Of a stretch of DNA of 64,000 bases, positions 1 to 64,000 are shown in pieces (position 1 is the first letter of the stretch; each line of letters starts with the position of its first letter). The position numbers were made by a program, and so were the translations under genes. Location of the stretch: positions 62,001 through 126,000 of the IMG/VR virus record IMGVR_UViG_3300011223_000001. The stretch is one strand, 5' to 3'. Under the pieces are notes generated by a model. The model saw nothing but the letters and a program-made list of their open reading frames with translations, made no database searches and was not told the origin of the DNA. Source of the stretch: an uncultured virus (IMG/VR IMGVR_UViG_3300011223_000001). Lineage: Duplodnaviria; Heunggongvirae; Uroviricota; Caudoviricetes.

Positions 1-1
1 C

Positions 2-178
2 CACCGCGCCGTTATCCGCTCGTTCTTGCGTGCGGAGCAACCGACTAACGTCGCCGTCTCGGTGCGCCGTGATGAGATCCCATACGGGGGTTCTCGCCCG
101 GTGGCCCTGATGCAGCATTTGTTAGAATGCCGCGGGGTACGCTTCATCTACACGCCTGATAACACACCCGTTCACTGA
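2..178 (+). CDS. 3' end of non-virion RNAP beta subunit, C-terminal half (phiKZ gp71-73-like), partial
   Basis: Frame 2 reads HRAVIRSFLRAEQPTNVAVSVRRDEIPYGGSRPVALMQHLLECRGVRFIYTPD..*, matching the remembered phiKZ gp71-73 C-terminus (..IPFGGSRPVAMFDHLLECSG..); lies directly upstream of the gp74-like gene. Confidence 0.85.
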   Translation, partial: HRAVIRSFLRAEQPTNVAVSVRRDEIPYGGSRPVALMQHLLECRGVRFIYTPDNTPVH

Positions 179-211
179 GCGGGTGTTCCACCAATCAAAC
201 GGAGTTAAGCC

Positions 212-2188
212 ATGGGTTGTTTTGTCGCACGGGATCTTTTGGCTTTGTCAGAAGATGATCTTTGGCGTATTCCCCACGACGAATACCATAAGCTGATCTG
301 CGCTGACGGGGAGTTAGAAATTGTCGGCGCTGACCTCATCAACACAGTACTACTGTGGTACCCGCTGATCGATTACCCTAATGCACCCATCCTCCTGAGC
401 TACGTCCACAGTTCAGAAATGGAGTTCAAGGGCAGTTCGAACCTGGATGTGCTGAACACCATGCTGTGGGGTGTGCACAGCCACTTCGGCGAGCGGGTAG
501 ACCCTGAGCTGTTGGCACTGGCAGCCATCCGTACCATGAACCGCTGGTACAACCTAGTCACGGTTCGTTGTGCACCGTCACAATCGACGATGTCGATCAT
601 TGACGTGTTGGAGGTCATGGATCAACCGGAAATCAAACACGCCAACGCCACCGTCGAGCCGAACCGGCATTCGATCGAGGAAGTGACCTACAAGACCATC
701 GAGCGGGTCCTCAAAGACCCCAACGCATTGCCCCTGAACCCGATTGCCATGGGTATCCGCTGTGGTACTCAAAAGGTCGACCAGGTCAAGCAGTGCTTCG
801 GTCCGCGGGGTTACGTCACCGATATCAACTCGGACATCTTCGAGGAACCCATCCTCAAAGGTTACGTGGAAGGTATCTGGGACCTGTATGGGTCTATGAT
901 CGAATCCCGTTCGGGTACCAAGGCACTGGCCTACAACAAGGAGCTGCTGCGCAACACCGAGTACTTCAACCGAAAGACCCAGCTGATCGCTCAGTACGTG
1001 CGCGGTCTGGCTGAGGGTGATTGCGGTACACCGCACTACCAAGACGTCCCGGTGATCAAGGGCCTGCTCAAGCAGATGGCCGGCAAGTACTACCTCAATC
1101 CACTGACCGGTCAGCTCGACTGGCTGCGGGGCAATGAGGAGCACCTGATCGGTGAAACGATCAAGATGCGTGGTGTGATGACCTGTATCCACCCGGGTAC
1201 TGGCATCATTTGTTCGACATGCTATGGTCGTATGTCGTACAGCATACCACGCCATACCAACATCGGTCAGGTATCGGCCGTACAGGTAGGTGACCAAATC
1301 ACCTCCAACGTACTGTCAACCAAACACACTGACGTCACGTCACGTGTGGACCGACTGCACCTGTCGAAAGTCGAAGGCGACTACCTGCGTTACGGCAAGC
1401 AAGAGGAGGCGCTTTACCTGCGCCAAGAACTGCAAGGTCGCAATGTACGGTTGACCATCGATCGCAACGAGGCCTCGAACCTGGCAGACATCCTGATGCT
1501 CAAGGACCTGTCGGGCTACCCTGTCACCAACGCCACTGAACTCGGGCAGGTGCATATCTCAGCTGAAACAGCTGAGGGAACCGTGTCGGACATACTGACG
1601 GTCTCGCTGTATAACCGTAAGTCCAGTCTGACCACCGAGGTGCTTGAACACCTGCGCAAGCACAAGTGGGAATACGACAACCGCGGTAACATCATCATTG
1701 ATCTGTCAGAGTTTGACATTTCAAAGCCGGTGTTGGTCCTCCCTAACAAACACGTTAACATGTATGAGGTGATGAAGCGCATTCGTTCCTTCCTGCACTC
1801 AGGCAGTGACGACAGCCCTAAATCTACTCTCGATCCGTTGGAATACTCGGGCAAGATCTACCTGAAGAACTTCAAGGACCCAACCACGGGGCTCTTGGTC
1901 TTCGCCAACATGCTCAACGAGAAGTTGAAGATCAACATCGTCCATTGCGAGATTCTGGTCTACGCGATGATGGTGCGCTCGGCTGTAAACCGCGACTACC
2001 GCCTGCCGAAACCTGGCATCAGTGGTGTGTTCGAGAAGTACAACCGCCTCATGCTGAACCGTAGTTTGTCGGGCGCCATGGCGTTTGAAAAGCAACACGA
2101 ACCGTTCAACAACCCAGCTTGCTACTTGACGCTGGACCGTGACGATCACCCGTATGACACCGTTCTCATGGGTGGGAAGATGAACTAA
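212..2188 (+). CDS. non-virion RNAP beta' subunit, C-terminal part (phiKZ gp74-like)
   Basis: beta'-like motifs QCFGPRGYVTD, ESRSGTKAL..TEYFNRK, DCGT, Zn motif C..G.IC..CYG, NIGQVSA..VGDQITSNVLSTKH; GGAG RBS. Confidence 0.9.
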   Translation: MGCFVARDLLALSEDDLWRIPHDEYHKLICADGELEIVGADLINTVLLWYPLIDYPNAPILLSYVHSSEMEFKGSSNLDVLNTMLWGVHSHFGERVDPELLALAAIRTMNRWYNLVTVRCAPSQSTMSIIDVLEVMDQPEIKHANATVEPNRHSIEEVTYKTIERVLKDPNALPLNPIAMGIRCGTQKVDQVKQCFGPRGYVTDINSDIFEEPILKGYVEGIWDLYGSMIESRSGTKALAYNKELLRNTEYFNRKTQLIAQYVRGLAEGDCGTPHYQDVPVIKGLLKQMAGKYYLNPLTGQLDWLRGNEEHLIGETIKMRGVMTCIHPGTGIICSTCYGRMSYSIPRHTNIGQVSAVQVGDQITSNVLSTKHTDVTSRVDRLHLSKVEGDYLRYGKQEEALYLRQELQGRNVRLTIDRNEASNLADILMLKDLSGYPVTNATELGQVHISAETAEGTVSDILTVSLYNRKSSLTTEVLEHLRKHKWEYDNRGNIIIDLSEFDISKPVLVLPNKHVNMYEVMKRIRSFLHSGSDDSPKSTLDPLEYSGKIYLKNFKDPTTGLLVFANMLNEKLKINIVHCEILVYAMMVRSAVNRDYRLPKPGISGVFEKYNRLMLNRSLSGAMAFEKQHEPFNNPACYLTLDRDDHPYDTVLMGGKMN

Positions 2189-2267
2189 CTACCTATAGGC
2201 CCGCCCGGTAGGTAGTTACCTAGTGGACGGAGGTAGTGTGGGGGACTCCAGTCCCCCATGCCTAGAA

Positions 2268-3782
2268 ATGTCAGTTGCTCTTAAGATCGAGAAGTATTCA
2301 CACGGCTGCCGCGTGACTGGGTTCGATGTGGACTCGTTGCACAAAACCACGCGGTTCTTGGAGACCCTCTCACTAAAGGAACCCCAGCGCGTTCAAAACC
2401 GCACGCAGATGGTACTGAAGAAAAAGTACTACGGCATGACGGAGAACAGGCGCGAGCTATTCATCCACCGCAACACCTTGCAAAACTACGTGGGGCATTT
2501 AAGCGAGACTGGCTACCCCACAGCCAAGATTGTGTACAAAGACATTCCGCTACCTACGGCCGCGAATGCTGACTATTTGATCGATGAGAAGTACCAGTTA
2601 CGGGAATACCAGATCCCGATCGTGACTGAACTTTCAGACAGTCTTTACTCCCGACGCCTGGACCTTCAAACAGGCAAAGGAAAGACCTTTACGACCCTTG
2701 CAGCCGTCGCCAAGATGGGTGTGCGGGCCGTTGTAATGATTCCCCCTAAATACTTCGGTATCTGGCGAACTGCACTGCAAGAGACCTATGGGGACTCTGC
2801 CAAATGGCGTGAAGTCTCAGGGGGTGGTGAGCTTAAGAAGTTGATCATCGACGGTCTGGATGGGACAATCACTGAGGAAGTGATCATTGTCTCATGCGTG
2901 TCCTACCGGATCTATATCGAGGCGTATGAGGAATACGCTGAGAACATCGAACAGTCAGGGTATTTGGTACCACCGCCCCGGTTCCATGAAGTCGTCGGTG
3001 CGGGCGTACAGATTAACGACGAGTTCCAAGAAGACCCGGGGCTGTACTTCCGGATCGACGTCTACTCGAACGTTGCCAAACAGATCTACCTGTCGGCTAC
3101 CCCGTATACGGGTAATGCGTACGTCACGCAGATGATCGATGTGATGACTCCTCTGGAAACCCGTTGCACCATTCCGGAGTGGGACCGTTACATCGACGTC
3201 TTGTGGTTGCTGTACAGCGACCCGACCGTCACGGCTAAGGATTACCTGACGCCGTTTAAGAACACCTACAACCATGGTCGCTACGAGACCATGATGATGA
3301 AGAAGCCAAAGCGATTGCAGTTCTACTTCGCTTATGTGCGTAAGGCGATCCAAGGGCTTTACGTCCGGGACCGCCAACCAGGGCAGAAAGCACTGGTGTT
3401 GTGTTACACCACAGCCTTCATCGATGAGCTCACGAAGTTCCTTAAAAAGGAATTCCCTGACCTTGTCATTAACTTCCATTACTCGGGCTGCGACTACAAG
3501 AAGATCCATGACAATGACATCACCATTTCCACGCCGAAATCGGCCGGTACCGGTGTTGACATTCCCAACCTGCGGGAAACTTTCCTGCTGGTGGCCACTG
3601 GTTCTGAAAAGGACTGCGTGCAGATCATGGGTCGGACACGTCCCCTCAAAGGTTGGCCGGATCATACCCCACGTCTGACGGTGCTGGTGTGTAACAACAT
3701 CCCGCAGCACGGTAAGTACATGGAGTCCAACCGCGAGGTCTTCTCCAAGAAAGCCCGCCACCAACACATCGCACGTTTGTAA
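2268..3782 (+). CDS. superfamily 2 helicase (phiKZ gp75-like)
   Basis: LREYQ, Walker A LQTGKGKT, DEFQ, LSATP, GTGVDIPNL, QIMGRTR; start taken at ATG 2268. Confidence 0.9.
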   Translation: MSVALKIEKYSHGCRVTGFDVDSLHKTTRFLETLSLKEPQRVQNRTQMVLKKKYYGMTENRRELFIHRNTLQNYVGHLSETGYPTAKIVYKDIPLPTAANADYLIDEKYQLREYQIPIVTELSDSLYSRRLDLQTGKGKTFTTLAAVAKMGVRAVVMIPPKYFGIWRTALQETYGDSAKWREVSGGGELKKLIIDGLDGTITEEVIIVSCVSYRIYIEAYEEYAENIEQSGYLVPPPRFHEVVGAGVQINDEFQEDPGLYFRIDVYSNVAKQIYLSATPYTGNAYVTQMIDVMTPLETRCTIPEWDRYIDVLWLLYSDPTVTAKDYLTPFKNTYNHGRYETMMMKKPKRLQFYFAYVRKAIQGLYVRDRQPGQKALVLCYTTAFIDELTKFLKKEFPDLVINFHYSGCDYKKIHDNDITISTPKSAGTGVDIPNLRETFLLVATGSEKDCVQIMGRTRPLKGWPDHTPRLTVLVCNNIPQHGKYMESNREVFSKKARHQHIARL

Positions 3783-3789
3783 ACCACCA

Positions 3790-3818
3790 CATAGCCCCTC
3801 CGGTTGGAGGGGGCTATG
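3790..3818. terminator. intergenic hairpin of the CATA...TATG family
   Basis: CATAGCCCCTCC GGTT GGAGGGGGCTATG directly after the helicase stop. Confidence 0.7.
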
Positions 3819-3834
3819 ACGCTTAGGAGCTTTT

Positions 3835-4272
3835 ATGCTGAATGTCTACCTCTTCACTAACCGCAGCGCTGTTACCAAAAATGACCTGCCGACTTATATG
3901 GCCCGGTTTAATGACATCATGCCCGCCGGTTATATCGAAGGCAAAGGTTTCTTCAATGAGTTTCAGTCCACCGAATACTTTAACCGCGGGTTCTTCCATG
4001 TCCGCAATGATGTTCAGGAGCTGAAAGACCGGTTCTACGTTTTGGTGGATTTGGATTTCGACAAGTACCCTGCTGTGGACGGTTATGTCGAACATCGGGT
4101 GTTCCCGTTCTTGAAGGACGAGTTAAACAAAACCCAAGACGCCTTCGATCTTCACATGCTCGAGCGTGTACAGCGAGAGGACGCGGCGCTGTACATCTTC
4201 AAAGGGGACGGCGCGGTGTTAAATGAAGCCATGGCACAGGTCGTGCGCAGCAGTATGAAAGTGGTGGATTGA
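3835..4272 (+). CDS. hypothetical protein
   Basis: 145-aa ORF with AGGAG RBS. Confidence 0.75.
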   Translation: MLNVYLFTNRSAVTKNDLPTYMARFNDIMPAGYIEGKGFFNEFQSTEYFNRGFFHVRNDVQELKDRFYVLVDLDFDKYPAVDGYVEHRVFPFLKDELNKTQDAFDLHMLERVQREDAALYIFKGDGAVLNEAMAQVVRSSMKVVD

Positions 4273-4273
4273 C

Positions 4274-4891
4274 ATGCACGTTGATAATTGGATCGAACGA
4301 GACTTCCTTAGCTACTTCGCGTATCACTATAAAGATGGCACGGTAGACCGCAGTCTTGTTTTCTTAGGGGTGCATTTACTAATACCTAAAGGACAATTGA
4401 ATCTCTCGACGTACCGTACTGGTTTTTTCTCTTCGCTTTACCATACGGTTGCAATCTCTGGTCCACCGACGGATGATTTGATTGAGGACGTTAAACGTAC
4501 CAAATGTTTCCCGTTTCTCAAATTGTTGCTCGGGCGACATGTCGAAAACGAAGAACCGGATGACCAATCTGCCTACAACACCACGGTAAATGGTAAACGG
4601 TACACCATCCAGCGGGTACAACGCTGGACCAGTTATAAACACTTTCGTAAATGGTTGAGTATCAAAGGTACACGGGACGTTGCTTACATCGTGACGAGTA
4701 AGGAAGACACCGAACTACCAACCCACAGTTTCGCAGCCGCGGCATGGATTGATGAGTGTTACACCCCGTCGCCCGAGCAGATCATCCACCAAGCGAAGAA
4801 ATGCTGGGCGCTCACGCAACAACTCCGCAACGACCTCGAAGCCATGGGCTTCAAAAAACGACCAACAGAAGAAGATAAGGACGCACAATGA
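4274..4891 (+). CDS. hypothetical protein
   Basis: 205-aa ORF coupled to its neighbours. Confidence 0.7.
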   Translation: MHVDNWIERDFLSYFAYHYKDGTVDRSLVFLGVHLLIPKGQLNLSTYRTGFFSSLYHTVAISGPPTDDLIEDVKRTKCFPFLKLLLGRHVENEEPDDQSAYNTTVNGKRYTIQRVQRWTSYKHFRKWLSIKGTRDVAYIVTSKEDTELPTHSFAAAAWIDECYTPSPEQIIHQAKKCWALTQQLRNDLEAMGFKKRPTEEDKDAQ

Positions 4892-5364
4892 ACCAGACCC
4901 AAATCGCACGCCTAAACACTCAGCTGGCAGTAGTGGCCCAACAGACGGGACACCTGTATCAACTGGGGTTTGCAGATCAACCAAGCCCATTGCTCGGTGA
5001 GCACTATATGTTCGTTGAGCGTCGGGTGGATGCTACGCGCCAACCGTACATCCGTGAAACATTCGGTATGTGGCTGAACTTCTTGGAACTCAGCCGCCAA
5101 GAAGACCCCGAAGAGCGCTATACCTCAGGCACCGATCCACTGGGGACCCGCATCTGCACAGAATCACTCCTCACGCTCATTTATAGCAGCTCCGTGATCC
5201 AAGAAGCTAGTATTCTGCGTGAAGTGCTCGATGTGATGGCCACCATGGGCTACGTTGCCTACGGCGTGGCCGTGGGTGGTCGTGATGACCATCTGGAAGT
5301 GCGCATCGAACTCTGCGGCGATACCGACCGCTACCACATCGACCTTACTGTCAATACCAAGTGA
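4888..5364 (+). CDS. hypothetical protein
   Basis: ATGA overlap with upstream gene, AAGGA RBS. Confidence 0.75.
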   Translation: MNQTQIARLNTQLAVVAQQTGHLYQLGFADQPSPLLGEHYMFVERRVDATRQPYIRETFGMWLNFLELSRQEDPEERYTSGTDPLGTRICTESLLTLIYSSSVIQEASILREVLDVMATMGYVAYGVAVGGRDDHLEVRIELCGDTDRYHIDLTVNTK

Positions 5365-5371
5365 GACGGGT

Positions 5372-5968
5372 GTGGAACTCAATCCAGAGCTTCTAAGCTT
5401 ACCCAATCTGGCCAGCATACATGGCTGGCCTTACTCTGACGTAAAAGGCGGTAGCCGTACCGCCATGTTCCCACAACACCAAAAGCAAAAGGAAACCACT
5501 GTGTCCCAACCTCTTCAGAAACGCTTTCGCAACGACAAATGGTCCTTCCTGTTCATCCTCAACCAACACCGCCTGGAGTCCAACGTCAAGAACGTCATCG
5601 AGACGCTCTCCGGCGGTAAAGAAGAAAACAAGGCCTTGTTCGAGCGTGTCACCAATGAACAAGGTGACATCAGCCTGGTCTGGAAAGACGACACCCAGCA
5701 ACACACGGTGAAGATCGGCCTTGAGACGTACCGTATCGTCACCGTGAGCTACCCAGTGGTCACGGGTGAAGAGGCCCAGGTTACCGAACACCCGTACACG
5801 CACGAAGACGTGCGCGCGGGTAAAGACTTCGGTCGCTACGTGGTCGATGAATACACCGGCGAGATCGTGCACCGCACTCAGCGTACCAAAGCACCGATCA
5901 AAGCCTTCACCATGGGCTCCAACCCGTACTGGGCTGGCCTCGTTCCTGGCACGCCTAAGCGTACCTAA
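5372..5968 (+). CDS. hypothetical protein; possible N-terminal RNAP-beta-like peptide (alternative start GTG 5501)
   Basis: Open frame with phage-typical codons from 5501 (AAGGA RBS); upstream in-frame segment ELNPELLS...SRTAMFPQHQKQ. Confidence 0.65.
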   Translation: MELNPELLSLPNLASIHGWPYSDVKGGSRTAMFPQHQKQKETTVSQPLQKRFRNDKWSFLFILNQHRLESNVKNVIETLSGGKEENKALFERVTNEQGDISLVWKDDTQQHTVKIGLETYRIVTVSYPVVTGEEAQVTEHPYTHEDVRAGKDFGRYVVDEYTGEIVHRTQRTKAPIKAFTMGSNPYWAGLVPGTPKRT

Positions 5969-5977
5969 GCCGTAAGG

Positions 5978-6028
5978 CGACATAGAGCCCCTCCCATCGG
6001 GAGGGGCCTTATGCCTTTTTTCTTTTTT
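5978..6028. terminator. bidirectional hairpin/terminator, CGACATA...TATGCC plus T tract
   Basis: GCCCCTCCC ATC GGGAGGGGC stem between convergent genes. Confidence 0.8.
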
Positions 6029-6034
6029 GCGTTG

Positions 6035-6562
6035 TTAGGGTTTATCATCACCTAGCATTTGTTTACGTAACTTTTCTTCAGCTTGACTGACTTCACTGCC
6101 ACGCTGACGAATAGTATCCTCAGCCATTTCAATGATGATCATGGCTTGAGGGTAGGGGAGGTCACAGAACACGTCCCATGAATACCCCATTTCGTAGATG
6201 CGATAGGTTTGATAGCGTCGGATAAGGCTGACGATAGGTCCGCCTTCCCAAGTGTTCTCTTTGTCGTGTAATGCCCCAAGTGCCAAAGGACGCATGGGAT
6301 CGGGGCTGTGTATGTGATCGTAGATACCGTAATCGGTTTGGTAAGCCATGAGGCTAAGTTGTGCCGCTGTCGTTGGTCTTATGGCCGGTGTCTCATGCAT
6401 CATCTGGTCAATGATGCCACGGCGCTGTAGCTGTTCAAGCCCAAAGGCACTGAACAACACATGCCCGTTGGGGTCGTCGTCGTTGATGGTCAGACGACTG
6501 TAGCGGGAGTCGTGGTTTACGACAGGATACGGTTGAGCTTCCGGCTTGCCAGCATGAAAAAC
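6035..6562 (-). CDS. phiKZ gp76-like; probable -1 frameshift (GT) part of a tail assembly chaperone
   Basis: Frame open from 6562, first GTG at 6460 has no RBS; motif MGYSWDVFCDLPYPQAMIIIE resembles T4 gp51/GT-type chaperone C-terminal parts. Confidence 0.65.
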   Translation of the reverse strand, partial: VFHAGKPEAQPYPVVNHDSRYSRLTINDDDPNGHVLFSAFGLEQLQRRGIIDQMMHETPAIRPTTAAQLSLMAYQTDYGIYDHIHSPDPMRPLALGALHDKENTWEGGPIVSLIRRYQTYRIYEMGYSWDVFCDLPYPQAMIIIEMAEDTIRQRGSEVSQAEEKLRKQMLGDDKP

Positions 6563-8235
6563 TCAGCCAGCGGGTCGACCTGGATCAGGTTCTCGAACCG
6601 CTCTTTGAACTTAGTCGCTGCCGGGGTGTGGCACGCCGGACAGTTGTGGGAGATGACTGCTGTGATGGCGATCAGGCTACGGTCGATGTAGGCCTTGATC
6701 TTGGTGTTGAACTCTTGCACCAGTTCATCAGCGGAGAACACGTTCGAGAGGGTCTCGGCAATGAACTCTTTGTCGGTGGACAGTACGTTGTAGCCCTCAG
6801 GGGAATCTTCGTCGATGTCGACGATAGCCCTGACCCAATGGGCGTACTCACGGGCCGCGGTGGATTCGGCCAGCTGTTCGATGAACGCCGCACGGTTGCG
6901 ACCTTCAGGTGGTTCGTTGAAGACGCTCTGCGACATATCGATGATGCCGTTGAGCCAAGTGGCACCCAGCTCTTCGTGTTGGTAGGCATCGGGGCTACCC
7001 ACCAAGAAGCCCAGATCACCGATACGGATCAGTTCTTCACGACCGTAGGTGTGCTGCTCCATGTAGGCGGCAAGGTCTTCAGCCGTACGCGGTGCACGCG
7101 CATCGATACGGAAGGCCATGTGACGCTTCTGCCATTGCGTCAGCGCATTGGTGTCTACCCACCACATGTTAACCAAATGGTAAAGCTCTTTGGTGATGTG
7201 GTTGCAAGCACCCAAGTCAGCAACACAAGGGCTGGCATATGGATAACCACCCGGATACAGCGTGGCAGCCAGGCCCAAGAGTAGACCAGGTACGTCGCGC
7301 GTATCGATCATTGGCTTGAGGTCAGTCGGGGTCGCATACGACACGTTGGCTTTGATCACGTGTTGCAGGGCGAAGTCGACCACGATGGTTTTGATGAAGT
7401 GCGAAACGTTCGAGAACGCCAGGCCGCGACTTTCACTGCCGACCTTCACCTTCACATCGGCCACGGCTTGGTGCATGCTGGTCAGTGCCATCAGCGAGGG
7501 CGCACGGAAACGCAACCACAGGCCCGAATGCCAGAGTGGGAAATCGACGGTACCACCCACCCCTGCTTTACGGGTCACGTAAGAGCGCAGTTCTTCGAGG
7601 CTGTACTTACCGTCGTTGGCCAGACGTTGTTTCGGAATACCACCGGAGATGTGTTTGCCATCGACATCGACGGTTTGCGACCAGAGCGCCTCGTCACGCA
7701 TCAACGATGCAGTGTTTCGGTCATCTGCTCCTACACGGTTGGCCAATGCACCCAACAGCAGTCGCAGGTGTGGGTTACCTTGATCGTCTGGGATCTCATC
7801 GACCCGGCGTGACAGTGCCGCGGCCAGTTGGCCTTCGGTTTCCAACATGCGGCTCATGACGGCCGCGTTCTGCTTCATGGCTTCACCAACCACTTCCGCG
7901 GTTTCGCGCAGCATGGCGATGCAGTCTTGCAGTGCCGGCTCTTTGTCGGTAATGGGTTTGGTGAGCGGACGAACGCTCGGTGCCACAAACGCTTGCTTCT
8001 TGCTCGGTGGCGTGAACGGTTCGATCGGCTCAGGTTCGCCGTCATAGGGTTCTTCTGCCCCATTGCCTGCTTCACCTACCGTGATGTCAGCCTCAGCCGC
8101 TGGGAGATCCTGCGGTTCTGTGCCGGCAGTACCAGGTTCACCTGAACTAGCCTCAGGATGGACATCGACTGGCAGCGTACCAGTCAGGGTTTCGGCTTCA
8201 GTAGCTTGCTTACTTGGATCTTCAGGCGACTGCAT
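6517..8235 (-). CDS. conserved phiKZ gp77-like protein; T4 gp26-like/tail chaperone-type C-terminus
   Basis: Long ORF with acidic N-terminus and C-terminal CPAC ... DPLAEFF; synteny. Confidence 0.8.
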   Translation of the reverse strand: MQSPEDPSKQATEAETLTGTLPVDVHPEASSGEPGTAGTEPQDLPAAEADITVGEAGNGAEEPYDGEPEPIEPFTPPSKKQAFVAPSVRPLTKPITDKEPALQDCIAMLRETAEVVGEAMKQNAAVMSRMLETEGQLAAALSRRVDEIPDDQGNPHLRLLLGALANRVGADDRNTASLMRDEALWSQTVDVDGKHISGGIPKQRLANDGKYSLEELRSYVTRKAGVGGTVDFPLWHSGLWLRFRAPSLMALTSMHQAVADVKVKVGSESRGLAFSNVSHFIKTIVVDFALQHVIKANVSYATPTDLKPMIDTRDVPGLLLGLAATLYPGGYPYASPCVADLGACNHITKELYHLVNMWWVDTNALTQWQKRHMAFRIDARAPRTAEDLAAYMEQHTYGREELIRIGDLGFLVGSPDAYQHEELGATWLNGIIDMSQSVFNEPPEGRNRAAFIEQLAESTAAREYAHWVRAIVDIDEDSPEGYNVLSTDKEFIAETLSNVFSADELVQEFNTKIKAYIDRSLIAITAVISHNCPACHTPAATKFKERFENLIQVDPLAEFFMLASRKLNRILS

Positions 8236-8764
8236 CGATTTCTTTCTCCAGGGTAGGCAGGTACTCACGCTCAACGACGCCAGCCAAGGACTGCATCAGG
8301 GGGTGAATACCGTTTTCATAGTGCGTGGCCAGTTTGTTGTAGCCATCGGCCAACAGCAATACATCGGTAGTCTCTTCCGGCTCTGGCTGACCGGTCTTGT
8401 CCTTGTGCAGGTCGTGCAGCACCGTCAGGTTGTCGTGGAAGTTGCTGATGTCGGTGCACAGCGTGTTGAACCCGCGGTGGAAGCTTTCAGGGTCGCTCAG
8501 GGTGGCTTTGATGTTGACCATGTCACGCTTGACTGGTACAACCCAACCGGCCGTACCCAGGATCAGGTTACCGCAGTTGGCGTACAGTTCGTTGAGGATA
8601 TCGTAGCCTTGTTCAGACTTCAGCACGGCATCTGCGGTGACGCTGGCCATGTCGTTGACTTGGGCGACTACTTTACGTTTTTCTTCTACTGGAAGGTTGT
8701 CGAAGTTATCCAGGGTAGCTTGGTCCGGTACTGCGATGGCCTTACCTTCGATCAGCTTACTCAT
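8222..8764 (-). CDS. conserved hypothetical protein (phiKZ gp79-like by position)
   Basis: AGGAG/GAGG RBS, helical 180-aa ORF. Confidence 0.75.
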   Translation of the reverse strand: MSKLIEGKAIAVPDQATLDNFDNLPVEEKRKVVAQVNDMASVTADAVLKSEQGYDILNELYANCGNLILGTAGWVVPVKRDMVNIKATLSDPESFHRGFNTLCTDISNFHDNLTVLHDLHKDKTGQPEPEETTDVLLLADGYNKLATHYENGIHPLMQSLAGVVEREYLPTLEKEIDAVA

Positions 8765-8872
8765 CCTCTGCTCCTACGCGTTATTGGACGTTGACATATA
8801 TATTGCAATAATAGGTAAAATCCCACCGTACTGTGAAACCTTATGTAAACCAACTCTAATGGATAATAAACC

Positions 8873-9727
8873 ATGCAGGACATTTTCAAAGAACGTATGG
8901 GTGCCCGCATGCCGTGGGAGCAGTTGGAGTTAGGGTTGGAAACAATTGCCCTATTCGAACAGTTAGGCTTCACGGCGCCCTTTGAACCACTGCAAGAAAT
9001 CTTTGAAGTGGGTACCGCAGTTATCGACAATGAACAGATGGTGTCGCGCGTGCTGACGTGCCTGTCTGATTCGTTGGACGATTTGCTGTTAGCGTTCGGT
9101 GTCGAGGTGGGTGAGTCAACCCCACTGACCTTTAAGAACACCTTGGTCAAAACACTGTCCCAGTTGCCTGACTATTACCTCCCCAGTGAAATCCTCAACG
9201 TCATCGAAGCCTCGACCGACCATGAAGAAACACTGGCGCAGTTAATCGAACTCACCCAAGGGGTTATTGTCGAGGAGTCGCTTGATTACCTCTATGCGGT
9301 CAACGAACAGGTGATCCCTAAGCTTCAACAAATCATGCGTCAAAAGTACGGCATGGAAGAAGCATTGTCGCCGGTAACGGATCAGGCGATAGGTATCGAC
9401 GCCAAGCGGGTGATTAACATCAACCGACTGTTGCACGACCCGCGAGCGCGGAATCATGTTAGCGCATTGCGTGAGTTGATCGAGGCGGGTGCTTGCAGTG
9501 GGGCTGATTTTGAACCCCTGGTGCACCAGTACGCCATGGAGCTGACACTTCAGCCTGCGGATCATATGACCTATGAACTGCTGGGCTTGGCCCTGTTTAG
9601 CAAGTTACCGCCTGAAGAATGGATCACACAAGTCCAAAAGGCGGCCGGCGAGTTCACGGACCTACAATCCGACCATCGCAAGATCGAAGCTGTCCTCGAC
9701 GGCTATAAGGTCTTCTTCGAGATGTGA
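8873..9727 (+). CDS. conserved hypothetical protein
   Basis: 284-aa acidic helical ORF overlapping the RNAP gene start. Confidence 0.8.
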   Translation: MQDIFKERMGARMPWEQLELGLETIALFEQLGFTAPFEPLQEIFEVGTAVIDNEQMVSRVLTCLSDSLDDLLLAFGVEVGESTPLTFKNTLVKTLSQLPDYYLPSEILNVIEASTDHEETLAQLIELTQGVIVEESLDYLYAVNEQVIPKLQQIMRQKYGMEEALSPVTDQAIGIDAKRVININRLLHDPRARNHVSALRELIEAGACSGADFEPLVHQYAMELTLQPADHMTYELLGLALFSKLPPEEWITQVQKAAGEFTDLQSDHRKIEAVLDGYKVFFEM

Positions 9728-11115
9728 ACATGAACAAACGCGAGTTCTTTCTTAAAGGGCTAAAGTCCGGGGCCTGTAAAAAACGGGCTTGGGTAATGGG
9801 GTGTTTCAGCTACATCGTCAAAGATGGGCCACGCCACCTTTACCCTGATTACCCTTATCGCATCTTTAAGATCGATGAGGCGTTGTATTTCCTAAACCCT
9901 GAAGCCGTTGACAGTGTCCCAGCGACTGCCACCCACCCGGCGGGCTTGACCAAGATCGATGACTACATTCCAGGTGAGGCGTTGTTTGAGTGGCTTGAAC
10001 CCTTCGAACTACAACCCGGGGACTTGGTGAACTACGAAGGCAATGTTGCCCTTGCCGCCACCCCAGGCAATGTTCTGGTTAACCACCTGTGCTTCTGCCT
10101 GCCGTTTGGGGATATCATCCCTTACCAAGAGGGGCACATCAACGCTGGTAAGGTCAACGACAAGATCTTGACCCTACTGGTGGACGACCCTGATCCAGAC
10201 GACGGGTATTCACCGCATCCGGACGGTAAGATCTACGCGCGCCAGATGCTGATGTATAACGAGTACGCCCTCTCGCTGACGGCTTGGGCTGAAGACAACG
10301 TAACCCCGGTTACGCCAAAGTCCATCACCGGCCACCCTGACCGTGAGAAAGTTAAAGCAGAGCTGATGGAGCAGTACAAGGATCAGCTCGACGATCCTTC
10401 GATCATTGCCCGTATCGGTAACGTGCTCGAAGAACTGGACATGGAGTACCTGAAGGACGATCCGGCCTTCAACTTCTATATGTCCAAGCGCGCTAAGCTG
10501 TTCTCAGGTTCGCGCAAGAAACAGTTCTACATGTTTGGTGGTGAAGATCCATTCGGCGACGGTACCTCGGTGACGTTCATCAGCCGTTCGCTGGAAGAAG
10601 GCATCGACATCAACAACCTGCCAACGATGATCAACGCACAGCGTGCAGGTTCCTTCAACCGTGGTTACCAGACACGTTTGGGCGGTGAAGTAACCAAGAC
10701 CATCTACCGCATGTTGGGTACCACCAAGATCGAGGTGGGTGACTGCGGTGCTCAGATTGGCATTCCAACGTACATCAACCCCATCCTGCTCAAAGGGTTC
10801 GTCGGGTTCTACTATGTAGAGAACGGCACTACCCGGCACATCACCCCAGAAAACGTCGGGAGTCTTTCGGGTAAGTGGGTTGATCTGCGTCTACCGATGG
10901 CCTGCAAGCAAGATTCTAACCGCAAAGGGGACGAGCCAGGTCGCGGTAAGAACATCTGCTCCATTTGCGCAGGCGATGCCTTGTCAGAAATGCCCGACGG
11001 TATCCCCGCCGCATCGGCAGCCGTGGGCGGTAGGTTCCTTACGCTCTTTTTAAAGAAAATGCATGCTAGCGCGCTAAAGACCACAAAGTGGGATTTCAGG
11101 CAGCATATCCATTAA
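9724..11115 (+). CDS. virion RNAP beta' subunit fragment (phiKZ gp80-like)
   Basis: FISRSLEEG..INAQRAGSFNRGYQTRLGG, DCG, LRLPMAC..ICSICAG, VGGRFLTLFLKKMH (bridge helix, Zn and trigger-loop motifs). Confidence 0.88.
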   Translation: MNMNKREFFLKGLKSGACKKRAWVMGCFSYIVKDGPRHLYPDYPYRIFKIDEALYFLNPEAVDSVPATATHPAGLTKIDDYIPGEALFEWLEPFELQPGDLVNYEGNVALAATPGNVLVNHLCFCLPFGDIIPYQEGHINAGKVNDKILTLLVDDPDPDDGYSPHPDGKIYARQMLMYNEYALSLTAWAEDNVTPVTPKSITGHPDREKVKAELMEQYKDQLDDPSIIARIGNVLEELDMEYLKDDPAFNFYMSKRAKLFSGSRKKQFYMFGGEDPFGDGTSVTFISRSLEEGIDINNLPTMINAQRAGSFNRGYQTRLGGEVTKTIYRMLGTTKIEVGDCGAQIGIPTYINPILLKGFVGFYYVENGTTRHITPENVGSLSGKWVDLRLPMACKQDSNRKGDEPGRGKNICSICAGDALSEMPDGIPAASAAVGGRFLTLFLKKMHASALKTTKWDFRQHIH

Positions 11116-11160
11116 CACTGACCATGCTATGTGGTCTATTCTTAACACCGAGGGTACGTC

Positions 11161-12384
11161 ATGACCGAAGAAGCACAAACCCCCCAGGAGCAAATCGATG
11201 CCCCTGATCAAACCGATGTTGCTGCTGCTGAAAGCGCTGGCGCTCCTGCACCCGCCGAGCAGCCCGCTGATGTGTCTGCTGAACACCCTGTTGCAACAGC
11301 CGTCAGTGAGGCGCACGATCAACCCGCCGAAGAAGTTGATCTGGTATCCCTGGCTCGCACCCGATACGAGATCGCGTCTGAAGTAGAAGATGCTCTGGTC
11401 ATCGAGTTCCTGGAACAAGTGGTGCGTGAACCCCTGCAACTGCAAGACTGGTCCACCGCACTGTTGCTGGCCGTGCTGCAAGGCAAGTTCCGTTATCCGG
11501 AAAGCGAATTCAAGCACCTGATCGTGGTCTACGCTCAGCGTGTCGAACTGCCTGCTGCCTGGAACGACAATGCGGTCGTCAACTACCTGCGCACTGGCCA
11601 AGAGCCCAAGCGTACCACCACCGGCGTGTGGTTGGTGGACGTTACGCGTGCCAACCGTATCCCCAGCGAATGGTCCACAGCCGAACTCGAAGCCTGGGCC
11701 CGGGGTGAAGTCCAAGCCGGCGGTAAGTCGCACGACAACGGTGTTGCGATCGAACTCAAAGCCCGCCTGGGCCTTAAGTGCGAAGACACCCCCAAATCGG
11801 TACGCAAAGCATACCGCGCCCTGTCGGCGGATGGCAAGATCAAAGTTGTCGGCGCCGAGGCCTCGCAGCCTGAAGTGGTGCAACCTTCGGCTGATGAAAG
11901 TCTCCAATTGCAGCACGCCCGCGCTGTGACTGCACAAATCGAACGAGTAGAAGGATTGAGCACCTTGAACGTTGCCCTGATCGACAGCGGCCTGTCGCGT
12001 TTCATCCAGGCCACCCAACCCAACCGCGCCATCAGCGAAGTCGATGCCCTCAAGGCACAGCGTGACCTGGACACGACCCTCCAGTACATCGTCGGCCTGG
12101 AACCTCAGGCGATGGTCGCTGGCATGAACCGTCTGAAGACCGTGTTCAAAGAGCAGATGGCCAAAGGCGGTGTGTTCGACGCGAACAACGTGTTCCGCTT
12201 CACGCACCTGATGCGCACTGACAACTTCCAGCAGCAGCGTCACAAAGGCCTGTTGGAAATGTGCCGTATCTACTTCGCCGATGCGCGTGAAGCCCGTAAG
12301 CAGGTTGATCCTAAGCAGCTGCTGCAACACCAAGCCGCTGACAAGGTTCCACTGCTGGTGGAATACTTCACCCGCGTGGCATAA
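11161..12384 (+). CDS. conserved hypothetical protein
   Basis: 407-aa ORF, GAGGG RBS, strong codon bias. Confidence 0.8.
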   Translation: MTEEAQTPQEQIDAPDQTDVAAAESAGAPAPAEQPADVSAEHPVATAVSEAHDQPAEEVDLVSLARTRYEIASEVEDALVIEFLEQVVREPLQLQDWSTALLLAVLQGKFRYPESEFKHLIVVYAQRVELPAAWNDNAVVNYLRTGQEPKRTTTGVWLVDVTRANRIPSEWSTAELEAWARGEVQAGGKSHDNGVAIELKARLGLKCEDTPKSVRKAYRALSADGKIKVVGAEASQPEVVQPSADESLQLQHARAVTAQIERVEGLSTLNVALIDSGLSRFIQATQPNRAISEVDALKAQRDLDTTLQYIVGLEPQAMVAGMNRLKTVFKEQMAKGGVFDANNVFRFTHLMRTDNFQQQRHKGLLEMCRIYFADAREARKQVDPKQLLQHQAADKVPLLVEYFTRVA

Positions 12385-12419
12385 AAGTAAACCCACCCTC
12401 CGGGGTGGGTTTTATGCCG
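12378..12419. terminator. GGCATA...TATGCCG family hairpin
   Basis: AAACCCACCC TCC GGGGTGGGTTT stem. Confidence 0.7.
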
Positions 12420-12451
12420 TCAACCATATGTACCGCTAAAGGAACTTGACT

Positions 12452-13348
12452 ATGTTTGAAATATTACATATGGCTGCTGGGAATGGAAAAAAGAAGCCTT
12501 TGTCGGTGGGGAACGTGGGTTTTCGTCTGGACAGTATGGCCGTTGCACCTTATGGCGATAACATACACCTGGTGGGTGGAAGTCGCGATTCGGTGCTGCA
12601 CGGGGGTATGTACCTGTACCACCCAGATCTAGGCACCGTAACGGATACTGGTAAGACCATGCCGGAGGCAAAAAAAAACGCCGCCTCATGTGTTGTGGGA
12701 GACTTCCTCTATGTTTTTGGCGGTATTGGAAGTAATGGGTGGTCGAAAACCACGCATTCCTATAACCTTAAGACAGGGGCGTGGCGAAGGTTAACCGATG
12801 CACCGCGTGACGTTGGTGTTGGTTCTTTGGTGGAATACGGTACATTCCTATATGCTCTTAATGTAACCGGTAATGTGGCTGATCGGATTGTTCGTTACAA
12901 CATCAGTACCGGCAGTTGGTCGTATGCTGCAAACATNNNNNNNNNNNNNACCGTACGTAGTCAAGCTGTTTTATGGGGTAATAAAATTTACGTAGTGGGT
13001 GGGTATGACTACACCACTTCAAACCGACCGGGGGAATTGTGGTGTTTCGATGCAGTCAATAATACCTGGTCTAAGTTGAGCTCCATGCCTAAGGGGGTTT
13101 CAGAACATACCCTCACGGCTTACGCTGGTAAGCTTTACGTCCAGGGCGGGTATGACGGCACCAACAGGGTAGATCTCTTGCAGGTCTATGACATTGCAAC
13201 TGACACATGGGGGTATGGTGAGGCATTTGGGGGCATGGTGACGGGTGCTGGTTCAGCGTTGATAGACGCGCAGTGGTTTGTGATTGCAGGTGTCGGACAG
13301 GATACCCAGGGTAATCAGAATCGAGTATACTGCAGACAACTGCCTTAA
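12452..13348 (+). CDS. Kelch-repeat beta-propeller protein (probably virion/tail-associated)
   Basis: Repeated Y(V/L)xGG...YD...W blades (LYVFGG, IYVVGG, LYVQGG); contains the N gap. Confidence 0.85.
   Translation: MFEILHMAAGNGKKKPLSVGNVGFRLDSMAVAPYGDNIHLVGGSRDSVLHGGMYLYHPDLGTVTDTGKTMPEAKKNAASCVVGDFLYVFGGIGSNGWSKTTHSYNLKTGAWRRLTDAPRDVGVGSLVEYGTFLYALNVTGNVADRIVRYNISTGSWSYAANXXXXXTVRSQAVLWGNKIYVVGGYDYTTSNRPGELWCFDAVNNTWSKLSSMPKGVSEHTLTAYAGKLYVQGGYDGTNRVDLLQVYDIATDTWGYGEAFGGMVTGAGSALIDAQWFVIAGVGQDTQGNQNRVYCRQLP
12937..12949. other. assembly gap (13 N)
   Basis: Run of N. Confidence 0.99.
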
Positions 13349-13349
13349 G

Positions 13350-13386
13350 CGGCATAAAGTCCGCCGTGACGGCGGACTTTATGCCG
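13350..13386. terminator. perfect 16-bp inverted repeat, bidirectional terminator
   Basis: CGGCATAAAGTCCGCC GTGAC GGCGGACTTTATGCCG between convergent genes. Confidence 0.85.
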
Positions 13387-13388
13387 TG

Positions 13389-13997
13389 TTACATGTCCCT
13401 GACATTGGTGGAGGGGTATCTGCGATTAGCACCCCAGATGATCCTCACTGCACCACCACGCCCATTCGAACCACTATACGAACCCCCGCCATCGACTTGA
13501 GCCCACCCACCAGATCCAAAGGACCCATCGGTTTCTCCGTAGATACCCGCGCCCACCATATTAGTGCGGTAGTTAGTCCCAGGGTACGCACCGTCATAAC
13601 GCCCAGCTTTACCGCTACTGGCCAGCTGGTAATTTTTGTTTTCACCAGAACCGCCAACACCACCGCCAGTAAAGGGACCGCTGAAGTCACGGCCAGAGCG
13701 AACCGTGGTTCCCAAGGCACTTGATGTCGGGGACCCATTGCCGTTACCTACAACGATGGTGTACTTGGTCCCGGGCACCACAGGCACATTGTTACGGTAG
13801 CGCAGCCCACCACCATCACCAGCGTTGGCGGTGGAGCCACTACGTTGACCTGGTTCACCACCTGCAATGATGACAAAACAGACGTTATAGACATCTTCTG
13901 GACACTCCCATGTGAATGTACCAGGCGTGGTATATGCTGCTTGCCCAGTAGGAATAGGGATGGCTGGAGTACCGATACTGTTTAATATCTCTAACAT
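13389..13997 (-). CDS. glycine-rich virion/tail-fibre-like protein
   Basis: YTTPGTFTWECP..VCFVIIAGG..GGG..VPVVPGTKYTIVVG..GAVRIIWG glycine-rich phage domain; start ATG 13997 with AAGGA RBS. Confidence 0.8.
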   Translation of the reverse strand: MLEILNSIGTPAIPIPTGQAAYTTPGTFTWECPEDVYNVCFVIIAGGEPGQRSGSTANAGDGGGLRYRNNVPVVPGTKYTIVVGNGNGSPTSSALGTTVRSGRDFSGPFTGGGVGGSGENKNYQLASSGKAGRYDGAYPGTNYRTNMVGAGIYGETDGSFGSGGWAQVDGGGSYSGSNGRGGAVRIIWGANRRYPSTNVRDM

Positions 13998-14032
13998 TGC
14001 GATCGTCCTTAATGAATACATACCCATAAACA

Positions 14033-14070
14033 CAGCATAAACCCCTCCCTGCGTGGGAGGGGTTATGTTG
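14033..14070. terminator. CATA...TATG family hairpin
   Basis: CATAAACCCCTCCC TGCGT GGGAGGGGTTATG. Confidence 0.7.
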
Positions 14071-14071
14071 T

Positions 14072-14713
14072 TCACTGTGGACGACGGCGATGTTCTACCG
14101 ACTCGTCTGGCAGACCTGGTGCTGACGCCGCATCGTTACGTATGTCACTACCCACAGAGACCTGTGCTTTGGTCACAGCCAGTGGGTCGGGAATCGCCTT
14201 ACGCACTTCAGCCATCACATTGGCTATCGTTACAGTAGCCCCCATCGCGGTAAGGACTTTATGCAGCTCCTCTGGAACTCCCATATAGACAATGGGATCA
14301 ACAGAAGGTTTACCCGTCAAAAGAACATAGCTCTGTGCCTTACGTTTGACCTGGTTAAACTCCTCTTCGGTCAAATAGAGGTTGTTCGACTGATACGCGA
14401 ACATGGCGTAGTAGCACAGACGTAGGACCTTGTTGTGGGTGATATGGATGTAGTCATCGTCCTGACACATGTCAGAGACAGACACGGGATTGATGTGGTG
14501 AGTACCCAATGCCCGAGACACGTCACTGTGCGTTTCGAGCATATAGATGATAGCGACGCACTCCAGGAACTCATTACGAAGTTCCATGATGGCCGGCCTT
14601 CCTTTGTAGGTGCTACCCACGCCTTGTTGCTGACACTTCAGGGCTTCTTTGGCCACCTCGGTAGCTTCTTCAGCGAGTTTACCCAGTAGGTACTGCGACC
14701 AGTTCATGCTCAT
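14072..14713 (-). CDS. MazG-like NTP pyrophosphohydrolase-fold protein
   Basis: LLGKLAEEATEVAKEALK...LRNEFLECVAIIYML resembles the EExxE...ExxD MazG motif (last Asp replaced by Glu). Confidence 0.6.
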   Translation of the reverse strand: MSMNWSQYLLGKLAEEATEVAKEALKCQQQGVGSTYKGRPAIMELRNEFLECVAIIYMLETHSDVSRALGTHHINPVSVSDMCQDDDYIHITHNKVLRLCYYAMFAYQSNNLYLTEEEFNQVKRKAQSYVLLTGKPSVDPIVYMGVPEELHKVLTAMGATVTIANVMAEVRKAIPDPLAVTKAQVSVGSDIRNDAASAPGLPDESVEHRRRPQ

Positions 14714-15087
14714 TGTTCTTGCTCCGGTTCATGGGGTACAGCAACAGTCTTGGAGAGGGACTCAACGGCAACATTACCATCGTTGAGTTCGGCCATCTTA
14801 CCGAGGATTTGCGTTAGCTCTTTGGGAATAATCCCACCCATCGAATTACGGCAGGCGTGTTGGCGTGCCTCATGCAGCCTGCCGTGGTGTTCGTTGGTGA
14901 CAAACGTCAACGTGACTTTACCATCACCGTGAGTGCGGTTGGTACCGTACAGCTGGTGCCCCGTACCCTCCATCGCTTTTACCAGTAGATCACACATGAC
15001 CCGTTCGTCCAACAGGGTGATGTTGATAAAGCCCTCTTCGGCTTTGAACATCGCGTAAGAGTCCAGCATTAGGTGTTCAGGTTGCAT
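14710..15087 (-). CDS. hypothetical protein
   Basis: ATG 15087 with GGAG RBS, overlaps both neighbours. Confidence 0.7.
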   Translation of the reverse strand: MQPEHLMLDSYAMFKAEEGFINITLLDERVMCDLLVKAMEGTGHQLYGTNRTHGDGKVTLTFVTNEHHGRLHEARQHACRNSMGGIIPKELTQILGKMAELNDGNVAVESLSKTVAVPHEPEQEQ

Positions 15088-15442
15088 TGAGTAACTCCGC
15101 GAGTGCACGTGCTTGAGAAATAGGTGTTGTTGCGAAACGGTCTGAGAGGACGTTACCAGCGTCTCTAGCGAGGACCCGTAGCTCTTCAAAGAGTGCTGGG
15201 TTTTCGTTCACCCAGGTACGCCACAGCCCCTTATAGACAGCATAAAGATCCACCGAGGGATCAAGGGGTGGTTTACCTTTACCAATACGCCAATCATTCC
15301 CGTAAACACGGTACCCTTTACCCTCGTCTAGCTGATACGCTTCCTCGATGGTACGCCCGTCACGAAGACGGGCCACCAGTGCCGAGAAACGACGATCGCC
15401 TTTGGTGGAACACTCATATCCACCGAAGCGCGCAAAGGTTAC
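15077..15442 (-). CDS. conserved phage domain, NADAR-like; N-terminus lacks a start codon
   Basis: VTFARFGGYECSTKGDRRFSALVARLRDGRTIEEAYQ..KGY..WRIGKGKPP..LSDRFATTPISQARALAELLN; first conventional start (GTG 15376) lies inside the motif. Confidence 0.75.
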   Translation of the reverse strand, partial: VTFARFGGYECSTKGDRRFSALVARLRDGRTIEEAYQLDEGKGYRVYGNDWRIGKGKPPLDPSVDLYAVYKGLWRTWVNENPALFEELRVLARDAGNVLSDRFATTPISQARALAELLNAT

Positions 15443-17340
15443 GCTGCCCGTTGTTGATCGGGTTGATTGGCTGCTTGCTTTTTTGCTTTGTACACCAGGT
15501 ACGCATCGAGCAAGTCATCCATCTGTGGGGCACCCAATACTTTCTGCGCCATCTCCACTGCGTTGACACGACCACCGGTCAGGTTAACACCAAACTCGCG
15601 CCGTATCGATTCGACAATCCCTTGTATCTGACAGAACTCCATCACGCAGGTTTCCCGTGCGATGTTAAGAATCTGCGACACGTTGGGGTAGGTTGATACG
15701 ATATCAAGGTCAGCTACGTGCGTAAAGATAAGCGTCAAGTAGTCCTGCATCTCCTCGACACAGGCCAGTCCTATGGCCGCCGCCATGTAAGACGCCAACG
15801 TGATAATCCAATCGTCGTGACCAATGACGAAGCGATCCAGGAAGTGAGACATTTGGTCTGACGCTGTACCGATCACCGACCGGTTTGGACGGTTCAGGTA
15901 CCAGAAATGCATGTCGTCAGTCAGACGCTTGGGGTTAGAGTTGAAGTTCTTAAAGTCCGAGTTCTTCGAGTACATCGTAATCGACGAAGCCAGGTCTTTA
16001 GTTTTCTCATCGAGCTGCTCCAATCGGATGCTGTCGACGATGTTGTAAACGCCGTAGATCACTTTGTGGTGCTTTTGCATCACTTCGTGCCAACGCAGAC
16101 CCGTGTGCTGGTCAGTCTCACGGATCTTGAGCTTACCAAAGTCCATCTTGACTTCGCAGGTGTCGCCCACTTTCACCATGTCGTGATGGATGTTCTCAAC
16201 TTCCTCATCGTTGATGAAGTAATAAACGAAACCACCCTTACCCAAGGTGAGGTCATTGGCCTTGTCGATGAACGCCTGGATATCCCCAGGAGCTTTGATC
16301 TTCGACTCGTAACTGGCATTCAGCTCTTTCTTGAGGATCGCATCAAGGGCATAAGACGGGTCCTTACCGTTGGCCAGTCGGGTAATGCGGTATACCGTCA
16401 TGGCATCGATGCACTGGAAGGTCGCCGGATGGGTTACCCAGTTCCAACGGTCTTCCACGTTGATCGACATGACTTTGCCAGACGCGGTGGTTTTCTGCGT
16501 GTTGCCTTTGCGGTAGTCGAAGAATTTGTACTTGGCCGGGATGGTCGGATCACTGAACACAAGCGCCGGGTCGTAGTTTTCCTTTTGCAAGGCCCGGATG
16601 ATTTTGCTCATGTCAAAGTCCATGTTCCAGAAAGCAAACCAATCTGGCTTCCATTCATGGAGCTTTTCAATGCACTTGATCACCACCTGCGCCGGGGTGT
16701 CTGCGATCAGGACTTCGATGTTGAGTTTACGGCTTTCGATCAAAGACGGAATAAGACGCGCTGCTTCACGGTGGGTTTCATTGATGACATCCTCAACATC
16801 ATCTACCCAACGTTTTAAATAAACAAGACGCACGTTTTCTTTGTGGCTGACCGACATGCAGATAATGTCGTCGGTACCATCATTAACGTCGGTCTCAATA
16901 TCGCCACCTGCAACCGTGTTAAAGCTGATGGTGTCTGGGTATTTAGACCGGTACTCAGCCTTCATACAGCAGGCCGAGTTGACATCGGAGCCGTACACGT
17001 AAGGGGACTGCTGGATTACGCGCTGTTGTGGTCTGAACCCGGGGTTGACGTCCAGTACCTTGGCGATGTTGCGAACCAGGTTAAGCTGGGTCGAGGAGTA
17101 CTCTTGCAGGTTGGACGCAAGCTCGTAGTCTTTCTTTTCCTGGTGATTACGCCGTCCCTTGTGGGTTATCCAGAAAGGACGCTTATAGTTTTCCTCTAGA
17201 CGAAGACGGGGTATGCGACGACCGTCTTCCAAGTGTACGACTTCCTTGATCACCAGGCAGTCATTGGTGCCTTTTTCTTGATCAACGACGTAGGTAATAT
17301 GCTTGGCTTCAAAGCCTGTGGGTCTAACGATGTTACTCAC
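15439..17340 (-). CDS. split family-B DNA polymerase, exonuclease + motif A subunit (phiKZ gp82-like)
   Basis: ExoI DIET, ExoII WNMDFD, ExoIII YNIVD, PolB motif A DLDIVSTYP; GTG start 17340 with AAGGGG RBS. Confidence 0.88.
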   Translation of the reverse strand: MSNIVRPTGFEAKHITYVVDQEKGTNDCLVIKEVVHLEDGRRIPRLRLEENYKRPFWITHKGRRNHQEKKDYELASNLQEYSSTQLNLVRNIAKVLDVNPGFRPQQRVIQQSPYVYGSDVNSACCMKAEYRSKYPDTISFNTVAGGDIETDVNDGTDDIICMSVSHKENVRLVYLKRWVDDVEDVINETHREAARLIPSLIESRKLNIEVLIADTPAQVVIKCIEKLHEWKPDWFAFWNMDFDMSKIIRALQKENYDPALVFSDPTIPAKYKFFDYRKGNTQKTTASGKVMSINVEDRWNWVTHPATFQCIDAMTVYRITRLANGKDPSYALDAILKKELNASYESKIKAPGDIQAFIDKANDLTLGKGGFVYYFINDEEVENIHHDMVKVGDTCEVKMDFGKLKIRETDQHTGLRWHEVMQKHHKVIYGVYNIVDSIRLEQLDEKTKDLASSITMYSKNSDFKNFNSNPKRLTDDMHFWYLNRPNRSVIGTASDQMSHFLDRFVIGHDDWIITLASYMAAAIGLACVEEMQDYLTLIFTHVADLDIVSTYPNVSQILNIARETCVMEFCQIQGIVESIRREFGVNLTGGRVNAVEMAQKVLGAPQMDDLLDAYLVYKAKKQAANQPDQQRAA

Positions 17341-17428
17341 GGGTTTCCCCTTCAGGTTTGTATTCGTAGGATATTGGCGGAAAGTATTCTTATGAATATG
17401 ATTACAACATCCTGCATGGGTCAGCATC

Positions 17429-18760
17429 ATGCCTAAAGAAACTGTATCGCTTGAGCTGTTGGTCGCCAAAGCCAAGCGACAACTCGGTATCCGTCTCGAA
17501 GCGATCGTAGAAAAGTGGGTCGAACGTCGTGAGTTCGCCTCATTCTACACCAGCGAGCAGCTGGACGAGATGGCGAAAGTCGTCAAGCAAGAAATGGGCG
17601 TGAGCGTTGAGTTTGTCATCGTCAACAGTCCTTCCATCAACGCCAGTGTGGGGGTCGTGCGCATTCCCGGTCACTCGGGTACGGGTTATTTTGGCCCTGG
17701 CACTAAGCCTGTCACCGTCGTCAGTGCTAGCCTCCCCAAACAGCTACGCACGTTGAAGATCGACCTGGACAAAGGGAAGATCACCGGTGAGTTCTTGGAC
17801 GACATGAAGAACCGTGTCACCATCTACGCAGGTTTGGTTCAAGATCCGATCGCCCTTACTGCCGAAGAGATTGTCGCGGTGATCGTGCATGAGCTCGGTC
17901 ACGTTTGGAACCAGTACATGGCCCTGGGTGATTACGTTTGGCTCAACTACTATCTGCAAGATGGCCTTGAAGTCGTGTTGGGCAAGAAGCCCAACATTTA
18001 CAAGCTCGAGGTGTTGACCGAAGCAGGTTTGGAAAAATACTGCGGCGACAAAGACGCCTTGGTCGCGATGAAACAACAACCAACCGCCAAGAACATCCGC
18101 CGGGTTATTTTGCTGGCTTCGCAAAGAGCCCCTCGACACCACTTGACGTCAAACAAAGACGACGTGAATGCTCTCTCACATAAACGTGAAGAGCAGCTGG
18201 CCGACATGTTTGCCTCACGCATGGGTTACGCTCGTGCATCGGTTTCACTACAGGTGAAGCTGGACAAGCGATACGGCTCTCGCTACATGTTGTCCTCCTC
18301 TGCCTTTGTTTTTGCTGAAACCTGTAAAGTGCTGCTTAACGTAGGTGCTTTGGCTTCGGTAGCCGCAGCGTTCGTAACCCCGCCTGTGATCTTGGTGGCG
18401 TTTGCTATGTGGGCAACCACCGCCTGCATCGATAACGGTGGCAACGACCCATTGGGTTACGACAACGACCTGGAACGCACCACCAAGTTCCGGCGTGATC
18501 TTGTTGCCCAGCTTAAGGTGTTGGGTAAAGACCCTACCACCAATGAACAGATCCTCTCAGACATCAAAATGATCGACGAGCTGTTGGCCCTGTACCGTAA
18601 ACACACCACTCTTTGGGAAGCACTCAGTTTGCTGATGCGCCCAGAGACTCGCCGTAACCGTCACCAGCGTGCTCGTGAAGAGGACCTGGAGATTCTGCTC
18701 AACAACGACCTGTTCGTTGCTGCCTCTAAATTTGACTCACTTGCAAGGAAACTTACATGA
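17429..18760 (+). CDS. virion protein with zincin HExxH motif and hydrophobic hairpin
   Basis: VIVHELGH ... REEQLADMFA; hydrophobic segment VLLNVGALASVAAAFVTPPVILVAFAMW; N-terminal VSLE. Confidence 0.8.
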   Translation: MPKETVSLELLVAKAKRQLGIRLEAIVEKWVERREFASFYTSEQLDEMAKVVKQEMGVSVEFVIVNSPSINASVGVVRIPGHSGTGYFGPGTKPVTVVSASLPKQLRTLKIDLDKGKITGEFLDDMKNRVTIYAGLVQDPIALTAEEIVAVIVHELGHVWNQYMALGDYVWLNYYLQDGLEVVLGKKPNIYKLEVLTEAGLEKYCGDKDALVAMKQQPTAKNIRRVILLASQRAPRHHLTSNKDDVNALSHKREEQLADMFASRMGYARASVSLQVKLDKRYGSRYMLSSSAFVFAETCKVLLNVGALASVAAAFVTPPVILVAFAMWATTACIDNGGNDPLGYDNDLERTTKFRRDLVAQLKVLGKDPTTNEQILSDIKMIDELLALYRKHTTLWEALSLLMRPETRRNRHQRAREEDLEILLNNDLFVAASKFDSLARKLT

Positions 18761-19200
18761 CCACTGCACACCAGTTCGCCCAACAGCTTAAAGCCATCGA
18801 GCCAGGCAATACCAACGTACGGTTGGCGCGTAGCCTCACGCTGGCACACGGCTTTGCCATGACCATCCCGCTGGGGAACTACGCCGACGCTGACCAAGCA
18901 GCCGAGGCTTCTCGTGATCTGCTCAAGAAGCTGATCAACGAAGTCAACGAGTTCGTCGCCCTCGACACCAAGCTGTGCCAAGCCCTGTTGCTGCCAGTGC
19001 TCAAGGTACGCTTCGAGCTGATGAACGGCACGACCGACCCCACCCTGATCAAGATGGTGCTCAATTCTGACGCCGCCGCCGAGATCAAGGCCCCCGATGA
19101 CATGGCCATGACCGAGTACCTGACCTCGCGCCCGGGTTACGCCAAAGAACAACTGATCATCAGTGAAGCCATCCGCGACCTGATCGCCGAAAACAGCTGA
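18757..19200 (+). CDS. probable virion structural protein
   Basis: ATGA overlap, AAGGA RBS, structural cluster. Confidence 0.7.
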   Translation: MTTAHQFAQQLKAIEPGNTNVRLARSLTLAHGFAMTIPLGNYADADQAAEASRDLLKKLINEVNEFVALDTKLCQALLLPVLKVRFELMNGTTDPTLIKMVLNSDAAAEIKAPDDMAMTEYLTSRPGYAKEQLIISEAIRDLIAENS

Positions 19201-19210
19201 GTACGTAGCG

Positions 19211-19522
19211 ATGACCTCAGAACCCCTGCACGAGGGTAGCATGGTCTACCCTCGCTTAACCGTGGAGCATCTGAAGTCACTGATCGAATCGATCCATTAT
19301 AATCACGTTCCCGAAGCCCGCACCACGATCTGTACCGTGATGCTTAAGACCGAATACGCCATCACCGAATCGGTAGTGTGTCCGAACCCTGAGCTCTACG
19401 ATACAGAAGCCGGTGAGCGGCATGCCCTGAACAAGATATTGGTTGCGATCCGTGAACGTGAGTATTATTTGCTGCGTTACTTACTCTACAAAGAAAAGCT
19501 GGCTAAAGCGGGAGACTCCTGA
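19211..19522 (+). CDS. Gp49/Gp66-family phage protein
   Basis: PRLTVEHL..I..Y..TTICTV.L..ITES..C.NPELYD.E.GER.A pattern. Confidence 0.75.
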   Translation: MTSEPLHEGSMVYPRLTVEHLKSLIESIHYNHVPEARTTICTVMLKTEYAITESVVCPNPELYDTEAGERHALNKILVAIREREYYLLRYLLYKEKLAKAGDS

Positions 19523-20745
19523 TGGAAGAAGAAATCAAAGGCATTGCCGAGATCGAGCAAGCCCTGGAAGACCAATGCCTCGGGGAAGTACCCCAACCGA
19601 GCCTTGATGCATTGAAACTGGCTTCGGACAGTTTGAACGAGCTGACCGAAATCAAAGGTGCCATCATTAAAGAAGGCGTCTCCCAAGAAGACGTGCGTTC
19701 GGTCTTCACGGTGATCAAGCGCCTGAACGACGCCGGTATTGAATGTGGCGTCTCGGTGGGGTTGGAAGAGTACGGCCTTAACCACTTTACCACCAGTCGC
19801 ACCATGGTCAACCAGCGGGTGTCATGTGAAGGCATTGGTGCTACCATCGTCAGCGTGATTCGCGCTGCGTTGGAAAAGCTGGTGGAATACGTCGTCGGTG
19901 CAGTGCGCTGGTTCAAGCTGCTGGCTGTTAAGGACAAGGCGATCGATGCTGCCTTCGATAAAGCCAAAGCAAAGACCAAGGACGTCCAAGAAGCCATTGC
20001 TCTGTTCCGTCGTTACAGCATGGCCAACAACAGCGACATCGAAACGCAAGCGCAAGCCTACGCCAAGGAACTACTGCTCAACGGCAGCCTGCCACGTAAC
20101 TACGTGACTCTGGCGGCATTGTTTCACCAGATGACGATCGATGAGATCAAGACCATCCACCGCAAGGTTGAGCGGTCCTGCCTCTACCTGCGTCAGTCGG
20201 TTAAGTCGCTGAAGGTGTTCCTGTCGACCCCATCGTCGGATCTGAACATTGACGTGACCATGCTCGAAGACCTTGCGCAGGTACGTCAACAAGTCGCTGA
20301 TCTGCAAGTCATTGACCCGGATGTCAACTTCCTGACGCTGTTTATCAAACCTGGAGTCTTTGCCGATTCCACGGTGCGTAAACAGGCTGAACCCCTGGCC
20401 AAGTACGAGTACATCCTCAAAGCGTACTTCTCGGTCGCCGACGAGTTGCGCTCGATCCGCAAGATCAACCTGGAAGCCTACGACGATCAAGGCGTGGCCT
20501 TTATCAACGAGGTGATCGGCGAACTCACCACAGCGTTTGAAGACCTGGGTCTGGTGGTGAATTTCTTTGCCACCGTCAAGGCCACCCAAATGGCGGTGTT
20601 CAAAGTTCAGCTCAACTACCTGAACCGCTACGCCTCGCTGTTGTACCTCAACGCACGCGACTCAGCAGTTCACGAAGCCACCAAAGCCAAAGTTCAAGGC
20701 GTCTTTGACGACCTGGAAAAGAAGCTTAAGTCCTACGGTATTTAA
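19522..20745 (+). CDS. internal head protein (propeptide-bearing)
   Basis: Acidic N-terminus with VSQE/GLEE/VSCE protease-type sites followed by an amphipathic helix. Confidence 0.8.
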   Translation: MEEEIKGIAEIEQALEDQCLGEVPQPSLDALKLASDSLNELTEIKGAIIKEGVSQEDVRSVFTVIKRLNDAGIECGVSVGLEEYGLNHFTTSRTMVNQRVSCEGIGATIVSVIRAALEKLVEYVVGAVRWFKLLAVKDKAIDAAFDKAKAKTKDVQEAIALFRRYSMANNSDIETQAQAYAKELLLNGSLPRNYVTLAALFHQMTIDEIKTIHRKVERSCLYLRQSVKSLKVFLSTPSSDLNIDVTMLEDLAQVRQQVADLQVIDPDVNFLTLFIKPGVFADSTVRKQAEPLAKYEYILKAYFSVADELRSIRKINLEAYDDQGVAFINEVIGELTTAFEDLGLVVNFFATVKATQMAVFKVQLNYLNRYASLLYLNARDSAVHEATKAKVQGVFDDLEKKLKSYGI

Positions 20746-20788
20746 GACAGGGTCCGCCTTCGGGCGGACTTATGTTAGTGAGGAGTAT

Positions 20789-21706
20789 ATGTTTGAAGCA
20801 TGGCTAGGTGCCCGACTTAAAAAGACACCCCCATTTGAACCGGCTATTGAAAATGCCGTTTTCAGCAGCGGCACGCCTCCAAGTGAAGTGGGGTTCCACT
20901 ACAACCCAGTGGTAGTCGGCAGTCGCTTGTACCACTTCGGTTTCTACACAGGTACAGCAGGTTCAAACCGCGCGCGGTACTACGACACGACAACCAACAC
21001 CTTCAAAGAACTTGCCCCATTGCCCACCACAGTCTATGGCGCTTGTGCTTTACATGCCAACGGTAAAATCTATATCCTAGGTGGCACCCGCGGCAACGGT
21101 TCAAACACCGTGATCATTTACGATATCGCCAGCAACACCTATACGCAGTCTATTCGTGTGTTGCCGGCGATGACGTTCTTTGCGGCGGCGATCAAGGACA
21201 ATTTGATCTACATCGCTAACGCCGACAACACCGGAACGCTGTATATCTACAACATCCTCACCGACACCTACACCACGACGGCACTGAATGTTCCATCGCT
21301 GAATTGTGGTTCCTGTACCATTGTCGGTGATTACATCTACGTCTTTGGTGGCCGTACTGCTGGTACGCTTATCCACCAACGCACTGCTTACCGCATCCAC
21401 TTGACGACACTGCTCGTGCAGCAGCTCGAACCATTACCACACCCGTTGATGGTGGTGTGGAACCGCTTTGTGCACAAGAAGTACATCGTCTTCGTCGGTG
21501 GGTTCGACGCCTCGTCCGTATCAAGCTTCACCCATGGCTTCTTTTACTACGATACGGAAACCGACATGTATAAGGTACTCACTACCCCACAGAATATCCG
21601 CGGGTACGCATGGAGTGGATTGATCGATAACACCTTTTACATGATCGGCGGTATTACCAACAACACAGGGAAAAGTGACACCCTGAAGCTGACGTTGGCG
21701 ATCTAA
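20789..21706 (+). CDS. Kelch-repeat beta-propeller protein
   Basis: IYILGG, IYVFGG, VFVGG, FYMIGG blades; GAGGAG RBS before ATG 20789. Confidence 0.85.
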   Translation: MFEAWLGARLKKTPPFEPAIENAVFSSGTPPSEVGFHYNPVVVGSRLYHFGFYTGTAGSNRARYYDTTTNTFKELAPLPTTVYGACALHANGKIYILGGTRGNGSNTVIIYDIASNTYTQSIRVLPAMTFFAAAIKDNLIYIANADNTGTLYIYNILTDTYTTTALNVPSLNCGSCTIVGDYIYVFGGRTAGTLIHQRTAYRIHLTTLLVQQLEPLPHPLMVVWNRFVHKKYIVFVGGFDASSVSSFTHGFFYYDTETDMYKVLTTPQNIRGYAWSGLIDNTFYMIGGITNNTGKSDTLKLTLAI

Positions 21707-21707
21707 G

Positions 21708-21746
21708 CGACATAGAGCCCGCCCTTTTGAGGCGGGCCTTATGCCG
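21708..21746. terminator. CGACATA...TATGCCG bidirectional hairpin
   Basis: GCCCGCC CTTTTGA GGCGGGC stem between convergent genes. Confidence 0.8.
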
Positions 21747-23399
21747 TTACTTGTGACGCAGGAAGTTGATCGTCAGATCGTCTTCGATCATCAGTTCTTC
21801 GTTGGTGAGGACGGTGGGCTTCTTACGCAGCGACATGCGTTTGGAATCGTCACTCAGGGTGAGGATGCCAAAGTCAGACACACCGCCCAACCCGGACACT
21901 TCCACACCCTCGACATCATCACCGGCGGCAAGTTTCAACGCCGCGATGATGTCCGAACGCACCACACGACCCTGACCCAAGTACTGGGTGATGATACGTT
22001 TGGTGGTGTCGATCAGGGTTGGACGCAAGCTGGTGTTGCTGTAGCTTGCAGCGTCCATGTAGTACGTGACATTCAGCGACTGATCCAAAGAGATCTCAGA
22101 CAGCAAGCCGTCTTTAACCGTGGCGGTGGTCGTACCGAATGTGCTGATCGGGTAGAAGTACATCTCAGCCCCGTCAAGCAGTTGTTTGCGAATGACGGCG
22201 ATGTCATTATTGACCCAGTTCACCACCTGCATTGGAATCTCGTCGCGGTAAGCTACCGATGAGGCTTCTGTTGCAAAGTGGTACATGCCATCCACCAGGA
22301 ACATGGTGAATTCACGCAGGATCTTGCGCGGTGCCAAGAGGATCGGTTGCTGCTGCGCATCGAGCATGGTATCGCCCTTGCGGTATTGCATCACCGGGTT
22401 ACCCTTGTCATCCAAGACAGGATCGCCTTGTTGGTGGAGTACGGTGTACTTGAGCTGACCGTTGACCAGCGCGATTTTAAGCGCACCGTCGGCGTCGCGT
22501 TCAAACACAGTCTCGGTGTATTTAGCCGGTACGTCTTCAGCGTACGTACGGTAGGACTCGGCCGACAACACCGGACGGTTACGCCGCCACAAGTCGGTCA
22601 GCTCATAACCAAACCGTACCGTCAGACGATCGCGCTGCACCACCATGAACGTGTGAGATACCAAGTGATCTTGCACCAAGGCATCCACGTCATCGTTGGC
22701 CACGTAGCCTGGGGTTTCTACACCATCGACGATGATCGAGAAGTCTAGGTCGTGTTCCATGTTCAGTGCGTAGTGTGTCTGTCGCAGGTCAAACATGGAG
22801 AGGTTGGTGGTGTACAAGCCGTTGTTGACACCCACATCGAAACGGGTTTTGATGTCAAACCGAAAGACGCGTTCATCGTTATCCAGTCCAAGGAACTCGC
22901 CGTTAAGGCTGGCGTACTGCTGTTCACCGATGGGTCGATAACCAAGCTGAACCTTGATCAGTTCATCTTCAAGCTTCTTGAACTGACTGTCGGTTTTAAG
23001 GCGTACCTCGATACGGAAACCGTCGGTGATCCGTTCGATGGTGTACGTATCCAACGTTGCTTGCAACTGGCTGCGGTCGTTCGCACCGGCGTACTGTTTG
23101 CGGATGATCTTCGGTGCCCCGAAGTAATACGGCCGTACGTCGAAGTTTTCACTGGAGGCATCAAGCACATAGTGGAACGGGGTGTAGAGGTAGCGCCCGT
23201 CACTTAGCATACGACCTTGTGCTTCAGCATTGGCGTTATGTAACGCCGCGATACGGGCATCGTCAACCGGCGTCACCACACCGTTGTTGTAATCGAACAA
23301 CATTGTCGGTAACAGCGTGATGCGATCACCGTTGTCTTTAACGTGCGCACTCAAGGCAAGCTGTTCCATGGTCGCTTGAGTTTGGGTCATGATGGTCAC
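21747..23399 (-). CDS. baseplate wedge-like virion protein, C-terminal part (phiKZ gp87-like)
   Basis: 550-aa ORF with no clear RBS, continuing the upstream ORF in the -1 frame. Confidence 0.75.
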   Translation of the reverse strand: MTIMTQTQATMEQLALSAHVKDNGDRITLLPTMLFDYNNGVVTPVDDARIAALHNANAEAQGRMLSDGRYLYTPFHYVLDASSENFDVRPYYFGAPKIIRKQYAGANDRSQLQATLDTYTIERITDGFRIEVRLKTDSQFKKLEDELIKVQLGYRPIGEQQYASLNGEFLGLDNDERVFRFDIKTRFDVGVNNGLYTTNLSMFDLRQTHYALNMEHDLDFSIIVDGVETPGYVANDDVDALVQDHLVSHTFMVVQRDRLTVRFGYELTDLWRRNRPVLSAESYRTYAEDVPAKYTETVFERDADGALKIALVNGQLKYTVLHQQGDPVLDDKGNPVMQYRKGDTMLDAQQQPILLAPRKILREFTMFLVDGMYHFATEASSVAYRDEIPMQVVNWVNNDIAVIRKQLLDGAEMYFYPISTFGTTTATVKDGLLSEISLDQSLNVTYYMDAASYSNTSLRPTLIDTTKRIITQYLGQGRVVRSDIIAALKLAAGDDVEGVEVSGLGGVSDFGILTLSDDSKRMSLRKKPTVLTNEELMIEDDLTINFLRHK

Positions 23400-23410
23400 A
23401 ACCGTATAGG

Positions 23411-24649
23411 CTACAGAGCCGAGGCTACCGAGTTGTTCGTCGGGGGTGGCAAGCGCCGCGTGGCCAAGAACTGACGATGGGTGATGTTGTTCACGCTGGA
23501 CACTAACCCGTAGCCCTTGCGCTCCAGGTAGTAGTTAAGCTGAACATCGGTAATGGGGAATGGTGCACCGTCCATAACCCCGTCAATGACTGCATCACGC
23601 AACGCTTCAAAAGACACCGCATTACCTCCGCCCTGGACACGCCCTGGGGAGAAGCATTGGCATTCACTGAGTTTGGTGATAGGGTCAGTGTATGTCTTGT
23701 CGTCATCGATGGTGATGAAGTCGACCTTGTAAGCCTCAGCGCTGTAACTACCCAAGTCAACGTCTACGGCCCCTTTGGTGGTGTAGATGTCAACCCGCAG
23801 TTCGCCTGCCGCGGTGCCGTTGGTCGTGTACACTAAGGGGAAATCAGCAAACACCTTACCGTTCAGCACTTTCAGGCACAGAGTCAAGCGGGTAGGGTCA
23901 AAGGACTGTTCGCTGTGGGTGGTGTGGATCTCTTTCCACGTGCCCTTACCTGTACTGATGTAGGCCCGAGCATGCAGGAACTGATCGGTGAAGCTGTAGG
24001 TGCCTTCAAAAGGTGTCGAGGGGTTAAGCTCCTCGACGTAGGTCTTGCATTGGAACTGGTATACAGGCACCTTAAGCAGCAGGTACCACTGACGGTTGAT
24101 CGACAGTTCAACGGCGTCAACCAGGTTGGAATTCATGGTTTGCAGGGGTGAGGTCACATCAAGGTCGTACACCACCTGTAGCCCACCATGACGCATTTGG
24201 CGGATCACGATAGGGTACTGCATGGTGAAGCTCATACCCGCCACTTGAATCGTGGTACTGCGCGGGATGATGAGTTGCTTTACCCCATCATCACCCACTG
24301 GCACCATCTTCGAGATGATCTCGGCCTTGTTGATGTAGAACTCAAACTGACCCACAGCCGGGCTGGCAAAGCGCTGAAGGTAGTCATCATCTGACATGTG
24401 CAGATAGATCTCTTCGGCGGTGATGGCGTTGTTGCGGTACAGCCTGCGTACCAGTGATTCCCCTTCGGTGATGGCCAGCGAGGCCATCAGTGTGCCATGC
24501 TCCAACGCAAACACAAACGGGTGACTGCCATCCGGCACGTCGTAGGAACCGTTACCGTTAACTTGGTTCTCCAGCTCGTTCAGCGCCAGTTGAATGACAA
24601 GGTTTGGGTTGGTCCTCATCAATTCCAGCTTAGCTTTATAGTCGCTCAT
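23411..24649 (-). CDS. baseplate wedge-like virion protein, N-terminal part (phiKZ gp87-like)
   Basis: HPFVFALE, A.T.EE.YLHMSD.DY..RFASPA, GG.NA.SFE.LRD.VI (baseplate J/gp6-like). Confidence 0.8.
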   Translation of the reverse strand: MSDYKAKLELMRTNPNLVIQLALNELENQVNGNGSYDVPDGSHPFVFALEHGTLMASLAITEGESLVRRLYRNNAITAEEIYLHMSDDDYLQRFASPAVGQFEFYINKAEIISKMVPVGDDGVKQLIIPRSTTIQVAGMSFTMQYPIVIRQMRHGGLQVVYDLDVTSPLQTMNSNLVDAVELSINRQWYLLLKVPVYQFQCKTYVEELNPSTPFEGTYSFTDQFLHARAYISTGKGTWKEIHTTHSEQSFDPTRLTLCLKVLNGKVFADFPLVYTTNGTAAGELRVDIYTTKGAVDVDLGSYSAEAYKVDFITIDDDKTYTDPITKLSECQCFSPGRVQGGGNAVSFEALRDAVIDGVMDGAPFPITDVQLNYYLERKGYGLVSSVNNITHRQFLATRRLPPPTNNSVASAL

Positions 24650-24661
24650 TGTTCACCTTTA

Positions 24662-25750
24662 TTACCGTGCTGTCTGACCGGCGCCAGGCACCGTCGTGGA
24701 TTGGTTGCCTGCGGTTGTTGGCACCTCAACGCGAAGTACCCCGACCTTCTGAGATTCGTAGAGTGATTTAAAGACCCACCACTCAAGTTCCATCGTAGCC
24801 GGTTCAATGCGGGGGTAAGCCCCTTTGTGGTTGAAGTACTCACGTTCCCAGGGTTTAAGCTTCACCATGTTTTGTTCGCGAGTACCATCGGCCATTGATG
24901 GGTTGAACTCTTCTTGGAGCTCATTGAATTCATAAATCAGAATATGGTCGTAGTAAGTAAAACCTACCGCTTTGAATACGAAGGTGATGTTATCGCCCAC
25001 ACCCGGGAACGGGCTGTTGTTACCAGAGCTATCAAAGTCAGCATGCTGGGCTAACGCGGCGGTAATCGGGAAGGCGGCGCCACAGGCAAACAGCCGTGTG
25101 ACGTAGGTGCGGGTGACGTCGGTGACCAACCGGTAGATCCGGGTGTTGTAGTCAAGCACGTTGTACATGACGTTGTCAGGATAGGGCATAATGCGCCCTT
25201 CACGGCCAAGCCCCTGGTAGCGCTCCCACATTAACATCATGAATGTTATAGGGTCGCCGATGAGGTTCTTAAACGTGCACTGTAGGTCAAAGCTGCCGTA
25301 CATATACGGCACGTCATCGACGTAGCTGTAGACTTCGCGGTACAACCCAGGGTCTGAGGTAAAGGTCCCTAGGGTGAAATCTTCCCAGCCCGAAATCGAA
25401 ACCAAGTTATTACCCAATAGGGGGATAAAGGGGTTTAAGGGGTCTACGTTCTCACACGTAAGGCCAGCGCGATGCGCTTCAGGATCGAGGTAGGAACGCA
25501 GTGCACGCTGAATCCCGGTGGGTGCTTCCATAAGCAGGTTGGACATCAGCCGGTCGACTTGTAAGTTATCGTATGACAAATTCAAATCGGGTCTCGTGAA
25601 GAACGTAAAGCCGTGGTTCTCCGTGTTCAATTGAGTCGGGGAGAAACGGCCGACCATGTTGTTCCCGAACAGGGTATCGGACAGAACCCGATCCGCAGGA
25701 GAAAAACCACTATTCTGTGTGATCTGATTTAAATAGTTCTCATATGCCAT
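24662..25750 (-). CDS. virion structural protein, tail tube-like/baseplate (phiKZ gp88-like)
   Basis: GFTFFTRPDLNLSYDN, DYNTRIYRLV motifs; synteny. Confidence 0.8.
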   Translation of the reverse strand: MAYENYLNQITQNSGFSPADRVLSDTLFGNNMVGRFSPTQLNTENHGFTFFTRPDLNLSYDNLQVDRLMSNLLMEAPTGIQRALRSYLDPEAHRAGLTCENVDPLNPFIPLLGNNLVSISGWEDFTLGTFTSDPGLYREVYSYVDDVPYMYGSFDLQCTFKNLIGDPITFMMLMWERYQGLGREGRIMPYPDNVMYNVLDYNTRIYRLVTDVTRTYVTRLFACGAAFPITAALAQHADFDSSGNNSPFPGVGDNITFVFKAVGFTYYDHILIYEFNELQEEFNPSMADGTREQNMVKLKPWEREYFNHKGAYPRIEPATMELEWWVFKSLYESQKVGVLRVEVPTTAGNQSTTVPGAGQTAR

Positions 25751-25783
25751 GCCGAACACCACTTGTGTAAAAGGATTAATGCC

Positions 25784-26941
25784 ATGCCGCTACCCGCCGC
25801 AGCCATTCCGCTTGCAATGTCGGTCGCCAAAACGACTGCCGCCACCATTGCCGCCAACGCCGCCACCACTGCCATCGGCTCGATGGTCGCCGCTGTTAAG
25901 AACGGCACTGATATCAGTTCGTTAGCGGACCTGGCTCGCCCTGCGCGAGTTGAGCCGCTGGTGCTGGTTGAACAAACACTTCAAAACCAACCGTACATGG
26001 AAAACGTGATGAAGTTCACGTTGACCAACTTTGCCGCCTACTACCTGCAAGCGTTCAACATGCTGATGAACGTGGGTCGCATCGAAACCCTCAAGGTCTT
26101 CGACAGCCTGAACCCTAACCGCACGGTCGGGGCGAACATGAGCAGTGCCCTGCTTCAAGGCACCATCCTGTCCAAAGAAGACTACGACAGCGGCCTGCCG
26201 TCGCTGGAAGACTACGATCAGCCCTCGCTGCCAGGCCTGCTGGGCACCGTGACCTGCGAAGACTTCGAAGGCGTCATGGGTAATGCCAAGGTCGACAAGC
26301 TGTATGAGGTTGAAAGCCTGTCGGTGGGTAAGTTGATCAACGTCGAACTCAAAGACGGTGACAACATCGCCAAGATCCCTGTGCTGATTCGTTTGCAGTC
26401 GACGACTGTACAAACCAACATCATGACACATATCTTTACCGCCGGGGGCCGTGACAGCTATGGCGAGCGCTTCCAATTGGCCCGTGCTGGGTTGATTCGC
26501 CCGATCCGTGACCTGATCTTTGGCATCGACCTGCTCGATGAACACCGCCGTACACTGATGAACGACACCAGTGGGGCGTACAAGGCCGTCACCGACCGTC
26601 GTCGCAACAACGTCAGAAAGGCCGCCATGTCCGGTGTGGTTTCCGCTGCTGATGCCTCGAACGTGGCCGTGGTTACCAAACGCACTGCCAAAGAGATGGG
26701 CAAGCGTTTGTTCGGCAAGCTTGACACGCAAGCGGTCCGTGACCGCATCTTCAACAACAGCTATCTGCTGCTGCTGATCGTGGTCGACGAAGACTACGAA
26801 AACATCACTGTTTACCACCGCGGCCTGGACATTCCCGGTCAGCACTCCTTCAAGGAAATCGCGAGCGCCGAGAAGGGTCGTGGCCAGGACATCACCGACG
26901 TGTATCGGATGATCTTGGGCGCCATGGGCTCGAACGTTTGA
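25784..26941 (+). CDS. internal head/inner body protein (phiKZ gp89-like)
   Basis: ARVEPLVLVE, LSVGKLINVEL, IPVLIRL; S-X-E sites; AAGGA RBS. Confidence 0.8.
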   Translation: MPLPAAAIPLAMSVAKTTAATIAANAATTAIGSMVAAVKNGTDISSLADLARPARVEPLVLVEQTLQNQPYMENVMKFTLTNFAAYYLQAFNMLMNVGRIETLKVFDSLNPNRTVGANMSSALLQGTILSKEDYDSGLPSLEDYDQPSLPGLLGTVTCEDFEGVMGNAKVDKLYEVESLSVGKLINVELKDGDNIAKIPVLIRLQSTTVQTNIMTHIFTAGGRDSYGERFQLARAGLIRPIRDLIFGIDLLDEHRRTLMNDTSGAYKAVTDRRRNNVRKAAMSGVVSAADASNVAVVTKRTAKEMGKRLFGKLDTQAVRDRIFNNSYLLLLIVVDEDYENITVYHRGLDIPGQHSFKEIASAEKGRGQDITDVYRMILGAMGSNV

Positions 26942-26957
26942 CAAAGGGCTTAAGTAA

Positions 26958-27866
26958 ATGAAACCGATCCTTGATTACCTGCGTGGCTTGTTGCCACTTT
27001 ACGAGCGCCGTGAGCTGTTGAACGTGATCAACAGCCTGCGTGATGAGCACACCGAATGCTTGATGCCGGCTGTGCAACAAGTCCGCGACCTGCTGGGTGA
27101 CCACACCTTCACGTCCAAGCTGTACGGTGAGTATGAAGTTCAACTGCGCCGTCAGATCAACTACAACCAACCAGCGATCACCATGCTGGTAAAGTCGATT
27201 GAAAACCTCCAGGCACTGTTCCCGTTCTTGGAAAAAGAAGTGCGTGATCACTTCGGTCCCCAGATCGCTTCGGGCAGCATGACCTACGACGCTGTTAACG
27301 TCATGCGCTACCTGGACTCGGTTGGTTTCTACGTGCGTTATGCCCGTAAGTTCCTGCTCAAGATCGTGGCCGATGAAGCGACAGCCCTGGGCGGTACCCC
27401 GCAAGACCTGGTTAAAGGCGAGCGTGAGTATCTGGAACAAAACCTGGCCAACTTCGCTGGCCTATTGCCGTCGATGATCAAGTCTGAAGGCGAGCTGCGT
27501 CAAACCTTCCGCAAGGTCTCCACGGCTGTGGTGGACAGCGCCACCGCTGACCTTGCCTTTACCTCGCTGGGTAAAGACAAGATCGATCCCCTGCGTATCG
27601 CCAACTTCTCCCCACAGGAAAACTGGCTGATGTCGGTCGGTCGCATGTGGGTCGAATGGCAGGTGGCCCGCCACAAGTCGGCGCAAGAAGACCTCGCTGC
27701 ACTCAAGATGCGCTTGGTCGAGCTTGAAGAACTCAAGCGCAACGGCAAAGCCAGCCCCGCAGTGCAGAAGGCCATCGGTCGTCTGGAAGACCGCATCAGC
27801 AAGCTCGATGCCCGTCTCAAGAAAGTCGAGGAAGATGCTCGTGAAGAGCAGGGGATGGTTGCATGA
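26958..27866 (+). CDS. internal head/inner body protein (phiKZ gp90-like)
   Basis: Helical ORF with C-terminal coiled coil; synteny. Confidence 0.8.
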   Translation: MKPILDYLRGLLPLYERRELLNVINSLRDEHTECLMPAVQQVRDLLGDHTFTSKLYGEYEVQLRRQINYNQPAITMLVKSIENLQALFPFLEKEVRDHFGPQIASGSMTYDAVNVMRYLDSVGFYVRYARKFLLKIVADEATALGGTPQDLVKGEREYLEQNLANFAGLLPSMIKSEGELRQTFRKVSTAVVDSATADLAFTSLGKDKIDPLRIANFSPQENWLMSVGRMWVEWQVARHKSAQEDLAALKMRLVELEELKRNGKASPAVQKAIGRLEDRISKLDARLKKVEEDAREEQGMVA

Positions 27867-28393
27867 CCATGCCCAATGCGGTTAAAGAGCTGCGCAGTAA
27901 CTCAGGCTACCACGGCGGCCAAGCTGACTCCTTACCGGCGGTGGCTTTTCGCGATGGGCAACCGGAGGTGGTGGCGTTGTACCGTGAGTTCACAGGCCCT
28001 GGCGCTGTGACTTCCAATTGGGCATTTCGTCGTCGCGTCTTGCAACTGGCCATGAAGCTCTTCACAGGGCGCACGAACTGGTTCATTGGCGTGGACGACG
28101 ATCCGACCATCCAGCACTACAACTACGAGTTCATCCTCGACACGGTGCGCTTTATCGCCACCGGCCACCGCCGGATCTCGGTGCACAGCTGGCCTGACCT
28201 GATTGGGCATAACCAACCGGGTCTGGTGAGCAAGGAACACAGCTCGGTGCGGGCGCTGTTTAAAGAGCTGGCCATCTCTGCGGACATGGTCACCTTGATC
28301 CAGCGCTGGTGTCAACAACGCAACGGTGTAGATGACCTCATGTACACCCTGAATATCTTGTTCGGCGATCGCGTCGTTCAAGTGAATCAGTAA
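27863..28393 (+). CDS. virion protein (phiKZ gp91-like)
   Basis: ATGA overlap; YNYEFILDTVRFIATG. Confidence 0.75.
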   Translation: MTMPNAVKELRSNSGYHGGQADSLPAVAFRDGQPEVVALYREFTGPGAVTSNWAFRRRVLQLAMKLFTGRTNWFIGVDDDPTIQHYNYEFILDTVRFIATGHRRISVHSWPDLIGHNQPGLVSKEHSSVRALFKELAISADMVTLIQRWCQQRNGVDDLMYTLNILFGDRVVQVNQ

Positions 28394-28396
28394 AAC

Positions 28397-28421
28397 GAGG
28401 GAGGGCAACCTCCCTCTTTTT
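28397..28421 (+). terminator. intrinsic terminator
   Basis: GAGGGAGG GCAA CCTCCCTC TTTTT. Confidence 0.8.
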
Positions 28422-28441
28422 GACAGCTTTAGGAGTAGACC

Positions 28442-28918
28442 ATGCGTCATTTGAAGCAGTACATCGAACGCGTCAGTAGCGAAAGCGCCGAAACCACCGA
28501 CGTCGACCTCACCCCAAAAGATCCGGTGATCGCCCAAGTGACTGACTCCGAGCCGGAGCAGATCGAAGAGATCGATCCGAACGCGGTCGTTGAACCTGAT
28601 CCAGAGCAGGTTGCTCAGCAGATCAAGGAATACACCGACATCAAGACCTCGCTGGAAGAATACAGCGGCCTGGTGAAAGCGGCCAAAGGCCGTGGTGGTC
28701 TGCGTGCTGAGGAAGGGGCTCTGTTGTCTGTGGGTGTGCGCCACATGCGCACGCGCCTGGGCATGGATCAGAAGACGGTCTCGCAAGAAGACTTCGGCGG
28801 CACCATGTCGCGCAACGCTGCAACTGACCTGGTCAACGAAGACATTGATGAAGCCATCGGTGTGGCCGATCAGCGCCTGGAAGAACTGACCCCAGGCGAA
28901 GGAATCGAAAATGTCTAA
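28442..28918 (+). CDS. head protein paralog, mostly propeptide
   Basis: VSSE/TSLE/VSQE sites; shares GGL..E.A.L.VG..H...RLG with the next ORF. Confidence 0.8.
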   Translation: MRHLKQYIERVSSESAETTDVDLTPKDPVIAQVTDSEPEQIEEIDPNAVVEPDPEQVAQQIKEYTDIKTSLEEYSGLVKAAKGRGGLRAEEGALLSVGVRHMRTRLGMDQKTVSQEDFGGTMSRNAATDLVNEDIDEAIGVADQRLEELTPGEGIENV

Positions 28919-30200
28919 AGTAGGTCGTTACCTCGCGCGGGTTTCACAGGAAGAGGCATCGAAAGCAGAAGTGGCTATCACCGAAAAGGATGCCACGGTC
29001 CAAGCTTTCGACGTCTCAGAACCTGAGGCCCTTGATGTCACCGATCTGGTCGAGGTCTGTGACAAAGGTCAGGGCGAAACAGACCGCCGGACCATCGATG
29101 AAATCAAACACATCCAAGTGGCGCTTGAAGAACTCGGCCGCGTTATGGATAGCGCCCAAGAACGTGGCGGTCTGCACCCCAATGAAGCAGCGATGCTGAA
29201 TGTGGGTCTGGAGCACTTCGGTAAACGCTTAGGCGTGACGTTCGACAACCCACTACCCTCGATGGAAGACTTCGGTAAGGGCATGACTCGTCGAGGCGCC
29301 CTCACGGTGTCGCAGGAAGTCATGATCGTTATCGACAAGGCCCTGATCGACAAGGTCATCGAAATCGTCAAGCGAATGATCGCCAAAGCCAAGGAGTTCT
29401 TGGGTAACATTGACATCCAGTCGGCCAAGATCACCAAAGCTATCCTCGACACTAAGGCGAAGATGGGTCGCTTTATTCGCGGTACGGTATTGGTGAAGAC
29501 CCGCCTCAGTCCACAGCTGGGCTCCGATGACTTCAGTCATCAAGGTCTGGAAGCGCTGCTGGCTGCCGGTCAATGCACGGCTGCCGCATTGGCGTCGTTC
29601 ATGGACTCCTGCTCTGCTTCGAAGTTCGCGTTCCAAGCGTTGGCGAATTCCGAAGGTGACGATGCGGCTCTGTCCGAGTTCAACAACAAGATGTCCGAAA
29701 TCTGGGCCGGCGAGCGTAACCCACTGTACGTGGCTACCCGCGGCAAAGACACCGTCCAGTACGGTTCGGGCTGCGTCCTGCATCTGTACAAGCCTGACGG
29801 CGCAGGTCATGTGGTCGGTACCTACGAATTCGAATTTGCCCGTGAGCAAAACGCCACCGGTGAAGTAGAAGTCGAGATGACCAAGACCTCGTTCTCGACC
29901 CTGGTTAATCGCACCGAAAGCATGAACCGTCTGGTGGGTCAACACTCCAAGAACTATTTGGTGTGCACCAAGAAGGTCGAAGAGCTCGCCGCGATTATCC
30001 AGCGTACTCGCAGTAACCACGCCGGCCGTGTGCTGACCAGTGCACTGACCAACATCACCATGGTCCAGCAAGTAAGTCTGGAGCGTGCTGTGCGTTCCTT
30101 CGCCAATATCCGCAACTCCGTGGGTGTGTTCCTGCTCTTGGCCGGTGCCGAGTTCCAGGATGGCGGTAAGAGCACAGCGGCTGCCAATAACACCAACTAA
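28911..30200 (+). CDS. internal head protein (phiKZ gp93-97-type family)
   Basis: Acidic propeptide with VSQE, PSME, VSQE then amphipathic helix. Confidence 0.82.
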   Translation: MSKVGRYLARVSQEEASKAEVAITEKDATVQAFDVSEPEALDVTDLVEVCDKGQGETDRRTIDEIKHIQVALEELGRVMDSAQERGGLHPNEAAMLNVGLEHFGKRLGVTFDNPLPSMEDFGKGMTRRGALTVSQEVMIVIDKALIDKVIEIVKRMIAKAKEFLGNIDIQSAKITKAILDTKAKMGRFIRGTVLVKTRLSPQLGSDDFSHQGLEALLAAGQCTAAALASFMDSCSASKFAFQALANSEGDDAALSEFNNKMSEIWAGERNPLYVATRGKDTVQYGSGCVLHLYKPDGAGHVVGTYEFEFAREQNATGEVEVEMTKTSFSTLVNRTESMNRLVGQHSKNYLVCTKKVEELAAIIQRTRSNHAGRVLTSALTNITMVQQVSLERAVRSFANIRNSVGVFLLLAGAEFQDGGKSTAAANNTN

Positions 30201-30235
30201 CGACATACGGGAGCCTTCGGGCTCCTTTATGTTTG
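30201..30235. terminator. CGACATA...TATG family hairpin
   Basis: GGGAGCC TTCG GGCTCCT stem with UUCG loop. Confidence 0.75.
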
Positions 30236-30255
30236 TCTTTTACACGAGGTGACAA

Positions 30256-31488
30256 ATGTCCGAGATTTTGGGTGAAGCCAAAGACGAGCAGTACGTCATG
30301 GATGGGGAAAGCGACATTGAGAAGTTACACAATCGCTTAAACCCACCTGGCACACTCGCACTGGCGTACAACTATTTTGGTGGGATGTCCACTGGGTATT
30401 ATTCCGGTGAAGACTTCCACACGCTGAACGATGAAGAGATTGGTAACAACGCTAGCTACATCGCACAGTTGCTGTCGACAGACAACGACACCGCACTGAG
30501 CGTGCTGCGGTTGGTGGATTCGACTGAAGCCTTTGAAGACCATCCCAAACCCATTGACCTTGATCTGTTTACAGTATCGCAAGAGGACATGGCCACCAAC
30601 AGCTTGAAAGCACTGAAGACCATCTTCGGGTGGACCAAGTCGGTGGCTAAACAGATCTTCAATGAAATGACCAACATGGAACTGGTGGCGCGGTATTTGG
30701 CGTTCCATGCGCAAAATATCGAAACGATGTCGCGTGATCGGCGCACCTCGTCCCAGTTCAACAACAAACCGCTCGTGGTAAGCACCCGGGTGGCCAACCT
30801 GTGCCTGCGCTATGAACCGGTTAAAGACGCCGGGGCATTGCTCACCGCACTGCGTATTCTGAACAACACCGCACGCGACTATTACGACTACAACAACGAC
30901 GACCTGCTTAAGGTCGCCGATCGGCTCCCCAGCTTGCTGCACGATGCAGATGTGCTTCAGGGTGCATTGACCGGGGTTAGTCCAGCCAAGTTGTTCCGTA
31001 GTGCCAGCTTCTACCCCGCCAGTGAACCAGAGACCCACGTCACGGCACACTTACTCGGCAACCACCGACTCTCGGTGCGCACGCAGTATGGCACGGGGTT
31101 GTTGGATCAACGCTTTACCGTACGTCTGGTGCCTTCGGACATCGCTCCACGGCCTGTACCTAACGCCATCGAATTCAAACGGTTCAGCATGCAAACGATG
31201 GACCAGATCCTGCGTCAGGTCCAGGACATCGCCAAACGCTTGCTGGACATCAATACTCCCCTGACGCGCCAACGGCGCATGGCGCGTATTGAACGCATCT
31301 CGTTACTGTCGTCCAAGATCGCCCGCGAGATCCAAACCAACGGGTTCGAAGCCGACCGTCACCGCAAAGTGATCGCGTTGGTGAATCAGTACAACGACTG
31401 GATTGTCAGTCCGTACCGTGAACTATATGGGTTAATCTGCCGCGACCTGCGGGCAGTGCTCAATGTCTGCGAGCTTAATGCGCAGTGA
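30256..31488 (+). CDS. internal head protein
   Basis: YSGE/VSQE sites, GAGGT RBS, structural cluster. Confidence 0.8.
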   Translation: MSEILGEAKDEQYVMDGESDIEKLHNRLNPPGTLALAYNYFGGMSTGYYSGEDFHTLNDEEIGNNASYIAQLLSTDNDTALSVLRLVDSTEAFEDHPKPIDLDLFTVSQEDMATNSLKALKTIFGWTKSVAKQIFNEMTNMELVARYLAFHAQNIETMSRDRRTSSQFNNKPLVVSTRVANLCLRYEPVKDAGALLTALRILNNTARDYYDYNNDDLLKVADRLPSLLHDADVLQGALTGVSPAKLFRSASFYPASEPETHVTAHLLGNHRLSVRTQYGTGLLDQRFTVRLVPSDIAPRPVPNAIEFKRFSMQTMDQILRQVQDIAKRLLDINTPLTRQRRMARIERISLLSSKIAREIQTNGFEADRHRKVIALVNQYNDWIVSPYRELYGLICRDLRAVLNVCELNAQ

Positions 31489-31581
31489 ATCATATAGGCA
31501 CGTGCCTGATGCACGGTCACACCACCTGGCTGAGCTGATCCCCCAGCCGGCAACTTTCTGTACAGAAAAAGGTTGATAACG

Positions 31582-32979
31582 ATGAACAAGCTGCAACAGT
31601 ACCTGAACAAGGCCAACGTCTCGCAAGAAGACTTTGACGAAAACGGCGAAGCGCTGGACCCGACCGTGGTCGAGCAGAACGAGATCCTGGGCGAAGCTGA
31701 AGTCGAAGTTCCTGAAGTCGACGCTGAAGTCACTCCGGAAATCGTCGAAGAAGTCACCGAAACCGCCGACGAAGCCGTCGCTGAAGCAGAAGACCTGCCA
31801 GAAGCGGTCGAAGAAGTTTCCGAACTGGAAGCCGACGTTGGCGACGAACTGGCCTCGATCGAAGAATTCCAGGGCATCCTTGCTCACGGCCGTCGCACCA
31901 AGACCTACTCGCCGCAGTTCGCTGCCGCGGTACAAGGTAAGCTCAACCGCCTGAACGACCTGTTCGAAGTCGAAGACAAGAAGCGCGTCTCGATCGAGAA
32001 CTTCGGTGGTGATGACCTGGGTGAATTCTATCGCGTTTCGCAAGAAGCGTTCGAAGGCTTTGCCAAGCGCCTGAGCGACACCCTGCACAACGCTGCTGCT
32101 GCTCTCGCCAGCAAGCTGAAGGCCAAGTGGGGCGTTGGTGTTTACGAGAAGGTCAACACCAAGCTGCAAGCACGCGCTGATGCCATCCTGTCCGGCACTG
32201 GCAAAGCCGAGCCTGCTGTGATCAAGGGCAAGACCGCGGCCGTTCACTTCCACATCGGCGGTGAGTTCAACGGCGACATCCTGGGTAACCTGACCAAGGA
32301 CATGCGCTTCGCCTCCGGTCCTGGCCAGCAACTGATCAAGGGTACTGCTGCTTACATGCAGAACGTGATCAAGATCCTGGACAAGGGCGTCGTCGAAGGC
32401 GGCAAGGGCAAGACCGGTGAGATCCTGGCCGAGGTTCTGAATCTGAAGCGTCCTGTCGACCTGCTGCCTGAAGAAGCCTTCAAGGGTGCCATGTCCGGCG
32501 GCCTGAAGTTCGAGAAGGTTGCCGAGAAAGGCAAGGAAGGCGACACCCGCGGCGCCTACAAGGACATCGCGCGTTCGGCAATCCCGGTCATCGACGGCGA
32601 TCGCTTCAAAGGCGAAGCTGCCGACGTCACCATCGACAAGGCCACTGCCGACAAGATCGCCAAGACCTGCAAAGCGTTCTCGGCGCTGACTCTGAAGCTG
32701 GCTCAGGGCTCCGCTCTGAACTCGATCGAAGAGACCTACACCCAGATCGGTAACGTGAGCAAGCGCGTAAAAACCGCCGCCAACACCACCAGCTGGGCAG
32801 AGAACAAAGACCTGAACATCGTTGCTGCTGGCCTGGCCGGCATGACCGAGCGTCAGTTCAACCTGCTCTGGACCCTGATCCACACCTGCTTCGACACCAT
32901 TGAGTTCGCACTGTACTTCGCCGAGAAGGCAGTCGAAGGCTCGTCGGCCAAGAAGGAAGAGCCTGCCGCTGCTGAATAA
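31582..32979 (+). CDS. abundant internal head protein
   Basis: Glu-rich propeptide with VSQE, VSIE, VSQE; very strong codon bias. Confidence 0.85.
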   Translation: MNKLQQYLNKANVSQEDFDENGEALDPTVVEQNEILGEAEVEVPEVDAEVTPEIVEEVTETADEAVAEAEDLPEAVEEVSELEADVGDELASIEEFQGILAHGRRTKTYSPQFAAAVQGKLNRLNDLFEVEDKKRVSIENFGGDDLGEFYRVSQEAFEGFAKRLSDTLHNAAAALASKLKAKWGVGVYEKVNTKLQARADAILSGTGKAEPAVIKGKTAAVHFHIGGEFNGDILGNLTKDMRFASGPGQQLIKGTAAYMQNVIKILDKGVVEGGKGKTGEILAEVLNLKRPVDLLPEEAFKGAMSGGLKFEKVAEKGKEGDTRGAYKDIARSAIPVIDGDRFKGEAADVTIDKATADKIAKTCKAFSALTLKLAQGSALNSIEETYTQIGNVSKRVKTAANTTSWAENKDLNIVAAGLAGMTERQFNLLWTLIHTCFDTIEFALYFAEKAVEGSSAKKEEPAAAE

Positions 32980-32999
32980 GCCGCGCCTGGCGTTGTAAA

Positions 33000-33030
33000 C
33001 ATAAAGGGGCCTTCGGGCTCCTTTATGCCG
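33000..33030. terminator. CATA...TATGCCG family hairpin
   Basis: CATAAAGGGGCC TTCG GGCTCCTTTATG. Confidence 0.8.
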
Positions 33031-33074
33031 CCTAAGCCCTGATCTTATAGTCAGACTTAAAACGAGGATGTGTC

Positions 33075-34748
33075 ATGCCTAAGGCCCTTATCCCTATCGC
33101 AGCGTCCGGTGTGTCGGTCAGCCGACGTGTGGCGGTAAACGCGATTCAGCACCTTACCGAACTGATGGGCCTGCCCCAAGAGACTCAGGTGTTTTTGCCC
33201 GGTAACACCCAGGCTATTCCGCTTAATGGTGGTGAGTTTGGTAACTGCTGTGAGCGCAGCCTTACGTTCCCAGGCATGTCGCGTATGGTGGCGACCGTGG
33301 TCGAAGAAGCTCTGGAGGAATACACCCTCCCCACCTCGGTGATCGATAAACAGAACCGACCTATTTTCCAAGACAAGATCCACAACGTAACCGTTACTCC
33401 GGTGTACCGGTTTGTCAAGATGACGTGCAACATTGAGTTTGTAGCCGCCAGTGCCACACAAGCGCAGCGTTGGCTTGATGATCAACGGGCCATGTTTTCC
33501 ATGGGTCGCACGGAGAACCTGTTGGACCTTGAGTACTACTATCAACCGCCTGATGGGTTTACGTTCGTTCTTAAGGCCCTGCATGATGCCCTGATGAAAT
33601 CCCCGTGGCCTGTGACCGAGACCTTTGAAGATTGGGTCGTCAACCGCATGACCGGGGGTGCGTACCTTAAAGACCTCACTACACTCGGTGGGCGGCATAA
33701 CACGCTCGGCATCGCCGAGCACCAGTACGATGTGTTGGGTTGGTTCGATTGGACCACCACACCCGATACGCCGGAACGCAACAGCGATGGGTCGGGTACC
33801 TTTACCGTCAACTTGAACTATCAGCTGCACTACCAGCGCCCAACGCACGTCCACATGGACTACCCGTTGGTCATGAATCAGTACCCGATTTCCAAGAAGT
33901 ACCGGCATACAGAGCCGTACTGGTTCTACCACGAGCGGCTGCGTAAAGTTTCGATTACCAAGGAAGCATTCGATGAGTTTCGTTTCATCCAGGACAGTGC
34001 TGGACAAGTGCCTTACGTGCACTACCCCAACACCGATGATTGGTACCCGGCGCCGAACCAACGCTTGGGGGCAATGATCCCGCTGTTCACAGGGTTGGTT
34101 ATGTTGACCAAAGATGACCAGCAGTCGCTGATGGATTTATCGCAGTTGGGCGAGTGCCGGTTCTCACCGCATTTTCTGGAGTACTTCTACGCCATGGGCA
34201 GCAAAGCCTTAGACCCCAATTACGGACTCTTTGAGTTCAGGCTTTGGCGCAATGATGAATGGCTGGCCGGGGCGAAGCTTTCGTTCAAACGCGGTACGTT
34301 ACAGATCCAGACAGATAAGCCGCTGGACCCCCAGTACATGTACCACATTCAAATCGGAATTAAGCGCAATTGGGCGTTGATCAACCCCACTACCGTGCAG
34401 TGCCTGCGTAATTGGCCTACAGTGGCCTTTACCGCGCTTAAGGCGGTCGGAATACGCCTAGGGGGTGCTACCCTACTGTCAGAGCTAAAGCTGCTCGCTA
34501 ACGGCGTGCCGCGGCTCAATACCGCACCGTGTCGTGGTGAGGGTTACCTGTTGCCTGAGACCCAACCTGAAGGGGTAACCTGGGGTGTACGCCCCGATGA
34601 CGTGTTCATCAAGAATGGGGTGGTGCGTCAATCGGACCTGGATCAGGCGGTGCGTGATTCGGACACGATCGCTGAGAACTACATCAACTATGACAACATC
34701 GGTCCGTTGACGGTGATGTTCTTCTCCATTTTAACCTTCCGTAAATAA
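33075..34748 (+). CDS. virion structural protein (phiKZ gp98-like)
   Basis: 557-aa ORF, GAGGA RBS, synteny. Confidence 0.75.
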   Translation: MPKALIPIAASGVSVSRRVAVNAIQHLTELMGLPQETQVFLPGNTQAIPLNGGEFGNCCERSLTFPGMSRMVATVVEEALEEYTLPTSVIDKQNRPIFQDKIHNVTVTPVYRFVKMTCNIEFVAASATQAQRWLDDQRAMFSMGRTENLLDLEYYYQPPDGFTFVLKALHDALMKSPWPVTETFEDWVVNRMTGGAYLKDLTTLGGRHNTLGIAEHQYDVLGWFDWTTTPDTPERNSDGSGTFTVNLNYQLHYQRPTHVHMDYPLVMNQYPISKKYRHTEPYWFYHERLRKVSITKEAFDEFRFIQDSAGQVPYVHYPNTDDWYPAPNQRLGAMIPLFTGLVMLTKDDQQSLMDLSQLGECRFSPHFLEYFYAMGSKALDPNYGLFEFRLWRNDEWLAGAKLSFKRGTLQIQTDKPLDPQYMYHIQIGIKRNWALINPTTVQCLRNWPTVAFTALKAVGIRLGGATLLSELKLLANGVPRLNTAPCRGEGYLLPETQPEGVTWGVRPDDVFIKNGVVRQSDLDQAVRDSDTIAENYINYDNIGPLTVMFFSILTFRK

Positions 34749-34757
34749 AGGTGTTCT

Positions 34758-36164
34758 ATGTCTGGTCTTTTTCGTGAACTGGAAGAGGATGAGCTGCCGC
34801 CAGCTCCCTCGCCGGTTAAAGTACGTATCGAGCCGAAGAACTATTCAGGGATTACGGTTGATACCGAATACGTTCCCTCGTCTGCGATCCTGGTTTGGGG
34901 TGAAGGCTCCACGTGGAATGTTGACTACTATTCACAGATCCTCGGCGCGTCGGTTGAGCCCCGCGTACTGGACCTGCACCTCTCCCCGATCGAGCAGCAG
35001 TACCGCTTACTGCGCAAAATCCCACTGAAGGTCACCAGCGCTACGACTTGGTCCGTACAAGACCCACAGTCGAACGTCCGCGTGGGTACCGGCAGTGGTT
35101 ACACCTACCCGTTCCTTACCGCCAACGTCGGCGACATGTTCGTTGCCAACATCGGTGATGGTCAGGTGGGGCTTTTCACCATCACAAGCTCCACCCCCGC
35201 CACCATCTTGCGTGACTCGGTTTACCGGGTGGATTGGATCTGCGTGGGGATGGCTGATGCGCAGCACATGGAGAACCTGGCCTCTAAAGTCGAGCAGACG
35301 CTGTACTTCTCGATGACCAGCCTTCAACGCGGGTGTGGTCCTTTTGTCACCACCGAACAAGCCGCCAAGGTGGAGTCTTACGAGGCCATCTTGCGCGAAC
35401 TGATTCGTCGTTACATGACCGACTTCTTGTCGCCTGAACATTTCACGCTGTTGTGCCCAGACCAACGTGGTAAGACGTATGACCACTTCGTTGTACGGGC
35501 CTGGCTTAAGATGATCTCCCCCCAGGACGACGCCCGGGTACGTAAAGTGCGCGAGCAGAACGTCATGGGTGATCTGGTCATGAAAGAGGCTACGTTCTGG
35601 GATGCCCTACTGCGGGCGGAACCTGTGCAGTTGTACGGTGGTACCCAACGTGCCAATCTTGTAAGTGCACGCCAGTTCCGTGGTTCACCACTGCTACAAG
35701 CCATTGGCTTTACAGGCATCCCACTGATTGTTTACCCCATCGATCAGTCCACCGATGTAGATTCACAATACCGCCACTGCGATAATGCACGTCCCGTGGG
35801 TGAACCGTTCCGAGAAGGGCGCGCCCGCCGGCCACCGCCAGGTGAATACAAAACCCAAGCCGAACGCAACCTGCCATTCTTCCAGGCCATCCCGGATGAT
35901 GTGGAGGACGTACAACCATGGCAACGCCCCGCTGATATCCACCCTGTGGTGGTCGATGACTACTACGTGCTGTCGGAAGCGTTCTACACCAACGGACCAG
36001 GTCAATCAAAGCTTGAGTTGTTGACCCACCAGTTCTTGAACCGTGAAACATTGAGTCCTGAACAACTCGATGCCGTACTCGCACGCATCTATGATTGGGA
36101 CAACCTCGAGCGGTTCTATTACTACCCGCTGGTTATCGCCCTTTTGAAAACCCTGCTGAGGTAA
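34758..36164 (+). CDS. virion structural protein (phiKZ gp99-like)
   Basis: VDYYSQIL, NVGDMFVA.IGDG, YVLSEAFY, LERFYYYP motifs. Confidence 0.8.
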   Translation: MSGLFRELEEDELPPAPSPVKVRIEPKNYSGITVDTEYVPSSAILVWGEGSTWNVDYYSQILGASVEPRVLDLHLSPIEQQYRLLRKIPLKVTSATTWSVQDPQSNVRVGTGSGYTYPFLTANVGDMFVANIGDGQVGLFTITSSTPATILRDSVYRVDWICVGMADAQHMENLASKVEQTLYFSMTSLQRGCGPFVTTEQAAKVESYEAILRELIRRYMTDFLSPEHFTLLCPDQRGKTYDHFVVRAWLKMISPQDDARVRKVREQNVMGDLVMKEATFWDALLRAEPVQLYGGTQRANLVSARQFRGSPLLQAIGFTGIPLIVYPIDQSTDVDSQYRHCDNARPVGEPFREGRARRPPPGEYKTQAERNLPFFQAIPDDVEDVQPWQRPADIHPVVVDDYYVLSEAFYTNGPGQSKLELLTHQFLNRETLSPEQLDAVLARIYDWDNLERFYYYPLVIALLKTLLR

Positions 36165-36167
36165 TCC

Positions 36168-36731
36168 ATGTACGCCCCTGATGCATCTGCTGCCAATCAT
36201 ATTTTCAACGAACGTTATCAATGTAAGATCCCGCGCAGTTTCATGTACGGGCCCAATTACATTGCCAAGCATGGCTACGGGGCGTCGGGCGACCCAACGG
36301 TTGACCGAATGGCGGCAAACAACCTCACCGTCATGAACCAGACCATCGCCGGTCTGGCGGTGCTCTATAGCCAGGGTGCGGAGCCTTTGCTGCTCAATGA
36401 AGACGATTGCGTATCCATCTACCGCACCATTGTTAAACACCTGGTCGAGTGGCGAGACTTCTCGGCCCAAGGACTTAACCCCGACTACTGCCCTCCAATG
36501 CTTGACTTCAGAGCCCTGGAAGCACTGGCCATCCGGTTTCACTACGAGGTGCAAGAACGTGCACCCATGGCCCAGTCACGTTCACAGTTGCGTGATTCAG
36601 TAATGAACCTGCGCCGCGGGGGTGGTCGAGCCGTGTACCGAGCGGCTAACCCCCTTTCCGAATCTGCCCCCGACATCCTGCCGTTTGTCTCGATTGCCGA
36701 TGACATTGAACGTAACCTTTATGGAGACTGA
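36168..36731 (+). CDS. conserved protein (phiKZ gp100-like)
   Basis: GAGGT RBS; synteny. Confidence 0.75.
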   Translation: MYAPDASAANHIFNERYQCKIPRSFMYGPNYIAKHGYGASGDPTVDRMAANNLTVMNQTIAGLAVLYSQGAEPLLLNEDDCVSIYRTIVKHLVEWRDFSAQGLNPDYCPPMLDFRALEALAIRFHYEVQERAPMAQSRSQLRDSVMNLRRGGGRAVYRAANPLSESAPDILPFVSIADDIERNLYGD

Positions 36732-36733
36732 CC

Positions 36734-38098
36734 GTGTCGACTGACAATACGTTAATCAACCGGGAGATGGAAGCCGTTCGGGCTTCCGGCACCGGGGCGC
36801 ATTACCTGATCAAAGCACAATTGCTGGTGAACAAGAAGTGGGTGGCCCCACTTAAGCTGGACCTGTACAACGTTGAGCGTGACTACGAACGTGGTTACGC
36901 TGACATCCGTACGTTATCCTTCATGATGTTGCTTGGCACTTACACGTTTGATGTGATCCCCTACCGTAACGACGTCCAGGTCGATGTGACGTACGTACCG
37001 GTGGGTGAGAACGGTAGCGGCCAGCGTTCTAATGCCAGGGCGATTACGCGGCGCTTTAAGGCGTTGGTGATGGACCCCTCGGATGCGGCGATGTCAACCA
37101 ACGTCAGCACGCAAGCCACCCGCGATCAGTTGGACAACCAACCACCGAAACAGGTGGAACTGCAACTGGTAGAGGAATGCGTCTACGACCTTGCCATGCG
37201 ATCCATCGGGGCTACCTACCGCGACATGACCGCGCATGAGGTGTTGATGCGCGTGTTGAACGACACCTTGTCGTACATGGACGCCAAAGACGAGAAGCGC
37301 ATTTTAAGCGTAAATACCATCGGCACCCCCAACACTGAAAAGCGTAAGCAGATTCCGATCCGACACGGCAAAAAAGTGGGCGAGGTCGCCACACTGCTTC
37401 AGGAAAAAGAAGGGGGTGTGTTCTCGGCAGGTCTTGGGTGTTACCTGCAAAACCAACATTGGTATGTCTACCCCCTGTACGACACCAGTCACGCCTCCAA
37501 ACAAAACCGCTCAGTGACCATCTACTGTGTACCGGGTGACCGGTTTGACGGCAGTGAACGCACGTACCGTGAGACGGAGAACCGTTTGGTGATCTTGGCT
37601 TCTGGTGATGCGGCGTCGCTGACTACCACCGCCAACAACAACGTACAGTCGGGTAACGGGGTACGCTTCCTGGATGCTCGTTCCCTGTTAAACGGCTTTG
37701 CTGTGAATAACGGTAACCGGCTATTGGTGGATAAAGCCAGCCACCTCTTTGAGATGGCGGCTAAACAAATCACTGACGGTGTTAACAATATACAGTGGTC
37801 CGGCAAAGGGATTAGCTCCAACCCGTTTGTGCACTATAGCGCCTTGGCTCGTATGAACGGTCAGATTGTGACCGTACAATGGCGTCATGGCGACGCAGAG
37901 CTGCTTAACCCTGGAGACCTTGTTGATTTCTACGCCATTGCTGAGGGTAAGATCAACCGGTACAAGGGTGTGCTCTTAGGCACTCAAGAATCGCGTCAAG
38001 CGGCAGAACCGGGGCTTGTGGTCACCCGCCACCACGGCGTTGTGAGCCTTAAACTCTTTGTCGAAAACCAAGCACCACTTACCACCACAGGGGCTTAA
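36734..38098 (+). CDS. baseplate hub-like virion protein (phiKZ gp101-like)
   Basis: RDY..GYAD, LQE..GGVFSAGLGCY, WYVYPLYD, DAELLNPG. Confidence 0.78.
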   Translation: MSTDNTLINREMEAVRASGTGAHYLIKAQLLVNKKWVAPLKLDLYNVERDYERGYADIRTLSFMMLLGTYTFDVIPYRNDVQVDVTYVPVGENGSGQRSNARAITRRFKALVMDPSDAAMSTNVSTQATRDQLDNQPPKQVELQLVEECVYDLAMRSIGATYRDMTAHEVLMRVLNDTLSYMDAKDEKRILSVNTIGTPNTEKRKQIPIRHGKKVGEVATLLQEKEGGVFSAGLGCYLQNQHWYVYPLYDTSHASKQNRSVTIYCVPGDRFDGSERTYRETENRLVILASGDAASLTTTANNNVQSGNGVRFLDARSLLNGFAVNNGNRLLVDKASHLFEMAAKQITDGVNNIQWSGKGISSNPFVHYSALARMNGQIVTVQWRHGDAELLNPGDLVDFYAIAEGKINRYKGVLLGTQESRQAAEPGLVVTRHHGVVSLKLFVENQAPLTTTGA

Positions 38099-38126
38099 CC
38101 GCCCCTGCGGTCTTTATGGTCCGCCT

Positions 38127-38537
38127 ATGACTACCCCACGTAACCTGTTCATTAAAATACCCCCCGATTGGTCGTTTGCGTTTATCGGGGGTGTGCGTGA
38201 GTTTGTTCCGATCGACACCTTGGTGATTTCGAAGCTCTACGCAACAGCGTGCCACTATGTGGTGCTTCGGCATAACTTCATCTGCGGTCACATTGACAAC
38301 AATCGGTATAACACACTGATCAACCAATTAATCGAACCCTATACCACGTACGGTATGGCGGTCAGCAGTATTAAGTATTACGTGGAAACCCTCTACCGTC
38401 AGTGCCGACCCATCCTAGACGTTCACCCAGGGATGCTACGTAATGCACTGTTCTGGAATGATGACGGTGGTGATGTGGTCGGGGTGGTGTTTGAATACAT
38501 ACAGCCTTACCCCGTTACCACTTTGCGTTTTGCTTGA
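38127..38537 (+). CDS. hypothetical protein
   Basis: ORF in operon orientation, weak RBS. Confidence 0.55.
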   Translation: MTTPRNLFIKIPPDWSFAFIGGVREFVPIDTLVISKLYATACHYVVLRHNFICGHIDNNRYNTLINQLIEPYTTYGMAVSSIKYYVETLYRQCRPILDVHPGMLRNALFWNDDGGDVVGVVFEYIQPYPVTTLRFA

Positions 38538-38547
38538 ATGCAATCGG

Positions 38548-38564
38548 TTTAAGAACTATATCAC
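38548..38564 (+). promoter_or_regulatory. putative early (virion RNAP) promoter
   Basis: TTTAAGAACTATATCAC; motif recurs at 39008, 42431, 50959 and resembles phiKZ early TATATTAC. Confidence 0.7.
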
Positions 38565-38592
38565 TCCAGCGATGAAACTAGGAGTAGCTAAC

Positions 38593-38970
38593 ATGGGTAA
38601 GTTAGGAGGTCTCTCAATGGTCGTCTTAGTGATATTGGGCTTTCTGCTGCTTGGCGGTTACTACGTCATCAGTCGGGTAAAGGCGGTGTTTAACCGCAGT
38701 AAACACCGGGTGGTGATGTCAACCCGCCTGGAAGAGCTGTACGCACAGCTTGAGCGTGAAGGGTTCTTTCACGCCTCTACCATACCGCAATTGATCACCA
38801 ACCGGTACATCTCAGAAGCACTGTCGGAATGCTCACGGCATGAAGGGTTCTTCTGGGGGATTGCCAAACGCGACATCTTCATCAAAGAAAACAGACCGGA
38901 CCAAGCCTACGACTCGTTGCTGGTGTATGGCAACAATGCGATAGGCTTTAACTGGCGCGGGCAGCTGTAA
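38593..38970 (+). CDS. hypothetical membrane-anchored protein
   Basis: N-terminal TM segment, AGGAG RBS. Confidence 0.7.
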   Translation: MGKLGGLSMVVLVILGFLLLGGYYVISRVKAVFNRSKHRVVMSTRLEELYAQLEREGFFHASTIPQLITNRYISEALSECSRHEGFFWGIAKRDIFIKENRPDQAYDSLLVYGNNAIGFNWRGQL

Positions 38971-39007
38971 GGCTGCCTTTATGCCGTCCGGATTTGATTG
39001 AAAAAAG

Positions 39008-39024
39008 CTTGAGAACTATATCGT
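39008..39024 (+). promoter_or_regulatory. putative early promoter
   Basis: CTTGAGAACTATATCGT preceded by an A tract. Confidence 0.7.
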
Positions 39025-39080
39025 GCAGTTGAATTAGGAGCACTAAGTTCCTAATCACCACCCCTTTAAGGAGTAACACC

Positions 39081-39296
39081 ATGTCGACCATCAAAAACGC
39101 TTTCGCCAAAGTTCGTCCATTCGCCAAGACCGCCGGTATCGTTGTCGGGGGTGCTGTGGTGGCCGGGGGTGCCTACCTCGCCTACCAAGCCCTACGCGCC
39201 ACACCGGCGACCGCTGTTGCTGAAGCGGTGGGTGATGCCGCAGCTGAGGCTGCCACTGCGGTGGGTGATGCTGTAGCAGCCGCACTGCGCGGCTGA
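39081..39296 (+). CDS. small Ala-rich single-TM protein
   Basis: TAAGGAG RBS, TM GIVVGGAVVAGGAYLAY, repeated AVGDA. Confidence 0.8.
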   Translation: MSTIKNAFAKVRPFAKTAGIVVGGAVVAGGAYLAYQALRATPATAVAEAVGDAAAEAATAVGDAVAAALRG

Positions 39297-39307
39297 TACC
39301 AACAGGC

Positions 39308-39342
39308 GCAGGGGCTTCGGCCCCTGCTCTACTTTTCCTTTT
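39308..39342 (+). terminator. intrinsic terminator
   Basis: GCAGGGGC TTCG GCCCCTGC plus T-rich tail. Confidence 0.8.
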
Positions 39343-39361
39343 GTTAATGCAGGGCGCAACA

Positions 39362-39724
39362 ATGTCTGCACAAGACGATGTTAAGCAACAACTGGCTAAG
39401 CTTGCAGCAACCTTCGGTACCGTACAGCGTAACCGTGAAACACTCAAACCTGGTACGGTGCTTGAGGTTACCCGAGACCTTCGAAATCCACATGCCATGA
39501 CGGTGGGCAATGCACCTGCCGAAAGTGATTTTACGTTTTCGTTGGTAGTGGTCGCTGAGATCCAACCGGAGTTTGTAACCAGCTACTACACGCAGCGCGG
39601 CGGTACTAAGCTGCGCGTCATGCGCTTTGAAGAACGGGTACAAGTACTCGACACGCATGGCTTTCCACACCTGCTTTCCGAGTATACAACTTGGAAGGTG
39701 TTTGGTCCAGATGCAGACGCTTAA
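39362..39724 (+). CDS. hypothetical protein
   Basis: ORF in early island. Confidence 0.65.
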   Translation: MSAQDDVKQQLAKLAATFGTVQRNRETLKPGTVLEVTRDLRNPHAMTVGNAPAESDFTFSLVVVAEIQPEFVTSYYTQRGGTKLRVMRFEERVQVLDTHGFPHLLSEYTTWKVFGPDADA

Positions 39725-40175
39725 GCACTGCGACCTGTTCGAGACCCCAGGTGATGTTCGGGTGATTACTGTCAATTGCGTCGGGGCGATGGGACTTGGG
39801 ATTGCACAAGTCTTTCGTGACCGCTACGCAAAGCAGTATTGGGCTTATAAACGTCGTTGCAAAGGCGGGTACGTGCATTTAGGCGTACCTGAGTTGATCG
39901 TGACGGATGACGGTCTTAAGTGGCTGTTCTTCCCAACGAAATACAACTGGCGCAATAACTCCGAATATCACTGGATACAGTGGGGTTTGCAATACCTCAT
40001 CGATAACATCGGTGAGCCTGACTACGTCCAACACGACTGGAAGCTGGTGTTCCCACCTTTGGGGTGTGGACATGGCAATCTAGACTTCCATCATATCGCG
40101 CGGCTTATGGCCATGTTTGATGGTCATGTACCGAACGAAATCATCCTCATCGAACCACCGGGGTATGACGCATGA
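39711..40175 (+). CDS. macrodomain (Appr-1-p/DarG-like ADP-ribose hydrolase)
   Basis: DLF..TVNCVGAMGLGIA..F, FPTKYNWR..S, PPLGCGHGNL. Confidence 0.9.
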   Translation: MQTLKHCDLFETPGDVRVITVNCVGAMGLGIAQVFRDRYAKQYWAYKRRCKGGYVHLGVPELIVTDDGLKWLFFPTKYNWRNNSEYHWIQWGLQYLIDNIGEPDYVQHDWKLVFPPLGCGHGNLDFHHIARLMAMFDGHVPNEIILIEPPGYDA

Positions 40176-40441
40176 CCGAGACTAAAAAACGTAAACCCAA
40201 AATCACCACCTCACCCCCGCGTAACAAGCGCATCGTTATTCGCGATGACAACACCAGCACAGCAACTGAACTTGCTCGTGCGATGGGGGTACAACCCGGT
40301 CAGGTGATCAAGTGCTTGATCTCAAGCCCACCTCCATTCATAGCCACTACCCTCAACAACACCATTGAAGCCGATGCCATCCTCAAGGCAGCTACACACT
40401 TCGGTTTCACTGTCCCACAACTTACTAAAGACAAGGCCTGA
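40172..40441 (+). CDS. IF2 N-terminal-like domain protein
   Basis: TATELARAMGVQPGQVIKCL...TLNNTIEADAI..A..FGFTV fits the IF2_N repeat pattern. Confidence 0.6.
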   Translation: MTETKKRKPKITTSPPRNKRIVIRDDNTSTATELARAMGVQPGQVIKCLISSPPPFIATTLNNTIEADAILKAATHFGFTVPQLTKDKA

Positions 40442-40444
40442 CCC

Positions 40445-40894
40445 ATGAAGCAAGTAAACACCACAGCTGGTCTCTACTCCTCTCGCACCGCTGACAAGTT
40501 TGTGGTGCGTCTGCCAGATGGCATGCGTGAGCGCATCGCTGATCGCGCCCGCAACCACCACCGCTCCATGAACAGCGAGATCGTCGCTGTACTGGAACGT
40601 GACCTGGAGAACCCAACAAACGGCGATAAAGCCGCGCACCACGAACAACACACCAACCCGGATGCAGCAACCCCACTGCAAGTCGGCATGGTGGCGTACT
40701 ACGACTACAAGGACAACGGCGAGCTGGCCCTTGGTGTGATCCAGGCTATTGCGATCTCACTCGACGATGATGTCCATGTCACCTTTGACCTGCCGCGGGA
40801 CCGCAAGGGTCTGCCGACCGTAATTATCGGCAGTCACAAAGAAGACCCACGGATCTGGTTGCCGATCGATCGCGTACAGCCGTACCTGATCTAA
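40445..40894 (+). CDS. amrZ: Arc-family ribbon-helix-helix regulator, AmrZ/AlgZ homolog
   Basis: [41 protein letters not shown] is near-identical to the Pseudomonas AmrZ N-domain as recalled. Confidence 0.88.
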
Positions 40895-40909
40895 CCCAAG
40901 GGGTGTTGC

Positions 40910-41251
40910 ATGCAAGAGCTTCTGGCTCTGTATAAAGTCGTTCATGAGGCTGCTCAACACAACCTCATGGTCGTCCTTGTGTTCAACGCCCTGACCACCT
41001 TTGCCTTAGCCTTTGCTAAGGCATTCCAATCACGGAACATTGTGCTGGGTCACTATTGGTCGGCGTACGTTACCTCCTGGGGTGTTACTACCTTAGAGGT
41101 CACTAACGTCAGCCTGATTGTGGTAGGTGGTTGGTGGTTGATACTCTCCGCCGGTTTCGGTGGATCTCTAGGTTGCATCGCCGCGATGGCCATGCACGAA
41201 AAATACTTCATGAAGCGAAAGCTTGCCGAGGAGGCAAATCATGACTCGTAG
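40910..41251 (+). CDS. small multi-pass membrane protein
   Basis: About three hydrophobic segments; AFQSRNIV.GHY..A..TS motif. Confidence 0.75.
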   Translation: MQELLALYKVVHEAAQHNLMVVLVFNALTTFALAFAKAFQSRNIVLGHYWSAYVTSWGVTTLEVTNVSLIVVGGWWLILSAGFGGSLGCIAAMAMHEKYFMKRKLAEEANHDS

Positions 41252-42005
41252 TGCACGTAATGCCGGTGTTATCTACACTGTTCCTTTCCGCTCGATCGTT
41301 GAACCGGTCAAAAAAGACGACATCGTCAACACGATGATCCTACCTATGTCGTCTATTCCGGCCGGGGCCAACCCATTCGATCACGACGCTCACAACATGG
41401 GTACGTCTATTTCCCGTGACTGGATGGTGATGCATAGCGGCGACTTCAACGATCACGGCCACCAGAGTTTTTACCTGGTGAACACCGTCACCGGTCAACG
41501 CATTGGTTTGGACTTTGAAGCCAAAGAAAACCGCTTTACCGAGTCGGTGTGGGCTGGGATCAAAGACCTGGACGAATCGGAACTCTACGTCTGGTCGCGT
41601 AACTTCAACAAGGTCGAGTTCTACTCGTTGATCGACCACCTGCGTATCAAGTGGGGCAGTAAGTACGGCCTGTGGCGTGGCCACAAGTCATCGCCGACCT
41701 ATGTCTACATCGGCATGCACTTTGTGCGTATTGACGTTGTACTGGATGCTGAGGCCTTTGCTCGGTGGTGCGATGGCAATGAGATCTCGGTTGACTCCAC
41801 CCACCCTGCTGTGATCGCTGCACGGCGCTATGAAGCCGCACAACTGCTGATCGCTGGTACCAATGACGATGCCCCTGACTTCGTCATTGATCGTGACGCT
41901 GTCAGGAAGCGTCTGGTGCTGGACGATGAGCCACTGCGTCCGGAAGACACACTCCCGGTCGGTGACAAAGGTGTGCATGTTCGTGTAGTGGGGGATGCAG
42001 AATGA
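41241..42005 (+). CDS. hypothetical protein
   Basis: GAGGAGG RBS. Confidence 0.75.
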   Translation: MTRSARNAGVIYTVPFRSIVEPVKKDDIVNTMILPMSSIPAGANPFDHDAHNMGTSISRDWMVMHSGDFNDHGHQSFYLVNTVTGQRIGLDFEAKENRFTESVWAGIKDLDESELYVWSRNFNKVEFYSLIDHLRIKWGSKYGLWRGHKSSPTYVYIGMHFVRIDVVLDAEAFARWCDGNEISVDSTHPAVIAARRYEAAQLLIAGTNDDAPDFVIDRDAVRKRLVLDDEPLRPEDTLPVGDKGVHVRVVGDAE

Positions 42006-42385
42006 AAGAGCTCCTTGTAGAGATCACCAAAGTCCACGCTGAGCCGCAACCATGGCCAGCAGACTTCGACGGTCAGTACTTCCAGTTCCAGGATATGGAA
42101 GTCAGCTGGTATGGCAAACGCACTGGCATGCGTCCTGAGGATGGCGAAAACAGTGCAAGTCACGACTACCGCTTGTATGCGCTTGAGCATTCCCCTGAAC
42201 CCGGTAAGCTGATCTTCGGTATTAAAGAAGACATGACCCCGCAGTGCTACAACCCGTCTGCAAAAATCGTACTGGACCTTGCTAACCGAACAGTACAAGT
42301 TACTGAGATCGAGGCACACTGGGAAGATCAGATCGAGTTCTCCCCGGGCGAGTGCAATCCTGCGGCGATCTTCAAGTTCCTCTGA
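42002..42385 (+). CDS. hypothetical protein
   Basis: ATGA overlap with upstream gene. Confidence 0.7.
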   Translation: MKELLVEITKVHAEPQPWPADFDGQYFQFQDMEVSWYGKRTGMRPEDGENSASHDYRLYALEHSPEPGKLIFGIKEDMTPQCYNPSAKIVLDLANRTVQVTEIEAHWEDQIEFSPGECNPAAIFKFL

Positions 42386-42430
42386 CGATATACGGCCAGT
42401 CTTGAAGGACTGGCCTTTGAATGAAAGAGA

Positions 42431-42447
42431 TTTGAGATCTATATCAC
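42431..42447 (+). promoter_or_regulatory. putative early promoter
   Basis: TTTGAGATCTATATCAC after a hairpin at about 42394-42415. Confidence 0.7.
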
Positions 42448-42502
42448 GCACGTGAGTATGGAGCTTCACCCTATTCCTATCTGCCCTTTAAGGACAAACA
42501 CG

Positions 42503-42688
42503 ATGACTAAAATCAAAACTGCATTTGCCACCGCTATTGTGTTGGTTACGTTGGCAAGTACCGCCACGGCGGCAACTGTGATGTACAAGGTGAGTCAACT
42601 CGAAACCAAGACCACCACCGATAGCCGCGCTGTGTTGGGTCATCGTGTTACGCCATCGGGTCAGGAGGTGCTGGTTTATGCGCGCTAA
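42503..42688 (+). CDS. small protein with signal peptide/TM
   Basis: TAAGGA RBS, hydrophobic N-terminus. Confidence 0.65.
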   Translation: MTKIKTAFATAIVLVTLASTATAATVMYKVSQLETKTTTDSRAVLGHRVTPSGQEVLVYAR

Positions 42689-42992
42689 GAAGCGGCTTAA
42701 CCCAGCGCAAGCAGAAGAGCGTGCGAATTTCTACCGCCTTCTCAAATCTGTGTCAGGGGGCAGTCGCTTCCTGCACCGCCAAACCCGTGTTCTGATCAAC
42801 CATGTCGCGGGTTTGGATTGCTGTGACCGGCTTTACCATTGCAGCGGTTACCGCTACAGTGTTGCTACGTATGACGCTGTGCTGATGAGTGGAAAAGACT
42901 CTGTTCAGACGTGCAGCGAAAAGGCCATGGACGTGGTGGAACACATCCGCAACTACGTTCGTAAAAACGACCAAACTTACAATGACGTTTAG
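42678..42992 (+). CDS. hypothetical protein
   Basis: AGGAGGT RBS. Confidence 0.6.
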   Translation: MRAKKRLNPAQAEERANFYRLLKSVSGGSRFLHRQTRVLINHVAGLDCCDRLYHCSGYRYSVATYDAVLMSGKDSVQTCSEKAMDVVEHIRNYVRKNDQTYNDV

Positions 42993-43004
42993 GGGTACAA
43001 GAAC

Positions 43005-43217
43005 ATGAGCGATTTCTTCGAGATGCGTGAAGCAGCCGAGCGCATTTTGGCCGATAAAAAGGATCGCAAGCTGCACGGTCGTATTTACTGCGCATTCCTG
43101 CTCCTGGTTATCGGGGTAGGTTTTGGCGCCGCCAAACACGCGGTTGCACCACCTGCGGTGCAACCACACATCGTTTCTAATCCGACCTTCACGTTCACGA
43201 TGGTCGCCACTAAGTAA
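43005..43217 (+). CDS. small single-TM protein
   Basis: TM IYCAFLLLVIGVGFGAA. Confidence 0.65.
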   Translation: MSDFFEMREAAERILADKKDRKLHGRIYCAFLLLVIGVGFGAAKHAVAPPAVQPHIVSNPTFTFTMVATK

Positions 43218-43229
43218 GAGGGTACAACC

Positions 43230-43562
43230 ATGGCAATTAAAATTGGCGGTTTTGCCGCATTCTTCATCACCGCAGTAGTGGTCGCCGGCGCTGAGCGCAT
43301 CGTACACACCGTGGTGAATCGTCCGAAGGCTAAACGCAAGTCCGCAGCACAGGAGCGTTTCTGGCTCGCGCTGGACAAAGCGTACGTGAACCAAAAGGCA
43401 CTGGCCAAAGATCAGTCGGCTGAGGAGTTCGAAGAGGACGTCAAGGTAGCAGTCAGAGCCGAATACGACGCAGCCGTCTTGGACACCCGCGATGAAGCTG
43501 AACTGGAAACATTCCGGCAATTGCTGCAATCGAAATGGGAAGCACTGTACGCCAGGAAGTGA
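43230..43562 (+). CDS. hypothetical membrane-anchored protein
   Basis: GAGGG RBS, N-terminal TM. Confidence 0.7.
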   Translation: MAIKIGGFAAFFITAVVVAGAERIVHTVVNRPKAKRKSAAQERFWLALDKAYVNQKALAKDQSAEEFEEDVKVAVRAEYDAAVLDTRDEAELETFRQLLQSKWEALYARK

Positions 43563-43629
43563 ATCACCCCCTCCCCTTCGGGGGAGGGCTTTATTCTCTG
43601 TAAGGTTTTTCTTTTTAACAGGAGGCAAC

Positions 43630-43992
43630 ATGGAACAGTTTTACAAATTGCTGGAGTCGGCTAAGGTCGACAAAGAACACATCCATCGCAAGATGGTGTT
43701 GTTGTCCTTGACCATCACCCGGGAACCTGCCCTCAAACCACTGGCGGATGATCCGGCTTATGTGCGTGCTGTCGACGCCTACCGTGAGGTCCTGAGCGAT
43801 CCCCATGGCGCTGTCCGCGACATGAACCTTACCCAGCTCAATGCTTGGAAACAGGACGTGGAAGACAAGACCAAGATCGTGCTCGACATCGTCAGTGCCT
43901 TCTGCGAGAAGAATAAGAAGGCTTTGAAGAAAGCCAAGCCCATCGAAAACAAACTCATCGCCAACGTGCTGTCACACTCGAAGACGAACTAG
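43630..43992 (+). CDS. hypothetical protein
   Basis: AGGAGG RBS. Confidence 0.75.
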   Translation: MEQFYKLLESAKVDKEHIHRKMVLLSLTITREPALKPLADDPAYVRAVDAYREVLSDPHGAVRDMNLTQLNAWKQDVEDKTKIVLDIVSAFCEKNKKALKKAKPIENKLIANVLSHSKTN

Positions 43993-44004
43993 AAGGTCAT
44001 AGCC

Positions 44005-44406
44005 ATGTCTAACCAGAAGACGCAACTCCTAGCCGGTCAAACCCTAAAAGAGATGGGCGAACATGCTTGTACCCTGTCGGCACTCGGTTTGGGTCGGTTC
44101 CACCGTTGGGAATTCGGCCGCACCGGTGGTCTTGTTTTTGCCACCGATTGCTACTGCGTGTTTTTCAACGCAGACGGCGTGGCCTTTACCGGCGTCTTCA
44201 GTGTGTTTGCAGACCGCGAATACAAAAGAAAGTTCATGGAGATCGCTACGGAGCTCCGTAAGCGACGCTTCGCCCTCGATGAGCTCTTCGAGATGATGGA
44301 CAGCCTGCAAATGGTCAATGGTACCAGCAAGCTGAACATCTTCCGTCTGGAAGAGTACGAACAGCAGTTCAAAGCCCATATTGAACAAACAGGGGATAAC
44401 CTATGA
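44005..44406 (+). CDS. hypothetical protein
   Basis: AAGG RBS, operon continuity. Confidence 0.7.
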   Translation: MSNQKTQLLAGQTLKEMGEHACTLSALGLGRFHRWEFGRTGGLVFATDCYCVFFNADGVAFTGVFSVFADREYKRKFMEIATELRKRRFALDELFEMMDSLQMVNGTSKLNIFRLEEYEQQFKAHIEQTGDNL

Positions 44407-44717
44407 CGTTGTATATGTTGGCGATCTGGATCACTACCAGTGCCTGGAGCGAGGTCGTGTTAACGATCGGCGTTGCGGCGATGGTGCTCATGTTACTGAT
44501 GTATCTGTTAGCTGAGCGCAAACATGAACGCAGTATGGCGGTAGCTTACATTGACCCGGACGATCCAGAACCCGATATGACCTTGTCATCCATAAAAGCT
44601 GAATGGGTCCAGTTGCGCAAACGAGCACGTACGTGGATGGGTTGGTTTTACATTATCCTGGCCGTGATGATGACGTATATTGGATTAATGGCAGCCGCCA
44701 GCCATTACCTTCGTTAA
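44403..44717 (+). CDS. small membrane protein
   Basis: Two to three TM segments. Confidence 0.7.
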   Translation: MTLYMLAIWITTSAWSEVVLTIGVAAMVLMLLMYLLAERKHERSMAVAYIDPDDPEPDMTLSSIKAEWVQLRKRARTWMGWFYIILAVMMTYIGLMAAASHYLR

Positions 44718-44770
44718 CGACATAAAGCCCCTCCCGGTTGGGAGGGGCTTATGCCGCTTTTTCTTTTTTT
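44718..44770. terminator. CGACATA...TATGCCG bidirectional terminator
   Basis: AAGCCCCTCCC GGTT GGGAGGGGCTT plus T tract between convergent genes. Confidence 0.85.
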
Positions 44771-45830
44771 ACTTCAGCATGAGTTCCAAGTAGACGATCA
44801 TCGCCTCACCCACACCGGCGATACGTTCTTCGAGTTGGCGCACGAAGTTGTAGCCGAATTCGTTGTAGGTGTCCATGTCCCACTCGGCCTCACTCAGGGC
44901 ACCATCGACTTCATCGTAATCGATGAATCCGCGGACGGGTGGGTCAGTGAAGTCGAAGCCCATCAGGCTCACGTCGCTGATGTATTCCTCAACGACTGCG
45001 TAGGTTTCGCACAGCACCTTTAGTTCTTTTACCAGCGCAATCAACTCAGCTTTCTTCAGGCGCGGTACAGTTACTTCACCTCGGTCAGGGAGTTCACCTG
45101 GATCGGCAAAAAAGACTTTCTGGCCAGTGGAAGGCGATACTGACAGGAACGGTCTTTTGCCCCAGCCGAGGTAGCTGTACCCATTGTCGGTCCACCGGTC
45201 AGCCAGACCATGGGTGCATTTGGCGTTGATGCCTTGGATCACCTTGACGAACTGTGGAACGTTCTCATCGGTGGGTTCGATGCACCACGGCTTGAACTGA
45301 CGATCGATGTCAGCCAAGAATGCTTTCATGCGGTCGAGTTCGGGCTTGGCCTTGGCAAACGCGGCGCGGTATTGCGTGGCATCTGATTTCAGTGCCTGTT
45401 GCAGCCGTACGTTAGCCGGGAAGAATGGTGCGTAATGTTTGGGAATGGTGACTTCACCCTCCTGGTCTTGATACGCCGCGATCAGTCCTTCCACTTCTTC
45501 GTCCAGCCAAACGAGACGTTTCCAGAACGGGACGTTTTCTTGTTTGGCTTCAGCTTCCTTCTTACCGCCGAGGATGAACTGTTTGATGCTGCTGAGCAAC
45601 CCCTCAAGCGACACCACCCGCTTCTTGATGTCTTCACCTTGTTGGTAGGCTTCTGCTGACACATGTGGGTACTCAGCCAACAGAGCGTCAGCTACGGCGT
45701 TGAAGCGAACGATCTTATCATGGTTCTCCAGGCTGACGTTGCGTTGGAGACGAATGCCCTGCATGAGTGTTTTGCGGACGCGTTTAAGGTGGTCTTCGGC
45801 GACGGCAAGGTCGGCGGCGTTAATCATCAC
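44769..45830 (-). CDS. internal head protein paralog
   Basis: VSLE/VSAE/VSLE sites then GLLSSIKQFI amphipathic helix; AGGAG RBS. Confidence 0.78.
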   Translation of the reverse strand: MMINAADLAVAEDHLKRVRKTLMQGIRLQRNVSLENHDKIVRFNAVADALLAEYPHVSAEAYQQGEDIKKRVVSLEGLLSSIKQFILGGKKEAEAKQENVPFWKRLVWLDEEVEGLIAAYQDQEGEVTIPKHYAPFFPANVRLQQALKSDATQYRAAFAKAKPELDRMKAFLADIDRQFKPWCIEPTDENVPQFVKVIQGINAKCTHGLADRWTDNGYSYLGWGKRPFLSVSPSTGQKVFFADPGELPDRGEVTVPRLKKAELIALVKELKVLCETYAVVEEYISDVSLMGFDFTDPPVRGFIDYDEVDGALSEAEWDMDTYNEFGYNFVRQLEERIAGVGEAMIVYLELMLK

Positions 45831-45896
45831 AAGCTCCTAGTGTGTGTGGTTCTTCATACGATAACGGCATAAGCCTGCCCGCAGGCAGGCCTAGGT

Positions 45897-46355
45897 TCAT
45901 TGGTCGTAATCGGCAAAGATAATGGTGGGATGATCAACCTCATAGCGCACGTATGAATAATCGTCAGTCAGCACGCACTGTTGGTTGATCTCAATCGAAG
46001 CCCCTTGATTCTCAAGGTGTACCTCAACATCGCGAACGCTTTCAACCACCAGTTCAGGCCAGCGTTCCATGCACTGGCGACGCAGTTCTTCGTAGAAGCT
46101 GTGACGGTTCTTGTCACGCAGGTAGACCTTGATCTTTTTCCCAGTTGCTGTTTTCCCTTCACGTAACGCAGTGCGCAGTACCTCATCGACAAAATGTTGG
46201 TAATGCTGTCCCATAGAACGCCTCATGCATGTTTGTAAGTAATCAGGATTGTCTCGGCATTCGGCCAAGATTAACCGCCGGGTGAAAGCAGACAAGGTGT
46301 CATCCCACGGGTCAATGTCTGCAAGCACCGGCCGGTTTAGGCGGCATCCCACCAT
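45897..46355 (-). CDS. conserved hypothetical protein
   Basis: GAGGA RBS, overlaps DnaB stop. Confidence 0.65.
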   Translation of the reverse strand: MVGCRLNRPVLADIDPWDDTLSAFTRRLILAECRDNPDYLQTCMRRSMGQHYQHFVDEVLRTALREGKTATGKKIKVYLRDKNRHSFYEELRRQCMERWPELVVESVRDVEVHLENQGASIEINQQCVLTDDYSYVRYEVDHPTIIFADYDQ

Positions 46356-47875
46356 GGCATTTCCTCACTGGTACCAGCACGACCACCACCAGGGGCTGCT
46401 ACACTGCGATCTTCACCATCAACGTCCCAAGGGATCGTACCGACGATCTCGAACGGCAATACGCAGTACTGGTCTTTGGTGGAGGTCACAACGTTACGGT
46501 GTTTACCACGGGCGATGGTAAGGTACTTCTTGCCGTTGACTTCGACGATGTGGATCATCAGCTCCAGGTCAGGTTCTTGACCCAAGCGCCGGCAACCGTC
46601 GTAGTAGCCTTTGTTAGCCACGTTACGAACGAAGTCGTCCACGTTATCGCGGGTCAGCTGCAACGCTTCAGACGAGAGCTGGTGCGGCGAGAGGAACGTG
46701 ATACCGCGTGGTGAGGTGTAGTTACGCACACGGCGGAACAACAGTCGAACGTCATCACCGATCGCCTTGGCCTCCAACCCAGTCTTCGGCAACATGTTCA
46801 GGTAGTCGACGATCAACATCTGAATCTCGTAACCTTCGGCGATCAGACCATCGAGGTGGTTGATCAGTGCCGCTGCCGAGAACTCAGTCGGGTCGAAGCG
46901 GTCCATACGGACTTCAAAGCCCGTCTCACGCAGGCGCGCCGAAACATAAGCCGCTGCCTCACCGATGTCGATCTGGTCTTCAATAACCGGTTGCCCAGTC
47001 TCGTTCTCCTTGAGGTACTTGTAAATCCACAGCAGGTTGTCGGCCACCTCGTTTTCGAACGAGATGAATTGGATCAATGGCTTTTTGGTTGCATCACGCA
47101 TCACTGGCTTGTTGAACAAGCTAAAGTGTACAAACAGCGAAAGCATAAAGCCTGATTTAAATTGGTGCTGCAAACCACCGACGATGCCGAACTCACCGCG
47201 CTTGACTGCGCCCAGTTTACCGAGCATGCGGTTCAATGCTTGCCAGCCGGTACGGAAAGCCCCCTCGGCAGACAGCAGGTTCTTCACGGCCTCGAAGGAT
47301 TTCTCGATGTTCCCCACGTCAGAGAAATCGATACCTCCCATTTGCGCCGGATGGTTCATCCGCTCACGCGCGGCCAGGTAGGGCTCCAGCCGATGACCCA
47401 TCTCGGCCATCTCGGTAACGACGTCAGCCACGGAGGCACGTTTGAACGTCAGCTTATGGTGGTACTCTTTCAAGATCCCGGTGATCTTGTCTTCGTTCAG
47501 GTACGTTGACAGTTTCCGGCGATACGATTGAATCCGTTTGATGACTTCGGTGTTGTCAGCAAAGGTTTCGGTCAGGGCGATGGCCAAGGCTTCGTAGAGG
47601 TACTCTTCCTCCCGACAGGCCACACGCAGTTGTTGGAGGATCTCGGTGTCGGTGGGAAACTCTTCGCCGTGCTGTGAGCACAACCAAAGCACGATCTTGT
47701 AGATTTCGGTGAAGATCAGTCGACCACTGTCAATATCGATGGTCGATTCAGGTTGGGGTATGGAGTTGACGATCTCGGTGATGATGTTGGTCGACGGTGA
47801 CGTCGCCACCCCAGGTCGATGTTCGAGGCACAACAGGCTAATGCACTGGATCAGTAGCTGTTTAGGAGTAAACAT
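46337..47875 (-). CDS. DnaB-like replicative helicase (phiKZ gp118-like)
   Basis: TGWQALNRML, variant Walker A GLQHQFKS, ISFEN, IVDYL, PHQLS, RGKHR. Confidence 0.9.
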   Translation of the reverse strand: MFTPKQLLIQCISLLCLEHRPGVATSPSTNIITEIVNSIPQPESTIDIDSGRLIFTEIYKIVLWLCSQHGEEFPTDTEILQQLRVACREEEYLYEALAIALTETFADNTEVIKRIQSYRRKLSTYLNEDKITGILKEYHHKLTFKRASVADVVTEMAEMGHRLEPYLAARERMNHPAQMGGIDFSDVGNIEKSFEAVKNLLSAEGAFRTGWQALNRMLGKLGAVKRGEFGIVGGLQHQFKSGFMLSLFVHFSLFNKPVMRDATKKPLIQFISFENEVADNLLWIYKYLKENETGQPVIEDQIDIGEAAAYVSARLRETGFEVRMDRFDPTEFSAAALINHLDGLIAEGYEIQMLIVDYLNMLPKTGLEAKAIGDDVRLLFRRVRNYTSPRGITFLSPHQLSSEALQLTRDNVDDFVRNVANKGYYDGCRRLGQEPDLELMIHIVEVNGKKYLTIARGKHRNVVTSTKDQYCVLPFEIVGTIPWDVDGEDRSVAAPGGGRAGTSEEMPWWDAA

Positions 47876-48005
47876 TCTTTTGTAATCCGTAACCGAGTAT
47901 TTTTACTAACGTATGATGAACACGTCCTGTATTAGTTTGTAGAGTATATTTGTATGAAGGTTTTGACACCCGAAGAAGCCTATGTTCCCCGCAGGTGAGC
48001 GCGAT

Positions 48006-48515
48006 ATGACTACGTTAGTGGTGGTACCGAGAGACGTCGCCGCAGTCATCGAGGGTCAGAGCCTTAGCTTTGACCTGTTCAAAGATACTAACAGTATGTT
48101 AAAGTATCTGTCCGCTGCTGACGTGGCTGACATCATGATTGCGTCCAACGACTTTCCATTCGATTACAGCTTCATGTTTACTATTGATATGGAGCAAAAG
48201 CTGCATGAGTACATGCAAGCGAACCAACTTACCGATAGGGCCCGCCGCATTCAAAGCCGTTTAGAGACCGCCCAGCTGAAATACGCTGCGGAGGTTGACA
48301 GCTTTGTGCCGGTGTATCAGCTTTATTGTGTAGACGAGAAGCTATGGGTTGCGGTGCAGCAGAAGCAGCACACCGGTGAATGCGATCCTAAACGCCTTCT
48401 TCTAAAAGCGAACAGCGAGTTCTTCGACGCGCTGCTTGCTCAAGCGTCGCATACTACATCTTTTGAGAAAGTATGTGCTACCAACCTGTTCAACGATTAT
48501 TTGAGCTCGCTTTGA
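48006..48515 (+). CDS. conserved protein (phiKZ gp119-like)
   Basis: Located between DnaB and MCP. Confidence 0.7.
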   Translation: MTTLVVVPRDVAAVIEGQSLSFDLFKDTNSMLKYLSAADVADIMIASNDFPFDYSFMFTIDMEQKLHEYMQANQLTDRARRIQSRLETAQLKYAAEVDSFVPVYQLYCVDEKLWVAVQQKQHTGECDPKRLLLKANSEFFDALLAQASHTTSFEKVCATNLFNDYLSSL

Positions 48516-48600
48516 TTAATACACTTATGTGTATGGGTTAGAACGCGTTTAGGTAACCCTGCTTAAGCAGCAAACAGAAAATCTCTATAGGGACCGTTCC

Positions 48601-50814
48601 ATGAATAACCTCAAGCAACTCTTTGGCCGTAAAAACGCGGCTGCCAGCTTCTCGGTACAAAACCTGGTGTCCGCACTGGACGGCCAGATCAGCACTGCCG
48701 GCTCCAGCTTCTACGTCAAGCCAGAAATGGCCGAGCGCGTCTCGAACGAAGACTTCAACGCCAGCGACGTGACCGACAGCGTCGAGACCGTGTTCGAAGC
48801 CCTGGGCAAAGTCCTGACCGGCCTGAGCTTCGAGCATTTCAACGCCGAGCGTAAGGCAGATGCGCCGCGTATCGAAGAAAACATGAAGATCGCCGCGACC
48901 ATGGGTCTTTTCGGTGCTTCCAACGAGGCGGCCTACAAGAAGCAGCTGATGGCTTCGACCCGTGCGCTGAACTCCACCGACAAGAACGTGGTCGTCGTCG
49001 CCGGCACCATGTCCGGTGCATTCGGCAGCATCCCAGCCTTCGGCGAAGGCGTCTCGATCGAGAACTACAACGAAAAGTCCAGCCGTGACTTCCGTGTGGT
49101 TACCGCGGCCTACAACCTGACCTCCTCGCGTCAGGATGCGTTCGCCGAAGCCATGTACCGCACCACCCTGGTCAACGCCCAAGAAGGCGGCGCTGTTCAG
49201 ATCGTGCCGTACGTTGTCCTGCTCAAGGATACCTACCACAAGACCACCGGTGCCAAGTGGGATACCCAGGAAATCAACATCGTCGACGCCTACCGTGACC
49301 CATCGGTCCTGGACCAAGGCGCTACCCTGCTGATCCCTGCCAAAACCTCGTCCAGCGCTGCCCACTTCGTGGCCGATGCTGACGTCGGCGCCGAGTCGAA
49401 GACCGACGAGCGTGGCAACAGCTACAACACCGCACCCCTGCGCTTCAATGCCAAGTTCGACCTGATCGGCATTTCCAACCACAACCAGCTGGTCAGCTCG
49501 GGCGTGCTGGAACTGTCCGACACCCTGGACCCTGCCGGTTCGATGAAGAACCTGTACATCAAGGCAGCTGGTAACGGTACCGAAAGCGCGGCCGTGCTGA
49601 AGTTCAAAACCGACAAGATGCAGACCGCCACCTTCGTTCCGAAGCTGATCGGCGACACCCGCAGCATCGCGGTCTCCTTCGAAACCGAGAAGCTGAAAGT
49701 CGGCAACGGCGTTCGCAGCATCGGCGGCGCCACCCTGGAAGCCATCACCGAGCTGGAAGCAGCCAAGCTGACCATCCTGCTGGGTATCAAGGTCGACGGC
49801 ACCATCTCCACCTCGCGTGGTAGCTGCCAGTTCATCGCCGGTGAAGTCACCGTCGAAGGCATCATCGACGAAGACGGCGAGATGTTCGATCACCTGAGCG
49901 GCGCTGGCGCTGCCATCGTGGCCAAGCTGGGTGCTCTGACCGCAATCGGTTACGACCTCGACGCTCGCTTCACCAACACCAACAAACGCAAACGTGGTCA
50001 GCTGGTCCAGACCCGTGCGATGCAGTTCCGCTACCCAATCTGGATGCACAGCCCTGTCACCCTGCCGCTGTCGGTAATGGATGAACAAGGTCCAGGTGAA
50101 GTGGCCAAGGCCCTGACCGTAGCCACCGACATCCGTAACAGCGCCAACGCCGTTACTGCTGCGCTGAACTACGTGGCTCAGCTGAAAGAAGTTGTGGGCG
50201 ACTCCTCGTCCATCGCTCAGTTCGGCGAAGTCGAAGGTGCCCTGAGCATCATGATGCGTCCGACCTACCGTTACCACAAGCTGGTAATCAAAGGCGGTCT
50301 CGACACCATCCGCTCCGGCGATCGCTGGAACGACATCACTCAGCTGCTGCTGAACACCATCAAAGGCCTGCTGTTCCCGGCCTACCGCGACTCCAACATC
50401 GAGTCCGTGTTCCAGGTGGTTTCCGGCAACATCGACGAGAAGCCGAAGTTCCTGATCTGCACCGACCGTGAGATCTCGAACTACCTGATCGAGGTTGGTG
50501 ACAACCGTACGCTGGGCGGCTACCTGAAGTACGACGTCGTGGCTACCAACAACAAGGCCTTCGACGGCAAGATCCTCGTGATCCCAACCCGCGAGAACCC
50601 AGGCGAGAACGACGTTCTGAGCTGGGGTCAGTTCTTCTTCGTACCAACCATCGTCGGCGACATGCCAATCGCGCGCGACGGCCAGACCTCTCGCGAGATC
50701 ACGGCTGTTCCGTTCAACCGTCACGTGAACAACATTCCATTCGCGATCGAAATCGACGTGGAAGGTCTGCGCGAGGCCATGAACAGCTCGCTGTACAACA
50801 CCAAGCTGGGCTGA
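48601..50814 (+). CDS. major capsid protein (phiKZ gp120-like)
   Basis: 737 aa, propeptide ending VSIE|NY, YNL.SSRQD.F.EA.Y.T, TN.NKR.RGQL, P.NRHV.NIP; extreme codon bias. Confidence 0.93.
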   Translation: MNNLKQLFGRKNAAASFSVQNLVSALDGQISTAGSSFYVKPEMAERVSNEDFNASDVTDSVETVFEALGKVLTGLSFEHFNAERKADAPRIEENMKIAATMGLFGASNEAAYKKQLMASTRALNSTDKNVVVVAGTMSGAFGSIPAFGEGVSIENYNEKSSRDFRVVTAAYNLTSSRQDAFAEAMYRTTLVNAQEGGAVQIVPYVVLLKDTYHKTTGAKWDTQEINIVDAYRDPSVLDQGATLLIPAKTSSSAAHFVADADVGAESKTDERGNSYNTAPLRFNAKFDLIGISNHNQLVSSGVLELSDTLDPAGSMKNLYIKAAGNGTESAAVLKFKTDKMQTATFVPKLIGDTRSIAVSFETEKLKVGNGVRSIGGATLEAITELEAAKLTILLGIKVDGTISTSRGSCQFIAGEVTVEGIIDEDGEMFDHLSGAGAAIVAKLGALTAIGYDLDARFTNTNKRKRGQLVQTRAMQFRYPIWMHSPVTLPLSVMDEQGPGEVAKALTVATDIRNSANAVTAALNYVAQLKEVVGDSSSIAQFGEVEGALSIMMRPTYRYHKLVIKGGLDTIRSGDRWNDITQLLLNTIKGLLFPAYRDSNIESVFQVVSGNIDEKPKFLICTDREISNYLIEVGDNRTLGGYLKYDVVATNNKAFDGKILVIPTRENPGENDVLSWGQFFFVPTIVGDMPIARDGQTSREITAVPFNRHVNNIPFAIEIDVEGLREAMNSSLYNTKLG

Positions 50815-50906
50815 ACAGCTGCGGCGCCTTCTTCAAGGCTGCTTGAAGACGGAAGCCTTCGGGTGACTGAAGGGGGCGTGCCGAGGACGCTGTAAAGCGG
50901 CAACAC

Positions 50907-50946
50907 CATAAAACCCCAGGCTGCAATGGCCTGGGGTTTTATGCCG
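50907..50946. terminator. CATA...TATGCCG family hairpin
   Basis: CATAAAACCCCAGGC TGCAATG GCCTGGGGTTTTATG. Confidence 0.8.
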
Positions 50947-50958
50947 TGTTCCAAAAAT

Positions 50959-50975
50959 CTAGGAATATATATCAT
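50959..50975 (+). promoter_or_regulatory. putative early promoter for the nvRNAP gp123-like operon
   Basis: CTAGGAATATATATCAT-N5-TGA. Confidence 0.6.
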
Positions 50976-51023
50976 ACTCGTGATCTCCTGCCTGTAAACG
51001 GCATTAACTTAAGGAACGCTCCC

Positions 51024-51479
51024 ATGATATCCCTCCTTAATGTAGTCGCTGTCTATCAGGCAGTGCGGTATGTACGTGAGTTATGCCGCGAGGCTAAGCA
51101 ATACCCTGAACCTATCGTGTTTTCGGACCTCCCCACCGAAGCTGCGAGTGAGCTGAAGGCTACCGAAACGGTTGTCGATGAAACGGTGCTGAAAGGAAAT
51201 ACGCCAGACGTATATCTGATAGTTACCGGCGAATGCGCTGGCTTTATACCTGGTCAAGATGAACAAGGGTCTATACCGGATGCGGCTGAGGGAGAACCCC
51301 ACAGAAAATCCACAGGGCGAACCGGAGTCGACAAAGACTGCTCCACCGGTTCGCCTATTATGGAGCAGCCACATCCCGGTAAGAAACCTAGGGCGTCCAA
51401 GAAGCGGACGCGTCTTCGACAGACGATCCCCCGATTCACCATCGTAGAACCAACCTTGGTGAACGTGGAGTTTCGTTAA
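51024..51479 (+). CDS. hypothetical protein
   Basis: TAAGGA RBS. Confidence 0.6.
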   Translation: MISLLNVVAVYQAVRYVRELCREAKQYPEPIVFSDLPTEAASELKATETVVDETVLKGNTPDVYLIVTGECAGFIPGQDEQGSIPDAAEGEPHRKSTGRTGVDKDCSTGSPIMEQPHPGKKPRASKKRTRLRQTIPRFTIVEPTLVNVEFR

Positions 51480-51491
51480 CAGGAAAGAGCT

Positions 51492-52712
51492 ATGAGCCGC
51501 GAACTAAAGCACCTGTTCGGGTCAGTCGTAGCTGATCCACAGGAAGAACCCAAACGCAAAAACCCTAACTGCGCAACCAACGTGCGGTATGAGTTTTACA
51601 GCACCCTGCGTAAGAAATGTTTCTGGCGTGATTCTCGCGGTGTGGTAGCCGTTGAAGGACCGAATGCTGCAACCAGTGGTGAAGCGTTTTACATCACGGT
51701 GGAGTATGATCTGCAAACCAACGTCGAGCTTGATGCACGTGAACTTTTCGCCACATTCAACTTGCCCGACAATTCACCCTTGCGTAAAGAACTCTACACA
51801 CGTATTAATTCCCTGAACAATACGGTTCAGTGGAACAACAACCGTCGCTTTCGTTTTACGGTCGCTGTAACGGCAGATCAGTTAGATGCCGCCGGCGGTG
51901 TGGTGTACCTGCGCGACTTTGACTTGATCGTTGGATACGATCATCTGCGCGAACAAGCCCTGCATCCTTATTCGCAAGAGGGTCAGTTGGCTAGAATGCG
52001 CCAGCAAATCGATTACGGTAACGAAGGTGTTAATCTTCGGTTCGTTTTGATCGACAACACTGGCCGCATTGAATCACATTGGTACAACAATGGTGTAGCG
52101 GTAGTCGAAATAAAACCCCAGCGGGATACCCAGCTGGCGGATGGTCTTTATGTCTTTTACCAACAGGGTGAAGGCGAAGAAGTTCAGGTGGAGTTCCTAC
52201 CACTTAAGGATTCTAAGGCCAAGTTCCATCTCTTCGATACCCGGATAGAGGCCATTAACCTGGGTAAGCTCGACAAGATTATCGAGCGCATCAAGCTGGA
52301 CAACGAAGCTGAGCTCTTGGAAAAGAAACAAGAGCTAACTCTCCTGGAGCAAGATGTACGTAGGGAGAAGGCCGAGTTGGAACGGGAAAAGAATAGGATA
52401 ACTAACACCCGTGATGAAGAAGAACGTCGTCGCAAAGATGAGCAGGCGGATATAGATGCCAGAGAGCGTCGATTCCAAGAAGATCATCAGCGTCAGATGG
52501 CTAACATTAAAATGGACCGAGAACGTCTGGAATGGGAACGCAACCAATGGAGCGATCGGCAGCGTTTTGACCAAGACATGCGTTCGAAGGTGCAACGAGA
52601 TAACAGTGATGCCGTAAAAAGCCTCTTTGAAGTATTGAAGATAGCAGTAGGTTTGATTGGTCCAATTGTCTCGGCGTATATCCTTCTTAAAGGGGGCGCT
52701 GGAAAGAAGTAA
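51492..52712 (+). CDS. coiled-coil protein with C-terminal TM (phiKZ gp122-like by position)
   Basis: Long E/R/K-rich helix then IAVGLIGPIVSAYILL. Confidence 0.75.
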   Translation: MSRELKHLFGSVVADPQEEPKRKNPNCATNVRYEFYSTLRKKCFWRDSRGVVAVEGPNAATSGEAFYITVEYDLQTNVELDARELFATFNLPDNSPLRKELYTRINSLNNTVQWNNNRRFRFTVAVTADQLDAAGGVVYLRDFDLIVGYDHLREQALHPYSQEGQLARMRQQIDYGNEGVNLRFVLIDNTGRIESHWYNNGVAVVEIKPQRDTQLADGLYVFYQQGEGEEVQVEFLPLKDSKAKFHLFDTRIEAINLGKLDKIIERIKLDNEAELLEKKQELTLLEQDVRREKAELEREKNRITNTRDEEERRRKDEQADIDARERRFQEDHQRQMANIKMDRERLEWERNQWSDRQRFDQDMRSKVQRDNSDAVKSLFEVLKIAVGLIGPIVSAYILLKGGAGKK

Positions 52713-52733
52713 TCTTTTTGCTGGGGAGCAAAT

Positions 52734-54386
52734 ATGCACGACGCATTGGTTGAGCGCATCACAAAACGTACCAAGCCGTTCACTGAGACGATCGCTGAAG
52801 GGCTTGCTTACGAACACATGATGAGCAAGTCAATCAACGGTAATGGCGAGGTTTCAACAATCAACAATACCATGGCCTACAACGAGCGCGTGATCAAGGT
52901 GAACGAAGTATTGTTCCCACCTGGATTGAAGTTCGAAGGTAGCCGCATGTGCACTCCTGTCGAACACTTTGAGAAAATCACCCACGAGTACCAAAGCAAG
53001 CGTACTGCAAACATTGCCCCACACGACACGTACATGGTCGAGTACAACTTCAGCTACGATGCTGGGGATGGTAAAGGGCGCCAGATGCTTATGCCACGCT
53101 ATGTGCTCTTACCATTCGTTCGTCCGGGTGGGTTGATGAATCTCAATGGAGCAACCTATGCCCTGTCGCCGGTGTTAGCCGACATTGGGTATTCGGTTAG
53201 CCGTAACAGTATCTTCGTACCGTTCCGTCGCGCTAAGCTCACCTTTAACCGGGTGGACTACCGCTACATGAAAGACGGTAAGCTTGAGATTGTTTACATC
53301 ATCTGGTCCACCGTACACCAAGAGATGCACAACCGTAAGAACTCCGATCGCAACGATCGTCAACACATCGAAAGTTGCATGGCGCACTACTTCTTCTGCG
53401 AGTATGGCGTTATCGAGGCGTTCAAGCGTTGGGGCAAAGCCGATGTGAAGATCGTTCATCGGTCGGACCTTGGCAAATACCCGAAGAAGGACTATCACCA
53501 CTATGAATCCTGCGTGCGTCGTGGGACTCACCCAGCCGGTGATACCTGCTTGGTGCTGCCGCGTGAACAAGCAACAAAGTTCACCGACATGCTGGTAGGC
53601 GGGTTCTTCTATGTTGCAGACACCTTCCCTGATCGGTTTGTAAACGTTCAGTATGTCGATGGTCGTGGCCTGTGGCGTACGATTCTTGGCATGATGGTGT
53701 TTGGTGACTTCGAGCACGTCGGGAAACTGACGGAGAACATTGATAACCACATGGTGGGCTTTAACAACTACCTCGATGAGATGACCGCCGATGACCTGAA
53801 GAAGGCCAAGATCGACGTTAAGAACATTTGGGACCTGTTGTATTACATCATGACCGAGTTGTCGCATCACTTCTTCCAAACCAACCGCGAAGAAACATCC
53901 ATGTACGGGAAGCAATTGACCGTGCTGCGGTATGTGATGGAAGAATTCAACAGCGCCATCTCGCTGTTGACGTACAGCTTCCAGGGACGTCGTGACATTG
54001 TCTGGAAAGCCGCGGCGATCGAAGACATGCTCAAGAAGTACCTTAAGCTCAATACCTGCGTGCGGTTACTGACCAGCAAGCACAACGAGCTCAGTACGGT
54101 GAACTATCCAGGCGACAACAAGATCATTCGCATCACATCGATGATCGTTCCACAAGACCAAGCACGGGCAGCCAGTACACACAACCGGGGTCTGATCAAT
54201 GACTCCAGTCGTTTGCTGGACGCATCGATTGCTGAGATCGGGCAATATAAGAACCAACCAAAGTCTGCGCCCGATGGACGCTCGCGTATCGGCACCCATG
54301 TCCTGTTGGACGGCGACGGGACGATTATCCGTCGTGAGGATTGCCGCGCACTTATCGATGCGACCCAAAAACGAATCCAACGCTAA
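52734..54386 (+). CDS. non-virion RNAP beta subunit, N-terminal half (phiKZ gp123-like)
   Basis: LLPFVRPGGLMNLNGATY.LSPV, SMYGKQL.VLRY, ASIAEIG..NQPK..PDGR motifs; synteny. Confidence 0.87.
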   Translation: MHDALVERITKRTKPFTETIAEGLAYEHMMSKSINGNGEVSTINNTMAYNERVIKVNEVLFPPGLKFEGSRMCTPVEHFEKITHEYQSKRTANIAPHDTYMVEYNFSYDAGDGKGRQMLMPRYVLLPFVRPGGLMNLNGATYALSPVLADIGYSVSRNSIFVPFRRAKLTFNRVDYRYMKDGKLEIVYIIWSTVHQEMHNRKNSDRNDRQHIESCMAHYFFCEYGVIEAFKRWGKADVKIVHRSDLGKYPKKDYHHYESCVRRGTHPAGDTCLVLPREQATKFTDMLVGGFFYVADTFPDRFVNVQYVDGRGLWRTILGMMVFGDFEHVGKLTENIDNHMVGFNNYLDEMTADDLKKAKIDVKNIWDLLYYIMTELSHHFFQTNREETSMYGKQLTVLRYVMEEFNSAISLLTYSFQGRRDIVWKAAAIEDMLKKYLKLNTCVRLLTSKHNELSTVNYPGDNKIIRITSMIVPQDQARAASTHNRGLINDSSRLLDASIAEIGQYKNQPKSAPDGRSRIGTHVLLDGDGTIIRREDCRALIDATQKRIQR

Positions 54387-54407
54387 AACGAAGTACGGAG
54401 TAAGACC

Positions 54408-56516
54408 ATGCAACAATACCAGACCGGCGTTAACCTACCTGTCTCTGCACAGCAGGTAGACGGCAGTTGCTTTAACCAGCAACTGCCACAGGGTAACGAC
54501 ATGTGGCCACAGGTGAGTTTCATTCCCGGGGCCGACACCAACCTTGGCAGCTACGCCATCTCGCTGTTCCGCACTTACGCACAATCGCGAGCAGCGAAGT
54601 CGAGCATCCACTGCCTCTGCTACAACCTGTTGCAACAGAACCGCTTTCAGAACCAGTACTGGCAAGGCTGGTGCCAGTACGTTGTAGACTTCTGTGACTT
54701 CCTGCACCGGGGTCAGCAACATGCACCCCAGCAAGCGGCCGATAAGGCGGCCTCTCGCATTTACCAATCGATGCTTGCGACTACCATTCAGCAGTACCCC
54801 GCTGTTCGCAACATGGTCGATGCGAACACCCAAGCCGGGCTGGCCGATGCGGCGCAAGTTGCCAACAAGATCATGATTGACGTCAACAACTGGAAGGCTC
54901 AAATCCAGAGCGGTGGTGTAGGCCACGGTGGCGGGGTTGGTTATGGCGTCGGTGGGGGTGGTGGCCTGGGTGTTGCGGGGGCGGGTAACATTGCCCACGT
55001 CAACTCCTTCTCGGTCGCACCAGCCGGTGCTTCACCCAGCCTTATCAGCAGCAACCAAAACGCAGGCAGTGTCGGTTCGACCGGTTTGTTCTTGGGTGCC
55101 GACAACGCAGTACCTGCAAAACCAACTTCAAGCTGGTCGGGAGGTAGCGGAGTGGATATCAATCAAGGTCAAAACACACAACCGGTTCAAGGCATTGCTC
55201 AACTCGGTGCGGGTGCTCCGGCATCGCCACTGCAAATGGCGCAGAGCACTGATGTCATCGATCACAACCACGAGGCACCGATCTCGGTCGCTGACCTTAA
55301 GATCGACCCGCGCTATTACGTCCCACAAGGCTTCAAGCCTGTAGACGGTCGGCCGTATGACATCATCCGTAACCCAGGTGGTGTGGAAATCCGCCCGGCG
55401 TACCAAGCACTGGCTGGTAAAGATGCCGCGAGCTGGAAGCGGACCGTGGGTGGCGATGCACCTTACGCCATGCTGTATGATCCCAACAAGTACATCTGCT
55501 TCCTCGCCAAATGGGTCGATGGAATTGTCAAGGAGGTTGTCGTGCCCATCGAACCTGAGATGGATTATCTGAAACACGAGATCAATGATGATCTGCGCCG
55601 TAAAGCCATGCGTCCTGCCGGGGTGGTGATCCCACTGCCGCAGTATTCGCAGTCCGATGACCAGACGGTGAAAACCATCGAGGTCACCAAAGCAGCGCTG
55701 CAAAGCGGTGAGGTGGAACCTGAGTACCTGAGCCCTGTTGCCTTGTCGCCGTACCTGACCGGTACCAGCGATCTGGAAAACGAGGCGATGGCGGCCAAGA
55801 CTGTGCGTGAACAACTCGGTCTCAAAGCCGATGATCCCACCCCGCCGCACGAGTACCTCACGGCCAAGATGCATGAACTGGACATCAGCCAAGAGTGCTT
55901 TAACGCACTGTTTGCTTTTGAACAGTACACCACCCCAAGTCAGGTGGTGGATGGCCTGAAGAAACTGCTGGAATCGGGCTTGCTGCCACTGCGTTACTAT
56001 ACGTTCATCAACACGCGACTCACGCAAGCGGTCAATGACTTCCTGCGCGACAGCCTGTCGATTGACAAGATCCGTATCGCCAGCTACTTCGATGCGGCCG
56101 TTGAGTTGGGGCCTTACCTTGCGAAGAAGCGCGGTGAGGACTACCAACTGGTGTACGAGGGCAACACCAAGCAGTTGGTAGCCCGCAGCATGTCGGTGGC
56201 GTGTGAACAGACCGACGGTGAAGAAGGTCAAGCGCCAGTCATCACCTACGGGATCGTGGATGAGTACCTCAACTTCCAAATGGGTCTGCCGAGTGAGGTG
56301 TTGTCCAACCTCAACCTCACAACCGAACCCTGCTTAATCTCGAAGCAATCACACCCTCACCTGGAAACAGCGATCAAATCCATGGTCCTGCGTGCACGTG
56401 AGCGTGAAAACTTGCACCGCATCCGCCTGCGCCTGATCACCAGCGATGGTTTCTATTACGATGTGATCGTCGGCAAGCTGGTCAAAGGCGCGTTGTTGCT
56501 CAAACGTTCCGCGTAA
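54408..56516 (+). CDS. conserved hypothetical protein (phiKZ gp124-like by position)
   Basis: 702 aa, Q-rich N-terminus, Gly-rich linker, MDYLKHE motif. Confidence 0.8.
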   Translation: MQQYQTGVNLPVSAQQVDGSCFNQQLPQGNDMWPQVSFIPGADTNLGSYAISLFRTYAQSRAAKSSIHCLCYNLLQQNRFQNQYWQGWCQYVVDFCDFLHRGQQHAPQQAADKAASRIYQSMLATTIQQYPAVRNMVDANTQAGLADAAQVANKIMIDVNNWKAQIQSGGVGHGGGVGYGVGGGGGLGVAGAGNIAHVNSFSVAPAGASPSLISSNQNAGSVGSTGLFLGADNAVPAKPTSSWSGGSGVDINQGQNTQPVQGIAQLGAGAPASPLQMAQSTDVIDHNHEAPISVADLKIDPRYYVPQGFKPVDGRPYDIIRNPGGVEIRPAYQALAGKDAASWKRTVGGDAPYAMLYDPNKYICFLAKWVDGIVKEVVVPIEPEMDYLKHEINDDLRRKAMRPAGVVIPLPQYSQSDDQTVKTIEVTKAALQSGEVEPEYLSPVALSPYLTGTSDLENEAMAAKTVREQLGLKADDPTPPHEYLTAKMHELDISQECFNALFAFEQYTTPSQVVDGLKKLLESGLLPLRYYTFINTRLTQAVNDFLRDSLSIDKIRIASYFDAAVELGPYLAKKRGEDYQLVYEGNTKQLVARSMSVACEQTDGEEGQAPVITYGIVDEYLNFQMGLPSEVLSNLNLTTEPCLISKQSHPHLETAIKSMVLRARERENLHRIRLRLITSDGFYYDVIVGKLVKGALLLKRSA

Positions 56517-56643
56517 CCGTACCGGTGCTGCTGTCGGTCTGGGCGGTGGCACCATCTTGGTGACTGTTATTGGTCACACCCCTCCCTTAACCGGGAGGGG
56601 CTTCTATTCCGTCTACTAAAAACCCTTTAAGGAATAATTTACG

Positions 56644-57540
56644 ATGAACACCCCACACGCAAGCCTCGGCAGCATGACCCGCCTGTTTCCTCGTTCCCTG
56701 CACGCTATCAGCATGCCCGATGAAAAACCGGACGGGTTGGATTGGTTGTCCACCGAAGACATACACAATTTCCTGAACAAACAGCGACCCTCTCACCAGT
56801 GGGACCCGCTGCTCGTTAATGGGTTGAACATGCAACCTGTTAATAGCGAGATTACACCGACGCCTGTGCGCAAGCGCCATGAGTATAATCAGTACCATGG
56901 CCTGGAAGGATACGTGTCAATCCCACACACGGCCATGGAGTTTGACCAAGCCCCAGTAGCGGCCAAACAACCTGAGCCAGAACCTGAGCCCGCTGGCTGG
57001 GGCAAGCAGGAGATCATTGACCTGTTCCTTAAGAAGAAACATGTCCTGGCCGAAGAAGTAGTGCCGTATAAACCCACCGAGGTGCTGGAGGTGGAAGACG
57101 ATCGGGTGCATCAGTTGTTTGAGACTAATGATCCGGTGCAACAAGCCACCATCTTACTGCGTTTGCTGGAAGAGGACGTGTACACCTTCGAACGCCTAGG
57201 CCAAACCGACTTGGCAAGTGTAGCCAGTGAAGCATTGGGCCTTGATACCGAGGGGGTTAAGACGCCACTGGAACTCAGTGGCCGTGAAGTGCAGCGCCGG
57301 ATGGCAGAAGAACGACTGACGTATGTCGAGGTGGTTTGGGGCAACGCCCTTAATGCCTTGGTTTACATCAGCCACCGTCGTCTGGCCACCACGCTGCTGG
57401 CTATCCGTGAAGCGGAGCGTATCGCAGACCTGCAAGCGTCACTGACGCGTATGGGATATGTCCACTGGGTCGACCAAGACACGGGCCGTATACACCTGCG
57501 TCATAAAGACCACGGTAAGTACGGCGTTATCATCTTCTAA
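56644..57540 (+). CDS. hypothetical protein
   Basis: TAAGGA RBS, 298 aa. Confidence 0.7.
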   Translation: MNTPHASLGSMTRLFPRSLHAISMPDEKPDGLDWLSTEDIHNFLNKQRPSHQWDPLLVNGLNMQPVNSEITPTPVRKRHEYNQYHGLEGYVSIPHTAMEFDQAPVAAKQPEPEPEPAGWGKQEIIDLFLKKKHVLAEEVVPYKPTEVLEVEDDRVHQLFETNDPVQQATILLRLLEEDVYTFERLGQTDLASVASEALGLDTEGVKTPLELSGREVQRRMAEERLTYVEVVWGNALNALVYISHRRLATTLLAIREAERIADLQASLTRMGYVHWVDQDTGRIHLRHKDHGKYGVIIF

Positions 57541-57548
57541 GTAAGCAC

Positions 57549-57599
57549 CGGCATAAGCCCCTCCCCAACGGGAGGGGCCGTATGTCGTTTTTTCTTTTT
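57549..57599. terminator. CGGCATA...TATGTCG bidirectional terminator
   Basis: GCCCCTCCC CAAC GGGAGGGGC plus T tract. Confidence 0.8.
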
Positions 57600-57608
57600 A
57601 TGTCCGTC

Positions 57609-58040
57609 TTAACCTGCAAACGGCACGGTGGCCGAAAGGTTAGGCACAAACATTAGGCTGCTGTTAAGGGCCTGTATGGAAACGCTGGTTGCTGTAGGTG
57701 TGAGGGCGTAATCAATCAAGTCCGCCACATCGTAGGGGAGTTGATACTGCTTATAAAAGGCAGCTACTGCCTCTCTTAAGGTTTTGTAGTCTGTGGCCTT
57801 ACCCGGGATCAGATGACCTGCGAACTGATCATAAATCCTGACCCGGTTGTAGTAGTGCGTGAAGCCCCCGGTGTAATCATTGTCAGCGGCTTGGACTTGA
57901 ACGCGAGTGTTGGTGGCACCTTGAATCCAGGTTTCAGGTTGACCGAAGGTTACCGAGGCGGGGTTCAGGGGTGGTTGTAGATGGTTGTTGGCATTGATCG
58001 CCCGCACCAAAGCATTTTTAGGGGATTCAAAATAAAGCAT
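57609..58040 (-). CDS. virion structural protein (phiKZ gp126-like)
   Basis: LV.AIN.NN..V.FG.P..NTRV..Y.G..YYNR pattern; GAGG RBS. Confidence 0.75.
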   Translation of the reverse strand: MLYFESPKNALVRAINANNHLQPPLNPASVTFGQPETWIQGATNTRVQVQAADNDYTGGFTHYYNRVRIYDQFAGHLIPGKATDYKTLREAVAAFYKQYQLPYDVADLIDYALTPTATSVSIQALNSSLMFVPNLSATVPFAG

Positions 58041-58047
58041 ACCTGCC

Positions 58048-58986
58048 TCAATCGTAATGCAGCAACAGATTGCCGCTAAGGGCCGTACAGCGTGTTTTGT
58101 CAAGACGCAGTACAACGAGCTTCCTTTTATCTTTACGCAGCGTATACGGCGAAATAGGTGGTCCTGAGTACAAGACTTCGAACTCTACCTGACCCAATCG
58201 GTTGTTGGTGCAGATGTTGTAGGGCGCAGGGGCATCTTGCAACACCCAGTCATGCCCTGTGGCCCGTTTGAGTACCGTACACAGGTGCGCCCCGGTTAGG
58301 CTGTTAGGGGCATTAAGTAGGGCAAGCAGGTCATACCGAAACGGCGTCATGTCCAAGGTGGCGGCGTAGACAAAGTCTGCGACCCGTCCAGTTTGCCCCA
58401 TGGGCTTGAACACCTCTGGTGAAGACGGGTTGGTGATGACACCACCCAATGGACGCTGTAGGTTGCTAACCAGCGTGACGTTAAGCGAACCTACCCAGCG
58501 CAAGCTTTCAGGTTTACTGACCAGCGTCACCACGCCGTACGCATTGACTTCTTTTTGCTCAAAGTCATCAATGTCAAACACCACACCCATGATCTGACCT
58601 AAGCGGGTAACGATTGCTTCGGTGGTGGTGGGTAGGCGCAACCCATCCACCTTAAGCGCTTTGGACACGGTCCTGAAGAACACATTGGGGTCAAGGCGTG
58701 TGTAGGTGTATTCCAGCACTTTGGGCAACGGGGGCAGTAGCTGGGCGCTAGAAGTCGAACGGTTGGTGTTGATGGTCACCCGGGGGGGGGAACCCCCCCA
58801 AGAATTCCAGTTTTTCCCGGGGGAGGGTTTCCGGGGGATGGTCACCCGGGTGGCTAAGCCACCCAAGGATTCCAGTTTTGCCAGGGTGCAGGTTTCCGGG
58901 GTCAGATTCAAGTACGTACGATCCGAGATCATCGTAATGAGCCCTGCCCAAGAGTTCATGCCTAAATAGCGACGAACGTCAAACAT
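58048..58986 (-). CDS. virion structural protein (phiKZ gp127-like)
   Basis: YTRLD, SLRWVG, C..LSGNLLLHYD; contains a 66-bp degraded duplication. Confidence 0.78.
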   Translation of the reverse strand: MFDVRRYLGMNSWAGLITMISDRTYLNLTPETCTLAKLESLGGLATRVTIPRKPSPGKNWNSWGGSPPRVTINTNRSTSSAQLLPPLPKVLEYTYTRLDPNVFFRTVSKALKVDGLRLPTTTEAIVTRLGQIMGVVFDIDDFEQKEVNAYGVVTLVSKPESLRWVGSLNVTLVSNLQRPLGGVITNPSSPEVFKPMGQTGRVADFVYAATLDMTPFRYDLLALLNAPNSLTGAHLCTVLKRATGHDWVLQDAPAPYNICTNNRLGQVEFEVLYSGPPISPYTLRKDKRKLVVLRLDKTRCTALSGNLLLHYD

Positions 58987-59001
58987 TTACCTATCCTTCG
59001 C

Positions 59002-61158
59002 TTATGGCCAGTTGGGGTCAGTGGAAGGCTTGTACTGATCCATCTGGCCGTTTTCAATGGGGGTGTTATCAAAGACAAGGCTAAACCCGCGGATACTCAC
59101 CCCTGAGGTATCAATGCGGTAATGCCCTGCCATGTCGAACCGTTCACGCATGTCCACCATGGGGTTGTAATGGTAAGCCACTTTAGACTCAAGCCCATAT
59201 TTGATCTCAGGGTCGATGACATCAGCCGGCAAGCTGAATTTAACCCCGGTCTCAACATGCACATGCCGGACGGTGAAGTCGTCGATGGCAAAGCGTTTGG
59301 TGTCGGTGATTTCTGCCCAGTGATCACCAAACCGGGTGTCCAGCAACCCGAGCACCGTGAAGTCCGTAAAGGCCACGTTGCTTAGGAACTGAAGGGGGTA
59401 GGAACTTAATCCGGCGATCAACCGCAACAGTTCACGTTGTACCTCACCCAATGTCACGATCTTGACCAAGTTCGAACCGGTGGCGATGTTGATGGTGTCT
59501 GTCAGCAGCTGCTCCAATTCCAATACGTCAAGGTCAGCCAGATCAAACTGACTGTCTTTAAAGTACTGTTCAAAGGACAGCTGTTCCTGAATCAACGGAC
59601 ACCGCACGTGCATGAAATGTCGACGCACCACTTGTTCGGCATACGCCCGGCTTCGGTGGTGTTCTTGGAAACTGTAAAGTTCCCACAGCTTCAAGTACTC
59701 TTTGTGCAACTGCGCACAGTCAAGGTAGAAGCGTTCGGTGGAGATGTACTCGGTCATGGGAGTGATGCGGTCCATCACCGCCTCGATCATCCCTTCACGC
59801 AAACCTCCTTTAGGCACGATGGCTTGCAACTCATCAAACGTTGGCAGAGGCGAGCGCAAGACGTCGTAGGCATGCAGCACTGGGATCTGCTTGAAGTCAT
59901 ACCCGTAGATACGCCCTACCGCGTAGATTGCCACGATCAGTGCATCCTTAACCGTCATGGACAGGTATTCACCGCTGCGAGGGTGTGGGATGGACACGTA
60001 TGCCCGGTAACGACTGCGCGAGGCCAAGTAGACCCAGTGGTTGAGCAAGACGTTAAAGAGGTTTCGGATCGAGGAGTTACTGCGGTCGATAACCTCGGAA
60101 TCAAAGACCTTCGTGGGCATGCTGGAGAAACCCGACATCTTGACCTTCTCGTGGATCTCCTGCTCGGCATCGAACATCACTTTGGCGTTGTCACGTGCAA
60201 GCGGGATCTCACGATCCAGAATATTGGCCACCGTGGTTTTTTCATTGCCTGGGGCAATGCTGCGCAAGTTGATATCGTGCTTGATCATCTCCACTTTGGA
60301 GTAGAGCTCTTCAGGCATTTCTTCAGTATTCTGGTTGAGGGTATACTGAATCAGTGGGATACCACGAGGTGTCAGTAGCTTGTCCACCAGCCGGTCCAAG
60401 ATCTCTTGGCGGCCTGGGTTCTGTTTGATGAACCAGATGTTGCGGTACAGCCACAATTGCTGTGGTTTGATCAAGTACGGCATATACTGGTCCAGGCGAC
60501 CGTGCGACGCCAAGTGCTCACGGATGTGGAAGCTGTGGGCTCGCCGGGTCATGCAGTTGCGCCAGCGAATGTTTTCGATTGCCTTGAACATGGCCAGGTA
60601 AAGCTGCCCGATGTAATGCTGCAAGTAAAGATCGTCAGTCAGCAGGTACCCTTCGTTGAACCAGCGCAGTTGGTAGGCGTGTACCCAACGTTGTAGTTCG
60701 CGGATCAGATTGTCTTCTGGACCCTCTACCAGCGAAGTATCGTAGTACAGTATGTCTCCATTATTTGAGTTTATGGCGGTTTGAATAGGCACTGGCGCAA
60801 TGATGCCATTGATCAGGTCAGCCTGGGTCGGGTACTTATTGACCAGGTTGGTATAGACCACTGTCCCGTATTTGTATTCGAGCGCGGTCGCCCGGTGGTA
60901 GCGCAAGTTAGCCGCGGTGAAGTCGATCATCTCACGCGTATCCATCGAACGCACACGCATCATCTGATCCGAACTGTGGTAAGCCCCTGAAAGGTTCAGG
61001 TAATACTTCCACGTTTTTGGGTCTTCAAAGTTGACCGGAATGTTTCGGCTGATAAGGTCGGCGTTGATGACATCAGCCACGTGACTGGATTTGATTACGA
61101 TCGATCTGACCAGCCGAAAAATATCGTTTCGAAACGTAATGTAATTGAACTGACTCAT
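59002..61158 (-). CDS. virion structural/baseplate protein (phiKZ gp128-like)
   Basis: P.TWKYYLNLSG.YH..D..M...S.DT, HSFHI...L.SHG, LWLYRNI, PTKV.DS. Confidence 0.85.
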   Translation of the reverse strand: MSQFNYITFRNDIFRLVRSIVIKSSHVADVINADLISRNIPVNFEDPKTWKYYLNLSGAYHSSDQMMRVRSMDTREMIDFTAANLRYHRATALEYKYGTVVYTNLVNKYPTQADLINGIIAPVPIQTAINSNNGDILYYDTSLVEGPEDNLIRELQRWVHAYQLRWFNEGYLLTDDLYLQHYIGQLYLAMFKAIENIRWRNCMTRRAHSFHIREHLASHGRLDQYMPYLIKPQQLWLYRNIWFIKQNPGRQEILDRLVDKLLTPRGIPLIQYTLNQNTEEMPEELYSKVEMIKHDINLRSIAPGNEKTTVANILDREIPLARDNAKVMFDAEQEIHEKVKMSGFSSMPTKVFDSEVIDRSNSSIRNLFNVLLNHWVYLASRSRYRAYVSIPHPRSGEYLSMTVKDALIVAIYAVGRIYGYDFKQIPVLHAYDVLRSPLPTFDELQAIVPKGGLREGMIEAVMDRITPMTEYISTERFYLDCAQLHKEYLKLWELYSFQEHHRSRAYAEQVVRRHFMHVRCPLIQEQLSFEQYFKDSQFDLADLDVLELEQLLTDTINIATGSNLVKIVTLGEVQRELLRLIAGLSSYPLQFLSNVAFTDFTVLGLLDTRFGDHWAEITDTKRFAIDDFTVRHVHVETGVKFSLPADVIDPEIKYGLESKVAYHYNPMVDMRERFDMAGHYRIDTSGVSIRGFSLVFDNTPIENGQMDQYKPSTDPNWP

Positions 61159-61184
61159 GTCTTTATCCGTAAGAGGTGATACAA

Positions 61185-63899
61185 GTGAATGACCGCTACC
61201 CACGCGTCCAGGCATCAACACCCTTGGGTGATGCCAACCGGTCGGTGTTGAGCAAGCTGGTAAAAGAACCGAGTGCCCCTGGAGCACAGAACGTTAACCG
61301 GCATTATGTACTCACCGATCCGTTGTCGATGGGCCGCATCTCTCGACATACGGCCCAAAACATCGTCGACTCCGATGCCATCATGCAAGTGCTCCCCGAG
61401 ATGGAGCATGTCGTGCAGATCCTGGTGGGCACTATTCTCAACCCCAAGGACATGTCCAACACCGAGTTGAACATTGCCGTGGACGATACCTTCAACAGCG
61501 AGCTGTCTCGCGGCTTTCTGGAGGTGGTCGGTGACTACTTCAAGAAGGACTATAAAATGGGGGATCGACTGGAAAAAGTTTTGGAAGATATTGTGGCCCG
61601 TAAAGGGGCTTACATCCAAGCCATCATTCCAGAAAATGCCCTCGATTTGATCATCAACGGCGTGCGCAATATCTCAACTGAAGATTTTGATCGGTACCGT
61701 AAAAAGTTCGATCAAGGCCAGCCACTGGGGATCTTGGGCGTGGGGCATGTGCCTGAGGCATTTAAGAACTACAACCCTGAAACGATCTCGATCGAAAGCT
61801 TTGGTGCAGACATCCAAGCCAGATTGATGACGGTCGGTTTCAGCGATTCGGGGTTGTTGGTAACCGACAACTACCACCAGCTTAAGACCCATACCCAAAA
61901 CCGCGTGCGTTCGCGCTCACGGGTCAACTCGTTGATTCGCCGTGAATCGGTTTCCTTGGAGCAGTCGGCGGGTTTGGTCAATGGCCTGACGCCCAATCAG
62001 GTCGAAGAACTCTACCGCCGGGGTCAAGCTCCGTTCCAGCAGAGCATCATCATCGACAAACCCGGCTTCATGGAACGTCCTTCTGTCGGCCATCCGCTGG
62101 TACTGGACCTTGACCCAACCGCCGTGGTGCCAGTCTTTCCGCCAGGACGCCCGTATGAGCAGGTCGGTTTCTTTGTGCTGGTAGACATGTATGGCCGTCC
62201 CGTGTCGACGGACCATTCCTCTGACTACTACAACGAGCTGCGTAACGACTTCGATAAGCGTTACGGTCAGACCGACAACTCCTCTGAACTGCTGCGCATC
62301 ACCCGTGAAGCCATGGGGGGTGGTGATACGCAGAGCAAGGCGGAGATCGAACAGATCCACATGTCGTACAACAGCATCATGGAAGCCGACCTTAAGAAAC
62401 GTCTGGCCAATGGTGCGTACCGTGAGGAGTTTGAACTCGGGTTCTCCGAAGAGATCAAACGCATCATGTTCAGCCGTCACCTCAAACAACAGAACACCCG
62501 CATGATCTACGTGCCGGCTGAACTGATGGTGTACTCGGCGTTCTACTACGACATCAACGGGGTGGGGCAGTCGTTCCTGGCTCGCTCTAAAGTGCTTGCC
62601 AACATGCGTTCGGTGCTGCTGTTTGCCGAAACCATGGCGGGCGTACGCAATGCCGTCGGTCGTAAGAAGGTCAACATCAACCTTGACCCTAACGATCCGG
62701 ATAAAGTTGCTACGATCTCTGATATGCAACAACTGATCTTGGAATCAGGACGCCGTGGTTTCCCACTGGGTGCACCTGATCCTGGAAACATCATCGACTA
62801 CCTCAACCGTGCAGGCTATGACTTTGGCATCAATGCCAACGGTGCTGAAGACTTCACGCAGATGTCGGTTGATTACGACGACTACAACACCAACATTCAG
62901 GCCGGTAACCCCGAACTGCAAGACCGCCTGCGTAAGATGCACATCGCCTCGATGTCGGTGCCGCCTGAAAAGGCCGACCCTGAAAACGGGGCTGAGTTTG
63001 CGACCAGTATCGTGCACAACGATCTGCTGTTCGCCCGCCGGGTGAAGTCCATGCAAAAGGCATTCACCGACAGTTTGAGTAAGTTCGTACGGGTATACAC
63101 CCTGAACTCCTCGATCTTGGTCAACAAACTCCTTGACCACCTCAAAGACAACCCCAACATGATACCCGGTGAGTACAGCAATGAAGCCGGTATGGTGTTG
63201 ATCGAAGACTTCATCAACTCACTGCACGTAAAACTGCCTGAGCCAGATACCAGCCGCACCACGCTGATGCTCGAGATGCTCGAACAACACAGCCAGCTGC
63301 TGGACAAAGTGCTGGAGTCGTACATCACAACCGACCTGTTCCCCGAGGAATACCTCATCAAGGGTGGTTCGGTCGAGAAGGCCATCGTGGCCATCAAGGC
63401 GCACTTCATGCGCCTGTTTATCCAAGACAACAACATCCTTCCCCAAGTCGCTGTGCTTTACGAGATGGAAGAAGGCAAGCCAGTCTTCAACCTCTTCGAC
63501 ACACAGAAGGTTGCGTTCGAATCACTCGGCACTGTTATCCAAGACTACATCCACGGCATGGAAGAAAACCGCGAAGCCTGGTCCACCAAGTTCGTTAACA
63601 AAGCAACGGGCATGGACGGTGGCATGGGTGGTGATTCCTTCGGCGGGGACAGTATGGGCGGTACCGATGATTTCGGTGGCGATACTGATGCAGGCTTTGG
63701 CAGCGATGATGCAGGGTTCGGTACGGACAACGACTTGGCCGACGATGCACCACTCGACGACACTCAACCTGAAGACCAGGCTGCTGCTGACCTCCTCGGT
63801 GAGGGTGGTGAAACGCCCGGCGAAGAAGACGAACAAACAGACGATGCTTCGGAAACCGAACCGGGTTCTGACGATAACCAAGACGACAAACTGGTGTAA
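61185..63899 (+). CDS. portal protein (phiKZ gp129-like)
   Basis: About 900 aa, S.GHPLVL.L...AVVPV..PG.P...GFFVL.D..G.P, acidic C-terminal tail; AGAGGT RBS before GTG 61185. Confidence 0.83.
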   Translation: MNDRYPRVQASTPLGDANRSVLSKLVKEPSAPGAQNVNRHYVLTDPLSMGRISRHTAQNIVDSDAIMQVLPEMEHVVQILVGTILNPKDMSNTELNIAVDDTFNSELSRGFLEVVGDYFKKDYKMGDRLEKVLEDIVARKGAYIQAIIPENALDLIINGVRNISTEDFDRYRKKFDQGQPLGILGVGHVPEAFKNYNPETISIESFGADIQARLMTVGFSDSGLLVTDNYHQLKTHTQNRVRSRSRVNSLIRRESVSLEQSAGLVNGLTPNQVEELYRRGQAPFQQSIIIDKPGFMERPSVGHPLVLDLDPTAVVPVFPPGRPYEQVGFFVLVDMYGRPVSTDHSSDYYNELRNDFDKRYGQTDNSSELLRITREAMGGGDTQSKAEIEQIHMSYNSIMEADLKKRLANGAYREEFELGFSEEIKRIMFSRHLKQQNTRMIYVPAELMVYSAFYYDINGVGQSFLARSKVLANMRSVLLFAETMAGVRNAVGRKKVNINLDPNDPDKVATISDMQQLILESGRRGFPLGAPDPGNIIDYLNRAGYDFGINANGAEDFTQMSVDYDDYNTNIQAGNPELQDRLRKMHIASMSVPPEKADPENGAEFATSIVHNDLLFARRVKSMQKAFTDSLSKFVRVYTLNSSILVNKLLDHLKDNPNMIPGEYSNEAGMVLIEDFINSLHVKLPEPDTSRTTLMLEMLEQHSQLLDKVLESYITTDLFPEEYLIKGGSVEKAIVAIKAHFMRLFIQDNNILPQVAVLYEMEEGKPVFNLFDTQKVAFESLGTVIQDYIHGMEENREAWSTKFVNKATGMDGGMGGDSFGGDSMGGTDDFGGDTDAGFGSDDAGFGTDNDLADDAPLDDTQPEDQAAADLLGEGGETPGEEDEQTDDASETEPGSDDNQDDKLV

Positions 63900-63903
63900 A
63901 ACA

Positions 63904-63940
63904 CGACATATCGCCCGCCGTGATGGCGGGCGATATGTCG
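63904..63940. terminator. perfect CGACATA...TATGTCG inverted repeat
   Basis: CGACATATCGCCCGCC GTGAT GGCGGGCGATATGTCG. Confidence 0.85.
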
Positions 63941-64000
63941 TCACAAGACCAGTTCAAGTACAGGCTTGTACGTTATACTGGTTGTTTGACCGGTGGATAA
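63941..64000 (-). CDS. 3' end of next gene (partial)
   Basis: LSTGQTTSITYKPVLELVL* ending at the terminator. Confidence 0.55.
   Translation of the reverse strand, partial: LSTGQTTSITYKPVLELVL

Follow-up and report, generated by a model that had tools for sequence, protein, structure and literature searches.

A putative readthrough tail behind the major capsid gene of Pseudomonas jumbo phages and its likeness to DUF7941 protein ends

Behind the UGA stop codon of a jumbo phage major capsid gene, the same reading frame continues for a further 26 codons before it meets a second stop. Is this stretch translated, and if so, what might a capsid subunit gain from it? The gene lies in a 64,000-nucleotide stretch of viral DNA (hereafter the window) from a nucleus-forming Pseudomonas jumbo phage with a 269-kb dsDNA genome.

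We consider it probable that readthrough of the UGA gives a minority of capsid subunits a docking peptide of the DUF7941 type. On the evidence of its codons, the tail evolves like a protein. Readthrough itself is inferred, along with its level, the residue inserted, incorporation of the product into heads, and binding to DUF7941 proteins.

The capsid gene and the frame behind its stop

The 737-aa product of the capsid gene matches PHROG 3231, 'major head protein' (E 2.5e-225), and shares 79-80% amino acid identity with the capsid protein of Noxifer. After the TGA, the frame reads TAAAPSSRLLEDGSLRVTEGGVPRTL and is closed by the TAA at 50893-50895 (Table 1). A preliminary description had laid out the locus as capsid TGA, same-frame tail, second stop and then terminator, and its coordinates were all confirmed. 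The terminator hairpin is strong in the RNA fold, and is absent from the list produced by a simple terminator scan. The same description held that the tail has no start of its own. This also stands: the window tail has no ATG, and its two GTG codons (codons 17 and 22) are not kept in relatives. Nine of 21 homologous tails lack any ATG, GTG or TTG, and the start codons in the remainder are not conserved in position.

Table 1. Features of the capsid gene and its 3′ flank, in window coordinates
Feature	Position	Strand	Basis
Major capsid protein gene, 737 codons, Noxifer-like chimallivirus	48601..50811	+	ORF list, translation, PHROG match
UGA stop followed by A, proposed leaky stop	50812..50814	+	Translation; stops of relatives
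In-frame tail, 26 codons: linker (codons 1-7), then three repeat units	50815..50892	+	Translation; 18 homologous unique tails
Complementary RNA segments, two possible hairpins, lineage-specific	50830..50873	+	RNA folds; Noxifer comparison
Repeat 1, RLLEDGSL	50836..50859	+	Translation and tail alignment
Repeat 2, RVTEGGVP	50860..50883	+	Translation and tail alignment
Repeat 3, truncated, RTL	50884..50892	+	Translation and tail alignment
Second stop TAA, closing the extension	50893..50895	+	Translation
Terminator-like hairpin with U-run, then conserved TTTATGCCGT	~50910..50940	+	RNA fold; kept in relatives

An open frame behind a stop is by itself unremarkable, because, of the genome's 273 ORFs that reach 150 aa or more, 113 are followed by an in-frame extension of at least 26 codons, among them 40 of the 101 with a TGA stop. 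What exceeds chance is the conservation of the frame. A TGA followed by a homologous in-frame tail of 26-30 codons is present in all 21 Pseudomonas phiKZ-clade capsid genes examined (18 unique tails), including those of KTN4 (species phiKZ), 201phi2-1, PA1C, PhiPA3, Phabio, Viktualia, RVTF4, D6 and Noxifer. These phages span at least six genera, and their capsid proteins are only 46-48% identical. An alignment of capsid 3′ flanks, proposed in the preliminary description as a check, thus finds the in-frame tail kept throughout, with synonymous variation. A PA7-like phage was seen as a 22nd tail-bearing case.

Variation among the 18 unique tails is concentrated at third codon positions, with mean column entropies of 0.84, 0.80 and 1.23 at positions 1, 2 and 3. 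Invariant glycine columns are encoded by GGA, GGT, GGG and GGC, invariant arginine columns by AGG, CGG, CGT and CGA, and serine by AGC/AGT or TCA. The R, E, D/N and G columns of the first repeat are invariant or almost so, and where the window tail ends in RTL, its relatives end in R-x-L-E or similar. The tail frame is the only one open in all 18. Taking all pairs together, the tail frame has a pN/pS of 0.53, and the other five lie at 0.65-1.20; the comparison favours the tail frame, since its codon alignment was derived from the peptide alignment, and one antisense frame is also fairly low at 0.65. Second stops are more mixed than first stops, with TAA in 15, TAG in four and TGA in two of the 21 tails.

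Searches outside this set point to the same position in the genome. A back-translated pattern of the motif found eight loci in 2.9 million viral contigs, every one at the 3′ end of a capsid gene, and a pattern of the window type found only Noxifer and one further locus (L003) in IMG/VR. Four tail peptides matched no Pfam family at E values up to 10. Capsid proteins fused to the tail through a sense codon were not seen among 13 Noxifer-like database matches, all of 737-741 aa, in a search that left out the 'longer' length class. Three close relatives manage without the tail, which is therefore dispensable in some settings.

The identity of the stop codon follows the presence of the tail. All 17 distinct tail-less relatives end their capsid gene in TAA. 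Among the 21 tail-bearing genes, the base after TGA is A in 17, as in the window, G in three, C in one and T in none; in E. coli, a U after UGA makes for stronger termination than A, C or G. A quickly built tree covering 29 capsid proteins requires the stop label to change at least six times; it leaves out L040-L046, seven loci whose capsid genes are partial, and the duplicates L009 and L017. Stop and tail differ jointly within three well-supported sister pairs: L003/L008, Moabite/KpZh_1 and FLC4-3B/RSL2. The phage encodes no suppressor tRNA according to aragorn, which reported tRNAs for Asn, Tyr, Ser(cga) and Lys and one odd call, so readthrough would depend on near-cognate decoding by the host. 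Specifically, most ribosomes would stop at the UGA and a small fraction would decode it, most likely with host tRNA-Trp. The resulting subunits would gain 26 residues, in which a short linker leads into an eight-residue repeat, R-x-L-E-D/G-G-x-x, present as three units.

Likeness to DUF7941 protein ends and a possible anchor

Compared with 1740 six-frame ORFs from the same genome, the tail scores highest against the last 24 residues of a gp143-like protein (score 54; runner-up 36). This protein matches both PHROG 2935, 'virion structural protein', and Pfam DUF7941 (32.9 bits, cutoff 27). The preliminary description had recognised R-x-x-E-D/G-G as a motif of phage virion proteins, and the motif indeed forms the extreme C-terminus of this DUF7941 protein from the same genome. 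Each of the 18 gp143 homologues examined has C-terminal repeat units of the tail type, most weakly so in one L005 paralogue; in 201phi2-1 and Viktualia, a few extra residues follow the units. In an AlphaFold2 monomer model of the gp143-like protein, the repeats have pLDDT values of 54-58 and then 38, and most of the globular part reaches 88-92. The C-terminal repeats are accordingly modelled at low confidence, as flexible and without a confident fold.

The relationship recurs with different sequences elsewhere. The tail behind the Goslar capsid UGA has a sequence of its own, which matches the C-terminal end of Goslar gp23 (score 55, where 300 shuffles reached at most 36) and none of the other nine DUF7941 matches in the Goslar genome. 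Ralstonia phage FLC4-3B likewise has a distinct tail that resembles the end of a small DUF7941-like ORF (36; shuffle maximum 31). For Moabite, the corresponding likeness is weak (29; 95% level of shuffles 26, maximum 33). Within the Pseudomonas clade there is no fine-scale co-variation, since tails are no more similar to the gp143 end of their own genome (mean 46.7) than to those of other genomes (48.2).

Others have predicted that DUF7941 proteins chain head to tail, each one's tail segment docking on its neighbour's globular domain. A Goslar preprint (10.64898/2026.04.21.720040) describes the DUF7941 C-terminal segment as a 'disordered linker' that AlphaFold 3 predicts to dock on the next protomer, and also reports gp22 filaments. 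According to the same preprint, DUF7941 proteins number about 2500 copies per virion, the most abundant being gp23, with about 2140 copies and a predicted head-to-tail oligomer. The docking peptide suggested in the preliminary description is consistent with these head-to-tail predictions. The capsid tail shares both the repeat motif and the extreme C-terminal position of the DUF7941 segment (phiKZ gp143, Goslar gp23), and would be a copy of that flexible end-piece. A DUF7941 globular domain is absent from the capsid protein, which would be an end without an acceptor, an anchor rather than a member of the chain.

Published capsid structures suggest where such a tag would lie. In phiKZ hexamers (PMC11297242), a central six-helix bundle is built from the C-terminal arms, which in pentamers extend to the outer protein gp244; in the Goslar capsid, the arms form a central beta-barrel. 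In phiKZ and Goslar, the C-terminal arms thus meet at the hexamer centre, and a few capsomers per head would carry the tag there. The phiKZ capsid model stops at residue 747, the annotated end, and neither of the two capsid papers reports extra density. A tail at an occupancy of a few percent would be averaged out of such maps. Displayed on the capsid, the tag would capture a DUF7941 protein, either as an anchor for a filament or as gp143 itself. The Goslar preprint (10.64898/2026.04.21.720040) places its anchors at six peripheral baseplate sites only, and does not mention the capsid protein, readthrough or a stop codon.

The tail might also be translated and functional without anchoring anything. 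It could compete with or capture gp143, a proposed regulator of the holin, such that the timing of lysis would follow capsid output, or it could bind some other partner of the gp143 C-terminal end. All evidence for translation holds equally for this reading. According to PMC12894885, phiKZ gp143 shifts the time of holin triggering in plasmid assays, and its first domain is the part predicted to contact the holin N-terminus, which would leave the C-terminal repeats free for another partner. That paper and a preprint (10.1101/2025.11.23.690004) also describe gp143 as a lysis regulator located in the cytoplasm, and one that transposon mutagenesis shows to be non-essential; its role in the virion is accordingly putative. 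However, nothing links the repeats themselves to lysis, and the abundance and predicted oligomerisation of Goslar gp23 favour a structural role. We therefore regard a function other than anchoring as unlikely.

Relic, RNA element or other signal

Alternatively, the tail might not be translated at all. It could be a relic in a conserved 3′ untranslated region, either a copied gp143 3′ end with its terminator or an old capsid C-terminus truncated by a nonsense mutation. Several observations would suit such an origin. The window and Noxifer share 88% column identity over the whole length of the intergenic region, the KTN4 tail and the gp143 3′ end have 30 of 36 nucleotides in common, and a relic would be in keeping with the absence of a fused form and with the three relatives that lack the tail. 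A relic would not, however, remain in frame and free of stops, with its changes gathered in third positions, across so many genera, nor would it always follow TGA while tail-less genes use TAA. In addition, the window tail is barely similar to the gp143 3′ end as DNA (score 12), which also led us to reject recent duplication of that end as the source of the window tail. We judge a relic to be decidedly improbable.

The RNA of the tail offers a further candidate for selection, namely a structured 3′ untranslated region that stabilises the capsid mRNA or aids termination, with the open frame incidental. The tail alone folds at -36.1 kcal/mol, better than its shuffles (z -2.61, equalled by three of 200), and together with the terminator it reaches z -4.96. 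The segments named in the preliminary description as pairing are all present: TCTTCAAG (50830-50837) with CTTGAAGA (50842-50849), CCTTCGG (50856-50862) with CTGAAGG (50867-50873), and an outer ACAGC (50815-50819) with GCTGT (50889-50893). The minimum-energy fold retains the outer stem and pairs the inner segments differently. Where the window and Noxifer differ, the changes cluster in the two hairpin loops, and a compensatory change turns one stem pair from A-T to G-C.

Beyond these two phages the structure dissolves. RNAalifold on the 18 tails gave a consensus of only -2.8 kcal/mol with six pairs and no compensatory change, and thus no conserved RNA structure. In L003, seven synonymous changes break the second hairpin and the peptide is retained. 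Further, the complementarity of GAAG and CTTC arises from the L-E-D-G codons themselves. No family in Rfam 15 reached its gathering score, the highest scores, 20 bits where 80-100 is required, coming from microRNA models that hit the terminator hairpin, and the window holds no second copy of the hairpin motif. A role for the tail purely as RNA is thus very unlikely. Because the hairpins named in the preliminary description are conserved no further than Noxifer, it is unlikely that they serve generally as a signal for readthrough.

The UGA might instead encode selenocysteine, inserted through host SelB and a downstream SECIS hairpin. Selenoprotein genes typically show just such a pattern, a strictly conserved in-frame UGA flanked on either side by conserved coding sequence, and the window has a hairpin about 16 nt past the UGA. 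Against this, no hairpin lies at a fixed distance across the 18 tails, as the RNAalifold consensus already implies, and not even the window and Noxifer agree in their loop sequences. No homologue carries a Cys codon at the UGA position, tail-bearing genes having TGA and tail-less genes TAA in every gene examined, and the position falls in a linker with no obvious need for selenium. We rejected this reading as highly improbable.

Finally, an opposite-strand gene (50975..50721, 84 codons, ATG with AGGAG 9 nt upstream) could in principle generate the third-position signal, its frame being open in the window and L003 and having the second-lowest pN/pS, but it is refuted, with next to no probability left, by an interruption in Noxifer and stops within eight of the 18 tails (three in KTN4), and it would have to cross the terminator and enter the capsid gene.

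Known recoded capsid genes and reach of the proposal

A literature search, covering openly readable main articles, found no published report of capsid-gene readthrough in chimalliviruses. If our preferred reading, a rare capsid subunit extended by UGA readthrough, is true, the best-studied jumbo phages make an unannotated second product from their main capsid gene, and the abundant, unplaced DUF7941 proteins gain an attachment point. It would matter for annotation, because gene callers will never report a readthrough product.

The closest precedent is Qbeta (Qubevirus), in which a leaky UGA in the coat gene yields A1, a minority of subunits with a 196-residue extension that forms a folded domain. 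The two cases share a UGA in the coat gene, an extension without its own start, a stop that is retained rather than replaced by a sense codon and, as proposed here, a minority form. Unlike Qbeta, a small ssRNA phage, the present case concerns a dsDNA jumbo phage and a flexible peptide of 26-30 residues that copies the end of another virion protein. The two extensions have no sequence relationship, and the readthrough product here is putative.

Recoding at the 3′ end of dsDNA phage capsid genes is known through frameshifting. T7 makes 10B alongside 10A, and the Listeria phages A118 and PSA use +1 frameshifts, in each case to produce minor capsid proteins (in A118 and PSA, also tail proteins) with extended C-termini. 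The proposed recoding would occupy the same place in the gene, but would proceed by stop-codon readthrough. A frameshifted extension of the T7 10B type was rejected, as the conserved peptide lies in frame 0 behind the stop, the +1 and +2 frames carry stops in most of the 18 tails, and a slippery-site feature is absent. In its proposed location, display on the outside at hexamer centres, the tag resembles T4 Hoc. Unlike Hoc, a separate protein that binds one to every hexamer, the displayed piece would be part of the capsid protein itself and present on few subunits only.

A bolder proposal, which we regard as possible though tentative, extends this reading across chimalliviruses (including the model phages phiKZ, 201phi2-1, PhiPA3 and Goslar). 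A leaky UGA would place a few DUF7941 'latch' peptides at capsomer centres, and the capsid surface, in addition to the baseplate, would nucleate a cloud of DUF7941 filaments or capture gp143, with the rate of readthrough setting the number of anchors. Lineages could switch between three states: no tag, with TAA as the stop; a rare tag, with UGA and a tail; and a tag carried by all subunits. LucasX suggests that the last of these may exist, since in this phage the constitutive C-terminal end of the capsid protein resembles the C-terminal ends of the phage's own small DUF7941 proteins.

The capsid gene and its open extension

The source is a Noxifer-like nucleus-forming jumbo phage, and the window covers part of its genome, bases 62001-126000 of a 268,693-bp record. 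The preliminary description held that the TGA of the major capsid gene is followed by an open frame to a TAA, with a terminator hairpin only beyond it, and its coordinates are confirmed in the sequence. The bare open extension is real, yet nothing special by itself, since in 113 of the genome's 273 long ORFs the frame stays open for 26 codons or more beyond the stop. Among these 273 ORFs, TAA is used 142 times, TGA 101 times and TAG 30 times, and TGA is therefore not the default choice.

Features of the capsid locus and of the related virion protein gene (window coordinates; G000:C1 marks whole-genome coordinates of the same phage record)
Feature	Position	Strand	Details
Major capsid protein gene	48601-50814	+	737 residues; PHROG 3231, E 2.5e-225; 79% identical to Noxifer's
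First stop, TGA	50812-50814	+	ends major capsid gene
In-frame tail	between TGA 50812-50814 and TAA 50893-50895	+	TAAAPSSRLLEDGSLRVTEGGVPRTL; capsid frame continued
Second stop, TAA	50893-50895	+	closes tail frame
Strong hairpin with U-run	~50910-50940	+	RNA fold; absent from the list of a simple terminator scan
gp143-like gene	G000:C1 135296..135847	-	183 residues; outside window; PHROG 2935 'virion structural protein'; Pfam DUF7941

Conservation of the tail and of the stop

The same arrangement recurs among relatives. Noxifer (84% DNA identity at the locus) has an identical layout, with TGA and then 28 in-frame codons, and L003, an IMG/VR locus whose capsid protein is 77% identical, has TGA and 26. 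A further eight IMG/VR loci, at only 47-48% capsid protein identity, each carry TGA-A and then a tail of 26-28 codons in which these two and a half repeats recur. Such a tail is also found in ten named phages, KTN4 (species phiKZ), 201phi2-1, PA1C, RVTF4, BRkr, Viktualia, Phabio, PhiPA3, D6 and PS119XW, and is annotated in none of their ten records. In Viktualia, an annotated 32-codon 'hypothetical protein' (L042 914-1012) overlaps the capsid stop and tail in a different frame, and probably reflects a gene-calling error provoked by the hidden tail. The comparison of 3′ flanks across chimalliviruses, proposed earlier as a check, yields an in-frame tail behind TGA, with synonymous variation, in 21 of 21 motif-carrying capsid genes of the Pseudomonas clade. 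These comprise 18 unique tail sequences, and a PA7-like contig supplies a 22nd capsid gene with TGA and tail.

Substitution patterns indicate that the tail peptide is under amino-acid-level constraint. Only the capsid frame is stop-free in all 18 tails; each other sense or antisense frame has stops in several. Mean column entropy at codon positions 1, 2 and 3 is 0.84, 0.80 and 1.23. Invariant glycine columns use all four codons, arginine is encoded by AGG, CGG, CGT or CGA, and serine by AGC/AGT or TCA. Between L003 and the window, synonymous changes in the tail core include AGC/AGT, CTT/CTA, GAA/GAG, GGG/GGC, GTG/GTA, CCG/CCT, AGG/AGA and AGG/CGG. Totalled across all pairs, pN/pS comes to 0.53 for the capsid frame versus 0.65-1.20 for the other five, on a codon alignment that is itself derived from the peptide alignment and has a nearly gap-free core. 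The tail had been described as lacking a start of its own, and 9 of the 21 tails indeed contain neither ATG, GTG nor TTG. Therefore, the tail peptide can come only from ribosomes leaving the capsid gene.

One alternative is a structured 3′ untranslated region. Between window and Noxifer, the majority of changed tail codons alter the amino acid, differences are concentrated in two hairpin loops, and one stem pair has changed from A-T to G-C. From these two genomes only, an untranslated structure looked the better reading, which the more distant relatives reversed. The tail RNA alone folds at -36.1 kcal/mol (z -2.61), a stability reached by 3 of 200 shuffles. All complementary segments named in the preliminary description are present, but the minimum-energy structure pairs the inner ones otherwise than in its two hairpins. 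In L003, tail changes break hairpin 2 and the peptide is retained. RNAalifold detects no structure conserved across the 18 tails (-2.8 kcal/mol, with six pairs of which none is compensatory), and the hairpins of the window are therefore particular to the window-Noxifer lineage. An antisense ORF (50975..50721) sharing wobble positions with the tail is ruled out by stops in relatives. The same lack of conserved structure counts against a SECIS element, and Rfam gives no match.

In the genes compared, stop codon choice tracks the presence of the tail. The three tail-less Noxifer-like relatives (L002, L008/L009 and L005) all end in TAA. Seventeen further chimallivirus lineages were sampled, and 14 have a TAA stop without a meaningful extension: Xoo-sp14, LucasX, RAY, SEGD1, Yong MS31, RSL2, CR5, ChrisDB, KpZh_1, Eowyn, pEa_SNUABM_37, Proteus phage 10, sm033 and Kwan. 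The other three have TGA and an in-frame extension (Goslar, 28 codons; Moabite, 16; FLC4-3B, 15). A quick maximum-likelihood tree built from 29 capsid proteins, with partial loci L040-L046 and duplicates L009 and L017 omitted, requires at least six changes of stop. Well-supported sisters differ jointly in stop and tail (L003/L008, Moabite/KpZh_1 and FLC4-3B/RSL2).

Likeness to the end-piece of DUF7941 proteins

Judged by its sequence, the tail peptide is identical in kind with the end-piece of the gp143-like DUF7941 protein. In a six-frame motif search of the whole genome, the repeat occurs at one other place, the extreme C-terminus of this protein, which agrees with its earlier recognition as a phage virion-protein motif. 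Against 1740 six-frame ORFs of at least 60 residues, the tail scores highest with this C-end (54; runner-up 36). The gene lies beside the endolysin and corresponds to phiKZ gp143, and its product matches DUF7941 over residues 60-160 (32.9 bits; cutoff 27). Repeat units R-x-h-E-x-G-x-x end all 18 gp143 homologues examined, those of tail-less L002 and L005 included; they are weakest in one L005 paralogue, and a few further residues follow them in 201phi2-1 and Viktualia. For the gp143-like protein of this phage, AlphaFold2 models globular residues 10-154 mostly with confidence (block means ~88-92, dips to 76 and 60), and the C-terminal repeats without it (pLDDT 54-58, then 38). Within the Pseudomonas clade, no finer co-variation links tails to the gp143 C-ends of their own genomes (46.7 vs 48.2).

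Other lineages carry other motifs. The Goslar tail, after TGA-A, lacks the R-x-L-E-D-G repeat and aligns with the C-end of gp23, which in Goslar corresponds to gp143 and adjoins the endolysin (score 55, maximum of 300 shuffles 36; seven identical residues in the matched run); the tail does not match the remaining nine DUF7941 hits of that genome. The tail of Ralstonia phage FLC4-3B scores 36 (shuffle maximum 31) with the C-end of a small DUF7941-like ORF, and that of Moabite weakly, at 29 (shuffle 95% level 26, maximum 33), both ORFs scoring under Pfam's cutoff. In LucasX, the constitutive capsid C-end resembles those of several small DUF7941 ORFs (39; shuffle maximum 29), and some lineages may thus carry the tag on every capsid subunit.

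An L-D/E-G-[LFI] motif lies in the last 10-15 codons of several TAA-ending capsid proteins (LucasX L029, pEa_SNUABM_37 L096, Proteus phage 10 L097, Yong MS31 L048 and sm033 L098). Repeats of the type h-x-T-E-x-G also close small DUF7941 proteins of Moabite (L050 172524 ORF), pEa_SNUABM_37, Proteus phage 10 and LucasX (further loci L110, L107 and L118), and the gp143-type repeat thus predates the Pseudomonas clade. The tail-less L005 contig has two gp143-like paralogues ~3 kb apart (L060 and L062), one with a TGA stop, as have several other gp143 homologues.

Proposed readthrough and possible downstream signals

The kind of mechanism is already known: in Qbeta, a leaky UGA yields a minor coat form. 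The setting is new, as is the imitation of an end-piece from a fibre protein. The literature searched contained no account of readthrough at a chimallivirus capsid gene, and the two phiKZ structure papers and the Goslar preprint (10.64898/2026.04.21.720040) do not mention it.

In the Goslar preprint, phiKZ gp126, gp127 and gp143 are counted among the DUF7941 proteins, gp22 and gp23 of Goslar rank with the most abundant proteins of the virion (~580 and ~2140 copies), DUF7941 proteins are predicted to join head to tail, purified gp22 forms filaments, and a filament 'cloud' anchored at the peripheral baseplate is proposed (10.64898/2026.04.21.720040). Elsewhere, phiKZ gp143 is described as a cytoplasmic holin regulator (PMC12894885), and orf143 as non-essential in a transposon study (10.1101/2025.11.23.690004). 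In phiKZ hexamers, the C-terminal arms (residues 728-747) meet in a central six-helix bundle with a pore of ~9 Å, whereas those of pentamers extend to outer protein gp244 (PMC11297242); in Goslar, a six-stranded barrel built from the arms occupies the middle of the hexamer (Goslar capsid paper).

We infer that a host near-cognate tRNA, probably tRNA-Trp, would decode the UGA at a low rate, giving each head a few extended capsid subunits whose tails emerge at the centres of capsomers. There, the tail would dock a DUF7941 globular domain as a preceding protomer's tail is predicted to. A tail so rare and flexible would not show in averaged cryo-EM maps. Aragorn finds no phage-encoded suppressor tRNA, the tRNAs being Asn, Tyr, Ser(cga) and Lys; it also lists an 88-nt tRNA-like gene outside the window (G000:C1 22009-22096, minus strand), whose anticodon ('ac') is undefined.

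In the stretch 50937-50975, the terminator hairpin of the capsid gene is followed immediately by TTTATGCCGT or a close variant. This motif occupies the same place in L001-L005 and L016-L031, and most of the chimallivirus lineages sampled retain it, RAY, Eowyn, LucasX, Xoo-sp14, RSL2 and Goslar among them. Farther downstream, Noxifer-like phages share a conserved TATATATCAT-type box. Both may be termination or promoter signals of a phage polymerase. A sigma-70-like promoter match (10/12; 50998-50971, minus strand) points leftwards into the terminator, and is probably irrelevant in a phage with RNA polymerases of its own.
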